Under the pieces are notes generated by a model, which was not told the origin of the DNA, ran no database searches, and was given only the letters and a program-made list of their open reading frames with translations. A DNA stretch of 64,000 nucleotides. It comes from an uncultured bacterium (GTDB lineage Bacteria > Babelota > Babeliae > Babelales > Babelaceae). Below, piece after piece: positions 1 through 64,000 of this stretch. The stretch covers positions 192,001 to 256,000 of the forward strand of contig CAVRKK010000001.1 in NCBI GenBank assembly GCA_963722385.1, in the 5' to 3' direction. Position numbers and translations under genes: made by a program. Each line of letters opens with the position of its first letter. Position 1 is the first letter of the stretch.

Positions 1-93
1 CTAAGGGAGCTTGCCAGCAAACCACCTATACAATCAATTAAGCAAATTGACCCAGCATTCTTAAGTGAGCAACAAGCGGAATTAAATAAATAA
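1..93 (+). CDS. 3' end of a CDS truncated by the window edge (LRELASKPP...AELNK*)
   Basis: Open frame from base 1 to TAA at 91-93, convergent with the sulfatase gene; no family recognisable. Confidence 0.4.
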   Translation, partial: LRELASKPPIQSIKQIDPAFLSEQQAELNK

Positions 94-119
94 GAAGTAC
101 CAAATTAAGCAATGGGAGC

Positions 120-1706
120 TTATTTCAGCTCAACAACCGCCTTCTTTGCCGGATACTTCTCAAAAGTTGCCATATGTTCAGTAATAATCTTCTGCATAAT
201 AGGCGCTATCCATGTCTTACGTACGATTTGTGGCTTGCGCTCGCGCGGGTCGGTGTAAAGATTGTACAAGAAAGCTTTATTGGGCTTTTCATTGACGCCT
301 AAATTCATGCCACCCACCGCATCGTAGCGGCCATCCGCTATATTAACAATCTGGCGGTGATACTTATACTCATTCCAACGAATCGCGGCGAGCTCTCGAT
401 TATCTGACCAGTAGTACACAACTTCACGATTTGATCGGCCTGCATTGCTCAGCAAAAACGATGCTTGATCGATACCATCAATATAGCGGTCGCTCGGCAC
501 CTGATTTTTGATACCAGCAAGCCTCAATGCGGTGTTAAATAGATCAGCAAGGTCAAAGAGGCCATCCGAAACACGGCTTGGCAGAATAACACCGGGCCAA
601 TTGGCTATCCCCGGGACACGTACGCCTCCTTCCCATGTTGTTCCTTTTGAGCCACGCCACGGCGCATAGCCCGCATCAGGCCAAGTGTCTTCTTCAACCC
701 CATTATCAGAAGCAAAGAATACAAGTGTATTTTCTGCTTGCCCCGTTTGCTTGAGCACCTCTAGGATGCGGCCTACAATATCATCGACCTCTATAATACC
801 GTCTTTATAAGGATACTTGGCAGGAGACTTGCCGGCGTATCCGTCAGCAGGATAATTATCAAAGTGGACACGCGAAAAAGCATGAATCAAATAAAAAGGC
901 TGCGGGCTCTTTTCCTGGCGCCTAAGAAAATCAATCGTATAACGCATAAAGTCCTGGTCGATATTGGCAAGCACAGGAATCGTAATTTCTTTGATATTCT
1001 CAAGCTTCTCTCCCCTTTTTGCTTGGACTAAATTTTTATTGAATGGTGCACGCTCTATCATGCGCCGCCGCTGTGGACTGCGAGCAACTTCTGGATTGAA
1101 GTAAGGGTCACGCCACTCGGTATACATATTGGCAACACCCAAAAATCCGTAAAACTCGTCATAGCCAACGTTTTGTGGCTGCTGGTGGACTCCTTCGCCA
1201 AGGTGCCATTTGCCAACAAGTGCTGTCTTATAGCCAACCTTGCTTAACAACTCAGCAGCGGTAATTTCACCTTCAAGCCCCCCTTGATCGCCGAACATGA
1301 TGGGTATGTAAATTCCGTGCCTTATGGGTAAGCGCCCCGTCATGAGCGTTGCTCGCGTGGGCGAACAGGTTGGTTGCGAATACGTCGACGTTAAGCGCAA
1401 GCCGTCATGAGCTAAGCGGTCTAAGTGGGGAGTTGGCGCACCTACGGCATGTCCGCCACCATAAGCACCCATATCGCCCCAACCCATATCATCGGCAAGC
1501 AAAATAAGAATATTAGGCTTTTTCCCGAATTTTTTCTCAAGCTTGGCAAGTTTTTCTTGGGTTTCGCGTTCTTGCTCCGGAAAAACAAGCGCGGGTTGCT
1601 TGTTGGGAGCAACCTCTTGTGCTTTGAGTGGGTCATTCTTTTCGAGGGCATTGCCCAATGCAGAAAGCATCCCAAAGAGCACAGTGAAACCACCTACATA
1701 TCGCAT
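120..1706 (-). CDS. Arylsulfatase (formylglycine-dependent), exported
   Basis: PNILILLADDMGWGD, CSPTRATLMTG (CxPxR FGly motif), GKWHLG, SDNG, KGTTWEGGVRVP; N-terminal signal peptide. Confidence 0.95.
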   Translation of the reverse strand: MRYVGGFTVLFGMLSALGNALEKNDPLKAQEVAPNKQPALVFPEQERETQEKLAKLEKKFGKKPNILILLADDMGWGDMGAYGGGHAVGAPTPHLDRLAHDGLRLTSTYSQPTCSPTRATLMTGRLPIRHGIYIPIMFGDQGGLEGEITAAELLSKVGYKTALVGKWHLGEGVHQQPQNVGYDEFYGFLGVANMYTEWRDPYFNPEVARSPQRRRMIERAPFNKNLVQAKRGEKLENIKEITIPVLANIDQDFMRYTIDFLRRQEKSPQPFYLIHAFSRVHFDNYPADGYAGKSPAKYPYKDGIIEVDDIVGRILEVLKQTGQAENTLVFFASDNGVEEDTWPDAGYAPWRGSKGTTWEGGVRVPGIANWPGVILPSRVSDGLFDLADLFNTALRLAGIKNQVPSDRYIDGIDQASFLLSNAGRSNREVVYYWSDNRELAAIRWNEYKYHRQIVNIADGRYDAVGGMNLGVNEKPNKAFLYNLYTDPRERKPQIVRKTWIAPIMQKIITEHMATFEKYPAKKAVVELK

Positions 1707-1714
1707 AATTACTC

Positions 1715-2662
1715 CTATTTTCGCAAGCTTTTAACACATCGGAAACCGATGTGGGCCGCACTGCTCGCCGGCTCGCCCTTGCCCCGCGCCCCCACTAGGT
1801 AGCGGTTGCAGTATGAACTGTGGCATAAGAACGAGCCCCCGCGTTGAACTTTTTTACTTGTGTGCGGCTCATAAGGGTCATAACTGCTATCGGGGCCCTG
1901 GGGATTAACGCATGTTTGTGCTGAATCTTTGTCATGGTAATAATGCGCGTGGTACCAGTCTGAGCACCACTCCCACACGTTACCGGTCATATCATAAAGG
2001 CCATAACCATTGGGCGCAAACGAGCCGACAGGCGCCGTTCCATAAAAGCCATCCTCAAGGATATTAAGGTGAGGAAAGGCGCCTTGCCAGATATTGGTGC
2101 GCCAGATGCCCTGAGGCTTGAGCTCATCTCCCCAGCTATACGTTGCTTGATGAAGACCCCCTCGTGCCGCATATTCGAATTCTGCTTCGGTTGGCAGTCG
2201 CTTGCCCGCCCATTGCGCATAGGCCACGACATCTGGCCACGCGATATGTACAACGGGATGCTTTTCTCGTCCAACAAGGTTGCTCGTTGGCCCTTCCGGA
2301 TGGCGCCAGCAAGCTTCCGGCTCATAAGACCACCAGTCGTGATAGGCGGTTCCCGGTACATTCTTATCGGGGCTAAACACGAGAGACCCAGGAACGTTGC
2401 CCGCGGGCTTGCGTTCAGCAATGGTTACATAGCCAGTTTCGCTCACGAATTGATCAAATTGCTCATTGGTAACTTCAGTCTCATCCATCCAGAAACCATC
2501 CAGGGCGATCTGCCGAAGGGGACGAGCATCGCGCATAAATACGCTGCCCATCCAAAAGGTGCCACCCGGAATCCATACCATGCCTGGCTCAGATTTGAAG
2601 ATAAAGCCGGATAGTGCAAGTAACACAATTAATAGGCAACCAAGATAATGGGGCGCTTTCAT
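1715..2662 (-). CDS. Formylglycine-generating enzyme (sulfatase-modifying factor, SUMF1 family)
   Basis: RLPTEAEFEYAARGG, YGLYDMTGNVWEWC, RGGSFLCHSSYC (catalytic Cys pair), GFRC; 8 nt upstream of the sulfatase on the same strand. Confidence 0.95.
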   Translation of the reverse strand: MKAPHYLGCLLIVLLALSGFIFKSEPGMVWIPGGTFWMGSVFMRDARPLRQIALDGFWMDETEVTNEQFDQFVSETGYVTIAERKPAGNVPGSLVFSPDKNVPGTAYHDWWSYEPEACWRHPEGPTSNLVGREKHPVVHIAWPDVVAYAQWAGKRLPTEAEFEYAARGGLHQATYSWGDELKPQGIWRTNIWQGAFPHLNILEDGFYGTAPVGSFAPNGYGLYDMTGNVWEWCSDWYHAHYYHDKDSAQTCVNPQGPDSSYDPYEPHTSKKVQRGGSFLCHSSYCNRYLVGARGKGEPASSAAHIGFRCVKSLRK

Positions 2663-2851
2663 AGATCCTCCCGCTTTATCTTTATGTTACCGACTACGTA
2701 TTGATAAAAGCAACAAGCTCGCAACATCAGTCCTTTCAAGTCCATCACCATGCGCTCTTAGGGGCTCCTTGTTTATTTTTTCTTATAGTATAAAATATTC
2801 AGTATAATCAGCCACCATAAAAACACCGTATTTGTCGAGCCCACTTAGAGG

Positions 2852-3424
2852 ATGCTCATGATGCATTATTATAAAATTGGTATAGTTGGACTCTTTCTGC
2901 TGCTGATGAGTAACGCAGGTCTATCCGGATCCTTTATAACCTCCATAACGGAGGCGATCCAGCACAGCGATTATTATGCTGTAGAGGCTGCTATAGAGAA
3001 GGGCAAAAATCTTCTGAGCGTAAAAGAGCAACGATTTATCATAGAACAAGCAAGCAGGATCCGGCAATTAGCAGATCATAATGCCTGGTTCTCATCAGAA
3101 ACAAAAAAAGGAATCTCATCAACAACATTTCTTGTCATGATCATGGCTTCTCTCCTTCTTTGTGCCGAACCTTTCAGCTATCTTTTATTCTTAATTCACC
3201 CTGAGGCAACCTTCCGTGATAGGCGTGATGCTCTTGTCGGTGCGGCAGCCTATAAGAAGTGCCTAATTGCTGCTGTTTTTCTTATGACAACAGCCGTGTT
3301 AGCTGGTTATGATTGCATAACCGGTTATTATACTGAGCGAGAACGGTATATTCTGAACTTCCTCTACAATAATCTACCGTACTTTCAGCAACAGCTACCT
3401 CCTGGAAGCAAGTGGGCCTACTAA
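2852..3424 (+). CDS. Hypothetical membrane protein (signal peptide plus two hydrophobic segments)
   Basis: 190-aa ORF, GAGG RBS, hydrophobic N-terminus and two TM-like stretches. Confidence 0.7.
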   Translation: MLMMHYYKIGIVGLFLLLMSNAGLSGSFITSITEAIQHSDYYAVEAAIEKGKNLLSVKEQRFIIEQASRIRQLADHNAWFSSETKKGISSTTFLVMIMASLLLCAEPFSYLLFLIHPEATFRDRRDALVGAAAYKKCLIAAVFLMTTAVLAGYDCITGYYTERERYILNFLYNNLPYFQQQLPPGSKWAY

Positions 3425-3508
3425 CTTAGCCCGGCCCCTCTTAAGAGCTGATATGAAAACCGAGAAAGCAATTCAAGCAAGGGATCGTGCAGTTAAAAGG
3501 GAAAAACC

Positions 3509-5350
3509 GTGATTAAAAAGTTTGAAAAAATCTGTTCAATAATATTTGTTGTAATAGCTCTTGCTTGCTTTGATACAGCAGCGATGGAAATGAGCGGAAA
3601 AAAGATCTCTGCTTATTTAGCCAAATGCCGTGCACTAGAAAAATCACACCCAAAAGGTTGTTGGGATAGTGCAGCTGCTAAATCACTCATTGATCTATAT
3701 GATCAATTATCAAATAATAATGCCCGTGCGATAGCTAACCATAAGTTTAAATATCTATTCTGGATTGATATAGATAAAGCAAAACAACGCATTAAGGACG
3801 AAAACCTCAAAGAAGCAACGTTGAAGAATTTTAGCGAGCTTTGCGCCCAAATTGCAAAAAAAGGGAATATAAAGCAACTTTTAGCAAGTGGCAATATAGC
3901 AATGCTTGAGGACCTCCTTAGGAGCTGTAGAAATTTGGGAAGTGGCGCAGAAAGAATATTTCAGGATACTTTCGGTGCGAGCGTTTATGAGGCAAGAAGA
4001 TTAATGGCCCAATCTGGCGAAGAGAGTGAAGAAGAGCCAGAAGAGCCAAAAAGGCCAGCACAACCTCAACGTGAAGAGGTCGAGGAACCAGAAGCAGAGA
4101 ATGACTATATCATTTTCGAATATCAGAAACCGGTCGGCGGGGAGCCTAATCTCGTAATTACACCAAACAATAACTTGCAACAGGCACCATCAGATCAAGC
4201 TGAAACAAAAAAAGCAAATACCTCGAGTATCAACAAATCTAAACAAACTTCAAAGACTAACCAACTATATCGCCAACCAGTGAAAGAACAAAGTGCATGC
4301 GGCATGACCGCAGGGCCAAGAACGCAAGAAAATGAATATTGCTGGACGAATATTTCAAGGAGACTCCCTCCAAATTGTCAGGTTAAGCAAAAAAAGAAGC
4401 GGGGAATGCGTCATATGTGGATTGGTTGCTTGGATAACGTCAAGTCTGCCGCTATCGCCCTTGAGAGCGTTCGTCACGTATGGGTGCTTGTCCATGGAAC
4501 TTGGGGCCATCAAACTCCTTCTTTTTTTGATGAAAACCATGACAATTTTCAGGAAATTCAGGCTACCATTCGAGAACAAGCGCATGAGAGAGAGAATGCG
4601 CTGCTGCTATCCTTTAGATGGACTGGCGAGAATTCCGTGGAGGCGCGTGAAAAAGGTGCTCGGAGGCTTAAGCAGTGCCTTGCCAGAATGCAGCTCTTAA
4701 AGTGGGCTACCTTGTTGACAATTGTTGCACACAGTCATGGCTGCAACCTTTCGAGTAATTTTTCACAGTTATTAGATAAAGATACAGAGCTTATTCGGAC
4801 GCTTCTTTATTTTGCCTGTCCTCGACGACCTGAGGCTAAATTTCAGCCCGAAAGTTACGATAATCTTGTGTATTTTTGGGGAGTAGATGACCTTATTGCT
4901 TCCTTGGGTAGTATTGACTGGAGCAACATAACTTCAAACCTTAAATCCTCTTGGGTATTTCATGTAAGTAATCAAGCCATTGACGTAGCAGCTGCTGGCC
5001 TAGCGGCTCTTGGCTTGACGAACACGAGTAAAGGCGTTAAGGCGCTTGGGACTGTCCAGCTGGGTAATGCTTTATATATCATCTATGCGGTTGCAACAAA
5101 ACGAGCAATTACGCCAGATTTTAACGTGCCACAAGGCGTTAATGCTCAAGGTACGAGCATAATGATTGGTACCAAGGTACAAATTAATGGAAGAGATATA
5201 TTAAAGCCAGTCAACATTCATTCCTATATTGTGAACGCCTTGTGCAATTTACGCGCTATTTTTAGAACATTTGGCCTCAACAATACCCCGCAAAATGGGC
5301 GGTGGAATCTTGAGATGAATAGCGATGGTAGCCAATTCGACCTTCATTAA
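3509..5350 (+). CDS. Secreted protein with C-terminal alpha/beta-hydrolase (lipase-like) domain
   Basis: Signal peptide ending TAA-ME; acidic low-complexity linker; LVHGTW oxyanion-type motif, FRWTG and IVAHSHG nucleophile elbow. Confidence 0.75.
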   Translation: MIKKFEKICSIIFVVIALACFDTAAMEMSGKKISAYLAKCRALEKSHPKGCWDSAAAKSLIDLYDQLSNNNARAIANHKFKYLFWIDIDKAKQRIKDENLKEATLKNFSELCAQIAKKGNIKQLLASGNIAMLEDLLRSCRNLGSGAERIFQDTFGASVYEARRLMAQSGEESEEEPEEPKRPAQPQREEVEEPEAENDYIIFEYQKPVGGEPNLVITPNNNLQQAPSDQAETKKANTSSINKSKQTSKTNQLYRQPVKEQSACGMTAGPRTQENEYCWTNISRRLPPNCQVKQKKKRGMRHMWIGCLDNVKSAAIALESVRHVWVLVHGTWGHQTPSFFDENHDNFQEIQATIREQAHERENALLLSFRWTGENSVEAREKGARRLKQCLARMQLLKWATLLTIVAHSHGCNLSSNFSQLLDKDTELIRTLLYFACPRRPEAKFQPESYDNLVYFWGVDDLIASLGSIDWSNITSNLKSSWVFHVSNQAIDVAAAGLAALGLTNTSKGVKALGTVQLGNALYIIYAVATKRAITPDFNVPQGVNAQGTSIMIGTKVQINGRDILKPVNIHSYIVNALCNLRAIFRTFGLNNTPQNGRWNLEMNSDGSQFDLH

Positions 5351-5371
5351 ACCGCATATAACCAAAGAGCG

Positions 5372-6394
5372 CTAAAGATTATATTCGAAGAATTGATCAG
5401 TTGGGTAAAAGATACAAAACTCGTGAGCTTGCGGCGTCCCCGGGGTGTTTTTTAAGAGGTCATCAAGCTGCTTTTTTAACATTTGTGCCCGGAACTTTTG
5501 CGAGAAATCGAAATTTCCTAAATTATAATAATCATAAGTCGAATAATTGTAAAATTGAAATACCGAGGAATAGGGAAAGCACATGGCTTGCTGACTTTGG
5601 CGAATAGCATAATAATAGACCAACTCAAGATACTCGGTTGAGCCACACCACGAATTCGGTTTTAAGTAGAATGGGAGATCGGTATCTACAACGGCAAAGT
5701 CGCCTAATGGCGTAATTTTCACATTGCCAGGATTGCCATCACAATGTCCTGCTTGATAGAGCAAGAACTTTACTCGTTCAAATAGGTCGCTTTTTTGCTG
5801 CAAAAATTCATTTAAATCTATGTCACTGCTATACAAATTTAGAAATTCCAGCTTTTTAGCAAGCAAAATATAAAGCGTTACTTCTGCTTCTTTAATGGGG
5901 ACGATGCATTTTTCTGGAATAACTATGTTCTGGCATAAGGCGGTATTTCTATCGCAAATGTTTTGCAAAATTTCACGACCCTCAAGTCGCTCGAGAGCTC
6001 CCGTAAACTTTATGACATAGTTCGGAATGTCTTGGTGTAGCGCGACAGGAGTATGCCCCTCGTTAAACATGGACATACCAGTTTCTGCTAGATTAATCGG
6101 TTGCTTCGAACTGCGGTTCCTGGCAACATCGATAATAATTCTGTTTTTGAGTATCTCGTCAATTAACGAGTCCTTGCAACGATATTTTTCGATAAGCTCT
6201 TGCTCCGAAGGAAGACCATACAGCCCAGGCTTTCCCTGATAAGACAGTCCTGGAATGGCCATTGGCGAAGCGGTATATGCGGACATGCTTATGTTGAATG
6301 GGTACGGAAACCGGTTGTGCTCAAAATATTGCCCATGCTCGCTTTTTATAACACCTGCGCTTAGTATGGCTAATAAGAAAAATATGTTACGCAT
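5372..6394 (-). CDS. Secreted protein-kinase-like protein, paralog A
   Basis: Start set at MRNIFFLLAIL by alignment to paralog B; YVIKF, HCDGNPGNVKI (HxDxxxxN) and VVDTD resemble kinase-like catalytic motifs. Confidence 0.65.
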   Translation of the reverse strand: MRNIFFLLAILSAGVIKSEHGQYFEHNRFPYPFNISMSAYTASPMAIPGLSYQGKPGLYGLPSEQELIEKYRCKDSLIDEILKNRIIIDVARNRSSKQPINLAETGMSMFNEGHTPVALHQDIPNYVIKFTGALERLEGREILQNICDRNTALCQNIVIPEKCIVPIKEAEVTLYILLAKKLEFLNLYSSDIDLNEFLQQKSDLFERVKFLLYQAGHCDGNPGNVKITPLGDFAVVDTDLPFYLKPNSWCGSTEYLELVYYYAIRQSQQAMCFPYSSVFQFYNYSTYDYYNLGNFDFSQKFRAQMLKKQLDDLLKNTPGTPQAHEFCIFYPTDQFFEYNL

Positions 6395-6580
6395 TATGCT
6401 CCAGCAGAATTTAAATTGCAATTAAAAATAATAAAACAACGCTTTAATTTTATTTATTATGCTTAAGATACTTTTTTATTTCGATATTGTCAATAAACAT
6501 CTAGCGCTTTCGCAATTTTACACTATTAGAAAAAATTACACTTTTCTCTTGCAAGAGGCGTTAAATGCAGCGTCTTCGCA

Positions 6581-7477
6581 TCAAGGGCAGATTTCTTCCT
6601 GAGAAAAGCTGAATTTCCCCAAAGTATAATAATATGAAAATGGTAGCATTGAACTAACGTCGAAGCATGCACCTTGCTGATTGGAGCGAATGGCGTAGTA
6701 ATAGTTCATCTCAAGATGTTCAGTCGTGCCACACCATGAATTGGGTCTTAAGTAATATGGCAGATCGGTATCTATAATAGCAAAATCACCAAGTGGCGTA
6801 ATTTTCACATTGCCAGGATTGCCATCGCAATGACCTGCCTGGTAGAGCAAGAACTTTACTCGTTCAAATAAGTCACTTTTTTGCTGCAAAAATTCGTTTA
6901 AGTCTATGTCGTCATTGTATAAATTTAACAATTTTAATTTTTCAGCAAGTAATACATAGAGCGTCGTTTCTGCTTCTTTAATTGAAACGATGCATTTCTC
7001 TGGCATAATAATATTCTGACATAACGAAGTATTCCGAGCGCAAATGTTTCTCAATACTTCGCGCCCTTGAATTCGTGCAACCGCAGCCCTAAATTTTATG
7101 ACATAATTTAGATTGGTATAGGTGCCAACCGGTGTATGTCCTTCGCCAAAGGTAACTATGCCTGCTTCTGATAGGTAAACTGGTTGTTTAAGGCTTACGT
7201 TTCGTGCAATATCAATAATAATCTTATTTTTGAGTACCTCATTAATTAACGAATCTTTACATCGATATTTTTCGATAAGTTCTTGTTCAGGCGGAAGGCC
7301 ATAAAGATCAGTCTTGTCCTGACAAGACAACCCTTGGATTATTATCGGTAAAGGGGTATACGTGGGTAAGCTTATATTAAACGGGTAGGGAAATCGTTGA
7401 TGCTCAAAATAACGTCCATGCTCACTTTTCAAATAAGCGGTGCTTATGGTGGCTAACAAAAAAAATAGTATATACAT
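6581..7477 (-). CDS. Secreted protein-kinase-like protein, paralog B
   Basis: Shares long identical blocks with 5372-6394 (e.g. DIDLNEFLQQKSDLFERVKFLLYQAGHCDGNPGNVKITPLGDFA); AGGGGG RBS; shorter C-terminus. Confidence 0.65.
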   Translation of the reverse strand: MYILFFLLATISTAYLKSEHGRYFEHQRFPYPFNISLPTYTPLPIIIQGLSCQDKTDLYGLPPEQELIEKYRCKDSLINEVLKNKIIIDIARNVSLKQPVYLSEAGIVTFGEGHTPVGTYTNLNYVIKFRAAVARIQGREVLRNICARNTSLCQNIIMPEKCIVSIKEAETTLYVLLAEKLKLLNLYNDDIDLNEFLQQKSDLFERVKFLLYQAGHCDGNPGNVKITPLGDFAIIDTDLPYYLRPNSWCGTTEHLEMNYYYAIRSNQQGACFDVSSMLPFSYYYTLGKFSFSQEEICP

Positions 7478-7737
7478 AGTCCCCCTTTAAGCATCAATTA
7501 TAAAAACAATAAGGCTTGTCAAGCAAGGGCTGCATTTTATTAACTTTAAAATAGGCAAAATTTTTGTGCTCAAGCGCTTGCAAAAATCGTGCATCCAAGC
7601 TCTCAAATCTTTGCAGCCCCTCCTTAAAAGAGATCCAGTAGTCCTGTTGTTAAGGTTAATTTTTTTAAGTATGATAGGGGAAATCAAATGAGGCTAATAT
7701 TATTATTGGCAATACAAACACGCGAAAGGATGAGCGT

Positions 7738-10700
7738 ATGTTTTTTAGGCGAAGTGTTCTCTATGCTTTTCTAATGTCTCTCTCGCTCGGGCTGCAAGCC
7801 ACCGGAACAGAGGCTGCATGCTCGGTGATTGAATCGGCTAATTATCCCGTACCGTTGGGTTCGACTTATCCGGTATCAGTGGCGGTTTCACCTAGTGGCT
7901 CCTATCTTGCTACGGCTAATGGTAGCTCAAATGATGTGACAATATTTACCGTAGGTTCGGGTGGGGCTCTGAGTAAGGCCGCCACTTATCTGTTACCCTC
8001 AGGTTCGACTGGTGTTCAATCAGTAGCATTCTCACCCAATGGTTCCTATCTTGCTACGGCTAATGGTAGCTCAAGCGACGTAACAATATTTACGGTAGGA
8101 TCAGGCGGAGCTCTCAGTAATGCGACTTCATATGCCTTGCCTTCGGGTTCTACAGACTCCACCTCAGTAGCATTTTCACCAGATAGTTCTTATCTCGGTG
8201 TTGCTTATTCTGGCGGCGTGACAATATTTACGGTTGGAGCTGGGGGAGATCTCAGTAATGGCACCTCATACGCATTACCCTCGGGTTCTTCATTTCCTTA
8301 CTCAGTAGCATTTTCACCGAACGGTTCCTATCTCGTTACTGCTAATTTTAACTCAGCAAATGTGACAATATTTAGCGTATCAGCAGGAGTTTTAAGTAAT
8401 GCTACTTCGTATGCATTGACGTCAGGTGTTGATAATCCCTATTCAGTAGCATTTTCAGCTGATAGCTCCTATCTTGCAACTGCTAATTATGATTCAAATA
8501 GCGTGACAATATTTACTGTTGGATCAGGAGGAGCATTAACTGGAACGACAAGTTACACATTGCCAAGCGGCTCAGCCTATCCTTATTCGGTGGCCTTTTC
8601 GCCTGATGGGTCGTATCTTGCAACTGCTAATTACACTTCAAATAATGTAACGATATTTACCGCGAGCTCCGGGACCCTAAGTAATCCGACTTCGTATGCC
8701 TTGCCATCGGGTTCTGCGTCTCCCAGCGCCGTAGCATTTTTACCCGATGGCTCTTATCTCGCCACCGCTAATGAAACTTCAAATGATGTAACAACGTTTG
8801 CTGTAGGTACAGGAGGAGCTCTGAGTAATGCTGCATCGTATGCATTGCCGCCAGGCTGTACAGCTCCTGCTACGGTGGCATTTTCACCGGATGGCCTCTA
8901 TCTTGCTGCTGCCAACGAAGATTCGAATAATGTGACAATATTTAGCGTAGAAGCCAATGGGACCCTTGATAAAGTTGCATTCTTTGCATTGCCATCGGGC
9001 TCTATATATCCTGTATCAGTGGCATTTTCGCCCAATGGCTTATATCTTGCTACGGCTAATCAAAGTTCAAATGATGTGACGATATTCACCGTAGGATCCG
9101 GTGGAGTGCTGAGTAATGCTTCATCGTATTCCTTGCCGTCGGGTTCTACCTTCCCGAAATCAGTGGCATTTTCACCTGATAGTTCCTATCTTGCTACTGC
9201 TAATCAAGGTTCAAATAATGTGACAATATTTAGTGTAGAAGCCGGTGGAAATTTAAGTAATGCGACTTCTTATGAGGTGTCAGCAGACGTGCCTTACTCA
9301 GTGGCATTTTCACCCAATGGTTCCTATCTTGCTACTGCTAATGCAGGTTCAAATAACGTGACAATATTTAGCGTAGGGACAGGTGGGATCCTTACAAGTG
9401 GTGGGACATATGCCCTACCGGCAAATACCTACGAGCCTTGCTCTTTGGCATTTTCTCCTAATAGCTCTTATCTTGCTACCGCTAATCAAGGTTCAAGTAA
9501 TGAGGTAGTAATATTTGCGGTAGAAGCAGGAGGGATTCTGAGTAATCCCGCTGCATATTCATTACCGCCAAGTTCTTCTTATCCTTACCAATTGGCATTT
9601 TCGCCCGATGGTTCTTATCTTGTTACGGCTAATAACAGTTCCGATGTCACCGTATTTCAAGTAAACCCAGAGGGAGTTCCCAACCATGCTGTCTCGTACG
9701 CCTTGCCACGAGGCGCGGCAGCGCCCTACTCAGTAGCATTTTCACCTAATGGGTCTTGTATTGCTACCGCTAGCCCTTACTCAAGCAACGTAACGCTCTT
9801 TAGGCTTGGCTGCTCTAGCCCAGCAGTCTCTTATGCTTTGCCAGGGGGCTCTCAAGAGCCAGACTCAGTAGCCTTTTCTCCGAATGGCGTATACCTTGCA
9901 ACGGCAAATTACAATTCAAGTGACGTAACACTTTTTGAAGTAAATTATAATAACACCATCAGCAATCTTCTTTTAAGAAGGTCTTTCCCTTTGCCAATGG
10001 GCTCATTGCAGCCTACCAGCATATCATTTTCTTCAGATAGCGCATATGTAGCAACCGCAAATAGCAATTCAAATGATGTTACCCTTTTTAAATTGCTCAA
10101 TGGCAACTTAACCTCAGCAACTTCCTATGCATTACCTACTGAGTCGAGTAACCCGATGTCATTGGCCTTTTCGCCTGATAATTCTTGCCTTGCAGTAGCC
10201 AACAGTAACTCAAGTGACGTAACACTGTTTAAGTTTGCTACAGGGCAATTGAATAACCCAATTTCTTATGCATTACCGTCTGGATCGTTATATCCCGCAG
10301 CAATCATATTTGCTCCTGATGGCACCTACCTTCTAACAGCAAATGCAGAATCAAGCGATGTAACCCTCTTTCAGGTAACAGATGGCGCGTTAAATAACGG
10401 TATTTCTCAACCTCTTCCAGCTGGCTCGGTAGAACCACGGTCAATAGCGCTTATAGACGATGATAAAAATAACCTATTGTTTGGTACTGCTAATACACTT
10501 TCGCATGATATAACTATTTTTACTTTAACGGTAGGCACACTTAATAGTGGTATATCATATCAACTCCCAGCTGGCGCGCTTACACCCGTATCGCTTGTCG
10601 CTTCCTCCAATGGCGAGTTCGTTGCTACTGCCAATAGCGCTTCTAATACCATTACCCTTTTTAAAAATAATAATGGTCGCTTAAACAATGGCACCTCGTA

Positions 10701-11034
10701 CGACCTGCCTGCTAATTCTACAGATTGCGTGTCGATAGCTATTGCTCCTCTGCTTAGTTTCAATGGAAGTACGCCTATTGCTACCGCCAATTTTTACTCA
10801 AATGATGTATCACTTTTCCCGCTGTTTGGTTCTGACATCGGAGATGGCTCATCGGGAGATGGCTCAGGAAACTCAAGCGGCGGCAATTCTGATTTGGGTA
10901 TTATCCTCGGAACGATCCTAGGATTTGGGGGAGGAACTCTAACCGGGATAACTATAGCCGGCATCGCTGCTTATATCATATTCCGGTATCTGCCAAAAAG
11001 GGGAAAAGACTCTGCTTATATGCCAGAAATATAA
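7738..11034 (+). CDS. Beta-propeller repeat surface protein (lactonase/WD40-like blades) with signal peptide and C-terminal TM anchor
   Basis: 21 repeats of ~46-48 aa (YALPSGSxxPxSVAFSPxGSYLATANxxSNxVTIF); G/S linker; hydrophobic C-terminal helix followed by RYLPKRGK. Confidence 0.9.
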   Translation: MFFRRSVLYAFLMSLSLGLQATGTEAACSVIESANYPVPLGSTYPVSVAVSPSGSYLATANGSSNDVTIFTVGSGGALSKAATYLLPSGSTGVQSVAFSPNGSYLATANGSSSDVTIFTVGSGGALSNATSYALPSGSTDSTSVAFSPDSSYLGVAYSGGVTIFTVGAGGDLSNGTSYALPSGSSFPYSVAFSPNGSYLVTANFNSANVTIFSVSAGVLSNATSYALTSGVDNPYSVAFSADSSYLATANYDSNSVTIFTVGSGGALTGTTSYTLPSGSAYPYSVAFSPDGSYLATANYTSNNVTIFTASSGTLSNPTSYALPSGSASPSAVAFLPDGSYLATANETSNDVTTFAVGTGGALSNAASYALPPGCTAPATVAFSPDGLYLAAANEDSNNVTIFSVEANGTLDKVAFFALPSGSIYPVSVAFSPNGLYLATANQSSNDVTIFTVGSGGVLSNASSYSLPSGSTFPKSVAFSPDSSYLATANQGSNNVTIFSVEAGGNLSNATSYEVSADVPYSVAFSPNGSYLATANAGSNNVTIFSVGTGGILTSGGTYALPANTYEPCSLAFSPNSSYLATANQGSSNEVVIFAVEAGGILSNPAAYSLPPSSSYPYQLAFSPDGSYLVTANNSSDVTVFQVNPEGVPNHAVSYALPRGAAAPYSVAFSPNGSCIATASPYSSNVTLFRLGCSSPAVSYALPGGSQEPDSVAFSPNGVYLATANYNSSDVTLFEVNYNNTISNLLLRRSFPLPMGSLQPTSISFSSDSAYVATANSNSNDVTLFKLLNGNLTSATSYALPTESSNPMSLAFSPDNSCLAVANSNSSDVTLFKFATGQLNNPISYALPSGSLYPAAIIFAPDGTYLLTANAESSDVTLFQVTDGALNNGISQPLPAGSVEPRSIALIDDDKNNLLFGTANTLSHDITIFTLTVGTLNSGISYQLPAGALTPVSLVASSNGEFVATANSASNTITLFKNNNGRLNNGTSYDLPANSTDCVSIAIAPLLSFNGSTPIATANFYSNDVSLFPLFGSDIGDGSSGDGSGNSSGGNSDLGIILGTILGFGGGTLTGITIAGIAAYIIFRYLPKRGKDSAYMPEI

Positions 11035-11102
11035 ACCATAATTCTGAAGCACGGTACTCTCATAAGAGTACCGTGCCAAGTGGTAATTATTACCGCGAGC
11101 TC

Positions 11103-12818
11103 TTATTTTTTGGCAGGCGGTGGCTGCGAAGAGGCCTTTGTTTCTGATACCGTTTTTCGCATTGGTAGAGGAGCAGGGGTGATCGTCTCCACAAAATCTG
11201 GCTGCCCTGGCCACCACAAGCCCGGCAACATTTCAATCTTTGATGCCCAGCCAAAGTCGCTAAGTGCAGGCGGTTGCCTTGAAGAAGGGTTGGGAATAGG
11301 ATCTATTGTTACTTTCAGACGAGCCGGCTGCCCAAGGCCTATCGCACTATCTACGTTAGCTGTGACGAGTGAGCAGCCGTTGGCCATTTGTCGACCGCTT
11401 GGACAATACAAGGTATCATTGTCGCAAACAGCCAGTGAGTTTGTCTGGCAGCACATTTGTCCCGTGTTGAGCTCATAAGCTAATAGATACGTCAATGCGT
11501 AAAAAACATTGGTTCGAGCATCTCTTCCTATAAAAATCACTGGTTGACAACTATTTAAAGGGTCGCGAGCATATAAAATAATGGTTTGATAGGTTGAGCT
11601 AGTGCCATAGGCGCCTAAAGCCAGTGAAGGATAAAGATCTGTTATTTGAGGCATGAGCGCGATGTGTCGCTTGGTAGAAAGGCGATTCGCCGCTGGATCG
11701 TGTTGATTTTTTCCGTAGAGCGTGAATCTGCCATCAGGATTCATGGGACCTTCACTCTGCGCGTTATATCCGCTTGAAAGAAAAGTTATTGGATAGGTCT
11801 GACCGCCAAGGGAGATCGTTGGTTGGCTTCCTGATTGGCTAATCGCGCTATAAATTTGATTAATAAAGCCCCAAGGCGATTTGTTGGGGCCGTCGCCATT
11901 AGCGAGCGCATAGGCGATAGTTCCGGGCGCCGCCGTTTCCAAGTGGGTGTCAGGGTCTTCCGCTGCATAATAGAGCGGTGCGGTTGTTATTGCCATATCA
12001 AAGGTAACATTCGTGTTATTGACAAGAGTATCTAAGTAAACATAATCAACGGCCTGGCCGAGTGAATTTTGCTCGTTAAGGGTATCTTGGGGGCCATAAT
12101 GACCGCTTAGGTTGTAATTTGGGGTTTTGACATCGAAGGTAGCATCAAGAGCAGGGCGCTTGCAGCTAAGGTTTGTTGGGCAATTCGAGACGCATGACGT
12201 CGGAAACCCAACAGGCTTCTGACACTCGAGCAAGCTTTTGGGCTGAGAACCCAAAAAAACTGCGCCGGTAAAGGTATTTGCCGGTATTTCAGCTTGATAT
12301 CCCGATCCCTGATCAGACGTTACAAAAACCGAGGTCTTACCAAGATTCTTAAAACTGATGGTGCCCGTCGGGCTCGTTCCATGTGCCAGATAATCGCCTT
12401 GGCGCCATATATATGTTGAACACACATGGGTGCCGCCCAGCAAGCTTGCAGCAAATCCAGACCCTTTGGACTCGATCACGATGGTTTCACTCGTTCTCTG
12501 AGAATTATAAGAAGAATCTACCCGAATATCACTTTTAGGTAGGGATGCCCCATTAACCTCAATAGAATTATCAGCAGCTTCAAGCATGCAGCCGCCAACG
12601 CGAGGCTGCCAATTTTCCCAGGCATAATTGGTTGAACTTGAAGCGCTTATGGTAAAGGCTTGCGTAATACCAGCAGGACAATTGCCATGGCTGGGACGCA
12701 GCTTCACCGTTATTTCTTGATTGGTATTGTTGCATATCCTGGTCGAGAAGCCAAAAAGCTCGGCTGTTGATAAGCCAATGACTAACAGACCAACTACAAA
12801 GCAAGCAAATTTCTTCAT
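11103..12818 (-). CDS. Secreted hypothetical protein, Cys/Thr/Ser/Gly/Pro-rich
   Basis: 571-aa ORF, AAGGA RBS, MKKFACFVVGLLVIGLSTA signal peptide. Confidence 0.8.
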   Translation of the reverse strand: MKKFACFVVGLLVIGLSTAELFGFSTRICNNTNQEITVKLRPSHGNCPAGITQAFTISASSSTNYAWENWQPRVGGCMLEAADNSIEVNGASLPKSDIRVDSSYNSQRTSETIVIESKGSGFAASLLGGTHVCSTYIWRQGDYLAHGTSPTGTISFKNLGKTSVFVTSDQGSGYQAEIPANTFTGAVFLGSQPKSLLECQKPVGFPTSCVSNCPTNLSCKRPALDATFDVKTPNYNLSGHYGPQDTLNEQNSLGQAVDYVYLDTLVNNTNVTFDMAITTAPLYYAAEDPDTHLETAAPGTIAYALANGDGPNKSPWGFINQIYSAISQSGSQPTISLGGQTYPITFLSSGYNAQSEGPMNPDGRFTLYGKNQHDPAANRLSTKRHIALMPQITDLYPSLALGAYGTSSTYQTIILYARDPLNSCQPVIFIGRDARTNVFYALTYLLAYELNTGQMCCQTNSLAVCDNDTLYCPSGRQMANGCSLVTANVDSAIGLGQPARLKVTIDPIPNPSSRQPPALSDFGWASKIEMLPGLWWPGQPDFVETITPAPLPMRKTVSETKASSQPPPAKK

Positions 12819-12941
12819 GATATTTCCTTTTTTATAGTTAATTTCGCTTACGTTAATTCAATTATAAATTAACCAAAAAGAAAATAGCAAGATTTATGTG
12901 GATCTCGTAACTACTAACTTAAAATTGCTTGCGTTAAAACT

Positions 12942-13340
12942 TCACGCCTCAAGACACCGTTTGCATGCCATAACACACTCATTGCATGCACGGGCACAAT
13001 CGGTACAAAAATCGACACATCCCTTGCTTGGCCCTAATGAGCACTGTTGAGCACACCCGCTACATATCTTGATGCACTCTTCACACTTTTGTATACATTC
13101 ATTGAGCAGTTTCACATGGGCCTCATTGACCGCTTCGGCCAAATGCTGACGGCACTCTTTAATACATTCACGGCAAGCATCAATGCATTTTTTGCACGCT
13201 GCAACACATGAAGAGCAATCCATAGCACATTGCTCCCCAGAACCACAGGCAACAACCCGTTGGCACAAGCGGCTACACTCTTGGCATGCCCTGACACAAG
13301 CGTTACAGGCGTCTATCATCTTTTGCGGCATATGGTGCAT
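12942..13340 (-). CDS. Four-helix-bundle copper storage protein (Csp3/DUF326-like)
   Basis: 27 Cys in 132 aa in CxxC/CxxxC periodicity (CARACNECVMAC); GGGGG RBS. Confidence 0.85.
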   Translation of the reverse strand: MHHMPQKMIDACNACVRACQECSRLCQRVVACGSGEQCAMDCSSCVAACKKCIDACRECIKECRQHLAEAVNEAHVKLLNECIQKCEECIKICSGCAQQCSLGPSKGCVDFCTDCARACNECVMACKRCLEA

Positions 13341-13505
13341 GAATAACCCCCCTTATGATACTTCTGCTTTCAAAGTAATACATAATGAGCGGGCATTGCA
13401 AGTATCGTATGTTTGTATAGCTTTTTATATAAATTTCTACCATTTTTTTATAGTTATGATATTTTTATTAATATGAATCTTATTTTTTGCACTAAGGATC
13501 TGATT

Positions 13506-15419
13506 ATGTTTATTAAAAATTTGGCAATTTTAAGCATAGGCTTGATAGGGGCATGGCCGATTCATACCGGTGGCGAGCCTTGGGAAATAGCACTTGGTAA
13601 AATGGAGAGAGCGCTTCGAAACGTGCGAGTTGAACCAGAGCCGATGCCTATTGATGATAATCTCTACGCTGAACTGATGCAGTTGATCTTTCCGCCTCAG
13701 CATAATCGTGTTAACCAAGAGGAAACACAGCTTGCTCTTGGTTTAGAATACGTACGCAATTTATCTGAACTGCAGGGGGCACGCGAAAATCAGCCACTAC
13801 CCGGACGCTCTACAACGCGCTTGCGCCGCCTGCGTATGCCACGAATAAACAGCATCATCCATGAGGTTGCCAAAGCCTGTAAGCGAAAGCTCAAAGCTGA
13901 CCCTCAAGGCACACACCTTCTTGACGGGCTAAGCTTTGTGCCGACATTTTATATTTCATTAGCGCTTTCTGAGCTTTTTACGCGCTATGGTTTGCCGATA
14001 GTCTATCGAGAGCATCCTGCAATATTCCGCTCCGTTATCCTGGCGAGAGATCATACAACTCCTCAACAACCAATCGTAAAGGGCCTTATTGAGCATAATG
14101 CGCCACCGCTCGCTGACACAGCCGATTACCGACGAATTCCTATTTTTAACATCGTTTATCTACGCTCTTTAGAAACGCTCTTATCCGCTGTTAGTCAGCT
14201 TGCACAGGTAATTGTTAACGAAAACCAAGACTTGCTTGCCTTATTTTCTCAAGTAAGCCAAGAAGAGATACTGCAAGAAATGAAAGTAGATCAATACGTA
14301 TGGCAATGGCTTGAGACGGTAAATGCCATGCATCCAAATCTTTGGACCGCCTTTGTGCTTTATGGATTTCTTGTATCGCAAGAAAGTCGTTTTAATATAA
14401 ACCTTGAAGGTGCACAGCGATTAATTCAGGAACCGGAGCTGCTGGGTGCTGGAACAACCGGCAAAATGGTCAGTGCGTACCTACGTATGGTTTATAACGA
14501 ACGCCTTATATATAAGTTAATGCGAGTTTTTGTACGTCCTTATGCCGAGCTGTTTGCTCATTTCAGCGATAAACCTCTACCAGCCGATAATACTTCACTT
14601 GATAACAACGATATAGAAGAAGTACTAGAAGAATATAGTCGCGCCTTTGCTCGAGAAGGTAAAATCAGCGAAAAAGCTTCCCGTTACGCTCAATTAGAAC
14701 AGCAGCAAGCTGAGCAAGAACCAAGCTCCTCACGAATTACACCCGTCCAGCCTATCTCAAGCCCGGTACTCGATGATGAAAGCATAGCTCGCGTGGAAAA
14801 AGAGCGTGAACGTAAAAAAGAAAAGAGGAAAGAAAAAGAAAAAGAGAAAGAAGAATCTGAAGAGGTTCAGCCGCACCCTCACAAAAAGCAAGAACATGAC
14901 CATAAGGAGAAGCAACAGAATACCTCTTCTGAAGAGCAATTTAACGAACAAGCGTATCCGCAAGAGCGGGTTTGGTCGTTGTGGCCCACGGAGCGTGCGC
15001 GATTTATGGAATCTTTCTTCAGCGTCAATTCACATTTAGCAACTCATCCCGTCTTTCAAGCGTTCAAGAATCCTTATATTGGCAATCACAAAATAACACA
15101 GCAAAATATCGACAACTTTTTTAAACAAATCGCTAAAGCACTCATGAGCTTTTTGTTAGTTGAGCACCGTTACAGCAAACAAGCGATTGAGGCTTTTGTT
15201 AAAGATTTTTTAAAGCATGCTTTAGGCACGCGTCATAATATGCATAATGAGGGGCATACCCAAAAGCTGCCACCAAACTATATTGCCCACCGTCGAGGAG
15301 CGCTTATTATTTTTGGTGTTTTGCCCTCAGCAGAATTTAAAGCACTCGGCAAGGATGGCCAAACCTATCATGAAAAGCATCTCGCCCGCTTATTTGAAAA
15401 GAGCCAAGCATTGCCTTGA
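13506..15419 (+). CDS. Secreted hypothetical protein with K/E-rich low-complexity segment
   Basis: Start moved to ATG 13506 (AAGGA RBS, then signal-like MFIKNLAILSIGLIGAW); long ORF overlapping the convergent zwf 3' end by 83 bp. Confidence 0.75.
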   Translation: MFIKNLAILSIGLIGAWPIHTGGEPWEIALGKMERALRNVRVEPEPMPIDDNLYAELMQLIFPPQHNRVNQEETQLALGLEYVRNLSELQGARENQPLPGRSTTRLRRLRMPRINSIIHEVAKACKRKLKADPQGTHLLDGLSFVPTFYISLALSELFTRYGLPIVYREHPAIFRSVILARDHTTPQQPIVKGLIEHNAPPLADTADYRRIPIFNIVYLRSLETLLSAVSQLAQVIVNENQDLLALFSQVSQEEILQEMKVDQYVWQWLETVNAMHPNLWTAFVLYGFLVSQESRFNINLEGAQRLIQEPELLGAGTTGKMVSAYLRMVYNERLIYKLMRVFVRPYAELFAHFSDKPLPADNTSLDNNDIEEVLEEYSRAFAREGKISEKASRYAQLEQQQAEQEPSSSRITPVQPISSPVLDDESIARVEKERERKKEKRKEKEKEKEESEEVQPHPHKKQEHDHKEKQQNTSSEEQFNEQAYPQERVWSLWPTERARFMESFFSVNSHLATHPVFQAFKNPYIGNHKITQQNIDNFFKQIAKALMSFLLVEHRYSKQAIEAFVKDFLKHALGTRHNMHNEGHTQKLPPNYIAHRRGALIIFGVLPSAEFKALGKDGQTYHEKHLARLFEKSQALP

Positions 15420-16839
15420 TCGGCGCTTTGAACCCATGTGGATAAGAAAATAAGGATGAAGGCAGTGCTTCGAGGCGCTCGGCAAGGCGCCACTGAGCCT
15501 CGATTTCATCTCTGCTTACACTGCCCATGACGTCGCCGCCAATTATACGTGCAAGTAGCACCGTATATGCTTCCACCGAAGTGATCGGGAACCTAAGATT
15601 GATCCGGCACTGCTCCATCAAGGTATTTGGTGTTTTTAGTGGCAGGCTTAATACGATTTCCTCATGTGGCGCCAAGCGAAAAGTAAGCGTTACCGGTTTT
15701 TTACAACAGTGTCCCTTTTCTGCCAAAACTATTTCAAACTCGGTTGCTTTTTGCGCTAACTTTTTTCCGGCTCGTATAAAAATAGGGAAGTTAACCAGGC
15801 GGCTTTTCAATGTTGCATAAGCATACGTGGGGATGCTCGAATTTGGGCTCACATTGGCTTCTTGCTGGTATCCCTCGTATTGGCCAAGCATGCAATCTAT
15901 CGGATAGAGTGACCTTAAGAAATTTGCTTTCTCGGCGGGGCTTTCGCCAGCTAAAAATGAAGCCATAATCTGCAAGGCATGATTTTGGATAACGTCGCTT
16001 ACAACCCCCACTTTTTCGTAAAAGTTCCCACGTCCTTCTATGCCTATAGTTTCATCAAATATTACGCTGGCTTGTACGATAGCAAATTCTTTTTTGAGAT
16101 ACCTGATGATAGGATAGGCATATCCAATCAATGTTTTAGTTAAATAATGGTCGACGCGATATGCTTGGCTACCGTCTAAACAAGAATCGATACATGAATT
16201 AAGCTTCTGCGCCGATGCCATGTTAGCGCCAAAAGGCTTTTCATAGACGATGCGGTGATTCTTAGCCCCTCTTTTTATAAGCTGGTTCTCTAAGGAGCTT
16301 TTGGTAAGCGAGCAGAAGCTATCCGCGGGGGTTGCTAAGTACAATATTCGCTGACTGTCTAAAGCAAGCTGTTTCGATTTTTTATCAACAAAATCGCTAA
16401 GAAACCGTATATCGTCACTATCGTTGGTTGCTTTCACGTAGTAAGTCATCTTTTCCAGTGCTCTGAGCACCGAAGGATCTTTTTCAGTCATAAAGGGAGC
16501 GGCATCTTCTAAGATGTCCTGAACCTTCCCGTCGGAGCGGCCTATGCCAACTATGACACCATGCATCCCCCTTTTGACGAGCTGATAAAGCGCTGGCACC
16601 AACTTGCGCTTTGCCAAGTCGCCCGTAAAGCCCGCAACGATAAATACACCGTTAAAGGTAATTTCCTGCAATGAACTTGTGCATGATGTTGAAACACCAG
16701 CAAGTTTCTGGACAAGAGGCAGGTAGGCCTCAAGGTCATCTGATGCGGGGCATGTGAGATCGGAAAAGAATCCAGTTAAATTTGCGCTTAATATGAAAAA
16801 AAGAAAAATATTAAAAATAAAAAGTGTTCTGTTTGGCAT
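15337..16839 (-). CDS. zwf: Glucose-6-phosphate dehydrogenase family protein with N-terminal signal peptide
   Basis: GFTGDLAKRKLVPALY, YLATP, EKPFG, RVDHYLTK, EGRG, DVIQNHALQ, GQYEGY, RAGK; GAGGTG RBS. Confidence 0.85.
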   Translation of the reverse strand: MPNRTLFIFNIFLFFILSANLTGFFSDLTCPASDDLEAYLPLVQKLAGVSTSCTSSLQEITFNGVFIVAGFTGDLAKRKLVPALYQLVKRGMHGVIVGIGRSDGKVQDILEDAAPFMTEKDPSVLRALEKMTYYVKATNDSDDIRFLSDFVDKKSKQLALDSQRILYLATPADSFCSLTKSSLENQLIKRGAKNHRIVYEKPFGANMASAQKLNSCIDSCLDGSQAYRVDHYLTKTLIGYAYPIIRYLKKEFAIVQASVIFDETIGIEGRGNFYEKVGVVSDVIQNHALQIMASFLAGESPAEKANFLRSLYPIDCMLGQYEGYQQEANVSPNSSIPTYAYATLKSRLVNFPIFIRAGKKLAQKATEFEIVLAEKGHCCKKPVTLTFRLAPHEEIVLSLPLKTPNTLMEQCRINLRFPITSVEAYTVLLARIIGGDVMGSVSRDEIEAQWRLAERLEALPSSLFSYPHGFKAPIKAMLGSFQISGRDAFHDRFGHPCRVL

Positions 16840-16895
16840 ATTTCACCTCACGTATAACCATAGCATAGTTAGCGCCGCTGGTAAAGTGAAGCATG

Positions 16896-17225
16896 TCATT
16901 TTAAGGAAGCGAGCTCCTTGACCAGAAAGTGTGTGAGCACCGTGCGTATAATAACAAGAATGGATAGTATACCAATCTCATAATAATCTGGCGTAACGAT
17001 GGTGCGAATGATATCGCCCGCGAGAAAGAACTCGAGCCCGAGTGCGATGCTTCGCCCAAGTTCGAGTCGTATGATGTCGATGGACCTGCCGGTTGCTCGC
17101 TTGTGTATAAGGCCCTTAAAAAAGTGAGTGAGGGAATATACGGCCCCGATGATAAGGGCCCCAACACCAATTGCCTCAAATGAAGCAGCTACCCGAGCCA
17201 AAAACCAAGCATACTGGCTTTGCAT
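16896..17225 (-). CDS. DUF1622 family membrane protein
   Basis: RLELGRSIALGLEFFLAGDIIRTIVTP...IRTVL signature; GGAGG RBS. Confidence 0.85.
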   Translation of the reverse strand: MQSQYAWFLARVAASFEAIGVGALIIGAVYSLTHFFKGLIHKRATGRSIDIIRLELGRSIALGLEFFLAGDIIRTIVTPDYYEIGILSILVIIRTVLTHFLVKELASLK

Positions 17226-17345
17226 AAGCCCTCCCCATTTTTCTTAGGGTACCTGATGCCATTGCACATCCGCAAGTTTCTTTTTTAAGCCTTGCTTTTG
17301 TTGCCTCTCTTCTTGTATATTACTTAAAATCTCTTGGTGAGGCCT

Positions 17346-17978
17346 ATGTTTAAAGACAGGTTTGACGCAGCGCGGCGATTAGCCGAAAAGCTCGCGGACT
17401 ACAAAAACAACCCCGATGTGGCAATTTTAGCTGTACCACGCGGTGGCCTTGAAGTTGGCTCAGTTCTATCACTCGAGCTACATGCGCCTTTGGACGTCAT
17501 ATTTACTAAAAAGATCGGCTATCCGGGCAATCCGGAATACGCTATAGGTGCTGTAAGTCTCGAGGGTGTTATAATCGATAAGCGATTTTTAAATTTTTCA
17601 GCATCGCTCAATGAGTATATCGATGAAGAAACCAAGCGAATTCGGGCTCTTTTGCAAAAAAGGTACCAAACCTATCAGGGCAACAAACCGCCGCTCGACC
17701 TCGCGGGAAAAATTGTTATCATAACTGATGACGGCGTTGCAACAGGCAGCACGCTTGCAGCCACGCTTGATCTGGTCAAAAAAAGTGGAGCACGTAAGAT
17801 TATCGTTGCCATACCCGTCGCACCCCGTGAAGCCGTCAAGGCCTTACGTGAAAAAGCGGATGAGGTTATCTGCTTACTCATTCCGAAGGCATTTGTCGCC
17901 GTCGGGCAGTTTTACGAAAACTTTGAGCAAGTAAGTGATGAGGAAGCAATCCAGCTTCTTCATGGGACAAAAGTATGA
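17346..17978 (+). CDS. Phosphoribosyltransferase family protein
   Basis: MFKDRFDA, AVPRGG, KKIGYPGNPEYAIGAV, ITDDGVATGST PRPP-binding loop, AVGQFYENFEQVSDEE. Confidence 0.9.
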   Translation: MFKDRFDAARRLAEKLADYKNNPDVAILAVPRGGLEVGSVLSLELHAPLDVIFTKKIGYPGNPEYAIGAVSLEGVIIDKRFLNFSASLNEYIDEETKRIRALLQKRYQTYQGNKPPLDLAGKIVIITDDGVATGSTLAATLDLVKKSGARKIIVAIPVAPREAVKALREKADEVICLLIPKAFVAVGQFYENFEQVSDEEAIQLLHGTKV

Positions 17979-18823
17979 TCTTTTTTACCACTTCAGCAGG
18001 CCACTTAGCTCCCCAGATTCATTTAGCCCAGGGCAAGCTAACCGTAAAGCAATTTAGTGATGGCGAATTATACGTGCGTGTTGAAGAAGATGTTAAAAGC
18101 AAACAGGTCTGGGTCATAGCTTCGACGCCATCTGCTGAAAGTATTATCGAGCTCCTGCTTATTCTCAATGCACTGCAGCGAGAAAGCGCTTTTATAAGCC
18201 TGATTATAACGTACTTCGGGTACAGCCGACAAGACAGAGCGGTACCGGGAGAGGCGTTAGCGGCCTCAGTAATTAGTTCGCTGCTTCTTACGGCCAACGT
18301 GCAAAAAATCTTTATTATTCACGCGCATAGCGCGAGGCTCAAGCAATTCTTAAATTTTGAAAACAAGATCCCCCTTGATCTCTTTTGCATTCCGGCTCAG
18401 GAGTCCAATCGCATCGCAGCGCCTGATCAAGGGGCTTACGAATTTGTGGCAGCGATCGGCGAGCAATGCGGCAGAGAGGCGGTTGTGGTGACAAAGATGC
18501 GTCCCGAGCAAGAAAAGGTCAAAATTATGGGTGTAACTGATGCTATTGAGGGCAAGCACATCCTTATTGTGGACGACATAATTTCGACAGGAACGACACT
18601 TATCAGCGTTGCCCACGCGTTAAAAGAGCGGGGAGCGAGTACCGTTTCAGCAGCGGCGACTCATGGCGTTTTTTCAGACGGGGCGCATACGCTGCTTGAT
18701 GAGAGCCCCCTCATTGAGCGTATATACGTTACCAATACGCTTGTGCAAGATACCACGTGGGACAAAATTACGATACTAAATATTGCTCCTTTTATTCAAA
18801 ATATTATTGTGCAAAGCTCATGA
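17975..18823 (+). CDS. prs: Ribose-phosphate pyrophosphokinase
   Basis: FSDGELYV, YFGYSRQDR, APDQGA, ILIVDDIISTGTT, ATHGVFS; ATGA overlap with upstream gene. Confidence 0.9.
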   Translation: MIFFTTSAGHLAPQIHLAQGKLTVKQFSDGELYVRVEEDVKSKQVWVIASTPSAESIIELLLILNALQRESAFISLIITYFGYSRQDRAVPGEALAASVISSLLLTANVQKIFIIHAHSARLKQFLNFENKIPLDLFCIPAQESNRIAAPDQGAYEFVAAIGEQCGREAVVVTKMRPEQEKVKIMGVTDAIEGKHILIVDDIISTGTTLISVAHALKERGASTVSAAATHGVFSDGAHTLLDESPLIERIYVTNTLVQDTTWDKITILNIAPFIQNIIVQSS

Positions 18824-20154
18824 ATAATCACACGATCATTACCACTCATGCTCATCCTTGTAATTGGCGCCAACCAGAGACATTTGACCCGCTCATCCAA
18901 AGCATCGGCGACGCACGTGTTGTCATGTTAGGCGAGGCCTCGCATGGCACTCATGAATTTTACGAAGCGCGCGCCACATTAACAAAGCGGCTTGTGCAAG
19001 AAAAAGAATTTAACATGCTGGCAATCGAAGGCGACTGGCCTGACGCATACACCGTTCACCGATATATTCATGGCCAGCACGGCTCGAGCGAGAGCCCACG
19101 TGGAGCACTTGCCGATTTCGAGCGCTTTCCCTCATGGATGTGGCGTAACACTGAGATGGTCAAGCTCATTGCCTGGCTTCAGTCTTTTAACACAAGCACG
19201 GGCGCCCGGCACCAGGTCGACTTTTGCGGGCTCGACCTCTATAGCATGCACCGCTCTATGCAAGCAGTCATCGACTATCTTGAAACCGTTGATCCTCGCG
19301 CGGCCCAACGCGCTCGTGATCGTTATGGTTGTATTAACGCTTATAGCTCAACTCCTCAAGAATATGGCTACTTTGCTTCCATGAATAGTGCCTACTCCTG
19401 CGAGAAACAGGTGGCCGAGCAACTTGCCGAACTGCATCAGCAAGCTTTCGAGCGAGTTAAGCAGGCCGGCTTTGTAGGAAATGACGAGCTCTTTTACGCG
19501 CAGCAAAATGCACTCGTTGTAAAAAATGCTGAGCACTACTACCGCTCGCTCTTCGGATCGGGGGATGCTCATTCCTGGAACGTGCGGGACCGCCACATGT
19601 TTGAGAGCTTGCTGGCCCTTATTGCACATCGTGAAGCACAAGGCCATGCTGCAAAAGTAATTGTGTGGGCGCATAACTCCCATATCGGCAATGCGCATGC
19701 AACTCAAATGGCGCGTTATGGAGAGCTCAATATTGGGCAACTCGCGCGCGAGTCCTTTAAGGACGCTGCATTTCTTGTTGGCTTTACGACGTATAAGGGA
19801 ACGGTATCAGCAGCTTCACAATGGGGAGGCGAAGTAGAGCGCAAGCACGTACGGCGGGCCCTGAAAGATAGCTTTGAAGACCTCTTTCACCATATGCCCC
19901 TACAAGACTTCTTGCTTATTATACGTAACAATCATGACGTAGAACGGATTCTGCGCCCTCAAAGGCTTGAGCGTGCTATTGGCGTTATTTACCAACCACA
20001 AACTGAGCGTCAAAGCCATTACTTTTACGCAAGCATGGCCGATCAGTTCGACGCCGTCATACATTTTGATGAAACCCATGCTGTTGAGCCGCTTGATCGC
20101 ACAACTTTGTGGGAAGAAGGTGAGTTCCCAGAAACATATCCTTCGGGAATGTAG
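18820..20154 (+). CDS. Erythromycin esterase family protein
   Basis: LGEASHGTHEFY, EGDWPD, FPSWMWRN, GLDLYS, WNVRDRHM, VWAHNSHIG, ERAIGVIY, ETYPSG; start set at the ATGA overlap with prs. Confidence 0.92.
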   Translation: MNNHTIITTHAHPCNWRQPETFDPLIQSIGDARVVMLGEASHGTHEFYEARATLTKRLVQEKEFNMLAIEGDWPDAYTVHRYIHGQHGSSESPRGALADFERFPSWMWRNTEMVKLIAWLQSFNTSTGARHQVDFCGLDLYSMHRSMQAVIDYLETVDPRAAQRARDRYGCINAYSSTPQEYGYFASMNSAYSCEKQVAEQLAELHQQAFERVKQAGFVGNDELFYAQQNALVVKNAEHYYRSLFGSGDAHSWNVRDRHMFESLLALIAHREAQGHAAKVIVWAHNSHIGNAHATQMARYGELNIGQLARESFKDAAFLVGFTTYKGTVSAASQWGGEVERKHVRRALKDSFEDLFHHMPLQDFLLIIRNNHDVERILRPQRLERAIGVIYQPQTERQSHYFYASMADQFDAVIHFDETHAVEPLDRTTLWEEGEFPETYPSGM

Positions 20155-20264
20155 CATGGTAAAAATATCGGTTGACATTTTAGCCTTATTAGTTAAAAAT
20201 AAAATTTAGCAAATCGTCATTTTTTGCAATTTACTGGTTTTATAATTTATTAGAAGGAAAAGCT

Positions 20265-20666
20265 ATGAACAAAAAACTTTTCATAGCACTGATATTAAGC
20301 AGTGTTTCTGGATTCGTAATCGCTGCCAAGCATCACAAGGAAACTCAAAATCCCTCGTCACAAAAAACAGAAAATCCACTTGCTCACCTCATGGCTATTT
20401 TGCCTGACCGTGTGATCCAAAAGTTGGTAGCGGGCGAAGCTCTTCCGCAACGCTGGCTAAAAGATCTCGAAGAAAGTGCAGCGACATTTCCGAAAGAAAT
20501 TATGAAAGCGTTTCGCGAAGGTAAAGGATTGCCTGAACATTGGCGACGCGACCTCGAAGAAGTTGTGGAATGGCAAAAAGTTGATGAGATAATGAACGCC
20601 CTAGCAGAAGCAAACAAAGAGAAAGGCCCCCGAACCCTGCCGAGAAAAGGGTGGTTATCGTCGTAG
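20265..20666 (+). CDS. Secreted hypothetical protein with two ~29-aa tandem repeats
   Basis: AAGGA RBS; signal peptide; LPDRVIQKLVAGEALPQRWLKDLEE vs FPKEIMKAFREGKGLPEHWRRDLEE. Confidence 0.8.
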   Translation: MNKKLFIALILSSVSGFVIAAKHHKETQNPSSQKTENPLAHLMAILPDRVIQKLVAGEALPQRWLKDLEESAATFPKEIMKAFREGKGLPEHWRRDLEEVVEWQKVDEIMNALAEANKEKGPRTLPRKGWLSS

Positions 20667-20719
20667 AATATTGGGATACTCGACTTTTATAAGTATATTA
20701 AAGAAGACTAAGCGTCAGA

Positions 20720-20747
20720 AGGGGGCTCATAATGAGCCCCCTCTTTT
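20720..20747 (+). terminator. Intrinsic terminator
   Basis: AGGGGGCTCA-taa-TGAGCCCCCT stem followed by CTTTT downstream of 20265-20666. Confidence 0.75.
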
Positions 20748-20845
20748 CTGCTTGATCGCGTTAAATGTTGATTTTTTAAGTTTCTATTTGATAATATTAA
20801 ATCAAATTAGAATATTATTTAATACTAACACAGGTCGAGGGGAAT

Positions 20846-21067
20846 ATGCTTTATAAATTTGAAACATGCGCGCTTATCGTGGCGCTGTGCGTTATTGCCT
20901 TAGGCTATGGCAAGACATATACGCAGCAATGCACCTTGCTCAACGAAGGCAAGAAATGCGTTTATCTTAATGGCAGAAACGAGTCCGCCACGGGCACCTG
21001 CAGAATACGATCTTGTACGGTTAAAGGTCGGCCTCCGATGCCCTGCGCCGTGTGCTCACCAATATAA
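20846..21067 (+). CDS. Small secreted cysteine-rich protein
   Basis: GAGGGG RBS; hydrophobic signal; 6 Cys in the ~50-aa mature part. Confidence 0.65.
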   Translation: MLYKFETCALIVALCVIALGYGKTYTQQCTLLNEGKKCVYLNGRNESATGTCRIRSCTVKGRPPMPCAVCSPI

Positions 21068-21101
21068 CTTATCGAATAGAATTTGCTTGATAAGGAGCGA
21101 T

Positions 21102-21644
21102 ATGAAAAAATTTATTTTACTGGCATTACTGACTATTTACGGTGACGGACTTCTCGCTCAGAGCATGGGCTTCGGGCCAATTGACGGACCCACGGAGGGA
21201 TCGATTAGCTCGGGTATACATTCCGGACCATTCGGCTATGGATATCCAATAGATACCCCGAGAACCACCCACGATGGCGGATTAGCAAGTACCGGCGCTG
21301 GCTACGCAACTGGGCTCGGACCTCAAGAAGATATGTTGAGCTCTGGTCCAGAGGCGACAATGGGGTTACCTGCAGCGTATGAGCCAGATTTCTATGATCG
21401 GTTAGGACTTTCTGAGGAAAGTTCCGGTTATCCTATGGATGTCGATAGGAACTTTGATGATAATAACGGATCTGATGGAATGCAGCCTATGGCTCGTAGT
21501 CGATTTGCTTGGGGTGAGGAAGAATTGTCAAGGAGAAGAAGCTACTGCTGCCGTAAAAGAGCGCGTTGTTGCAAAAGGAGACACTGTCACGGCAAAGGAG
21601 CGCACTGTAAATGCAGCAGAAGAGCTCTTTGTAGCTGTAGGTAA
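21102..21644 (+). CDS. Secreted low-complexity protein with Arg/Cys-rich C-terminal tail
   Basis: Start moved to ATG 21102 (TAAGGAG RBS; MKKFILLALLTIYGDGLLA); G/P/D-rich body; RRRSYCCRKRARCCKRRHCH tail. Confidence 0.75.
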   Translation: MKKFILLALLTIYGDGLLAQSMGFGPIDGPTEGSISSGIHSGPFGYGYPIDTPRTTHDGGLASTGAGYATGLGPQEDMLSSGPEATMGLPAAYEPDFYDRLGLSEESSGYPMDVDRNFDDNNGSDGMQPMARSRFAWGEEELSRRRSYCCRKRARCCKRRHCHGKGAHCKCSRRALCSCR

Positions 21645-21750
21645 TACAACAAGGCGTAAAAAACCGAGTATGTTAGCAAACTCTTGCTCTCGGCAGCAAT
21701 GACCCGGTAAAATTATTACATAAGAGAATAATCATTGTAAAAAGAGGAGA

Positions 21751-22116
21751 ATGGCAATGGCTATAAAGCTGAACGAGGCAGGCTTCGAGCACGCTAAAGA
21801 GCTTATAAGTGGTGGCTTAGAAGTAGAACGAAGAGCCGACAACTGGAATGCTCACAAAGCTACCGCTGACGAAGTAGCTAAATTTCTTGAGACCCATTAC
21901 CTAGAAGAATATGGGCTTTGGTTTCTTGGTATCGATACGGAAGCACCTGAAAATTCAAAGGACCGCTATGTCTTCCCCTACGGCGACTTAAAAATTGTTC
22001 ATAAGGGTGCGTTAATCGTTGCTGAAGAAGAGGCCGCGCGCAAGGGAGCAAAAGAAGTTCAAGAAGTTGCTAAAACCTTATTGGACCTTATCAACAAAAG
22101 CAAAGAGCAGCGTTAA
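21751..22116 (+). CDS. Conserved hypothetical protein
   Basis: GAGGAG RBS; EYGLWFLGID...YVFPYGD...VH pattern resembles a widespread uncharacterised family (from memory, not searched). Confidence 0.8.
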   Translation: MAMAIKLNEAGFEHAKELISGGLEVERRADNWNAHKATADEVAKFLETHYLEEYGLWFLGIDTEAPENSKDRYVFPYGDLKIVHKGALIVAEEEAARKGAKEVQEVAKTLLDLINKSKEQR

Positions 22117-23411
22117 TCTTCGTGCTTTTTTTGGTGAAAACGTAGCAAAAACATGCTAAGTCCCAAGAGGATAATGAAACCGAAATAGAGGGTAGGCCGA
22201 GCGCCATATTCCATGATATTTTTATGGTAGCCGAGCGCCAAAAGCAAGCAGCTGAAAAGTGCCAAAACCGCGGTCAGCTCTATGCGTGATCGTAAGCGCC
22301 ACATAAGCATGAGAAATGCTGCCGTGCTCACCGTGTAGGTGATCATCATACCAAGTGAGCATATCTGTTGAAGAGGAACCAAGCTTCCTCGAAATGCTAT
22401 CAGATAAAGAAGTACCGTAAGCCCTTCAGCTAAAACGCATACAAAAGGAGCTTTGTACCGATTGAAGGAGGTTAGCGCCCGACCAGCAAAGGTATACCCG
22501 GCCTGAGCGAGTGCAAAAAGATTCCATGCGTTACTATACATAATGCCATACGCCGCGCCGAGCGATGACGTCGCAATCCCCACATTGAGCAGGAAGAAAA
22601 TGAACTGATGTAATCCATGCGGGGAAGCAAAAAGCTTATTGAGCAAGGCCGGAAAGGCTTGGCTATAGTCAGCGAGTATGCCCAAGCGAGGAAGCGCGAT
22701 AAAGAACAATGTTTGAAAAAGTACGGCGATACAGACGCCAAGAGCATACGAAATGATAAGCGCGCGTGGCCCGTTTCGCTCAGGGTCTTCCATAGTCCTA
22801 CTCAGCGAGCAGCACGCTTCAAAACCGGTAAAAGCATAGAGCACAAAAGGCAGGGTGCCAACGAGATTGGAAAAAATAAGGTGCTGGCCAGTCAAGGAAG
22901 CACCTGAAAAAAAGTAGATGCCCGCACCAATAGCACAGAAAATCGGCATGAGCTTGACGAGCAGAAATCCATATTGGATTACTCTTCCAATCCGCAAATT
23001 AAGCATATTGAGGGCGGTAAAAAGCAGCACGATAGCACCATCGAATACTATGCTTGGTACCGTCGATAGCCCGGGGACAAGCTGGCTGATAAGCGTCGAA
23101 AAAACATGAATACCTAAGGAAGCCGACGCAAGCTTTGCGGTAAAATAGGACCAACCTGATAAGAAGCCAGCCATCGGGTGCATTATTGCGCCAAAGTCAT
23201 AAAAGGTGCCACCCTTATGGTATTTCAGCAACCGGGCGAAGGTGATAATAAGGGGAAGTAGCATTATCCCCATTATAAGGTACGCTGCTCCTCCAAAAGG
23301 GCCTGCATTACGGGCCAAGAGCACGGTATTTACAAATATACCCGATCCTATCATTATATTGATATTTACGAGGATAGCAGCGGGCAAGGATAAAGCGTAA
23401 CTTTTAGCCAT
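22113..23411 (-). CDS. APC-family amino acid permease
   Basis: MIGSGIF in TM1, YAFTGFE in TM6, ~12 hydrophobic segments. Confidence 0.9.
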   Translation of the reverse strand: MAKSYALSLPAAILVNINIMIGSGIFVNTVLLARNAGPFGGAAYLIMGIMLLPLIITFARLLKYHKGGTFYDFGAIMHPMAGFLSGWSYFTAKLASASLGIHVFSTLISQLVPGLSTVPSIVFDGAIVLLFTALNMLNLRIGRVIQYGFLLVKLMPIFCAIGAGIYFFSGASLTGQHLIFSNLVGTLPFVLYAFTGFEACCSLSRTMEDPERNGPRALIISYALGVCIAVLFQTLFFIALPRLGILADYSQAFPALLNKLFASPHGLHQFIFFLLNVGIATSSLGAAYGIMYSNAWNLFALAQAGYTFAGRALTSFNRYKAPFVCVLAEGLTVLLYLIAFRGSLVPLQQICSLGMMITYTVSTAAFLMLMWRLRSRIELTAVLALFSCLLLALGYHKNIMEYGARPTLYFGFIILLGLSMFLLRFHQKKHED

Positions 23412-23555
23412 AATGCGTTTCTTGCGAAGTTAAAACTGGTTGGCGCCTAAGTATTAATACTACCTGAAAGCTTGGTTAAATAAAAGAGGCGCTAAGTATT
23501 GCATGTCCGAGCGTGCCCGTTATATAGTAAGCGAGACGACCTAACAAGCATGATT

Positions 23556-24638
23556 ATGAAAAAAATTCTCATAGCCCTACTTTTTATCTACCAGCCGGTT
23601 GCAAGCTGCATTACGCCACGCAAGAGAGCGTTTCGGATTGGGTACTGGGGTACCTCTAACATTGCGTGCGGCATTGCAATGTATACCACTCATCAGGCAG
23701 ATGCGCTGCGCCGCCGGGGCTATATGGTCTTTACCTATGGGCATTTTATACGCGGGCAAGCATTGATTCATAGTATTTCTAACGACAAGATAAACCTTCT
23801 TAATATACAATATGAGTCCAAGATCATGCCAGTTCTCCCAGAGCTTTTAGAAACAATTCTGAAAGTCAAGGCAAGCGGAGTTAAGGTTATAGTGACGGTG
23901 CATGAGGAAACGAGCGCGGTGGTAGAGCTTGTAAAGGTTTGCGATCGAATAATTTACCATAAAAAGCCAATGTTGATCAGTCAGAAAAACAGAAAGCTGA
24001 GCATGTTGCCGATGGGAGTTCCTCTCTTTGGGCCTACAGCGAGCAAAGGTGCCTTAAGAAAAAAATATGGCTACTCGAACAACCAGATTATCATTACGAC
24101 GACGGGTTTTATGCTACCCTATAAGCAGCAGCCGGAGCTCTTGGAGGCTTTGGCGCCATTTTTACAAAGAAATGACCGCTATCGGCTGCAAATGCTTACG
24201 TCGTTTACCTCCCGTGCGCCTGAATATTGTAAGCACGTTAATGAGCGCATCAAGGCAGTTATTGCTCAGTATAAGCTCGCGGGCAAGGTTGCTCACGTGA
24301 CATCATTTTTGCCGCAGCACGTTTTAACGGAAAGGCTGTATCTGTCAGACCTTGGCTATTTATGGATGAATGACGATTATCCATCGACCTCCGCCTCTGC
24401 TAAAGAGTATATTGCCGCCCGCTTGCCTCTTATTATTCCTTTCTCATCGCATTTTCATGATATGAAGCAGGGGATTATTCGTGTTGATCTCCCTATCAAG
24501 GATTTTGCCGCAAAAATAATTGAGGTTGCTGCGCGCAAGCAGGTGCTCGAGCAGTTGCGCGCACAGCTCGAGGGTGCTTATAAGCGGCTGAATTACGATG
24601 AGCTGATAGGCGAGTATTTAAAAGTGATGAAAAAGTAA
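23556..24638 (+). CDS. GT-B (GT4-like) glycosyltransferase with N-terminal signal-like segment
   Basis: CGIAMYT, VIVTVHE, PMGVP, TTGFMLPYK, ARLPLII motifs; start moved to MKKILIALL. Confidence 0.75.
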   Translation: MKKILIALLFIYQPVASCITPRKRAFRIGYWGTSNIACGIAMYTTHQADALRRRGYMVFTYGHFIRGQALIHSISNDKINLLNIQYESKIMPVLPELLETILKVKASGVKVIVTVHEETSAVVELVKVCDRIIYHKKPMLISQKNRKLSMLPMGVPLFGPTASKGALRKKYGYSNNQIIITTTGFMLPYKQQPELLEALAPFLQRNDRYRLQMLTSFTSRAPEYCKHVNERIKAVIAQYKLAGKVAHVTSFLPQHVLTERLYLSDLGYLWMNDDYPSTSASAKEYIAARLPLIIPFSSHFHDMKQGIIRVDLPIKDFAAKIIEVAARKQVLEQLRAQLEGAYKRLNYDELIGEYLKVMKK

Positions 24639-24659
24639 AAAACTGAACGTTCGACAAAA

Positions 24660-25015
24660 TCGCGTACGGCTGACGGAACAGAGCGAATTGAATTGAAATT
24701 GAATCGCCTGCCCGGCTGGGGGCTAAGGGACATCGTCCCTTAGCAAATCCCCAAAGCGTTATGCTTACAGGCTTGGTGTGTGTAGTTATCGTTCGCCAAA
24801 GCGCACGATAACTTACGCCATTATCATGTGCGCTACGCTTCATGATAAAAATCTATTTTCCGTCAGGAAAATTGCGGTAGCCATAATCATGCGCCACGCA
24901 TGGTTATGGCATTGAAAAAGAAAAGACAGAGCATATGCTACTACACATATTGGTGTGGGTGCAGGGCCGCTGCCCTGCCGCTCGACGCGGAGTCGCCCCA
25001 GCCGGGCAGGCGATT
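24660..25015 (+). repeat. Dispersed multi-hairpin repeat element, copy 1 (MITE-like or structured RNA)
   Basis: 24660-24881 is a near-identical reverse complement of 32071-32290; homology continues to 24996; a 20-bp perfect inverted repeat at 24702-24721 and 24996-25015; at least 6 hairpins. Confidence 0.9.
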
Positions 25016-25063
25016 TACTCTATTTCGCTTTGTGCGCGGAGACGCCATTTTACGTAATTCGGC

Positions 25064-26011
25064 TCACGCTTGCTTACTTCGCGCGCGTGCCTGCAGTTCG
25101 CCCTGGAAAAAAAGATAAAGCCCAACCGTGATACCGACGATGGCAAAGTAATGCTGCCACCTAAGCCCCTCATGTAAGAAAATATAACCGTAGAGAGCAC
25201 CAAAAAGCGGCGATAGAAAGCCAGCGCAGGCAACAAAATTTAGCGAGTAATACTTGAGCAGCCAGCCGTACAAATTATATACGACAACATTAGAGATCAG
25301 AATTAGGCCGGCAACCGTTATGATAAAAAAGCGCATGTTAGTGATCGGCGCGACTCCTGGCTGCCGGAAGAAATACCACGTAACAAAACTCATGATACCA
25401 CCAGCAAGCATAGCAAACCCATTAATCGTCGCAAGCGAATAGCCACGATTCATTAAGTCTTTAATAATAAACCATGCATAGGCACCCGATATAATCGACA
25501 TAAGAAGCACAAGCTCAGGAACAGAAAAAGATAAAAGATCCGTACATCCCGCCTCGCCTCTGGTCATTAAAGGTAATAGCCCAATAAATGCACAGCAGGC
25601 CCCGGCTAAGGATAATCGAGTAACTCTTGTTTTGTAGAGCAAGAACGAAAATATCATAGCAACGAAGGGAGTAGTCGCGTACATAATATTGACCTTAATT
25701 GACGAAACGAATTGTAAAGCCCAAAACTCTGGCACAAACGATAAATATATATGAAAAAAGGTTACGCGACCAAAATCAACGAGGTCCCGGAGGCTTGGCC
25801 GAAAGACCATGCGGTTCTTTATTGCGTAAAAGCCTAACAACAGGCAACCAGAAACAACCATCCGTGCTCCAATCAAAAAGAGCGGATCAGCATAAGCCAC
25901 AGCAGCCTTGCCAAGCGTAAAGGTGAGCGCAAGAAGGGCATACAATAGGACAACTAAAAACACGACAGGCCCCCAGGCAATTAAGAATGTTGCGATCGAC
26001 AAGCATCCCAC
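25064..26011 (-). CDS. DMT/EamA family transporter
   Basis: About 10 TM helices in two EamA halves (DPLFLIGARMVVSG, TTPFVA, FLSPLFGALYGYIFLHE); start uncertain. Confidence 0.88.
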   Translation of the reverse strand: MGCLSIATFLIAWGPVVFLVVLLYALLALTFTLGKAAVAYADPLFLIGARMVVSGCLLLGFYAIKNRMVFRPSLRDLVDFGRVTFFHIYLSFVPEFWALQFVSSIKVNIMYATTPFVAMIFSFLLYKTRVTRLSLAGACCAFIGLLPLMTRGEAGCTDLLSFSVPELVLLMSIISGAYAWFIIKDLMNRGYSLATINGFAMLAGGIMSFVTWYFFRQPGVAPITNMRFFIITVAGLILISNVVVYNLYGWLLKYYSLNFVACAGFLSPLFGALYGYIFLHEGLRWQHYFAIVGITVGLYLFFQGELQARARSKQA

Positions 26012-26111
26012 ATGCTTAACGCGTCATGCTCTAGTATAAAACATTTTAATACTAGGCGCGAATTGTTTTGCCGCAGGCACCCTGGGATATTGTGGTAGGC
26101 ATAGTAAAGAC

Positions 26112-26300
26112 TTAGCGGGCGCGCCGGTGCTGGCGATCACCAGGGAACTTTTGATGCGCAGCTCGGTAATTATCGACTTTGTCATCGCTGTGGCCATGCT
26201 GATGTGCTCTCTTTTTCCGCTCGGCATCGAGTGAGCGCATAATTTTGCGTAGCCTGCTTTTGATCGTTCTCGATGTTGCGATTTTTCCTCTATCGGCCAT
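26112..26300 (-). CDS. Small basic (Arg/Lys/His-rich) hypothetical protein
   Basis: AAAGGTGA RBS just before ATG; 62 aa; preferred over the overlapping 99-aa frame, which lacks an RBS. Confidence 0.55.
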   Translation of the reverse strand: MADRGKIATSRTIKSRLRKIMRSLDAERKKRAHQHGHSDDKVDNYRAAHQKFPGDRQHRRAR

Positions 26301-26431
26301 AATTCACCTTTTATTTCATCCATAGATCAAGTATAGTAAAAAGTCGAGCGCGGTTTCAAGACTTTCTTTGTTGCAGAGAGCCAGGGAGCGATAGATCAGC
26401 CGAAGCAGAAAGCCGATCATTTATTATCGAG

Positions 26432-26460
26432 TTGACTTCAAAATATAAATGCTTTAAATT
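26432..26460 (+). promoter_or_regulatory. Putative sigma70 promoter of the ankyrin gene
   Basis: TTGACT-17 nt-TAAATT. Confidence 0.45.
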
Positions 26461-26523
26461 GTTTAACGATACCTGCATTTTTTAAGTTAGCAAGTTAAAA
26501 CAAGCACATTCAAGGCATTGATC

Positions 26524-28536
26524 ATGATTCAAACAAAATTTTTACGGGCTCTTACGCTGAGCTTATGCATCCCCTTAATGTCAGCGCTCCACGCAATGGA
26601 AAACCCTTCGAGTCGACGAGTCGCGCGGTATAAGATAGATCACTTAAAGCTCGGTCTCGCTGAATATAGCCCTCAGCGCATTGTCATCCAACTGGGTGAT
26701 TTTGCAAGCTATAATGCTGATCCCGCCCTTTTTATTGATTGGCTTATTGAGAAAGGTTACATCAATGCCCAAACCATAGCAGGCATTGATGGCTTACAGC
26801 CAATTCATTTTGCTTTCCTGTTAGCTCGAGACCCATTAGCCGTAATTACGTATTTGCTTACTCACGGCTTTAATGCTGATGCAGCTGATAGTAAAGGAAG
26901 AACTCCGCTGCACTATGCTGCCTACTATGGGTTAAACAATGTCATAAACGTCCTTCTAGCAGCCGGCGCTCATATTAATTCTCTCGATAATGCGCGAAGA
27001 ACACCTATCTTATATGCCGCCGAAGCGGGCAAATTGCAGACGCTCATAATATTAAAGACTCAGCACAATGCTAATCTGTATGTCACCGATGCGCAAGATG
27101 CGGGCATTATACATTACGCTATGCTTAGCGGATCGGTGTTTCTTTATATCAATGTCGCCAATATCTTTGGAGTCACGAATAGATCTATACAGCCAGTTGA
27201 TAGTGAAGGCCGAAGGCCTATACATTACGCAGCCTATGCTAATTTTCTCGCTATTTTTGACCAAGTCATCGCCCAATATGAAAGTGGTCGACATGATGCC
27301 ACGCTTAATATCGATATAAATGTTCTTGATAGCCAGGCGAGATCCTGCCTGTTTTACGCCGACAAAGCAGGCCATGCTGGCCTCATGAGTTTTTTGCTCA
27401 CCAAAATACATAAACACAGTCTTGTCGCACAAATGTCCCCTAAGGACATAGGCCCCATTAACATGATTATGCTTTTGAGGAGAAGTCTTATTGATGGGCA
27501 TTGCGAAGCGGCTATTGTAAGACTCCTTACCTATGGACAACGAAGAGATCAGCTTAATTTTATTTGTAATAATCACGTAGCATCCATGACTTTATATAAT
27601 ATGGCTTTTGCCTATAACGTTGATATTGCGCGTGAGCTCTTGACCTGGGGAGCTGTTGCGATAATACCTGCTGAGAATAACTGGGAAATATTAAAAAAAG
27701 AGCTATGGCCTCTTTTTGGGCAGCCATGGAAAGAAGTACTGAGCCGTATTTGGACACCAATGCCACGTTGGGACCTACCAATACTGTGCTGGATGGCTTG
27801 TGATACAAATAAGCTCTTAGGCATGGTAGAAGAAGAAATACCTCTTCTTATAGACTGCTTAAAATCAGACGATACCGCGGTTGCTCATTATGCGCATAAG
27901 CTCCTCAGAAATACGCTTTGCATAGCAATGGCACATGGGCATTTGCCAATCGTGAAATTTCTTTTAGGCAAGCTTGATGCTTTTGTTACTTCAGAGATTC
28001 TGGCAGAGCTCTTTCTGCGATCGATACTTATATCAAAAGAAGTGGCAGCAACAATATATAGCGCGGCCAATACGCTTGGAAAGCCTCTGGATGAAAAAAT
28101 TTTAGAATTTGCCTTGCGCATAGCCGTCGGGCAGCGTAAGTTCGATGTTATTATGTATCTCCTTGATAAAGGAGCGCCTATCCACTATTCCCTGGAACTG
28201 ATACGATGCTTGATGCGGGATGTAGAGGTCGTTGAGGTAGAAAGTCCCGATGTCAATGACACACCACAAGAGAAGCAAAAAGAAAAAGAACGTAAAGATG
28301 ATGGGAGCCAACCAAGCAGTTCCCGTGCGGTAGATTCGGAAAAAGAAAAAGAGCGCGCGAACGAGCAGTGCTCGAACTCATTACTCGATGAATACATGCG
28401 CATTAAAGAGCTTCTTGAAAATTATAGAAACGCGCAAAGAGGATTATCGTCTGTTAGTTTTGTCTACCGGGTACCGCCAGAGCTTATTGCTGGTTTTATG
28501 CAGTTTGTTATTGGCAGTCACTTGCATAATAAATAG
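26524..28536 (+). CDS. Secreted ankyrin-repeat protein (candidate effector)
   Basis: Signal peptide ending LHA-ME; ankyrin repeats GRTPLHYAAYYG, RRTPILYAAEAG, GRRPIHYAAYA, AMAHGHLPIVKFLL. Confidence 0.9.
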   Translation: MIQTKFLRALTLSLCIPLMSALHAMENPSSRRVARYKIDHLKLGLAEYSPQRIVIQLGDFASYNADPALFIDWLIEKGYINAQTIAGIDGLQPIHFAFLLARDPLAVITYLLTHGFNADAADSKGRTPLHYAAYYGLNNVINVLLAAGAHINSLDNARRTPILYAAEAGKLQTLIILKTQHNANLYVTDAQDAGIIHYAMLSGSVFLYINVANIFGVTNRSIQPVDSEGRRPIHYAAYANFLAIFDQVIAQYESGRHDATLNIDINVLDSQARSCLFYADKAGHAGLMSFLLTKIHKHSLVAQMSPKDIGPINMIMLLRRSLIDGHCEAAIVRLLTYGQRRDQLNFICNNHVASMTLYNMAFAYNVDIARELLTWGAVAIIPAENNWEILKKELWPLFGQPWKEVLSRIWTPMPRWDLPILCWMACDTNKLLGMVEEEIPLLIDCLKSDDTAVAHYAHKLLRNTLCIAMAHGHLPIVKFLLGKLDAFVTSEILAELFLRSILISKEVAATIYSAANTLGKPLDEKILEFALRIAVGQRKFDVIMYLLDKGAPIHYSLELIRCLMRDVEVVEVESPDVNDTPQEKQKEKERKDDGSQPSSSRAVDSEKEKERANEQCSNSLLDEYMRIKELLENYRNAQRGLSSVSFVYRVPPELIAGFMQFVIGSHLHNK

Positions 28537-28708
28537 GCTCAGCCATAGGGAGGAGGCAAGAAAGCCCTTTAGATTGTTGCGAATTTCATATTAATCATGA
28601 AACCTTTGCTTGTTTGCTATTTAATTGTTTAATATATAAATGCTTGTCATGTTGGACGCGTACAATATACAAGCAGGAATGTAACAATTATTAGAGGAGG
28701 GGGGAACC

Positions 28709-28921
28709 ATGATTAAAAAAAGTAATATCCTCGCGCTTACCGCGTTACTTGTTGCAAGTGCGGGAGCAAGGGCGGTTATGACAACATCTGGCAAGCATGC
28801 TGTCGATCAGACGGGGCGGGTGCTGCATCCGGGGATAGACGAACACTGTAAAGAAACAGGCAGGCTGCCGGAGGAATATCCGATACCAGGCGGTAAAAGT
28901 ACGTTGCATCACAAGAACTAA
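28709..28921 (+). CDS. Small secreted hypothetical protein
   Basis: GAGGAGG RBS; MIKKSNILALTALLVASAGARA signal peptide; followed by a hairpin. Confidence 0.7.
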   Translation: MIKKSNILALTALLVASAGARAVMTTSGKHAVDQTGRVLHPGIDEHCKETGRLPEEYPIPGGKSTLHHKN

Positions 28922-28929
28922 ATAATGGC

Positions 28930-28963
28930 GCTCTAAGGGGAGGGGCTACCTTCCTCTTAGAGC
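28930..28963 (+). terminator. Stem-loop after small ORF (terminator or processing hairpin)
   Basis: GCTCTAAGGGGAGG-ggcta-CCTTCCTCTTAGAGC; no clear U-tract. Confidence 0.5.
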
Positions 28964-28977
28964 ATAAACAAGGCTCT

Positions 28978-30240
28978 ATGATGAAAGTAGCCATTATTGG
29001 TGGGGGCATTGCTGGCCTTACAGCTGCCTGGCTGCTTGACGAGGACTGTGAGGTTACTCTTTTTGAACAGCAAGCTCGACTTGGCGGGCATGCTGATACC
29101 GTGATAGTAAGCACGGATAATAGTGAAGTACCGATTGATGCCGGTTTTGAGTTTTTTTCTGATACGATGTTCCCCCATTTTAACCGTTTACTCAACATAC
29201 TCAATATTCCTGTGTACGCTTATCCTCTAACATATGCATTTTACAACGATCACCATACGCCCTTGTTGCTCCCACCTTTTGGTGCAGCTGCGCGCTCATG
29301 GGAGGAGCTATTTTCGTCTCACCTATTTGATATGCTCGATTTTAGGTACCTCGTTGAGGAGGGCAATCGTATTGTCGAATCACGCAATACCGCTCTTACC
29401 ATTGAGCAGTTTATTGAGAGCTTATCGCTTGCCAGGTCCTCTAAGGATGACTTTCTCTATCCCTTCCTTGCAGCAGGGTGGGGCGCCCCGTTGCCCGAGT
29501 TTAAGCAATTTGCAGCTTACGATATTATGACTTGGTGTGTCAAAAATAAGCCTGGTGGCATCATGCCGAAGAAATGGAACGATGTTGTGGGCGGCACTGC
29601 TCATTATATTCAAGCGCTTGCCGCGCAGCTCACGCATGCAAAAATCAAGCTTTCTTCAGCGATAGTAAGCATAGCCTATGCTGATAATATATACACGCTG
29701 ATAGACTCCAATGGAACTCTGTTGGCGGTTGATCATGTAATAATTGCTACAAATGCACACCAGGCCAAAGATCTGCTCAAGGGGATTCCGCACGCTTTAG
29801 ACCGAAGTTCAATCCTTGATAACGTCCGCTATTTTAAGACGGCCATAGCTGTTCACGGTGACAAGCGATTAATGCCTCATCACAAGGAAGACTGGGCAGT
29901 CGTTAATATTCGTTATAACGGCACCGACAGCGCCCTTAATATCTATAAGCCCTGGCTCAGCAATGGTCACTCGATTTTTAAAAGCTGGGTGACCTATGAA
30001 GCTTGCCTACCTGAGCCGCTTTACGCATTGCGCACCTATTGGCACCCGATGGTTGACGTGCCCTACTTTCAAGCGCAAACCGCGCTCGGTTTTGTGCAAG
30101 GAAATTATAACTTGTGGCTTGCGGGCATCTACACAAGCGGTGTCGATTCCCACGACAGTGCTATTGGCTCTGCCATTGCGATAGCGCAGCAACTTGCGCC
30201 TCGCTCAAAAAGGCTCCAACTAATGTTGACTTTTACATGA
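28978..30240 (+). CDS. FAD-dependent oxidoreductase (amine oxidase/COG2907-like)
   Basis: KVAIIGGGIAGLTAAWLL, RLGGHADT, IDAGF, YWHP, WLAG, HDSAIGSA. Confidence 0.88.
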   Translation: MMKVAIIGGGIAGLTAAWLLDEDCEVTLFEQQARLGGHADTVIVSTDNSEVPIDAGFEFFSDTMFPHFNRLLNILNIPVYAYPLTYAFYNDHHTPLLLPPFGAAARSWEELFSSHLFDMLDFRYLVEEGNRIVESRNTALTIEQFIESLSLARSSKDDFLYPFLAAGWGAPLPEFKQFAAYDIMTWCVKNKPGGIMPKKWNDVVGGTAHYIQALAAQLTHAKIKLSSAIVSIAYADNIYTLIDSNGTLLAVDHVIIATNAHQAKDLLKGIPHALDRSSILDNVRYFKTAIAVHGDKRLMPHHKEDWAVVNIRYNGTDSALNIYKPWLSNGHSIFKSWVTYEACLPEPLYALRTYWHPMVDVPYFQAQTALGFVQGNYNLWLAGIYTSGVDSHDSAIGSAIAIAQQLAPRSKRLQLMLTFT

Positions 30241-30258
30241 CATATTAGTATGATGTCA
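30226..30258 (+). promoter_or_regulatory. Sigma70 promoter of the SOD gene with overlapping palindrome
   Basis: TTGACT(30226)-17 nt-TATGAT(30249); TGACAT-N9-ATGTCA at 30238-30258. Confidence 0.6.
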
Positions 30259-30285
30259 AGCAGGCTGAGCTAAAGGAGACCATTT

Positions 30286-30987
30286 ATGAGAACGCTAATG
30301 CGGCTTGCGGGACTTTGCTTACTTGCCATATCGCTTGACGCCAAAAAACCAACATTTAAGCCATTTATGCTACCGCCACTTCCCTATGCAGAATGTGCTT
30401 TAGAGCCGTTTGTTGATACAGAAACGATGCATCTGCACCATAAAATGCATCACCAAAAGTATGTGGACAACCTGAATGCTGCGGTGCGCAAAGACCCTGC
30501 TCTTTATACCAAAAGCCTCGAGGAGCTTGTTAAAGAATGGCCATGTATTCGTGCAGACATACGTGAGGATGTTCGCAACAATGCTGGTGGTCACTTAAAT
30601 CACTCGCTTTTCTGGTTATGGATGACGCCCACAAAGACGGTGCCTTCCGAGCGCCTGGACTCAGCTCTTATCAAAGCGTTTGGGAGCGCCAAGAAATTTA
30701 GAGAGCAGTTTGCCCAAGCTGCCGCAAAAGTATTCGGGAGCGGCTGGGCCTGGCTTTGTCTTGATAGCCAAGGCAACCTTGTCATAACCACGACGTCAAA
30801 TCAAGATAATCCACTTACATCCGGCCATGTGCCGATTCTGGGCCTCGATGTGTGGGAGCACGCTTATTATCTTAAGTACAATAACCGCCGCAGCGACTAT
30901 CTCGATGCATGGTGGAATATCGTTAATTGGCCGGAGGTTGAGCGGCGTTATGAAAGCAGTCGTAAGCCGTGTGCTCAATCACTATAA
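30286..30987 (+). CDS. sodA: Fe/Mn superoxide dismutase (Mn-type signature) with N-terminal signal peptide
   Basis: LPPLPY, HHKMHHQKYV, NNAGGHLNHSLFW, FGSGWAWL, NQDNP, DVWEHAYY; AAGGAG RBS. Confidence 0.93.
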   Translation: MRTLMRLAGLCLLAISLDAKKPTFKPFMLPPLPYAECALEPFVDTETMHLHHKMHHQKYVDNLNAAVRKDPALYTKSLEELVKEWPCIRADIREDVRNNAGGHLNHSLFWLWMTPTKTVPSERLDSALIKAFGSAKKFREQFAQAAAKVFGSGWAWLCLDSQGNLVITTTSNQDNPLTSGHVPILGLDVWEHAYYLKYNNRRSDYLDAWWNIVNWPEVERRYESSRKPCAQSL

Positions 30988-31047
30988 GTTGATAAAGACC
31001 TAAAAAGTTAAACACTGGGTCGCCTTTACCAATATTGCGTTTTTATT

Positions 31048-31866
31048 TTATGCTACGCCATCTAATCGTACGTTATTATCAACAATATACACATTTTTTA
31101 TACCCAGCGATTTTCCTGAGGCTCCATCAATATCTATTAATGCGCCATTGAGTATATAAGGGCCTTCTGTTTCCACGTCGAAGCGGACGGGCATTTGCGT
31201 CAGCGTATTATGGATGATAGCTTCTTTTTTCACACCAATTATGGAGTCCAGCGGCCCGCACATACCGAGATCGGTTATGAAAGCCGTCCCTCCTGGAAGA
31301 ATTCTGGCATCTGCTGTTTGGACGTGGGTATGGGTACCGACGACGGCGCTTACTTGACCGTCAAAGTAGCAGGCTATTACGGTCTTTTCTGAGGTTGCTT
31401 CAGCGTGTACGTCGATAAGAATGATCTTGGTCTTTGTTTTCAAAAAAGTTAACGCTGATTCTACGGCGCGCAGTGGGCAGGCGACCTGCTCCCTCATAAA
31501 TATACGTCCTTGAACATTGATCACGCCTATGGTGAGCCCTTTGCAAATAAAGGTGCCAACGCCGGTGCCCGGGCATGCGTTGGGAAAGTTGAGTGGGCGT
31601 AGCAAATCTTTATGTTCCGCAAGATACGGATAAATATCTTTTTTTTGCCAAATATGATTACCGGTTGTGACCATATCAACGCCGAGGTGCTTAAAGAATT
31701 TCATAATTTTCGGCGTGATGCCGCGGCCGTCGGCGCTGTTTTCGCCATTTACGATAACAGCATCGATGGCGTGTTCTTTTCTTAATGTTGGCAAGTGCTT
31801 TTGCAGGATGGCCTGTCCTGGTGCGCCAACGACGTCGCCGATGAAGAGTATTCGTAGTTTTTCCAT
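31048..31866 (-). CDS. ymdB: YmdB/TIGR00282 family metallophosphoesterase
   Basis: LFIGDVVG, NGENS, TGNHIW, DVHAEATSEK, VGTHTHVQTAD, TDLGMCGP; downstream of rny as usual. Confidence 0.93.
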   Translation of the reverse strand: MEKLRILFIGDVVGAPGQAILQKHLPTLRKEHAIDAVIVNGENSADGRGITPKIMKFFKHLGVDMVTTGNHIWQKKDIYPYLAEHKDLLRPLNFPNACPGTGVGTFICKGLTIGVINVQGRIFMREQVACPLRAVESALTFLKTKTKIILIDVHAEATSEKTVIACYFDGQVSAVVGTHTHVQTADARILPGGTAFITDLGMCGPLDSIIGVKKEAIIHNTLTQMPVRFDVETEGPYILNGALIDIDGASGKSLGIKNVYIVDNNVRLDGVA

Positions 31867-31951
31867 GTTGTTTCCCTATTGCTGCTGGGGTTGGTGCGTG
31901 CGCTTACGCAGCCGACTTCGCCGAGGCGGTGGGAACGCTTACGCAGCGGGC

Positions 31952-32290
31952 GCGACTCCGCGTCGAGCGGCAGGGCGGCGGCCCTGCACCCGTCGATTTG
32001 TTTTTGTTACTTACGTGCCTCATCTTCTTTACGTCTATGATGCTCTAACCATGCGAGGCGCATGCTTAGAGCTACCGCAATTTTCCTGACGGAAAATAGA
32101 TTTTTATCATGAAGCGTAGCGCACATGATAATGGCGTAAGTTATCGTGCGCTTTGGCGAACGATAACTACACACACCAAGCCTGTAAGCATAACGCTTTG
32201 GGGATTGCTAAGGGACGATGTCCCTTAGCCCCCAGCCGGGCAGGCGATTCGATTCAATTCAATTCGCTCTGTTCCGTCAGCCGTACGCGA
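31952..32290 (-). repeat. Dispersed multi-hairpin repeat element, copy 2
   Basis: Reverse complement of 24660-24996; occupies the 478-nt gap between rny and ymdB. Confidence 0.9.
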
Positions 32291-32344
32291 CTTCGCCTAG
32301 GCTACACCCACCAAGCAGGCGATTCAGTTCAATTTCAATTCAAT

Positions 32345-33904
32345 TTACCGCGCATACTCGATCGCACGCTTTTCGCGTATAACATTTACCTTGATCTGGC
32401 CCGGGAAGCTCATCTCCTGAGAAATCCTCTCAGCAAGATTTCTTGCAAGCGTCGAAGCCTTATCATCGTCGAGCAAATCCTCTTCTACAATAACACGAAT
32501 TTCACGCCCCGCCTGCAAGGCATACGCCTTCTTGACGCCACCAAAGGCCTGCGCTATATCCTCCAACTTCTCCAAGCGCTTGAGATACGCGGTTAGCGTC
32601 TCACGCCGTGCTCCGGGACGCGAGGCAGATATCGTATCAGCAACCATAACTAAAGGGCTGTAAATCGAAGCAAACGCCAGCTCCTCATGATGCGCAGCAA
32701 TCGCGTTCACCACCAACGGATCCTCGCCGCACCGCTTGGCAACTTCAGCACCAATAAGTGCATGCGGTCCCTCATGCTCAGCCGACAAAGCCTTACCAAT
32801 GTCATGCAATAGCCCGCCGCGCAGAGCAATCTCCGGACGCGGCAACCCAAGCTCCTCAGCAAGCGTACGCGCAAAAATACCAACCTCTATACTATGCGTC
32901 AGTACATTCTGGGAAAAACTTGTCCTAAAATGTAATCGACCGAGAAGCATAATAATCTCTTGCTTAACACCCTGCAAATTAAACTGGAGAATGGTCTTCT
33001 TGCCATACTCCTCAATCATCTCCTCAATATCCTTTTCACACTGCGAAACCGTCTCTTCAATACGAGTCGGATTTATGCGCCCATCGGCAATTAACTTTTC
33101 TAAAGTCCGCCGTGCAACCTCACGGCGTATAGGGTTAAATCCAGAAATCGTGATAACTTCGGGTGTATCACCGATGACAAACTCCATGCCCGTCGACATC
33201 TCAAGCGCCTTAATATTACGCCCTTCCTTGCCAATAACACGCCCTTTCATCTCTTCATTAGGCAGATGCACGACGCTTGATGAATGCAAGGTAACCTGCT
33301 CTGCTACGTACCGCTGCATGGCCGTAACCAAAATTTCAATGGTACGCTCTTTAGCGCCCTGACGTGCCTCTTCTTCTACCTTCTGTACCCACTTCTCCTG
33401 AGTATGCCGAACCTCAGCCTCAAGCGTCTGAAAAAGCGTCTGACGCGCCTCCTCGCGGGTCATGCTCGCCACATGCTCTAACTTGGTAATCAGTTCATCA
33501 TAAAGCTGCTTAAGCTTCTGCTCATTAATACGTAACTGATCCGCTAAGCGGGAAAGCGCGCGCTCTTTCTGCTGCAGCTCTCGCTGCGTCTCCTCAAGTC
33601 GCTGCTCTTTCTTTTCGATCGCATCGTATTTTACGTTAAGTTTCGTCTGAAAGCGCTCAAGCTCAACACGCTCGCGTTTGATCTCAAGCTCAAACTCACT
33701 CCGTTTCTTATAAAGCTCGTCCTTAAGCTTGAGCGAAGCCTCGCGCCGCTCCGTCTCAATCTCTTTCTTAATATCCTCACACTTCTGCTGCGTCTCAAGT
33801 GAAACATGCCGCGCTTTATCATGCCGTCTCTTTGCAAGAACGAGGAGCATGCCCCCCACAACCGTTATCAAAATACCAAACGCAGGCATAAACGCCGCGA
33901 TCAT
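32345..33904 (-). CDS. rny: Ribonuclease Y
   Basis: N-terminal TM, coiled coil, KH domain (MKGRVIGKEGRNI), HD domain (LLHDIGK), SRPGARRE, AYALQAGREIRV. Confidence 0.97.
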   Translation of the reverse strand: MIAAFMPAFGILITVVGGMLLVLAKRRHDKARHVSLETQQKCEDIKKEIETERREASLKLKDELYKKRSEFELEIKRERVELERFQTKLNVKYDAIEKKEQRLEETQRELQQKERALSRLADQLRINEQKLKQLYDELITKLEHVASMTREEARQTLFQTLEAEVRHTQEKWVQKVEEEARQGAKERTIEILVTAMQRYVAEQVTLHSSSVVHLPNEEMKGRVIGKEGRNIKALEMSTGMEFVIGDTPEVITISGFNPIRREVARRTLEKLIADGRINPTRIEETVSQCEKDIEEMIEEYGKKTILQFNLQGVKQEIIMLLGRLHFRTSFSQNVLTHSIEVGIFARTLAEELGLPRPEIALRGGLLHDIGKALSAEHEGPHALIGAEVAKRCGEDPLVVNAIAAHHEELAFASIYSPLVMVADTISASRPGARRETLTAYLKRLEKLEDIAQAFGGVKKAYALQAGREIRVIVEEDLLDDDKASTLARNLAERISQEMSFPGQIKVNVIREKRAIEYAR

Positions 33905-34011
33905 ACAGCATCTCCTTTATATAATAGTGCAATTCCTGGCGCCGTGCCGAGCCACTAAAAACGTGGCACTCTAAAGATGCCATAATCTACGACAAACGTC
34001 CACGCTAACAA

Positions 34012-34308
34012 TCAAAAAACTTCCATCCCCAAAGAAGAAAGCTCCTGATCAAGGCGAGCAATAAGCTCAAGCCCCCTGCGCTCAGACTCCTCAAGAAGAG
34101 CATATGTATTCTTAAACTCGCACGCAACCTGAAGTGCAGCGAGAACTGCTATCCGTTTGGTATCGGCAAGCCCTGTTTTCTCTGCCAGATCGCGCATAAG
34201 ACAGTCAATCTGCTGAGCCGAAAGCAAAACATGCTCCTCACGCTCATCGCTGACCAGCGTGTAAGACTCGCCAAAAATAGAAACTTTGTACTTTTTGAGC
34301 GTTTCCAT
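34012..34308 (-). CDS. zapA: Cell division protein ZapA
   Basis: KVSIFGESYTL...RIAVLAALQVA; canonical position upstream of rny. Confidence 0.85.
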   Translation of the reverse strand: METLKKYKVSIFGESYTLVSDEREEHVLLSAQQIDCLMRDLAEKTGLADTKRIAVLAALQVACEFKNTYALLEESERRGLELIARLDQELSSLGMEVF

Positions 34309-34311
34309 GGG

Positions 34312-34656
34312 CTACCGCTCTGGCTCTATCAGAACATCAATACTCTTAATAAGATCATCAACAGCCATTTTGGTAAGCTCGCGCTCCTGACTTAACCCCT
34401 CAAGACTCTGGTGACGAGCAAGCAGCGCTTCCTCAAGCTTTTCTGCCTGTAATCGCAACTGCTGGTTCTCTTCCTTAAGCAGGCCAACCTCGCCACGCAA
34501 ATCATCGCCCGCATGCTCCAATTGCTCCTGCATTTTAAAGCATTCTTCCTTGACCAAGACAAGCTCCTGGTCAAGCTCAGCAATGCGAAGCATATCGCTT
34601 CTTTTACTTTCAATCAGCAACGATAATTTTTTTTCAAGAATACCAAACTGCTCCAT
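34312..34656 (-). CDS. Coiled-coil protein, ZapB-like
   Basis: Entirely coiled coil; immediately upstream of zapA; start moved to ATG 34656 with AAGGAG RBS. Confidence 0.65.
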   Translation of the reverse strand: MEQFGILEKKLSLLIESKRSDMLRIAELDQELVLVKEECFKMQEQLEHAGDDLRGEVGLLKEENQQLRLQAEKLEEALLARHQSLEGLSQERELTKMAVDDLIKSIDVLIEPER

Positions 34657-34703
34657 CAGTATCTCCTTGTGGGCATATCTCATTCAATATCAATCTGCCC
34701 TAG

Positions 34704-34733
34704 ATTCTAATGGCCGAAGCTGAAGCTTGTCAA
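34704..34733 (-). promoter_or_regulatory. Sigma70 promoter for the zapB-like/zapA/rny genes
   Basis: TTGACA-18 nt-TAGAAT on the minus strand. Confidence 0.6.
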
Positions 34734-34738
34734 GATAA

Positions 34739-35086
34739 TTATCGCGAAACCTGCTCAACAATCTGCCCAAATACCGCTGGATCATAGACCGCGATCTGAC
34801 TTAGCATTTTTCTGTTCAGCCCAATATGCGCCTTCTTAAGCCCGTGCATAAAAGTACTATAGCTCCACCCATGCGTCTTGACCGCCGCATTAATACGCAC
34901 AATAAATAACGAGCGCACATCACGCTTACGTAATTTACGGCCTGTAAATGCAAAAGCCAAAGCACGCATTAATGTCTGCTTCGCTCTCTTAAAAATGTTT
35001 TTACGCTGGCCCCAAAAACCCTTGGTCTGCTTTAATAGCCGCTTATGCCTGCGCTTGGTAACAACACCACGTTTAACTCGACTCAT
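34739..35086 (-). CDS. rplT: 50S ribosomal protein L20
   Basis: MSRVKRGV, KGFWG, RINAA, LNRKMLS. Confidence 0.97.
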   Translation of the reverse strand: MSRVKRGVVTKRRHKRLLKQTKGFWGQRKNIFKRAKQTLMRALAFAFTGRKLRKRDVRSLFIVRINAAVKTHGWSYSTFMHGLKKAHIGLNRKMLSQIAVYDPAVFGQIVEQVSR

Positions 35087-35116
35087 AATACTATTTCCAT
35101 GGTTATTATATAATCA

Positions 35117-35311
35117 CTAATACGGTAATGCAAAAAGAATACGGGCAGCGTCCGCAGGACTGACCATAAGCTTTGTACGCAAAAAGCGCTTGCGCTTCGC
35201 CGTCTTATGAGCAAGCTTCTTGCGTCGACCTGCATGGGCCGCCTTGATACGGCCGCTTTTTGACTTCTTAAATCTCTTTTTAACCCCAGAGTGGGTCTTC
35301 ATCTTTGGCAT
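35117..35311 (-). CDS. rpmI: 50S ribosomal protein L35
   Basis: MPKMKTHSGVKKRFK; between infC and rplT. Confidence 0.96.
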   Translation of the reverse strand: MPKMKTHSGVKKRFKKSKSGRIKAAHAGRRKKLAHKTAKRKRFLRTKLMVSPADAARILFALPY

Positions 35312-35317
35312 GATTCC

Positions 35318-35881
35318 CTACTTCTTTAAATAATAAACACGATACAAAGTATTATCAGTCAGCATGTCTTTTTCCTGCTTTTCCTGAATAATATGCTGAC
35401 CAATCTCCGATGCCTTAAAGGCATCATTAATTTTATCAAAAAGAGCACCACCACGCTCGCTCTTCATTGCTATCTCTCTTCCGCGGAAAACAAGCGTAAA
35501 TTTCACCCGTTTGCCCTCAGTCAAAAACGCGAGCGCCTGGTTCATCTTTGTCTGAAAATCGTGCTCGCCAATCTTCGGCCGCAACTTAAGCTCTTTCACC
35601 TGTATAATATGCTGCTTCTTCTTAGCATCAGCTAACTGCTTCTTCTTGGCATAAAGTGCCTTGCCATAGTCCATAACTTTAGCAACCGGCATTCCATCCT
35701 TGCCCTGCTCAGCAATAATAACCAGATCAAGCCCCGCCTCACGAGCAGCGCGCAGCGCTGCCTCCCGCGTCACAACACCCTCATTCTTCCCATCATGGGT
35801 AATAAGCTGCATTTTGTCGTAGCGTATCTTCTCGTTGATTAATGGACCCGAATCGCCCTTGGTCGTCTTAGTTACCACCAT
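35318..35881 (-). CDS. infC: Translation initiation factor IF-3
   Basis: INEKI, GLDLV, KVMDYGK, VKELKLRPKIGEHD, FRGRE. Confidence 0.96.
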   Translation of the reverse strand: MVVTKTTKGDSGPLINEKIRYDKMQLITHDGKNEGVVTREAALRAAREAGLDLVIIAEQGKDGMPVAKVMDYGKALYAKKKQLADAKKKQHIIQVKELKLRPKIGEHDFQTKMNQALAFLTEGKRVKFTLVFRGREIAMKSERGGALFDKINDAFKASEIGQHIIQEKQEKDMLTDNTLYRVYYLKK

Positions 35882-35884
35882 ATC

Positions 35885-36964
35885 CTACTCTTCGTCTGAA
35901 AGATGATCAATATTTTGGCCAGACGCCGCCTGCAGAGCATCAGCACCAAACACCGCCCTTACGCGCTCAGTCAATCCTTGCATCAAAGAGGCATCACCCT
36001 TAAGCGCGTGCACAACCTGGTCTCGCCCCTGCGCAAGCTTCTCACCATTAAATGAGAACCAAGAACCCGACTGCGTCACCACGCCAACCTTTAACGCCGC
36101 ATCAAGAACATCATATTCTTTGCTCACACCCTCACCAAAAATTAAATCAACTTCAACTGACTTAAAAGGGGGCGCCATCTTGTTCTTAGCAACCTTAACT
36201 CTCACCCGATTACCCCGATGCGAACCGTCTTTGTCCTTCAGGCTCTCGATACGACGCACATCAATACGAAGTGATGCATAAAATTTGAGCGCGTTGCCGC
36301 CCGTCGTAACCTCGTTGTTAGCAAAGGCCATAGCGTTAATTTTTTGACGAATCTGATTGATAAAAATAAGCGCCGTACGCGACTTGTGCACCACCGGCGT
36401 CAGCTTACGTAAAGCCTGAGACATCAACCGCGCTTGTAAACCCATATGGGGATCACCCATGTCGCCGTCAACTTCAGCCTTAGGAACCAGTGCAGCAACA
36501 GAATCTATAACAATAAGGTCAACCGCTCCTGATCTAATAAGCATTTCCGCTATGTCAAGTGCCTGCTCGCCAAAGTCTGGTTGAGAAATAACCAAATCAT
36601 TGATATTGATACCAAGCTTGGTAGCATAAACAGGGTCCAAGGCATGCTCAGCGTCAATAAACGCGCAAATACCCCCGCCCTTCTGAGATTGCGCAATCGC
36701 CTGCAATGCAAGTGTCGTCTTGCCTGATGCCTCCGGTCCATAAATCTCCGTAACGCGGCCCCGCGGAAACCCACCAACACCAAGAGCGCTATCTATTAAA
36801 AACGAGCCAGTCGAGATAACGTCAATCTGTGCAGCAGCAGACTGCCCAAGAAGCATTACCGACCCCTTGCCATACGCTTTATCTATTTGGGAGAATACAA
36901 CCTCAAGCACCTTATGCTTGGCATTGATATCCGAATCCCTTACAACTTTTTCTTTTTCACTCAC
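35885..36964 (-). CDS. recA: Recombinase RecA
   Basis: [54 protein letters not shown] start. Confidence 0.98.
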
Positions 36965-36981
36965 GCTTTTTGCTCACTCAA

Positions 36982-38520
36982 TTAACGACGACCAATAAAA
37001 GATTTGTTAGTCTTAATTTTAGCATTTTTCTCTAAAGAAGCAATAAACCCTTGCGCAACCTGCTCCCCTTCTTTTCTCATAAGAGTATTAAAGAGCTCGG
37101 GCTTCTTCTGATTAAATTTTTCAATGTCAAGTTCGGCAAGCTCTTTAACCCCGATTACATAGCCAGCTTGGGGCGTAAGCACCGTTTTTGACTGGCCTAC
37201 GGGCAGGCTGAGCAATTGCGATACCTGCTGTCTTTGCAAGCCCTCCTTCTCAAGGCTTGCCCAAACTGGCGAATCCTTTTTATCAGGCTCGATAAAGTCC
37301 GTATCAAAGGACGTAGCACCCAGCGCTTTATGCTCATTAATCCATGCCTGCCGCCCCGATGCGTCCAATCCTTTTATCGTGGTCAAGTCGTTGGCCAATG
37401 CCTGGGCTGCCTGTGCTAAGTAATAATCTTGCTCAACCGGCCCCCGGATCGTCGACAACGGCTGTTCTGCGCGCGGGTCAACCTTCGTCAATTCAACAAC
37501 AAAGCCGCGACGCTCTTTGCCTTCACCAGTAACAAAAATAGCTCGCTCACCAATGTCCTTAAGCGAGAAGAGCTTGCGCGTTAACACATTATCAGGAGCT
37601 CCTTGGCTCTCTTCAGGCAAAGCAACCGGGCCAAGCGGGCTGGCCGCCCCCTGATACTTTTTAACAAACTCATCAAAGCCAGACACAAGAACCTGTTCGC
37701 CTTCAGCCAAAAAATCATCAGGAATATGGTCAAACGTCCAGACCGAGCCGCTTCGCTTTTCCAGACTCCAGTAATGATGATTACGCTGGTTTGCCTCCTG
37801 AAAGAACTTTTCAAGCGCAGCGGTATCAAGCGAAACTTTTTTAGCCTGTGCAAGATAATCAGCAATAGGCACCTTAATAAGAGAAAGCTTTTTTGCCCGA
37901 TAAGCCCGATCAAACTCATCACGAACCCGAGCTATTGGCACATAAGCAGCACCTTGAGCAAACTGAAGAACAAGCTGCCCCTTGATGCGCTCTTCAACAA
38001 CCTCTTCAAGACAGCGAGCCGAGACCCCTTGACGCTGCAGCAATTTAAGCAAGTCGCGATAATTAACACCCTGAGGACTTACCGCGCCAGCAGGGATCAT
38101 GTCCCCCATAATTTGTAGCGCAAAATAGGGATTTTCAAGCTGATTCGAGACGTAGTCAGGCGATAACCGTAAGCCGAGCTTGTCGGCGCAGGCAAGTAAA
38201 AGTTTCTGCTCCGTTAAGGCTTTAAGAGCGCGATCCTCAGGCTTGCCACCAAAGCCAAGCGCTTCAAGAAACGCCGAAGCATTGGCACCAAACTGCTGCC
38301 TCATATAACTCTCTCGGCGCTGCTCCTGGCCAACCTTGCGCTGAAATTCACGAATACTAATTTCGTAGCCATCAACAAAGGAAACGCCCGTATCGCCAGT
38401 TCTCATAAAGCGGCGAAACAGCCCACCAATAAAAATGCCTCCCCCCAAAGATAAAATAGTAATCCATATAACGATATTAAATGCTTGCTTACTGAAATTC
38501 TTGCGTATCGTTGAAATCAT
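36982..38520 (-). CDS. PpiD/SurA N-terminal domain periplasmic chaperone
   Basis: MISTIRK plus TM anchor, VDGYEISIREF, helical SurA-like domain, LEKNAKIKTN end; PPIase motif not evident. Confidence 0.7.
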   Translation of the reverse strand: MISTIRKNFSKQAFNIVIWITILSLGGGIFIGGLFRRFMRTGDTGVSFVDGYEISIREFQRKVGQEQRRESYMRQQFGANASAFLEALGFGGKPEDRALKALTEQKLLLACADKLGLRLSPDYVSNQLENPYFALQIMGDMIPAGAVSPQGVNYRDLLKLLQRQGVSARCLEEVVEERIKGQLVLQFAQGAAYVPIARVRDEFDRAYRAKKLSLIKVPIADYLAQAKKVSLDTAALEKFFQEANQRNHHYWSLEKRSGSVWTFDHIPDDFLAEGEQVLVSGFDEFVKKYQGAASPLGPVALPEESQGAPDNVLTRKLFSLKDIGERAIFVTGEGKERRGFVVELTKVDPRAEQPLSTIRGPVEQDYYLAQAAQALANDLTTIKGLDASGRQAWINEHKALGATSFDTDFIEPDKKDSPVWASLEKEGLQRQQVSQLLSLPVGQSKTVLTPQAGYVIGVKELAELDIEKFNQKKPELFNTLMRKEGEQVAQGFIASLEKNAKIKTNKSFIGRR

Positions 38521-38567
38521 GAACTCTTTCCTTGCTATCTTTGCTATCTTTGTCGTCTTTTACTAAA

Positions 38568-38840
38568 TTACGTATCTTCTACCGAATATGATGTACAGAG
38601 AGATGAGTGAACGCGGTCCGCGAATGCGCCTTGCTTTACGCAGGCAGCGATCTCCTCGCTCTGGTTTTTTTTCCCTAAGTAGTAGCCAGCAATAAATACA
38701 AAAAGCATCCCTATAATACCAGCCGCAATTATTCTGCTAATCTGGGCATCTGACAACACAAGGTGGTGGCGGTACGCCTTGTGGTCTAAAGATGGCTCTT
38801 TGAGCTCCGACGTCCCTTTGTCATCGTGCTTATCACTCAT
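38568..38840 (-). CDS. Small single-TM hypothetical protein
   Basis: 90 aa, IIAAGIIGMLFVFIAGYYLG TM; overlaps the miaA stop. Confidence 0.7.
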   Translation of the reverse strand: MSDKHDDKGTSELKEPSLDHKAYRHHLVLSDAQISRIIAAGIIGMLFVFIAGYYLGKKNQSEEIAACVKQGAFADRVHSSLCTSYSVEDT

Positions 38841-39780
38841 GCAAACCTTCTTTCACATTTTCAATTTTATTAATATACGCCTCAAAGGGCGTATGGGTCA
38901 AATTTATCTCAGCAATCGTAATACCAGGGATAACAGGAAGCGCCTTTTTAAAGCCGCGCCAAAAAATTCTTTGCCGGCGAGCATAAGCGCGGGTTTGGCG
39001 CTTAATGCGCTCATGGAGCTCGCGCTCGGAGCAGCCACCCCGAACAAATTCAATAACGTCGCGGTATCCCAAAAGCCCCTTAGCCGATAAAAAAGTATGC
39101 CATGACGTCGGCAAAGCTGCAACCTCGTCAATCCAACCCAATGACATCATCTCTTCAACCCGATCGTCAATTCTTCCATATAAATCGTCAGTATCACGGT
39201 CAAGAAATAGTATATGACAACGCCCTGGCAATGCAAACGATGGCTTGAGCTGCGAAGGCAAAATACCGTGCTCGCGCCATATATGTAATGCACGGCCAAT
39301 CCGATAGGTATCATGTGGGTGGATCTCGCGAGCACGTACCGGATCAACCGCGTGCAAAAGGTCCCAATAAATGTCACGCATCGGCGCAGCGACAGGTTGA
39401 GCACCCCGATCAGCCGGAGGGAAAAAGAGCGATTTCAGATAGAAACCGGTACCTCCTACGATCACCGGCGTATGCGCCGATGATCCACCTCGACCTCCTA
39501 TCATCGCAAGCAATGGTAAACAGTCCCGCCGATATTGATATGCTGAGTAGTGTACCGGGTCTTTCACGATATCAAAAAGGTGATGCGCGATAGGATCATT
39601 TTTCCAGTCAGGCTTGGCAGTACCAATGGATAATCGCTTATATACTTGACCCATATCGCCATTAATTATCTCAATCGACTGCGCTTGCCCCAAGGCAAGC
39701 GAGCATGCAGTTTTACCAACACCCGTCGGTCCAAAAAGAATGATAAAAAATGGCGATGTGCCCATCAAGTCAACATCCAT
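38833..39780 (-). CDS. miaA: tRNA dimethylallyltransferase
   Basis: GPTGVGKT, SIGTAKP, HHLFD, VGGTGFYL, TRAYARRQ. Confidence 0.95.
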   Translation of the reverse strand: MDVDLMGTSPFFIILFGPTGVGKTACSLALGQAQSIEIINGDMGQVYKRLSIGTAKPDWKNDPIAHHLFDIVKDPVHYSAYQYRRDCLPLLAMIGGRGGSSAHTPVIVGGTGFYLKSLFFPPADRGAQPVAAPMRDIYWDLLHAVDPVRAREIHPHDTYRIGRALHIWREHGILPSQLKPSFALPGRCHILFLDRDTDDLYGRIDDRVEEMMSLGWIDEVAALPTSWHTFLSAKGLLGYRDVIEFVRGGCSERELHERIKRQTRAYARRQRIFWRGFKKALPVIPGITIAEINLTHTPFEAYINKIENVKEGLHE

Positions 39781-39796
39781 GATAATAATTCACCCT

Positions 39797-40309
39797 TTAG
39801 CCATCCTTGCTCTGCGCGGTGAAGAGAGACCTGAGCCGCTCCAAGGCACTGTGCTGCGGCAATTTCTCAACAAGTGAAATTTCCTCAGCAAGCAAGCTTT
39901 CAGTCTGGCATAATAAGCTCTTTTCACCAAAAGAGAGCTCCTTCTGCATCTCTATAAACCGCAAATCTCGATAAATCTCCGACAGTTCGCGCAGGCCGCC
40001 AGCACGCAGTTTCATCTGGTATTCTTTGTTCCTTTTGTTCCAACTACTCGCCGTAAACTCATAAGCATTTAATCGTCGCGCAGGCTGCGTCAAAATCTTC
40101 AAGGCATCATCAACGCTCTCACGAGAACTCAGCGGGCGGATAGGCACGGTGTGCATATTTTGCACCGGCACAAGCACTGTCATATCCTTGTTCAAAAATT
40201 TCAACTCATAGTAGCTCGTCTTCTGCCCAGCAACAATCTTCTCAATAACCCGCGTAATTTGCGCAACACCATGCCCTGGATAGACAACCTTATCATAGAG
40301 CAAAAACAT
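39797..40309 (-). CDS. carD: CarD family transcriptional regulator
   Basis: DKVVYPGHGVA, WNKRNKEY, LSFGEK, LAEEIS. Confidence 0.92.
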   Translation of the reverse strand: MFLLYDKVVYPGHGVAQITRVIEKIVAGQKTSYYELKFLNKDMTVLVPVQNMHTVPIRPLSSRESVDDALKILTQPARRLNAYEFTASSWNKRNKEYQMKLRAGGLRELSEIYRDLRFIEMQKELSFGEKSLLCQTESLLAEEISLVEKLPQHSALERLRSLFTAQSKDG

Positions 40310-40603
40310 GGGCTAACCCCTTTAAAGATTTTTACTCTTTAAAAGCTTTAAACCCACTGTTTATTATATCATCACACGCACGCCAGGGCAATCTTCTCGC
40401 CCGATGCTCGCCGTTTCATCACCACATTCTTCACCACACCCCCTCCACACCGATCCCTCAACAAAGCCCCTTCCTCTTACCTCGGACAAAGGGGCCCCAG
40501 CACACAACCACCTCCCCCCAAAAGGTGGTGGGGAACCGCTCCGATAAGGCTGGCGGCGGGGGCGCAGGGATCGCTCCAAAGTTGAGCGAACAACACTAAG
40601 AAA

Positions 40604-40647
40604 ATATGAGCATATCACTTGACCTCATATAAACAAGATGCTAAAGT
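40604..40647 (+). promoter_or_regulatory. dnaK promoter with an inverted repeat flanking the -35
   Basis: TTGACC(40619)-17 nt-TAAAGT(40642) with TGn extension; ATATGAG-N13-CTCATAT at 40604-40630. Confidence 0.55.
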
Positions 40648-40701
40648 GTAACTAGCTTAAATAGAAGGGAAAATTGCAATAAATAAAGAAGGAATATAAG
40701 C

Positions 40702-42591
40702 ATGGCAGGTAAAATAATCGGCATAGACCTAGGAACCACCAACTCGGTAGTTGCCATCATGGAAGGCGGAACGCCAAAAGTTATCACCAACCAAGAAGGC
40801 CAAAATACAACGCCATCAGTCGTTGCATTCACCAAAGACGGCAAGCGCCTCGTGGGTGTGCTTGCAAAGCGCCAAGCAGTAACAAATCCAGAAAATACTA
40901 TTTATTCAATAAAACGATTCATGGGCAAAACCTATGATGAGATAAAGAATGAGACGCAGCTCGTACCGTATAAAGTTGTTCGCCGTAGTAATGGCGACTG
41001 CGCGGTCCTCATCCAAGGATCTGAATATACTCCCCAAGAAATTTCCGCTGCGATCCTAACAAAGCTTAAACAAGCAGCAGAAAGCTACCTCGGTCAAACC
41101 GTCACCGAAGCCGTCATCACCGTCCCAGCCTATTTCAATGATGCCCAACGTCAAGCTACCAAAGACGCTGGCAAGATCGCCGGTCTAGAAGTACGCCGCA
41201 TCATCAATGAGCCAACAGCTGCAGCGCTAGCCTACGGGATTGATAAAAAGAAAAATGGCATCATCGCGGTATTTGACTTCGGAGGCGGAACTTTCGACAT
41301 CTCGATATTAGAAATTCACGATGGTGTCATCGAAGTAAAAGCAACAAGCGGTGATACGCACCTCGGCGGCGATGACATAGATGAACGCATTGTTAAGTAT
41401 ATAATAGACGAGTTTAAAAAAGAGCATGGCATCGATCTCCGCAATGACAAAATGGCTCTCCAACGGCTCAAAGAAACAGCTGAAAAAGCAAAAATAGAGC
41501 TCTCAACACTCCATGAAACAGAAATTAATTTACCTTATATAACTGCTGACGCATCAGGCCCTAAACACCTCGTCATGAAGCTTACAAGAGCAAAACTAGA
41601 GTCACTCTGCAGCGATATATTCGAGCGCCTTCTAAAACCAACACAACAAGCAATGAAAGATGCACAATTATCAAAAAATCAAATTGATGAAGTTATATTG
41701 GTAGGTGGCTCAACCAGAATGCCTAAAGTACAGGAACTCGTTAAAGATTTTTTTGGCAAGGAACCTAACAAATCAGTCAATCCTGATGAAGTAGTAGCGC
41801 TCGGCGCAGCCGTCCAAGGTGCCGTATTAACAGGCGAAGTGCGCGAAGTCCTCCTCTTAGACGTTACACCGTTATCACTCGGCATCGAAACTCTGGGCAG
41901 CATAACAGCGCGCCTCATAGAACGCAATACGACTATTCCAACGCGGAAGTCTCAAATTTTTACGACAGCAGAAGATAACCAAACAGCTGTTGATATAAAA
42001 ATTGTCCAAGGAGAACGCGAGTTAGCACGAGACAATAAGCTGCTCGGTCAATTCAGGCTCGAGGGAATACCGCCCGCACCACGCAGCGTTCCTCAAATAG
42101 AAGTCACTTTCGATATCGACGCGAATGGCATACTCCATGTGTCCGCACGCGACAAAGCAACTAATAAAGAACAACGCATAACCATCACCTCAATCAGCGG
42201 ATTGAGCAAAGAAGAAGTTGAAACGCTTGTCAGAGAAGCAAAAGAGCATGAAGCGGAAGATAAAAATATAAGAGAAACCGTCGAAAAGCGAAACCGACTC
42301 GATGGGCTCATTTTTGAAATAGAAAAAGCAATCAACACTAATAAAGAAAAACTAGCTGCAACCGACCTCGAAACATCTCAAGCAGCACTCGATAAAGCAA
42401 AAACAGCTCTTAAAGAGCACGAAAATAACCCAGAAGAGCTCCAAAAAGCAACCGACGAACTTACGCAAACCTGGCACAAAATTGCCGCACAACTCTATCA
42501 AGCAGAAAACCAGCAACCATCTGGCAATAATAACGACGATACCTCCAATAAACCAGGAGGCCAAGGTCCTATCGACGCAGATTTTTCTTAA
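40702..42591 (+). CDS. dnaK: Chaperone DnaK (Hsp70)
   Basis: [56 protein letters not shown]. Confidence 0.99.
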
Positions 42592-42601
42592 GTATCAGCA
42601 G

Positions 42602-42632
42602 GCAGGCAGTTGGACATGTTCCAACTGCCTGC
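42602..42632 (+). terminator. Strong stem-loop after dnaK
   Basis: GCAGGCAGTTGGA-catgt-TCCAACTGCCTGC, 13-bp perfect stem, no U-tract. Confidence 0.6.
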
Positions 42633-42814
42633 ACCTCCCAGAGCCTCTTCTCGCCTGCCCACCAGTGATAAAGCTTACTCTTGTATTGCTCAATAAGTCC
42701 CAAAACCGATCCATTTTTATATTTAAAAATAAAGGCCTTGCTTTTGCCATTTTATTTATATTAGTATTGATGATGTGATGAAAATAAGACATTGATCATC
42801 AAAGGAGCAATAAA

Positions 42815-43504
42815 ATGCTTAATAAAATCCGTTACCTTATACTTGACATCTTTTTTACCATCGTTGTCCTATCGGCAGGTCCACTTTTCGCCCAAGATCA
42901 GGTAGACATAAAGCAAGTATTAGCCGATAAATACGAAGAAAGAGCAGGCTATATGATCGACAGCAGCGAGCAACAAAGCATTCATAACAAGGGCTGGTCG
43001 CCTACGTACGGCGAAATTACTCCTGAAGGTGCTTCGATACTTATCAAAGAGCTCAAATTAACCAACAAAGACCGTTTTTACGATCTTGGCTGTGGCGTTG
43101 GCAAGCTTGTATTTCAGATTTTTTTGGAGGGCGGCGTACAAAAAAGCGTAGGCATCGAGCTCTCTCCGTCACGATTACAGTATGCCAAAAAAGTGCACGC
43201 CGATATCAAACATACCATACCTGCCGACAATCGAATATTAGCGTTTATCGAACAAAACATGCTCGAAGCTGATTTGAGCGATGCCACGGCACTCTACGTA
43301 GCCTCTACCTGTTTTTCAAACGACGTTATGACCAAACTAGCTCAAAAATTATCATCATTGCCTGCAGGAACACGCTTAGTAACGTTAACCGAGCTACCTA
43401 ACCTTTACAACTTCCGCTTGGACAAAAAGGTTACCATTCCCATGACATGGTCGCCAAATACCACAGCGTATTTTTACGTCCTTGATCCAAAAAAGCGCAG
43501 CTGA
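42815..43504 (+). CDS. DOT1-like class I SAM-dependent methyltransferase with signal peptide
   Basis: TYGEIT, FYDLGCGVGK, GIELSPSR, LYVASTCF, MTWS; signal peptide ending LFA-Q; AAGGAG RBS. Confidence 0.8.
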   Translation: MLNKIRYLILDIFFTIVVLSAGPLFAQDQVDIKQVLADKYEERAGYMIDSSEQQSIHNKGWSPTYGEITPEGASILIKELKLTNKDRFYDLGCGVGKLVFQIFLEGGVQKSVGIELSPSRLQYAKKVHADIKHTIPADNRILAFIEQNMLEADLSDATALYVASTCFSNDVMTKLAQKLSSLPAGTRLVTLTELPNLYNFRLDKKVTIPMTWSPNTTAYFYVLDPKKRS

Positions 43505-43520
43505 TAAACCATAATGCTTC

Positions 43521-43657
43521 CTATCTTCCGTTAGGAAGATTGCGTTTGCCTAATCATGCGCCCCGCATGGTTATGGCATTGAACGAACGAGTTACAAAGA
43601 TGAGCACTTAGAGCAGGAGGTCCCAAATCAACGGGTGCAGGGCCGCCGCCATGCCGC
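43521..43657 (+). repeat. Dispersed multi-hairpin repeat element, copy 3 (3' module only)
   Basis: Aligns to about 24853-24981: ATCTTCC-gtta-GGAAGAT, GCCTAATCATGCG-ccc-CGCATGGTTATGGC, GGGTGCAGGGCCGCCGCC. Confidence 0.85.
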
Positions 43658-43736
43658 CCACCGCGTAGGTGTGCTCGCCGCACAGGCGCCCCACGCCGCT
43701 TGATATAGTCGCACCCAGCTACGATATCCATCAAGC

Positions 43737-46700
43737 TCAGCCAACCCACTCCTGAGCAGGTGCGATGATATTCTGCTCCTCAGTCTTCATAGCATCAATA
43801 AGACTGCTATACTGATCAACAATGCACTGGCTCGTTACGCCCTCAGCACAGACAGAAGCAAGGTAGGTATGGATAAAGCACGCTGAAATTGCCTGAAAAA
43901 TATAATCAGCCCACTCCTTGGTTGTTGAAAGCGCACCAGCTAGGGCCGCTTTTGCCCCAGCCAAATGGCCAACCTGCTCAGGCGTGATAGCGCCACCAAA
44001 GAGAAAGTCCCTAAGAATACTCCGCACCTTCTCAGCAGACAATGACCCCGTAATGAAAACCGTCGCTAAATCCTGAGCCTTCTTGGTTGCCGGATCAATC
44101 GGTAAACGCTTGGCAAGATAAGCTTGAACAACCGAATCCTGTTGAACTTTTGCTTGAGCATTTTGAGCACCTGTCGACAATGCGCCCATAGCACTCGCGC
44201 TCGGGTTCACAAGAACAACCCCGCCACGCTGCGCTTGCTCAGCTATAGTTGTATCAACCGACGTTAAATAAACAAGCGCATCCAAAATAGACTCTCTTAA
44301 TTTCTTACACTCATCTTTTTCATCTTCCCTAAAGCCAAAAACAATCGAGCAATCCGCCATCAGCTGATCGAATGACGAAACGCTGCCACCAGAGGATAAA
44401 ATAAGCGGTGTTGACCAACGCGACTTATACCAGCCTACAAAATACTCAATAGCACCGTAAAACAAAGCCTCCAATCCCTCAAGCCCCATCCTCGTAGCCT
44501 TCTGCTCATAGAGAGCAGCCTGCTCAGCATCAACCTGCTGATAATCAGAGCCTAACGACTGGTACAGACCCTGCGCAGTATTAAAATAAGATAATGAAGC
44601 AATATAGTGTTGTTTGCTGTAGTAAGCACGCGCAACATTCTCAAACATTTGCCCTCTCTTTGTTCGCACCGCAAGCCCGCTGACGTGCGCCTGCTGATAG
44701 GCACCTTCGGCAAAGACATACAACTTGGAAGCAAGAGTAAGATAGTTCTGGTATTGCACTGCCCTAGGATCTCCCATTAAAAACGAAGCTACAAAATCAG
44801 CATGCTGCTCATAACAAAAACCAAGTAATCCTTGTGCTTCAGGCAAACCTAGCCCCGTTAGAGCACTCGGCGAAGCAGCAGTAGCCACATACGTAGCAGC
44901 CAAAGCAAAATAATCTTGTACCCACGAAACAGCGCTCACCAGTTGCTTTGCCTGTGCATGGTCAAGATTGTCAATGTCAGGTACATGCTGAAAAAATGCA
45001 CGTTGTGCTACCAGCTGAGCCCGCTCTTGCTCATCAACGGTAATAAGCTTGAGCAGATCTTTAGAAACTACCCCACCACGCATATATGCTATTTTCTCAA
45101 AAAAAGCATACACTTGCGACAAATAAGCCTGCTGTATATTACGCTGCAAAGCATTTACCCGCTCCTGGGCGTACTTCTGCTGGCTCGAAGAAGCCGTCTT
45201 AAAGCTCTGGTACTGATTAAGCGCAAAAGCATAAGCCAGAACCGCCGTAGGATCTACCTGCTCACTTTTTTGCCCCATAGGCACAGGGAAAACGGGAATA
45301 TTACAGTAAACAAGCGCTGGCAACCGTCCCGCTGGCGCTAAAAAAGTCAGCGTTGTTTTAATCGCAAGACCATCTAATTTAGTCCCATGCGCCATCAGGT
45401 CGGCCAAATGCGTACGATAGCTCTGCGCAGCTTGGACATAAGGCACAAAGGCTGGATCGGCAACAGCTTCAGATCCTACGACGCTCGCCACATAGTCGTG
45501 GGTAAAGCTCCCTACAAGCCCCGCTGCCATGAGATGCTGATATAAGTATGCTGCAGCAGCTACGATACGTAAATCCTCCTCGAGCGACACTCTTAAGCTC
45601 GCGTCATTCTTGTTTTTACTATAAGCCGCATAGTCGCTAAAAAGAGCTGCTGGCGTCAAAGCGGGCTTTTGCGGCAATTGAACGAGCCATGGTGATAAGA
45701 AATATTGGCCGTACACGGGAAGGCCTCCGAGAAAAGAGCTAAACCTGGTGGTATTAGGCAGCCCAACCTTAGCGGCATCAGCTACCATATCAGCCAAGGC
45801 AAGCGCACCCTCTATCTGACTTAAAAGCGCCATCTCGTGACCAAGCTGCACATTGCCAATATTGTTATAAGCTGTACCGGCTTGCGCATAGGCGCCAGCC
45901 GCAATGCCACGATAGCCCGTAGACAAGGTACATTCAGCTGCTTGCAGCGGAACCTGCGCTGCTCCAACAAGAGCAGTAGCCCGCTCCACCGCCCAATCAC
46001 CTTGCTTTTGAGAAAGCTGGGCTAATTGCAGCATAAGCGACCCAAGTGGCAAAGCACGTATGTTAGAAAAAAGTGGCGAACTATATATAACATTCCCACT
46101 GCCCTGAGCTTTAACAAACAATGCCTTTAAATCAGGAACAGCCTGCATAAGCGCATCTTTTTGATCACTCAACGCTAATGAAACGCGAGCGACCAATGAA
46201 TCAGCTCGCTCTTGCCATAACTGCAAAGAACGTACGGCTTGCAAGACCTCAGCATAGCCCTGCTTGGGGTCGAGGTGCAATGCAGCAGCCTGACCCGCCA
46301 AAATTCTGGCCTGCTCAACAAATTTTTCCAGCCAATGTTGCATTTTTAATAAGAGCTCCGAAACATGCGGTACCGATACGCCGCCAACTGCATCTAGGAG
46401 ATAAAGACGATACTGCGCAACAACACGTAACCATGCATCAGCCTCGGGGCCCATAGCATATGACTGGACATAACCAAGCAGACAATCCCGATAAAGAGTA
46501 GGCCCATCTTTAAATAATACCGATTGCCCCCCTGCATGCCAAATCGTGTAGACAGCAAGTGTCGCACTCAGCGCGGATTCCCAAAGGGCAACCAATGATG
46601 CATTGACGTCAGACTTATTGCTTTTTGCTTGCTCATCAGCACTTTGAGCAGCAGCCAAGGCCTGACGAGCAGACTGCACAATCGCCGTAACGCGCCGTAA

Positions 46701-48647
46701 TGAGCGCATGATATCTTGACGCACATCAGCAGATAAATACTGCTGATAAGAAAAGGCCGCGAGGTAATAATCAGCAAGCAATACCTGGTGCGCATCTCCC
46801 GTACCAGCAGCCACAACAACCGAAGCAGCAAGCACCCGGTACCGATGGGCAAGAAAGCCACCAATAAACGTAGCAAACGAACTCGACGGCAAAAATGTAT
46901 AAAATGGTACAAAAACATGCACTCTTTTTGCACCAGCTATTCGAATCAAACTTTGATACGATGAGTCTGACGTAGCCAATAACGACAGAGCCGAGGCAGC
47001 GAGCTTCTGCACCTGAGCAACCACAAGAGCATTACGCTCCCCGCCCAAAAGCTTCATCGCCTGTGCTAAAAGTGAGCCAGCCGAACCGCAATTATCAAAG
47101 ATAGTTTTGCCTGTCATCAGCGTAAGCTGATTACCGATGTACTGCGTCTGCATACTGGTCAATAATGGCCCATTAGAGTACAGCGTACTTCCCGTCTGGG
47201 AAGCAATTTGGTACTGAACATTGGCCCGATCATACAAAGCCCCTGCCGCCCGGCAGGCATCTGCCAGCGAACCAAAAACATCCTGAAAGGTATCTTTGTT
47301 TTTGAGATCAGTCGTTTGGATAAAAGAGGCAGCTTGAGCAAAACGCTTCTGATAAGCCCCGACGAAATTTTTAAGCTTGGTACCAGCCTGAGCAAAATAT
47401 GAATCAGCCAGAAGTAAAGCACTTGCCTGCTGTATATGCTGAGCCAGCCAGGATGCACCACCTGCTTGTAACGGCGCGATAGCCTGCCCGAGAGCAGCAA
47501 CCTGAGCATCAAGGCCGCCACTGGCCAACGCAGCATCAAGAAGCTTAATCGCCTCGTCCAGACTCCGGTAAAATCCCTGAAAGCGAGCTTGAAGCGCCTC
47601 AAAGTCCCCACCAGTCATTCCCTTATAGGCATCAGCAGCCAGCTTAACATACGTGCACGCTTTTTCCAGAAAAAGCCGGTTATGCGACCGTGATCCTACC
47701 ATATCAGCAAGAGCAATAAGCAAATCTTCGGGCCTCATAGCAGCGAGCTGGTTCTGATAGGCATTATACGCTATCTGCGCCATTGACAGATGAAAGGACT
47801 GCAACGCTTGCTGAGCATTGGCAAAGCCAGAAATTACAAGATCTTCGCGCCAAGCACTCTGCGCCTGCTGAAAATAGAGCTGTGCCTGCGCCACAACCGA
47901 TGCTGACGCGGCGGATTGCGGACGCTCAGCTAGGTCGCTCAGTGCCAAAGTATAGGTTGCCACCAAGAGGCCCTTCGTTGATGAGCCATAGGGCTGATAC
48001 AGCGCATCCCAATTTTTTGCCACGTAAGGTTTTGCCCGTAGCACCGCAGTATCGTAGCGCTTTGCTTGCACCGATAGCTGATTCGCTAGACCCGTATAAT
48101 CTTTGCCAACAGATTTGAAATAAATTATGGTATTTTTTAACGCTTGAAGATTATGCAAAAACAAGGACATCGTACGCTTAATTACCGAAATGACATAATT
48201 GTTGCTTACCGTGCCATCAATGACAAAATGAGGAACTGAGCCATTCATCGTGATAGCAGGATCGGTATAAGCCTTGGCAAAAGCACTAATGGCGCTTTGA
48301 TAAGCACTAATAGCAGCTTGATCAATTGGTCGATACGTGATCTTAACCCCGCCAATTTGCGCAAACCCTTCACCCGTTAAGCGTATGGCTGAGTTATATG
48401 CTTTCTCCGCTTGCTGAAAATAACGACTCCGCCATAAAAAGATAATCGGTGAAACAACAGGCTTCACCTTAGACTTACCGCCAATGGTTGCACCACCAGC
48501 CCCATGTTGAATAGGTGCCTGTCCACCAATACCAGCAGGTTGCCGTGAGGCAATGCTGCCTCCCGGCGCTCCAATACTCGGGCCGATCATGGCGTGCACA
48601 TCGCCATAAATAACCAAACAAATAAGTGAAAAGTAGATATAACGCAT
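43737..48647 (-). CDS. Very large secreted alpha-helical (Ala/Gln/Tyr-rich, TPR-like) hypothetical protein
   Basis: 1636-aa ORF; AGGAG RBS; signal peptide ending VHA-M; recurrent A..Y..A helices. Confidence 0.85.
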   Translation of the reverse strand: MRYIYFSLICLVIYGDVHAMIGPSIGAPGGSIASRQPAGIGGQAPIQHGAGGATIGGKSKVKPVVSPIIFLWRSRYFQQAEKAYNSAIRLTGEGFAQIGGVKITYRPIDQAAISAYQSAISAFAKAYTDPAITMNGSVPHFVIDGTVSNNYVISVIKRTMSLFLHNLQALKNTIIYFKSVGKDYTGLANQLSVQAKRYDTAVLRAKPYVAKNWDALYQPYGSSTKGLLVATYTLALSDLAERPQSAASASVVAQAQLYFQQAQSAWREDLVISGFANAQQALQSFHLSMAQIAYNAYQNQLAAMRPEDLLIALADMVGSRSHNRLFLEKACTYVKLAADAYKGMTGGDFEALQARFQGFYRSLDEAIKLLDAALASGGLDAQVAALGQAIAPLQAGGASWLAQHIQQASALLLADSYFAQAGTKLKNFVGAYQKRFAQAASFIQTTDLKNKDTFQDVFGSLADACRAAGALYDRANVQYQIASQTGSTLYSNGPLLTSMQTQYIGNQLTLMTGKTIFDNCGSAGSLLAQAMKLLGGERNALVVAQVQKLAASALSLLATSDSSYQSLIRIAGAKRVHVFVPFYTFLPSSSFATFIGGFLAHRYRVLAASVVVAAGTGDAHQVLLADYYLAAFSYQQYLSADVRQDIMRSLRRVTAIVQSARQALAAAQSADEQAKSNKSDVNASLVALWESALSATLAVYTIWHAGGQSVLFKDGPTLYRDCLLGYVQSYAMGPEADAWLRVVAQYRLYLLDAVGGVSVPHVSELLLKMQHWLEKFVEQARILAGQAAALHLDPKQGYAEVLQAVRSLQLWQERADSLVARVSLALSDQKDALMQAVPDLKALFVKAQGSGNVIYSSPLFSNIRALPLGSLMLQLAQLSQKQGDWAVERATALVGAAQVPLQAAECTLSTGYRGIAAGAYAQAGTAYNNIGNVQLGHEMALLSQIEGALALADMVADAAKVGLPNTTRFSSFLGGLPVYGQYFLSPWLVQLPQKPALTPAALFSDYAAYSKNKNDASLRVSLEEDLRIVAAAAYLYQHLMAAGLVGSFTHDYVASVVGSEAVADPAFVPYVQAAQSYRTHLADLMAHGTKLDGLAIKTTLTFLAPAGRLPALVYCNIPVFPVPMGQKSEQVDPTAVLAYAFALNQYQSFKTASSSQQKYAQERVNALQRNIQQAYLSQVYAFFEKIAYMRGGVVSKDLLKLITVDEQERAQLVAQRAFFQHVPDIDNLDHAQAKQLVSAVSWVQDYFALAATYVATAASPSALTGLGLPEAQGLLGFCYEQHADFVASFLMGDPRAVQYQNYLTLASKLYVFAEGAYQQAHVSGLAVRTKRGQMFENVARAYYSKQHYIASLSYFNTAQGLYQSLGSDYQQVDAEQAALYEQKATRMGLEGLEALFYGAIEYFVGWYKSRWSTPLILSSGGSVSSFDQLMADCSIVFGFREDEKDECKKLRESILDALVYLTSVDTTIAEQAQRGGVVLVNPSASAMGALSTGAQNAQAKVQQDSVVQAYLAKRLPIDPATKKAQDLATVFITGSLSAEKVRSILRDFLFGGAITPEQVGHLAGAKAALAGALSTTKEWADYIFQAISACFIHTYLASVCAEGVTSQCIVDQYSSLIDAMKTEEQNIIAPAQEWVG

Positions 48648-48717
48648 AAGCTAGCTCCTACGACGCACGTAACAAGCTCTAGCCTAGCATGATCAGATAA
48701 CTTCTAAGAATAGTTTT

Positions 48718-48752
48718 AAAAAAAGCGGCGATCTCTTTGATAGAGATCGCCG
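48718..48752 (-). terminator. Intrinsic terminator
   Basis: 11-bp perfect stem CGGCGATCTCT/AGAGATCGCCG followed by a T7 run on the minus strand. Confidence 0.85.
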
Positions 48753-48769
48753 TGCTTCTGAGAAAATAC

Positions 48770-49942
48770 TTACAGAATTCTAAAATTTGAGACTAATTTT
48801 ATAGCGTTTTCGAGGACTAGCCTTGCAGCACCATCAGAATGGCGTCGTAGCATAGCGTCATGCAAAAGCTGCCTAATTTTGAGACGCCCCTCACCAGCAG
48901 TGTAGCCTATCTGCTCACGCGTCTGTTGCCATGGAACATGCGGAAGCGAACTAAATACGGTCATCAGATCAAGATTAAGCGAATTGCGGTGATCATAGTC
49001 AATCAAGTACTCTGCTATTTCAACATTACCTCCAGCAGCGGCCTCATGCAAAGCCTTTTCCAAGGCCGATTTAACGCCTTTTCTCGAAGCATCCAACTTT
49101 TCAAGCAGAACTTTGAAATAATCTATCTTGCCCAACTGAGCAGAAAGAATAACGAGCTGTTGTAAAAATCCTTGAGTACATTCCATCATACCCATAAGTT
49201 CAGCAAGCAAATCGGCTTGAACAACTTCATTATCATTAAGAAGCTCTAAAACACCACCTGCTAGCTGTTCTTCGCTCGTCGGTTCTTTATCTTCAGCAAG
49301 AAGTCTTTTAGCAATACGTATGGTATTGGGGCTATTTGACAATAATAGCTCTAAGTGCAACCCGGCATCGGACACCGTCAAAACTTCAGGATGAGCTAAT
49401 TCTCTTATGACCTGGTCAAGCACCTGATAAAATTGAGGCTCACTTGGATCTAATGCAATCAACGTGAAGAAAGCGCTTGCGTCTGCAATACTTAACATAT
49501 TGCGCTCAGAAAGACGTATGCCCGGTCCTCTATGAACCAATCTCTTAAACATCTCTTTATGGCCCCAACGAGCAACCAGAATAACTAATCTCTGCCAAAA
49601 TCCCTCCGACAACTTCACTTTGCTCAACATCGTCTCGAGCAAATCAACCTGACCATTCTCAACAGCGCCAATAATCGCGAGGGATAGCTCCCGTTTACGC
49701 GAATACCCTGTGTCTGCTTCTTCGGCAGCCCGCATTAACGCCCGTTCCAAGCGAGGATCCCGGAGTGTTAGTTCAAAGGCACCGCCCGCATCGGCTATCG
49801 TAAGCACGTCCTCACTTCGAGTTTCAACGCTACGAGTTTCAACGCCTTGGCTTCTCTCTTCCTGAGGCGCCTCCATAGCCATCATGCCAGCGCCACCAAG
49901 CGCTATCAAGGAAAGGCTAACTGCTTGCAATAATTTTGACAT
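48770..49942 (-). CDS. Secreted protein with degenerate ankyrin-like repeats
   Basis: Signal peptide ending MMA-ME; ALHEAAAGGNVEIAEYLI; internal duplication QxDLL...GFxQxLVILxAxxG...FKxL. Confidence 0.8.
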   Translation of the reverse strand: MSKLLQAVSLSLIALGGAGMMAMEAPQEERSQGVETRSVETRSEDVLTIADAGGAFELTLRDPRLERALMRAAEEADTGYSRKRELSLAIIGAVENGQVDLLETMLSKVKLSEGFWQRLVILVARWGHKEMFKRLVHRGPGIRLSERNMLSIADASAFFTLIALDPSEPQFYQVLDQVIRELAHPEVLTVSDAGLHLELLLSNSPNTIRIAKRLLAEDKEPTSEEQLAGGVLELLNDNEVVQADLLAELMGMMECTQGFLQQLVILSAQLGKIDYFKVLLEKLDASRKGVKSALEKALHEAAAGGNVEIAEYLIDYDHRNSLNLDLMTVFSSLPHVPWQQTREQIGYTAGEGRLKIRQLLHDAMLRRHSDGAARLVLENAIKLVSNFRIL

Positions 49943-50054
49943 ACACGATCCCTTCTTAAAGTAAACTTTATTAATTTAGTCTAAAATCCAGTCTAACAAA
50001 TATTACAAATAGCGCAATAATAATTTATTGCCGTAAATACTATTTTCAAGAATC

Positions 50055-50672
50055 TCAGACTACAACAATTTCCGCAAACTCCTTTTTATGAAGCTTACCT
50101 GTGCTAACCTCTTTATAAACAATCTTCTCTTTGGGGCTTTCCGCCAATTTTTCTAAGAGCTCACGTTGCCTTCGCTCTTCATCCAAGCGGTCAGCCTCAA
50201 TTCTCCTCATCTCAAGAAAGCGCGACTCTTCACGATAGTCAGCATCAGTTTTTATTATTTTCAGCACCGACATAAGCCCGTCGCGCATCGATTCGAGTCG
50301 GCGATACAGTGGTATATTAACCAACAAACGCCCTCCCAAACCTCCTAGATGCCCATTAACAGAATCAATGTCATCCTCAATAAATCGCGCCACCGCATGA
50401 AGCGGTGTAGCTTCGCGTGAAAAACTGTTTGATCGAAACATCCAATCAAACCAACCCTTCTTTTCAGCATAACTTGTCGTTCCTAAGTCTCGCGCCAGCG
50501 CTATGATCTTTTCATCGTCAGGCGTATCAAGAAGCTCCTCGTAACGAAGGGAGACTTGCTGGTAACAATGCTGTGCATTTTCTAAAATTTGATCATCAGA
50601 TTGGTAAAGGCAACCGGGCAGAGCAAGTATGCCAAGACATAGTAAAGCCAAACGAAATAAATAACAAATCAC
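50055..50672 (-). CDS. Putative lipoprotein, hypothetical
   Basis: Start moved to GTG 50672 (GGAG RBS); lipobox-like LALPGC; C-terminal coiled coil. Confidence 0.7.
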   Translation of the reverse strand: MICYLFRLALLCLGILALPGCLYQSDDQILENAQHCYQQVSLRYEELLDTPDDEKIIALARDLGTTSYAEKKGWFDWMFRSNSFSREATPLHAVARFIEDDIDSVNGHLGGLGGRLLVNIPLYRRLESMRDGLMSVLKIIKTDADYREESRFLEMRRIEADRLDEERRQRELLEKLAESPKEKIVYKEVSTGKLHKKEFAEIVVV

Positions 50673-50766
50673 AAAAACTCCATCATGCACAATTAAAATA
50701 AAAAACAATCTAATTATAAAGAAACGGAAAATATTTGCAAGAACATGGTAAACCGATATCACCGAT

Positions 50767-51798
50767 TTAAGATAAACCGCTTTCTGAAACAATGATCTGC
50801 ATAACGAACAAAAATAAAACAGCAAAGAGAACCGCCGAGTTTATATTTTTTTCTATCTCAGACTTGATACGCTCCGCATAATGCCTAGCGAGTTGCCTCG
50901 TATCAGCGGTCAGATTGCTGATTGTTTTTTTGCATAGGGTAAGTAAAAGAGAATAAGAACCATAATGCCAAGCAATGCTATATGCCTTCTCAAAAGCCAC
51001 AAGGTGACTTAGATTATCACCAGGAACGTGCTCATGGAGTGAAATAAATGCTTCAGTATTGCTGCGTAACGCACTTACCCATAAAGCGCTCGATATTGTT
51101 ATGGGCGACAAATACTTGCCAGCTTGCTCAAAAATGAGCTCGATTATTGAGACACGATTATAAGCAGCTGCTATAACCAAAAAGTCATCAAGCGTAATTG
51201 CCGGCCGAGGAAACTCGTGCTCTTTCACGCGCTCTTCGGCATGGAGCAAACCATGCAAAAAATTATACATCAACTCATCATAATCCGTTCCCTCAATAAT
51301 CGCATAGATAAGCGAATTTTCACCAAAAATAGCCTTAATTTTTCTTCTTAGCGTCACATCAAGAGGAACACCAACCCTGAGCAATGCGCGAACTGCCAGG
51401 CCATTTGAGTCATCAAGTGCTCTGGCCATAAGCAAAGGGCCCCAAAACACGATATCAATTTCTTTTTGATATACCAACCATTCGAAAGATTTATGGTCCC
51501 ACCATCTAGAATCTTTAAAATAGACGCCCAGAAACTGCGCCGATAAACGCACATCCCTATCGTACAGCACTTCAAGCGCATCTCTATTATCTACCAGACA
51601 TGCAATATCAAGAAGCGTCAAGCCCGTATGATTTCTAAACTTATAACGCCGATCCAAATCGATAGAACTCTTCTTTAACTGCTCAGTAGCTGCTGGCAAA
51701 CGAGAAGTAATAAGTTCCAACAACATGCCGCCAGGATTCTTCATAGCCAAAGCATGTTCGCAAATTAATAGCAGCAATACAAATAAAGCAATACGCAT
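50767..51798 (-). CDS. Secreted protein with degenerate ankyrin-like repeats
   Basis: Signal peptide ending ALA-MK; GLTLLDIACLVDN, AVRALLRVGV, IAAAYNRVSIIELI. Confidence 0.7.
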   Translation of the reverse strand: MRIALFVLLLLICEHALAMKNPGGMLLELITSRLPAATEQLKKSSIDLDRRYKFRNHTGLTLLDIACLVDNRDALEVLYDRDVRLSAQFLGVYFKDSRWWDHKSFEWLVYQKEIDIVFWGPLLMARALDDSNGLAVRALLRVGVPLDVTLRRKIKAIFGENSLIYAIIEGTDYDELMYNFLHGLLHAEERVKEHEFPRPAITLDDFLVIAAAYNRVSIIELIFEQAGKYLSPITISSALWVSALRSNTEAFISLHEHVPGDNLSHLVAFEKAYSIAWHYGSYSLLLTLCKKTISNLTADTRQLARHYAERIKSEIEKNINSAVLFAVLFLFVMQIIVSESGLS

Positions 51799-51880
51799 AA
51801 AAAACCTGCTCCAAATATATAATATTAGATTATCAGATTATCCGCAACGTCTTCAAAAAGCAATCAAACAGCCTAAAGCA

Positions 51881-53521
51881 CTACATGCTCTTTGGCATGC
51901 TAATTTTCAAAAGCTTAAAGCAGAGCTCAAGAGTCAAGCGAAGCTGGGCGATCAACAAAAGACGCGCCCTGCTTTTAACGGGATTTGCCGCATCTATAAC
52001 ACGACATTGGCCGTAATATTGATGGAAAAAATGAGCAAGTTCAAGAATATAATAAGTCACTAAATGAATCTGATAATTGGTGCTAATATTGGCGAGCAGC
52101 TCCTTAAGCGAAACAATTTTCTTAAGAAGCAACTTTTCCTCAGAACCAAGGCCCACTATATCCGCATTAGTCAGCCCTTCAAGCTCAGGCAGTTGGGCAG
52201 CCTTTTCGAGAATACTACCCATACGCACGTAGGCATATTGCGCATAATAAACTGGATTTTCATCCGTATGCTTAAGCGCAAGATCAATATCAAACTCTAA
52301 ATGGGCATCTGCCTTGCGATGCAAATAAAAAAATCGCGCAACATCGGTGCCAACAGCCTCAATAACATCCTCAAGCGACACGATACGTCCTGACCTTTTT
52401 GACATCCTGATCTGCTGGCCCGTTTCCTTAAGAGTAACGAGCTGGTACAAAATAACATCCAAGCAAGCTGGTTCATAACCAAGCGCCTCCAATATAGCCT
52501 TAAGGCGAATAACGTAACTGTGATGATCCTGACCAAGCACCATAATAAGCCGATTGGACCCTCGCGTAAGCTTGTTATGAAGATATGCAACATCTGATGC
52601 AGCATACGTAAATTCGCCATCGCTCTTGCGCAACACCCTGTCTTTATCATCCCCAAATTTTGTTGAGGCGAACCATACGGCACCATCAGCTTCGTAGAGA
52701 TACCCGCGCTGGGCCAATAACTCAACCGCAGCCTCAACGGAGAGGCTTTTTTCAGAGAACCATACGTCAAATTCAATACCATATTTTTTCAGTGTCTCTT
52801 TTATATTCTCTAAAAGAGCATTTTTTGCATACTCTTCAAAAAACGTATCGGGCTTATTAAGCGCCCCCACGCCTTCACGCTTGATAAGTAAGGCTGCTAA
52901 GTCATGAAGATACTGCCCCTGATATCCATCCACCGGCAAAGCTGCTTCTTGGCCAGCAACTTGTTGACAACGAGCCTTAAAAGAGGCCCCCAGCTTCTTA
53001 ATTTGCACACCTGCATCATTTATATAGTATTCTTTGGTTACGTTATTGCCCAAAAAGCGCAAGATGTTACCGAGAACGTCACCAATAATTCCGCCCCGGC
53101 CGTGACCCAAATGCAGCGGCCCGGTTGGGTTAGCGCTTACAAATTCGATCGAATATGCAAACCGCGACTGGCACGGGTCAGGCTTAAAGAACTGATCCCC
53201 CAACTCCATCAACTCTTCTAAAATGCTTCTAAAAGCATCAAGAGCAAGAACTATGTTGATAAAGCCAGGACCGGCTACAGAACAACGCTCTATAAGAGGA
53301 TCCTCAATACGAGCAACAAGCTCTTCAGCAAGAACTCGCGGCTGCTTCCCCAGAACCTTGGCCAAAACAAGAGCAGCATTCGTGCTCATATCGCCAAAGC
53401 CACCCTTGGCAGGATCCGCCATTAATGATAAAGTAACCTGAGCTAGAATATCAGGTGTAAGCCCGTAAGCCTGCTGAATTGTGGTAAGAAGGCGCTGCTG
53501 AATAAGCTCAATTGTGTTCAT
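51881..53521 (-). CDS. argS: Arginine--tRNA ligase
   Basis: AGPGFIN, EFVSANPTGPLHLGHGR, GDDKDRVL, MSKR, NPVYYAQYA. Confidence 0.98.
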   Translation of the reverse strand: MNTIELIQQRLLTTIQQAYGLTPDILAQVTLSLMADPAKGGFGDMSTNAALVLAKVLGKQPRVLAEELVARIEDPLIERCSVAGPGFINIVLALDAFRSILEELMELGDQFFKPDPCQSRFAYSIEFVSANPTGPLHLGHGRGGIIGDVLGNILRFLGNNVTKEYYINDAGVQIKKLGASFKARCQQVAGQEAALPVDGYQGQYLHDLAALLIKREGVGALNKPDTFFEEYAKNALLENIKETLKKYGIEFDVWFSEKSLSVEAAVELLAQRGYLYEADGAVWFASTKFGDDKDRVLRKSDGEFTYAASDVAYLHNKLTRGSNRLIMVLGQDHHSYVIRLKAILEALGYEPACLDVILYQLVTLKETGQQIRMSKRSGRIVSLEDVIEAVGTDVARFFYLHRKADAHLEFDIDLALKHTDENPVYYAQYAYVRMGSILEKAAQLPELEGLTNADIVGLGSEEKLLLKKIVSLKELLANISTNYQIHLVTYYILELAHFFHQYYGQCRVIDAANPVKSRARLLLIAQLRLTLELCFKLLKISMPKSM

Positions 53522-53753
53522 AGGTGAAAAATCTCAGATGATGATAAACACACCAAGTATACCAAAGAGTATAAAGAAGAAAAAGATCCCCGCCGCGCGC
53601 ATATCGGTTTTTACTACATGTAGGGAGTACTGTGTAAAATTTATACCGCGGCGAGGAAACCTACAATATCGCCTAGTATAGCAAAATAATCCTTATTGTA
53701 CTATAATTTATTTGATATATATAAACAAACTATAAAATAATTAAGGAATAATC

Positions 53754-54851
53754 ATGCGAATTGCCGCTCTTGTATCTGGCGGCGTCGACAGCTCGGTAGC
53801 CTTGCGCCTTCTGCAACAACAAGGGCATGACGTCACTGCCTTCTATTTAAAAATTTGGCTTGAAGACGAGCTATCATATCTTGGTTCGTGCCCGTGGCAA
53901 GAAGACTTAGATTACGTTCATGCTGTTTGCAAGCAGGCAGGGGTTCCTCTTGAAGTAGTATCTTTTCAACGGGAATACTGGGATGCCGTCGTCTCCTATA
54001 TGATCTCAGAAATAAAAAGCGGTAGAACTCCGAACCCCGACATAATGTGTAACCAGCGTGTCAAGTTCGGTGCTTTTAGCCAAGTCCTTGGTGCTGAATT
54101 TGATAAAATTGCAACAGGCCATTATGCTGCGGTCAAGCAGCACCATAACGATTACCATATGTACTGCTCGCCTGACCCGGTAAAAGATCAAACGTACTTT
54201 TTGTCATATATGAATCAGGCTCAACTTGCACGAGCATTATTTCCGCTGGGCAACCTGAGCAAAAATGACGTTCGCATATTGGCGAATGATATGAACTTAC
54301 CCACAAAGGCAAGAAAAGACAGCCAAGGGATCTGCTTTTTGGGCAAGATTAAATTTAGCGAATTTATACGATTCCATATGGGCGATCAACCAGGGCTATT
54401 ACAAGAATATGAAACACGAAAAACACTGGGCCAGCACCAAGGCTTTTGGTATTATACCATTGGACAACGTCAAAGAATCGGCCTAAGTGGCGGCCCGTGG
54501 TATGTTGTCGCCAAGGATCCAGCAGCAAATATCGTTTACGTGTCTCGCTCGTATTACGACGTGGATAAAAAACGGAGAGAACTGATCGTTCAAGCGGTTA
54601 ACTGGATACCAGAACCGCCCAAACTGCCAGCCCGCTTGTACGTAAAGTTGCGCCATGGCCCCCATCGTCATCAAGCAACCGTGCTTTCCCATGATCAAAG
54701 CGAATACAGTATTATACTCGATGAACACGACCAAGGCATTGCCCCAGGCCAATTTGCTGTCTTCTATGACAATGACCGCTGCTTGGGCGGCGGCGTCATT
54801 GCTGAACTATGCCCAAAAAGAGAGCTGGGCAACGCAATCATTCTTTGCTAG
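53754..54851 (+). CDS. mnmA: tRNA-specific 2-thiouridylase MnmA
   Basis: SGGVDSS, GRTPNPDIMCN, ATGHYA, KDQTYFL, DSQGICF, YTIGQR, PGQFAVFY. Confidence 0.98.
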   Translation: MRIAALVSGGVDSSVALRLLQQQGHDVTAFYLKIWLEDELSYLGSCPWQEDLDYVHAVCKQAGVPLEVVSFQREYWDAVVSYMISEIKSGRTPNPDIMCNQRVKFGAFSQVLGAEFDKIATGHYAAVKQHHNDYHMYCSPDPVKDQTYFLSYMNQAQLARALFPLGNLSKNDVRILANDMNLPTKARKDSQGICFLGKIKFSEFIRFHMGDQPGLLQEYETRKTLGQHQGFWYYTIGQRQRIGLSGGPWYVVAKDPAANIVYVSRSYYDVDKKRRELIVQAVNWIPEPPKLPARLYVKLRHGPHRHQATVLSHDQSEYSIILDEHDQGIAPGQFAVFYDNDRCLGGGVIAELCPKRELGNAIILC

Positions 54852-54861
54852 TATAAACAAT

Positions 54862-55503
54862 ATGGCATTCACAACAAGGGTGGGTATGATACGGGATAGA
54901 GTAAAACGGGAACTGGCCAACAGGTTAACACTGGCGATATTATTAACGCTTTCACGCATCTGCTTAATCCCATTTGTTATACTTTCTATTATGCTGCACG
55001 CATGGAACGCCGCTTTATGCCTATTTGTCATCGCTGCCATTACTGATATTTTAGATGGGGCATGTGCGCGCCTTTTTGATGAACAAACGATTACCGGTGC
55101 ACTTCTTGACCCTATAGCAGATAAATTACTTATCCTTTCGTGTTACGGGGCACTCGCATGCAGCAATTTACCCGCTTATATAGCACCATCATGGCTCGTA
55201 TTTGTTATTTTTTTAAAAGAAATTGCACTTATGGTGGGTGCGATCTGGCTTGCTAAAACGCAATCATCTTATGCCGTGCGCCCGAGTTTGCTTGGCAAAG
55301 CAGCTATGCTCGCACAAACAATAAGCGTTTTTTGGCTCTTGTTAATACTATTTACCGGAAATATTTCACCAACCACGTTACTTTTTTTGCATCAATGCGT
55401 TTTATTTCTTATACTTGCATCTTTTGTACATTATGTTTATAAAGCCCTTAAAGGAACTCGCCTATGGTACTCTCTCAAAAAGTCGCTCTATTCTTACTTC
55501 TAA
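54862..55503 (+). CDS. CDP-alcohol phosphatidyltransferase (PgsA-like)
   Basis: TDILDGACAR...GALLDPIADK signature; start moved downstream of the mnmA stop (uncertain, 54862 or 54886). Confidence 0.88.
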   Translation: MAFTTRVGMIRDRVKRELANRLTLAILLTLSRICLIPFVILSIMLHAWNAALCLFVIAAITDILDGACARLFDEQTITGALLDPIADKLLILSCYGALACSNLPAYIAPSWLVFVIFLKEIALMVGAIWLAKTQSSYAVRPSLLGKAAMLAQTISVFWLLLILFTGNISPTTLLFLHQCVLFLILASFVHYVYKALKGTRLWYSLKKSLYSYF

Positions 55504-55886
55504 TAGGCAGCGTATACCACTGCTCATCTGAGCCAGCACCATCTGAGACAAGCTTTTTGATCGAAAAGCCTACCTCGAAAAATATGCGCCTTTCGCCCTC
55601 ACAAGCAAGACGTGAAGCGATCGGACTTTGCGAATCCCTTGGCCATACGCTGACCAAAGAAATAAAAGCGTTAACCGAACTTTTAGACGATGTCATGCTT
55701 GCGGTCCGCGACCTTGTTGAAGGAAATGCAGAAACAGCAAGCATGAAACTCCTGCGCAAGGACAAGCAGGGTGTGCTCAATACGCTGCAAATACAACATA
55801 AATCTGCAAAAAAGCGCATCGATGAAATCCAGGAGTGCAGACACTGGCTAACGCAGATACCAAATCAGGAAAAATCAAAGCCGTAA
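55464..55886 (+). CDS. Hypothetical exported helical protein
   Basis: AAGGA RBS; hydrophobic N-terminus; in the run of genes between pgsA-like and ssb. Confidence 0.65.
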   Translation: MVLSQKVALFLLLIGSVYHCSSEPAPSETSFLIEKPTSKNMRLSPSQARREAIGLCESLGHTLTKEIKALTELLDDVMLAVRDLVEGNAETASMKLLRKDKQGVLNTLQIQHKSAKKRIDEIQECRHWLTQIPNQEKSKP

Positions 55887-55931
55887 TAATTTTCAATCTT
55901 TTACTTATAGCTTTTTAAGAAAGGGGCACCT

Positions 55932-56423
55932 GTGGCCAATTATAATCGTATTATCATGGTCGGCAATTTAACGCGAGACCCTGAGCTCAAGCAACTCCAA
56001 ACAGGACAATCTGTTTGCAAGCTCAACCTCGCCTCTAACAGAAAATACAAATCAAAAACAGGCGCTATAACCCAAGAGGTCTGCTTTATTGAGGTTGATG
56101 TATGGGGACCGGTTGCTGAAAGCTGTAACCAGCATTTGCGCAAAGGAAAGCCCGTTCTGGTTGAGGGACGACTAAAGCAAGATACTTGGAAAGAAACTGA
56201 TGGGCAAACCCGCAGTAAGCATGTGATTGTGGCCGATAGCGTCGTATTTCTCGGCTCATCACCAGCAGCGGAAACAGGCAGTGAAATAAGCGAAGAAACT
56301 ACCGAATTTCCGCCTGCAGCACCATCACGTCGCACCGCCCAACCAAAAGCAGACTCCCCCGTCGTCGGCGGCTCAGCTCTCTTTAAAGACGAGCCACCTT
56401 TTGAAGACGAATTGCCTTTCTAA
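55932..56423 (+). CDS. ssb: Single-stranded DNA-binding protein
   Basis: NRIIMVGNLTRDPEL, LRKGKPVLVEGRL, C-terminal DELPF; GTG start. Confidence 0.97.
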   Translation: MANYNRIIMVGNLTRDPELKQLQTGQSVCKLNLASNRKYKSKTGAITQEVCFIEVDVWGPVAESCNQHLRKGKPVLVEGRLKQDTWKETDGQTRSKHVIVADSVVFLGSSPAAETGSEISEETTEFPPAAPSRRTAQPKADSPVVGGSALFKDEPPFEDELPF

Positions 56424-56430
56424 AATATCT

Positions 56431-56456
56431 AAGGGAGAGGTTGAATCCTCTCCCTT
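56431..56456. terminator. Hairpin between convergent ssb and antitoxin genes
   Basis: AAGGGAGAGG-ttgaat-CCTCTCCCTT, 10-bp perfect stem. Confidence 0.7.
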
Positions 56457-56466
56457 GCAGCGCACT

Positions 56467-56853
56467 CTATCGAGACAGTTTACTTCTCTCCATTTCGGTT
56501 TTAGGAAGAGCAACGTAAAGTCTTGCTTTCCGCCTTAAGGACTTCCTCGGCTTTACACTAATGGTAATATCTTGCCCAAGGTCATTCAAAAAGCGAAAGA
56601 GCCTTTCCAGGGAAAAGCCTGTTAATTTCCCATTCATAAGGGCCGAGATTTTTGGTTGGTCGATATTAAGAAGCTTAGCAGCGCTTCTTTGGGTGAGCTT
56701 TTTTCGCGCTATAATGTCGTTAATTTGTAGAGCTAGCTGAGATTTGGCAAGTGCTTCTTCAGGCTGAGCAATACCAAGGTCAGCAAAAACATTTCCGCTA
56801 CTGATCTCATATTCTAAAGTTAAGGAGTCTTTCTTTTGAACTTTATTTTTCAT
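56467..56853 (-). CDS. XRE-family HTH antitoxin (HigA-like)
   Basis: SSGNVFADLG, LTQRSAAKLLNIDQPKISALMNGK, FSLERL. Confidence 0.92.
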   Translation of the reverse strand: MKNKVQKKDSLTLEYEISSGNVFADLGIAQPEEALAKSQLALQINDIIARKKLTQRSAAKLLNIDQPKISALMNGKLTGFSLERLFRFLNDLGQDITISVKPRKSLRRKARLYVALPKTEMERSKLSR

Positions 56854-56862
56854 AATGGTTCC

Positions 56863-57220
56863 TTATCTGCTATTTAGCTGAGATATGGCGTAAGCAGTTT
56901 TCAATCGAGCCTTTATCAAGCTCATATCTTCTTTTGGCGTTTTAATGCCATGCTTCGATTTCTTTTGAAATGCATGAAGCACGTAAAGCGCGTCATCATA
57001 CCGAACCGTATACACGGTTCGGTAGGTTCCTGAATCATCCATCTCGATTATTTCCATCATATGGGCTCCACCAAAATTTTTAAGCACCTTTATGTTGCTC
57101 TTCGTTTTTCCCGTGTTGTGCTGCATGCAAGGCGTGACCCATAGATCTTTGAATCTCATCAGGAAATTCTTTTAGATCTTTTTTACTCGAACCGATCCAC
57201 ACTAACTTTTTCAATGCCAT
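56863..57220 (-). pseudogene. RelE/HigB-like (phage Gp49-like) toxin interrupted by a +1 frameshift
   Basis: ATG 57220 gives MALKKLVWIGSSKKDLKEFPDEIQRSMGHALHAAQHG; the family sequence continues in another frame (KTKSNIKVLKNFGG...TYRTVYTV...YVLHAFQKKSK); junction at the A5 run (T57105-57109). Confidence 0.85.
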
Positions 57221-57235
57221 TTTACCCTCTTAGTT

Positions 57236-57264
57236 AATATGCCAGATCTGGTATCGCTCGTCAA
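57236..57264 (-). promoter_or_regulatory. TA operon promoter with palindromic operator
   Basis: TTGACG-17 nt-CATATT on the minus strand, with near-palindrome ATACCAGATCTGGCAT filling the spacer and overlapping the -10. Confidence 0.65.
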
Positions 57265-57456
57265 CATTTGTCAACGCTGGACATATTTAGGTAGCTATTT
57301 AAGCTATTCATAGCTAGTAAACTATGAGCAAGCAAGGCATAAAGTGACGCAGAATTTGCGCTCTTTTAAGCCCATGTTATGCTTAATATATGAAATTTTA
57401 GATCTTTTTCTGGGCTTACCAGCACGAAGATTTCATCAAGCTACCGGGAGCAAGCC

Positions 57457-58695
57457 ATGATTGACCTTAACCTGTTACGTGATAGGCCAGAACAAACTAT
57501 TAAAGAGATCAAAAGAAAAGACCCTCATTTTGATGCTGAAAATCTTTTAGAACTTGACAAACGCCTCCGGGCGCTTAGGCAACAAGTTGAATCCCTGCGT
57601 GCCGAAAAAAATGAGCTCGCGCGGCACGCACAAAAAGGCGTCACGGAAGATATTCGCTCTCGCTCGCGATCACTTGATACTATTTTAAAAGATGCTGAAG
57701 TCGAGCTTAAAGTTGTTGAGATTCAATTTAACTCACTCTACCTTTTTTGTCCCAATATTCCGGCAGCTGACCTACCAGATGGTGGCAAAGAAGCAAACCG
57801 CACCATAAGGGTCCATGGCAAGCGCCCCACCTTTGACTTTATACCAAAAAACCACGTCGAGCTTGGCACTGCTGCGGGGTGGCTCGATTTTGAAACAGCC
57901 GCACGCATGACCGGTTCCCATTTTGCTCTCTATAAAGGGCAAGGAGTCCAGCTCCTTTATGCACTCGCGCTGATGATGCTTAACCATAATCGGGCACATG
58001 GGTACCACTTTGTGTTGCCGCCGGCGCTGATTAATGAGCACGCAATCGAAGGAGCAAGCAACTTTCCGCGCTTTAGGCAAGATGTCTACGCAATTGAAGC
58101 TGACGGGCTCTACCTCACCCCCACATCTGAAGTAAACCTGGCAAACATGTACCGCGATCAGATTCTCTCAGAACAAGAGCTACCACTACGCATGACGTCC
58201 TGGACAAGCTGCTTCAGGCGTGAAGCAGGAGGGTACGGCTCGACAGAACGCGGGCTCATACGGATACACCAGTTTGAAAAAGTCGAACTCTACACCCTTT
58301 GCTTGCCAGAAGAAGCAGAGCATGAACAAGAACGGATGCTGGCCTGCGCCGAAGAATTGCTCCAAAAACTTGGCTTACATTACCGCGTCGTCCTGCTAGC
58401 CGCCCAAGATTGCTCATTCGCGTCGGCAAAAACCTATGACATCGAAGTCTGGATGCCCGGCCAAGGAGAGTATAAAGAAGTTTCTTCAATCAGCAACTGT
58501 ACCGATTTCCAAGCACGACGCTGCTCAATACGCTATCGCCAAGAGGGTCAACAGAAACCACATCTCGTTTACACCCTCAATGCTTCGTCGCTCGCTTTGC
58601 CACGGGTCATGGTCGCTCTGCTAGAAACGTATCAAACAAGCGAAGGCTCTATTGTACTGCCAGATATACTGAGATCATTAACGTGGGCATTTTGA
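57457..58695 (+). CDS. serS: Serine--tRNA ligase
   Basis: N-terminal coiled arm, LTPTSEV, CFRREAG, GLIRIHQFEKVE, YDIEVW, SNCTDFQARR, TLNAS. Confidence 0.98.
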   Translation: MIDLNLLRDRPEQTIKEIKRKDPHFDAENLLELDKRLRALRQQVESLRAEKNELARHAQKGVTEDIRSRSRSLDTILKDAEVELKVVEIQFNSLYLFCPNIPAADLPDGGKEANRTIRVHGKRPTFDFIPKNHVELGTAAGWLDFETAARMTGSHFALYKGQGVQLLYALALMMLNHNRAHGYHFVLPPALINEHAIEGASNFPRFRQDVYAIEADGLYLTPTSEVNLANMYRDQILSEQELPLRMTSWTSCFRREAGGYGSTERGLIRIHQFEKVELYTLCLPEEAEHEQERMLACAEELLQKLGLHYRVVLLAAQDCSFASAKTYDIEVWMPGQGEYKEVSSISNCTDFQARRCSIRYRQEGQQKPHLVYTLNASSLALPRVMVALLETYQTSEGSIVLPDILRSLTWAF

Positions 58696-59011
58696 TTAAC
58701 AGAAGCACCTTTTACTAAAATAAAAACTCGCTTGCCCCGCATGGAGGCCCTTATAAGCAATTTATCAACCGCCCCTCTTGACACGTTTGGTAAACTTATA
58801 ATATACCCTTTTTTACGAGGACCACATAAATTTACCATAGCAAGCAAGAGGAGGCTTTAATTTTCTCCCTTTTTCTTTTCAGGTAGTGACTGGAAATTAA
58901 CACCTGAAAAGAGCCAAAAGAGTAAGCGCAGGCCATTATACTAATACTATCAACCCTCAGGAGAAGGCATTATGAACGAATAGATAGGTTATTTTTAAGG
59001 AGATTGCGTTT

Positions 59012-59473
59012 ATGGCAAAGCACGTTGGAGTCAAGCTTCCCGATGATTTGCTCCCGATACTAAAATCTGAAAAAACCGTTGCTGTCCTGGCCACCTTTTC
59101 GGAAAAAGAGCTTCCCCATACCACCCCGATTCAATGGGTCTATCCCAAGGGTGTTGACAGCATTTTGATAACAATTCATAAAGATCACGAAGGTTATCAC
59201 AACATGGTTTGGCAAAAGAAAGTCATGTTATGCTTTCTTGATGGGCATGATACCGCTTATAGCGTGCTTGGGCGCGCTGGCGTTGTTCGGGCGCCTTCAT
59301 TGGTACATCCTCTTATGAATGTCGTGCGACTCGATATTATCGACGTCAAATGCGATCGATCGCCAATAAGTCGTATTGATCAGGGCGTTCGCTGGAACTA
59401 TACCTCCGCTGAGGCTGAAGAGCTTGGAACGGCACTGATGGACGAGCTTAAAGAGCTTGCGCAAACACTTTAA
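59012..59473 (+). CDS. Pyridoxamine 5'-phosphate oxidase-like (split-barrel flavin-binding) protein
   Basis: VLATFSEKELPHTTPIQWV, SVLGRA pattern; AAGGAG RBS. Confidence 0.7.
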   Translation: MAKHVGVKLPDDLLPILKSEKTVAVLATFSEKELPHTTPIQWVYPKGVDSILITIHKDHEGYHNMVWQKKVMLCFLDGHDTAYSVLGRAGVVRAPSLVHPLMNVVRLDIIDVKCDRSPISRIDQGVRWNYTSAEAEELGTALMDELKELAQTL

Positions 59474-59498
59474 CCCGCGCGCTAAAGGGGCATTTACG

Positions 59499-60524
59499 AT
59501 GAACAAATCGATCAAAAAATCCCTATCACGCTGCATTATCAGCGCAAGCTTTTTATGGGTGATGCGCGGCGAGGGTCAACAGGCTGTTGGTGAAAAATGG
59601 CAACCTGTTGTACCTTCACATGCACCAGCATCGCCTGGTGCGCGGTTCGATGAAACACGCGGCAACTGGTATTATAAACGCGAATATTACCGGAAAGCGC
59701 GCCAGCTCAACGAAGCCATACATCACAAAATTAACGAGCTAGCTGAACTTAAAAACTCGCTTTTTAAAAAGCGAACGGCAAGCGATAAAGCAGTGGCTGA
59801 CTTTAATAACACATTGGGCTTCGAAGAAGGGGAGCTCGATGAGGTTCTTAAAGAGCTTGCCGTTCAGCTATCGCAAGAACGAGAAGAGATGATTGAGCTC
59901 ACCGAAGAAGAGCGAAAGATCGATCAAGAGCTCAAAGAAAAAAGAAATGCCCTTGAGCAACTCAAAACAGATATGACCACCGTTGGCGAGCTCGATCAAG
60001 CACTTGATAAAAGTATGGGCCTCGTGCTTGAAAATATCAGCAAAGCCCGCTCATATGAGGAAAAAGCCTGGAAAGATTATAATGGGATTAGCCAAACGTT
60101 AAGCGATCGAAAAGCTGAACAGCTTTATCTCAATATGCAAACGTATATGAAAAATATCGAGAATATTAGTCAGTACCTTACGGGCCTACTTTCGAATTTT
60201 ATTAATACGAAGACTCATGAACTCTCAAGCCTCATGGATAAGATCCGCCGAGAGGTCGAGCGGCTCCGGGCAAAAGGAATCGAGCTTTCAAAAAAAATCG
60301 CCACAGAAAAGAAAGCTGATATGGAGCGTAAAGCTGCTGAGCTTAAGAGAAAGATGCAAGAAGAAGAGGAAGCACGCAAAAAAAGAGAAGCAAACGTGCC
60401 CTGGTGGCAGCGCTTAAGAGCTTCAGTCAGCTCGGCTTTCCAAAAGCTCTTTGGCAAAAAGAAAGAAGCTACGCCAAAAGAAACGCCCAAAAAAGCCACA
60501 AAACCAGTTGCTAAGACGCCTTAA
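59499..60524 (+). CDS. Exported long coiled-coil protein with K/P/A/T-rich tail
   Basis: Start moved to ATG 59499 (AAGGGG RBS); heptad-rich; ends KKKEATPKETPKKATKPVAKTP. Confidence 0.8.
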   Translation: MNKSIKKSLSRCIISASFLWVMRGEGQQAVGEKWQPVVPSHAPASPGARFDETRGNWYYKREYYRKARQLNEAIHHKINELAELKNSLFKKRTASDKAVADFNNTLGFEEGELDEVLKELAVQLSQEREEMIELTEEERKIDQELKEKRNALEQLKTDMTTVGELDQALDKSMGLVLENISKARSYEEKAWKDYNGISQTLSDRKAEQLYLNMQTYMKNIENISQYLTGLLSNFINTKTHELSSLMDKIRREVERLRAKGIELSKKIATEKKADMERKAAELKRKMQEEEEARKKREANVPWWQRLRASVSSAFQKLFGKKKEATPKETPKKATKPVAKTP

Positions 60525-60593
60525 ATTTGCTAATTTTAGAATACGTGGCTTGAAAAAGCCCAATCCCTCCTTTCTATTTTTAAGATGCCATAA

Positions 60594-60679
60594 GCGGAAG
60601 TGGTGGAATGGCAGACACGCAGCTTTGAGGGGGCTGTGGAGGAAACTCCGTGGGGGTTCAAGTCCCTTCTTCCGCACCA
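60594..60679 (+). tRNA. tRNA-Leu(GAG)
   Basis: Acceptor GCGGAAG/CTTCCGC, anticodon arm CAGCT-TTGAGGG-GGCTG, long variable arm GGAG-GAAA-CTCC, TTCAAG T-loop, encoded CCA. Confidence 0.96.
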
Positions 60680-60697
60680 AAATAAAAAGGGCAGGTA

Positions 60698-62248
60698 ATG
60701 CAATTATCGCTGCGACGGTTTCTTTTTTCCGGTCTATCTCTCTGGTTTGTCGTCACCATCATCGGTATTTATTTTTTGGCTGACTTAAGAAAGCGCATAA
60801 ATTTTGGGGTTGACCTTGTAGGTGGCACCTACATAACCCTTGAAGTACAGCTCGATAAAGCGATCGAAACAGAGATTGCCCAAAGAGCCCAATCGCTGGC
60901 TGATACATTAAAGAAAAACGGCTTTGAGCCTGTCTCTGTCACCGCTGAAAAGGAAGCAGGATATTTAAATTTTAGCGATGAAGAAGCTGCTCGCAAAGCT
61001 GAAGATTTTCTTGTTGCCCAAGATATACGCGTACCAACTGTCCGCGAGAACAAACGGTTGAAGGTCAGCTTCACCGCAGAAGAAATCAAACGACTCAAGA
61101 ACGAAGCGATTGAGGGCAACATCAGCGTGCTTGAAAGGCGCTTAAACCCTTATGGCGCTGGCGAGATTTCCATTGTACGCCAGGGAGATAAAAATATCGC
61201 CATAGAACTGCCCAATGTTCACGATATACGGCAAGCAAAAACAATGATTGGCAAAACAGCTTTATTAGAAATTAAGCTCGTCGAGGACATGGCAGACAGC
61301 CGGGACGCTTTGCTCAAAAAATATGGGGGCCAAATCCCTGAAGGAAAGGTAATAGCACAAAGCAAGGGGCGCGGCGAACGGGTAGCATTTTTCTTGTTGC
61401 CCCAGTACACTGATTTAACAGGACGCCTCTTAAAAGACGCTTATAGCGATGTTGGCGGTGATTTTGGGGGACAACATGTTATTAAGTTTGCGTTTAAGCC
61501 AGAAGGTGCTGACAAGTTTTATGATTTGACCAGCGCTAATCTCGGTCGGCATATAGCAATCTTGATCGATAACGTCGTCATTACAGCACCGGTTGTGCAA
61601 TCAGCTATCGGCTCAGAAGGCCAAATTACGGGCTTTGCAACTCCCCAGGAAGCTCAAGAAGTTGCAGCCCTCTTGAAATCGGGCGCCTTCGTTGCACCCG
61701 TAACGTTTGAACAAGAGCGACACATAGGCCCTTCTTTGGGATACGAATCGATTCGCAATGGTCTTGGCGCGTGCCTTGTTGGCCTACTTGCCCTCTTGAT
61801 CTTCGCGATTATTATTTATAAAGTTGCCGGATTTTTTGCGTTTATCGTGCTGCTCTATAACATTCTGTTGATCTTGTTCGCGCTGGCATTCTTGCGCGCG
61901 ACGCTCACCCTGCCAGGTATCGCGGGTATGCTTTTGACCATTGGTATGGCGATTGATGCCTCGATTTTGATCTTTGAGCGGATCCGAGAAGAGCTGGCAG
62001 CAGGAGCAACGTTCAAAAAGGCCGTTGACGCAGGCTTTTCCGGAGCGTTAGGAGTTATATTAGACGCAAACATTACGCACTTTTTGGTCGCATTAGTGCT
62101 TTATTACTTTGGAGCAGGGCCTATTCGAGGCTTTGCGATCACTATGATCATTGGTATTATATCAACATTGCTCACCGGTATTCTTCTGCTGAGATCGATC
62201 TTCAATTTTGTTATCGACGGCCTTGGCGTATCAAAGATAAAAATTTAA
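60698..62248 (+). CDS. secD: Protein translocase subunit SecD
   Basis: GVDLVGG, IAIELP, IAILID, LLKSGA, IGPSLG, LTLPGIAG, IFERIREE, ILDANIT, GPIRGFA. Confidence 0.97.
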   Translation: MQLSLRRFLFSGLSLWFVVTIIGIYFLADLRKRINFGVDLVGGTYITLEVQLDKAIETEIAQRAQSLADTLKKNGFEPVSVTAEKEAGYLNFSDEEAARKAEDFLVAQDIRVPTVRENKRLKVSFTAEEIKRLKNEAIEGNISVLERRLNPYGAGEISIVRQGDKNIAIELPNVHDIRQAKTMIGKTALLEIKLVEDMADSRDALLKKYGGQIPEGKVIAQSKGRGERVAFFLLPQYTDLTGRLLKDAYSDVGGDFGGQHVIKFAFKPEGADKFYDLTSANLGRHIAILIDNVVITAPVVQSAIGSEGQITGFATPQEAQEVAALLKSGAFVAPVTFEQERHIGPSLGYESIRNGLGACLVGLLALLIFAIIIYKVAGFFAFIVLLYNILLILFALAFLRATLTLPGIAGMLLTIGMAIDASILIFERIREELAAGATFKKAVDAGFSGALGVILDANITHFLVALVLYYFGAGPIRGFAITMIIGIISTLLTGILLLRSIFNFVIDGLGVSKIKI

Positions 62249-62251
62249 GAA

Positions 62252-62328
62252 GGCGACGTAGCTCAGGTGGTTAGAGCGGCGGAATCATAATCCGTAGGTC
62301 CGGGGTTCGAGTCCCTGCGTCGCCACCA
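62252..62328 (+). tRNA. tRNA-Met(CAT), elongator type (Ile2 not fully excluded)
   Basis: Acceptor GGCGACG/CGTCGCC with paired G1-C72 (not initiator), anticodon loop ATCATAA, TTCGAG T-loop, encoded CCA. Confidence 0.93.
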
Positions 62329-62353
62329 ATACTTTGAATATGGGTACCATCAC

Positions 62354-63208
62354 ATGAATCGTCATCAAACACTAATACTTATTTCAGGTCTTGCTTTATT
62401 GAGCTTGCCTGGTACTGCTTTCTCACGGGACGTTATCTGGGACCTCGGTGGCACGCTTATTCGAAGAAGCAACCTAAGCCAGCTTAAAGCGGTCGGGTTT
62501 TGGAATGCGGCAAGACTTTATTTTCAGCACGGCAATAGTATCTCAAAGCTTATGCGCACGACGATGTGGAATATACTTAATTTATATGAGCATAATGCTA
62601 AACCCCATGCAACGCAGGCTCTTGATCCTTCTGGAGCTCCTTTGCCGGTGCTTATGCAAGACTGGCTTATAGGTAACAAGACGAGCGCAGACCTTGCTAC
62701 GATAGCTCAAGAACTAGCTGATAAATATACAGGGTTCTACAGTAATACGCACAAGAAAATGATAAAAAATACATTTGACTGGATGTTTACCCCCGCAAGC
62801 TATGCGGCAAGTTGGGTTCCTATTAAGAAAGCATTAAAAATTCTTTCAAAAGTGAAGAATAAAAAAGACGCGCAGAATAAGCCAGCAAACCGTATATTTA
62901 TGCTTTCAAACTTTGATAAAGACACCTTTGACCGGATCAAACAACGTCCCCGCAATAAAAAGATATTTAAGCACTTTCACGATAATGACCTTTTTGTATC
63001 CGCACCACTACGCGACATCAAGCCACGTCGCTCTGCCTTCCAGAAGCTTCTCGACTCAAAAAATATCGATATTCGCAACGCGTTATTAATCGATGACCAA
63101 GAAGAAAATTGTAAAGCATTCGTCGAGATGGGAGGCAAGGCCATACATGTTCCTGATGGGGACTTTAAAAATGTGCGTAAGCAGCTTGAAGAATGGGGAG
63201 TGTTATAA
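62354..63208 (+). CDS. HAD-superfamily hydrolase with signal peptide
   Basis: IWDLGGTL (motif I), LSNF (II), KP (III), LIDDQEEN (IV); signal peptide ending AFS. Confidence 0.85.
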   Translation: MNRHQTLILISGLALLSLPGTAFSRDVIWDLGGTLIRRSNLSQLKAVGFWNAARLYFQHGNSISKLMRTTMWNILNLYEHNAKPHATQALDPSGAPLPVLMQDWLIGNKTSADLATIAQELADKYTGFYSNTHKKMIKNTFDWMFTPASYAASWVPIKKALKILSKVKNKKDAQNKPANRIFMLSNFDKDTFDRIKQRPRNKKIFKHFHDNDLFVSAPLRDIKPRRSAFQKLLDSKNIDIRNALLIDDQEENCKAFVEMGGKAIHVPDGDFKNVRKQLEEWGVL

Positions 63209-63222
63209 TTTATTCAGCCGGC

Positions 63223-63567
63223 CTACAATTCCTCATGAACAAGCACCTCTTCATTAATTTTTTTAAATCGCGAAACAAGCTTACCATCGGGACCAGCTAC
63301 CAGCTCAACAAACATCTCTTTTGGGCGAGCCCACAACGTACCGATTGGTAAAGGCTTCCCTTCAGGCTCAAGCTTAGATTCATAGAGCTGTTGATAAATA
63401 ACAAACTCTTTACGCGGATCTTCGCTAAACCGCGCAACACCGAGCACTCTATACCGACCACCTCTAAAGTGCTCGTAAAGACCAGGCAAAACATCCGCAG
63501 GTTGAGAACTAAGCATTGCACACCCCAAAGCACACGTTAAAATCAAACTAAGACGCATATACTTCAT
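63223..63567 (-). CDS. DUF1653 family protein with signal peptide
   Basis: PGLYEHFRGGRYRVLGVA, VIYQQLY, WARPKEMF, RF; GAGGT RBS. Confidence 0.85.
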   Translation of the reverse strand: MKYMRLSLILTCALGCAMLSSQPADVLPGLYEHFRGGRYRVLGVARFSEDPRKEFVIYQQLYESKLEPEGKPLPIGTLWARPKEMFVELVAGPDGKLVSRFKKINEEVLVHEEL

Positions 63568-63985
63568 AGATTACCTCTCTTTTAACCAAAATGTGGCCAA
63601 TTAGTATTTGTATTAATTATACTAAACGACCATAACACAAGCAAGAATTGCTTAGAGCTCAATAATGGGGGCATGAACGCTCCGATAAGGGATATTTGCT
63701 GTTTATTCATCATGGCTCTTATCATGAGGGAGACGGTGAATACTTTAGCAAAATAATGACTCGAGGGGAATAAATTTTTTGCGGAGCGTGATCAGGCCGA
63801 AGCGCTAGCTGCAAAGTCCTACATTTAGGAGTAAAATTTGAAAAAATGGTGACGCAACTATAAAAGCTCGGCGAGGCGGCTTCGTGAGAGAATTATCAGA
63901 ATTAATCAAGTTTTTATTGAATAATTGAGAATTTTTATGATACTATCTTTTATAAGAGGGCATTTTTATAAAAAGGAGAAATATA

Positions 63986-64000
63986 ATGAAGAAACTTATT
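63986..64000 (+). CDS. 5' end of a CDS truncated by the window edge (MKKLI)
   Basis: AAGGAG RBS followed by ATGAAGAAACTTATT. Confidence 0.55.

What the first reader, a model, noticed from the sequence alone, without database searches (positions are those of the whole stretch)
24660..25015. Dispersed multi-hairpin non-coding element with compensatory base changes (three copies)
Seen: a chain of hairpins H1 24722-24744, H2 24784-24813, H3 24821-24848, H4 24855-24872, H5 24880-24910, then a variable 46-55 nt segment, then H6 24961-24978. Stems covary between copies: H4 is ATTTTCC/GGAAAAT here and ATCTTCC/GGAAGAT at 43523; H5 is GCCATAA/TTATGGC here and GCTCTAA/TTAGAGC in copy 2. A U-G pair in H5 favours the plus strand here. 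All three copies lie 17-55 nt after a stop codon in the sense orientation of that gene. Inference: structure is under selection, so this is an unrecognised structured RNA or ssDNA-hairpin mobile element family (REP/RAYT-like or MITE). A variable segment between conserved hairpins also resembles a guide-scaffold design. No cognate enzyme is in the window.
Basis: partly seen in the sequence, partly recalled or inferred. Interest (0 to 1): 0.85.

Follow-up and report, generated by a model that had tools for sequence, protein, structure and literature searches.

The report
Triplex-capped mobile DNA hairpin repeat
The repeated hairpin chain is a small mobile DNA element, not an RNA gene: each end is laid out to fold one DNA strand into a short three-stranded helix plus a tiny capping hairpin, and the same end recurs in several unrelated bacterial groups with no partner enzyme found.

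Summary
In detail: H1-H6 sit exactly as stated, and the genome holds about 48 copies. Each end is a mirror purine tract, a hairpin and a 4-bp capping mini-hairpin. The tract, the stem's purine arm and its pyrimidine arm change together, which is the layout of a class I purine-motif intrastrand triplex. The right-end triplex lies on one strand and the left-end one on the other. Purine-motif triplexes do not form in RNA, and copies show no sense bias, so this is a DNA element. The same end occurs singly, as inverted doublets and as tandem arrays in Binatota-type, Planctomycetota, Clostridia and Chloroflexi records. Internal hairpins are lineage-specific cargo, and the variable segment is an inherited linker, not a guide. 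All 3 testable sites are empty in a congener, where the core rides inside IS5-type arms. RAYT, DUF559, GIY-YIG, GxxExxY, TnpB and RT partners were sought and not found. This scan has reported class II (BoxC) triplex repeats on other DNA; sequence look-ups found this family on no other genome. Verdict: a REP/REPIN-like element with a new type of end and an unknown enzyme.

The parts
24685..24704 (.). Short AT-rich 5-mer tandem run outside the left end (copy 1), of variable length between copies
24702..24721 (.). Left terminal inverted repeat (20 nt, perfect with 24996-25015). It contains the left capping mini-hairpin 24705-24717, read on the minus strand
24722..24744 (-). H1 = duplex part of the left triplex unit (purine arm on the minus strand)
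24745..24752 (-). Mirror third-strand tract of the left unit. Copy 1 has one extra base versus copy 2, which shifts the register (4 of 6 matches versus 5 of 6)
24784..24813 (.). H2, cargo hairpin of the type-1 left module (24 of 48 copies)
24821..24848 (-). H3, cargo hairpin; apex is a GNA triloop on the minus strand in 15 of 21 copies
24855..24872 (+). H4, covarying stem; loop GNNA in 38 of 40 copies, GNRA in only 4 of 40
24880..24910 (+). H5, long covarying hairpin; G.T 35 versus A.C 3 on the plus strand; 3-nt loop also seen inverted
24911..24956 (+). Purine-rich linker (median 50 nt), inherited between copies, no target found
24957..24960 (+). Mirror third-strand tract of the right triplex unit
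24961..24978 (+). H6 = duplex part of the right triplex unit
24983..24995 (+). Capping mini-hairpin (4-bp covarying stem, 5-nt G...A loop)
24996..25015 (.). Right terminal inverted repeat, holding a second, degenerate cap unit (25000-25012)
31901..32344 (-). Copy 2 with tandem extra caps and a nested smaller REP-like repeat (31912-31927, 32288-32305). It fills the rny-ymdB junction, which is 4 nt in the congener
43523..43688 (+). Copy 3: right half only (H4, H5, linker, triplex unit with one stem mismatch, two caps)

Best explanation
A non-autonomous, REP/REPIN-like mobile DNA element. Its functional unit is an end module of about 40 nt that acts in single-stranded DNA: a mirror purine tract, a 4-nt junction, a hairpin, a 4-nt spacer and a 4-bp cap hairpin. 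The mirror tract folds back on the hairpin's purine arm as a short class I (third strand 5') purine-motif triplex. Two modules in inverted orientation, one working on each strand, bracket lineage-specific cargo hairpins (H2-H5). SHOWN: three-way covariation, two-strand layout, cross-phylum recurrence, presence/absence, arrays, IS insertions into the module, and IS5-type arms around the core in the congener. INFERRED: that the triplex forms (3-6 triads, probably protein- or Mg-stabilised), and that a trans-acting enzyme specific for ssDNA structure (HUH-type or a small nuclease, by analogy with RAYT/REP) binds the module at forks or transcription bubbles, cuts at or near the cap and joins it elsewhere. 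Slippage at the caps would give the arrays and exchange between caps would give the core flips. In the congener a DDE transposase moved it as cargo.
For: Units anchored only on the cap match the triad rule at 206 of 248 positions at the predicted register, versus 0.20-0.49 at six other registers. Opposite A the third strand has A/T in 16 of 20; opposite G it has A/T in 16 of 104. One representative per tract scores 39 of 44 versus a permuted mean of 26.9 (p=1e-5). Mirror beats direct repeat 27 to 19 of 33. A generic genome scan gives 40 hits at this register versus 5, 6 and 2 at others, 33 of the 40 inside elements, and 11 and 2 in shuffles. Left ends: 25 of 26 parsed (of 48 copies) have at least 4 mirror matches on the opposite strand. 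Cap stems are fully Watson-Crick in 38 of 45, in six sequence forms. 112 of 129 genome-collection loci carry a true hairpin unit. The terminal 16-mer occurs 32, 64, 40, 19 and 352 times in five genomes versus 0-2 for the control. Convergent gaps hold 17 of 48 copies versus 87 of 471 background gaps (p=0.003). 3 of 3 testable sites are empty in the congener. An IS4-family element sits inside one module with a near-perfect 8-bp duplication (L366). PMC4666352 (passages) defines class I and states that purine-motif helices cannot form in RNA.
Against: No enzyme was found, so the mobilisation step is analogy. The triplexes are short: 3-4 triads at most right ends, below the 6-nt minimum stem of ITxF. 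The 2-3 nt before the purine arm also pair with the 3' side and covary, so either this neck opens or one nucleotide must span 3 bp; the geometry is untested. The types counted are related and two search patterns fixed some positions, so the p-values overstate; 2 of the 11 representatives are misparses that were kept in. Ten of 48 copies have no recognised left module, and the left end was not parsed in 22 of 48. Only 3 of 48 sites were testable for emptiness, at 57% median protein identity, so no target site or duplication could be read. Copy 1's left tract is out of register by one base.
Confidence: 0.62

Rival explanations
1. A classical MITE: the terminal repeats are double-stranded binding sites of a DDE transposase and the hairpins are passengers.
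For: Perfect 20-nt terminal repeat. 19 DDE_Tnp_1 matches in this genome. In the congener 20 copies sit inside arms of about 38-40 nt ending at CTAG/CTAA, one of which matches the left end of an IS5-family element of this genome (E=6e-4). Two metagenome loci have an IS4-family gene between two inverted modules.
Against: The ends covary in structure rather than keeping sequence. Single ends dominate elsewhere: 44 of 53 loci examined show no paired end. The IS4 elements carry their own inverted repeats, and one sits inside a module with a duplication. This genome's copies lack the IS5 arms; the arm models hit only the IS itself.
Confidence: 0.13
2. A host-serving ssDNA signal (fork pause, priming or nucleoid site) that is kept by selection and multiplied by recombination or gene conversion, with no dedicated mobilising enzyme.
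For: No enzyme was found. The end is conserved across phyla. Triplex-only versions without the cap occur in prophage intergenic regions. A weak strand bias against GC skew, 32 to 16 (p=0.03). BoxC/PIT blocks polymerase in vitro (PMC4666352 passage).
Against: Patchy distribution: 5 of 261 genomes of the phylum match the end pattern, one of them a coding false hit. Sites are not shared with the congener. One copy splits a 4-nt operon junction.
Confidence: 0.13
3. A structured non-coding RNA family, or a 3'-UTR RNA element, spread as a repeat.
For: Strong RNA folding of the plus strand (z -12.4). G.T over A.C 35 to 3 in H5 on the plus strand. All three window copies are sense to the upstream gene.
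Against: The left triplex and the H3 GNA loop need the minus strand, the right triplex and the H4 loop the plus strand. No sense bias here (13:10), nor in 58 loci of other genomes (16, 16, 14, 12 with crude gene calls). H4 loops are GNRA in only 4 of 40. No Rfam match.
Confidence: 0.07
4. A guide-plus-scaffold RNA (TnpB/IscB/bridge-RNA-like) whose variable segment is the guide.
For: A variable segment of about 50 nt between conserved hairpins. TnpB genes exist in the three related genomes with many copies.
Against: 36 of 37 linkers are closer to another copy's linker than any shuffled linker is, and the best match outside elements is 16 nt at E=0.012. No phage match. Of the 30 TnpB loci fetched, only one has a copy nearby, a gene away.
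Confidence: 0.02

Closest known systems
BoxC / PIT / TMECO intrastrand triplex repeats (Holder et al. 2015, PMC4666352; passages and section 16 read)
   Same: Hairpin plus mirror purine tract with G*G.C, A*A.T and T*A.T triads; intergenic; no strand bias; patchy among relatives; no known function or enzyme.
   Different: TMECO is class II (third strand 3', 9-nt stems, 3-nt loop). This unit is class I (third strand 5'), has 3-6 triads and a paired neck, carries a conserved cap mini-hairpin, and forms the two inverted ends of a larger cargo-carrying element.
REP / REPIN / BIME with RAYT (TnpA-REP) (PMC8266576, PMC3733652, bioRxiv 10.1101/2021.07.10.451892; passages read)
   Same: Extragenic ssDNA hairpin units occurring singly, as inverted doublets and as arrays; a tetranucleotide 5' of the stem; IS insertion targets (PMC1525189, listing and abstract start only).
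   Different: The 5' tract is not a fixed GTAG or CGTC tag but mirrors the stem. No RAYT over cut-off in 5 of 5 genomes searched, and no Y1 gene flanked by the unit.
TIRtrons / TIRYT (Di Nocera et al. 2013, PMC3733652; passages read)
   Same: Long, partly self-complementary terminal repeats forming dispersed families. One loop variant fits their GGGGWSAS motif.
   Different: No tyrosine transposase lies between these ends in any locus seen. The GGGGWSAS fit holds for one lineage's loop only.
Bacterial MITEs derived from IS5-family elements
   Same: In the congener the core lies within IS5-type left and right arms ending at CTAG/CTAA.
   Different: That wrapping is absent from this genome's copies, and the core occurs both ways round inside the arms (13:7 of 20, read).

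Membership tests
Class I purine-motif intrastrand triplex (ITxF definition) | Order: reverse-Hoogsteen tract 5', then purine tract, then pyrimidine tract; triads GGC, AAT, TAT | tested here: met
Class I purine-motif intrastrand triplex (ITxF definition) | Stem of 6-15 triads | tested here: not met
   Mostly 3-5 triads; 6 in only three types
Class I purine-motif intrastrand triplex (ITxF definition) | Triplex forms physically | not testable with these tools
   needs CD, NMR or DMS footprinting
BoxC / PIT / TMECO | Class II order and the 9-nt TMECO consensus | tested here: not met
   Third strand is 5' and the tracts differ (versus 56, 77)
BoxC-type repeats with DUF559 (earlier scan notes) | DUF559 gene bracketed by the repeats | tested here: not met
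   0 of 6 DUF559 loci in 5 genomes carry the unit; no DUF559 match in this genome or the congener
REP/REPIN-RAYT | Extragenic hairpin units as singles, inverted doublets and arrays | tested here: met
REP/REPIN-RAYT | Fixed GTAG (or CGTC) tag 5' of the stem | tested here: not met
   The 5' tract varies with the stem
REP/REPIN-RAYT | RAYT gene flanked by cognate repeats in the genome | tested here: not met
   NF047646 over cut-off in 0 of 5 genomes; the six Y1 loci scanned and the one weak RAYT-like locus lack the unit. The genomes are incomplete.
MITE (DDE-dependent) | Terminal inverted repeats, no coding capacity | tested here: met
MITE (DDE-dependent) | Target-site duplication | tested here: inconclusive
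   None evident in flanks by eye; empty sites too diverged
MITE (DDE-dependent) | Autonomous IS with the same ends | tested here: not met
   Not found for the triplex ends; met only for the congener's outer IS5-type arms
Rfam RNA families | Score at gathering threshold | tested here: not met
IS200/IS605 derivatives (TnpA-Y1, TnpB) | Shared ends with an IS200/IS605 element | tested here: not met
   The IS200-like and TnpB elements viewed have unrelated ends

The most novel reading that the evidence does not exclude
A previously undescribed, cross-phylum class of mobile elements whose ends are read as three-stranded ssDNA plus a cap hairpin by a dedicated, still unknown enzyme. This would be a natural protein-triplex recognition system, and the class I counterpart of the orphan BoxC repeats.
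Probability: 0.27. Interest if true: 0.85.

Novelty: new variant of a known kind. Interest (0 to 1): 0.58.

Why it matters
Bacterial intrastrand triplex motifs have had no assigned function since BoxC/PIT. Here a triplex layout shows three-way covariation across many natural variants and sits at a defined place, the two ends of a mobile element, one per strand. That gives ready-made oligonucleotides and natural compensatory triples for testing whether such triplexes form and matter in cells. It also gives a precise descriptor for hunting the enzyme. It shows that compensatory changes in dispersed hairpins need not mean RNA.

Tried and rejected
Enzyme searches with no partner found:
- Y1_Tnp in this genome (7 matches, IS200-like, other ends) and in 5 other genomes (3 matches, no unit).
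- RAYT NF047646: 0 of 5 genomes over cut-off.
- GIY-YIG: 11 loci; three lie near a unit but on one side only.
- DUF559: 0 of 6 loci carry the unit.
- GxxExxY, RT and TnpB in 12 genomes: 63 loci scanned; none is bracketed, one RT has a cap-less unit upstream, one TnpB lies a gene away from a copy.
- All-against-all of neighbouring ORFs in 69 genome loci and 80 metagenome loci: host genes only among the clusters printed.
- Bracket pattern for a 451-511-nt inner span: 0 of 301 genomes. Only this one size range and one broad phylum sample were tried.
- Inverted pairs 330-3500 nt apart in the loci held: 12 pairs. Ten of their 19 ORFs were scanned and gave host genes or IS4-family elements with their own ends.

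Other searches:
- Viral collection: full end patterns 0 and 0, 6 loci with a looser one, 109 loci with the cap-less core, many in prophage-like contexts.
- Plasmid and phage blastn gave nothing useful.
- blastn of the whole element in 60 relatives: 1 genome, end only.
- Sequencing runs: no RNA holder listed. Four DNA contig runs showed no joint that skips an element.
- Literature searches without a description of this family. The supplements and database of PMC4666352 were not read and could list some longer units.

Discarded analyses: the first H4 parse picked wrong matches and was redone. The arm-orientation count was empty and double-counted, so 13:7 was read by eye.

Full report
Observation. 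The six hairpins are at the stated coordinates, and the stretch folds far better than shuffles as DNA and as RNA on either strand (z -13.2, -12.4, -11.0). Copy 1 has a perfect 20-nt terminal inverted repeat, 24702-24721/24996-25015. Copy 2 (minus strand) is identical at 202 of 208 aligned positions over the left and middle part. Copy 3 is the right half only. Rfam gives nothing at gathering threshold in the window or in 10 related loci, and only two chance-level hits at E up to 1. The host is a 1.6-Mb, two-contig genome rich in WD40 and ankyrin proteins. I read it as Dependentiae-like; that name is my inference and comes from no call.

Family in this genome. blastn gives 47 clusters. A right-end model gives 46 anchors, plus 2 added by eye; at least two left-only copies exist besides. 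Copies share H4-H5-linker-H6 (H4 parsed in 40 and H5 in 36 of 48). They differ in the left module: 24 type 1 (H1-H3), 10 type 2, 4 type 3, and 10 with none recognised. Orientation is not sense-biased: 30 of 48 are sense to the upstream gene (p=0.11) and it is 13:10 in co-directional gaps (p=0.68). Convergent gaps are enriched, 17 of 48 versus 87 of 471 (p=0.003) (gene calls are longest-ORF approximations). The variable segment is a purine-rich linker of median 50 nt. 36 of 37 are nearer another copy's linker than any shuffle, and the best match outside elements is 16 nt at E=0.012. It is inherited, not a guide.

The ends are the conserved unit. The congener G001 (57% median protein identity) has about 20 copies with the same ends and unrelated inner hairpins. 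Titles shown for 80 of them include Binatus/Binataceae and uncultured deltaproteobacteria, Planctomycetota, Clostridia, Chloroflexaceae and Acidiferrales, besides chance hits in coding DNA. A left-end pattern gave 121 metagenome loci. The unit occurs alone, as inverted doublets as short as 93-101 nt, and as tandem arrays. Within the host's phylum it is patchy: 5 of 261 genomes, one a coding false hit.

Anatomy of the end. Read 5' to 3' on the G-rich strand, it is a short tract, a junction, a hairpin whose 5' arm is purine, a 4-nt spacer and a 4-bp cap hairpin with a 5-nt G...A loop. The cap stem covaries (38 of 45 fully Watson-Crick, six forms; the loop was fixed by the pattern). The first tract is the mirror image of the purine arm, with T allowed opposite A: for example GGGT with AGGG, AGGT with AGGA, AAGT with AGAA, GAGT with AGAG, GGGAGT with AGAGGG. 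Anchoring only on the cap, 206 of 248 positions fit the triad rule at this register against 0.20-0.49 at six others. Per-tract permutation gives 39 of 44 against 26.9 (p=1e-5), and mirror beats direct repeat 27 to 19 of 33. The types are related, two search patterns fixed some positions and two misparsed representatives were kept, so the p-values are indicative only. The discriminating variants come from this genome and the congener, where positions 3-5 were free. A pattern-free scan finds 40 such units at this register against 5, 6 and 2 at others, 33 inside elements, and 11 and 2 in shuffles; the congener gives 33 against 11, 3 and 1. Hairpin repair by template switching makes inverted repeats, not mirror repeats (my reasoning), so a third strand is the simplest cause. 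By the definition in Holder et al. (PMC4666352, passages) this is class I; BoxC/TMECO is class II. Caveats: most units have 3-5 triads, below that paper's 6-nt minimum. The 2-3 nt before the purine arm also pair with the 3' side, so the fold needs either an open neck or a 1-nt linker spanning 3 bp. The triplex idea was prompted by earlier scan notes on BoxC repeats and then tested here.

DNA, not RNA. The right triplex is on the element's plus strand and the left one on the minus strand (25 of 26 parsed left ends; 22 of 48 not parsed). H4 loops are GNNA on the plus strand in 38 of 40 and GNRA in only 4, while the H3 apex is GNA on the minus strand in 15 of 21. That C-closed GNA/GNNA loops are especially stable in DNA is recalled knowledge. 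H5 does favour the plus strand (G.T 35, A.C 3), which fits its place in the right half. [quoted passage not shown] Orientation in 58 loci of other genomes is also flat (16, 16, 14, 12).

Mobility. All 3 sites of 48 whose flanking orthologs are adjacent in the congener are empty there (gaps 4, 120 and 71 nt against 478, 418 and 447), including rny-ymdB in this window. Both testable congener sites lack the element here. In the congener the core lies inside arms of about 38-40 nt ending at CTAG/CTAA. One arm matches the left end of a frameshifted IS5-family element of this genome, and the core faces both ways inside the arms (13:7 of 20). There it travelled as MITE cargo and either flips at its inner repeats or was captured twice. 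This genome's copies lack those arms. In Chloroflexi-type copies several IS4-family elements begin inside the end module, one with a near-perfect 8-bp duplication and the module continuing beyond it (L366). Two have left-type modules on both sides (L345, L367) but carry their own inverted repeats. I read these as IS targeting of the repeat, as reported for REPs (PMC1525189, listing and abstract start only), not as the autonomous form.

Enzyme. None was found: RAYT, other Y1, GIY-YIG, DUF559, GxxExxY, RT and TnpB loci are not bracketed by the unit, and neighbour clustering and one bracket search were blank. A broken small GIY-YIG gene in this genome is flanked by the smaller REP-like repeat that nests in the element, so it is a candidate partner for that passenger only.

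Mechanism and verdict. Most likely (0.62) this is a REP/REPIN-like non-autonomous element whose ssDNA end modules are bound, cut and rejoined by an unidentified structure-specific enzyme, by analogy with TnpA-REP acting on folded ssDNA (PMC8266576, passages). Covariation, the two-strand layout, spread and gain/loss are shown; triplex formation and the enzyme are inferred. It works like REP/REPIN and folds like BoxC but fails the membership tests of both. I found no description of it; the ITxF supplements were not read. Earlier scan notes describe class II triplex repeats on other genomes, and sequence look-ups found this family only in this genome. New variant of a known kind; interest 0.58.

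Noticed in passing
G000:C1:296557-296762 (-) (L168): A frameshifted small GIY-YIG gene preceded by copies of the smaller REP-like hairpin repeat that also nests in and beside the big element (e.g. window 31912-31927, 32288-32305); candidate partner of that smaller repeat.
   Followed up: partly
G000:C2:1252020-1252840; G001 copies, e.g. L021-L026: A frameshifted IS5-family element whose ends match the outer arms that wrap the triplex core in the congener; the core faces both ways inside the arms (13:7).
   Followed up: yes
L345, L366, L367, L313, L304: Several different IS4-family elements start inside the end module in Chloroflexi-type copies; L366 shows a near-perfect 8-bp duplication. The module looks like an IS hot spot.
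   Followed up: partly
L179, L217, L236 and similar viral loci: P2-like prophages carry the cap-less triplex unit at one conserved intergenic place, about 350 nt beyond a 300-aa ORF with no Pfam match (a replication protein by recalled resemblance); possible origin-linked ssDNA signal.
   Followed up: no
L181-L184, L192-L194, L252-L253: Prophage-like contigs with arrays of a unit of about 136 nt that has two triplex-type modules on each side, without the cap.
   Followed up: no
L223:2960-3030: Two tandem triplex-type modules downstream of a Zot-family gene in a filamentous-phage-like contig.
   Followed up: no
G069 loci L411-L438: A relative with 2-3 tandem triplex units per end, a 19-nt cap array of six units (L416), and a long element of about 660 nt holding degenerate repeats of about 60 nt (L432).
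   Followed up: partly
G001:C1:157800-158000: An old copy with this genome's architecture and a further compensated cap form, beside the congener's own family.
   Followed up: partly
window 7738-11034: A 1098-aa beta-propeller (WD40-like) protein built of repeats of about 48 aa.
   Followed up: no
window 5372-7477: Two adjacent paralogous ORFs (72-81% DNA identity over 300-nt blocks), a recent tandem duplication.
   Followed up: no
G000:C2:344423, 544726, 197451 (L001-L003): An IS200-like tnpA-only element in three copies whose right end resembles that of a TnpB-only element (L562, L576), suggesting one IS200/IS605 family split in two; seen by eye.
   Followed up: no
L547:2570: A cap-less triplex unit upstream of a 498-aa reverse transcriptase frame in G061, on one side only.
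   Followed up: no
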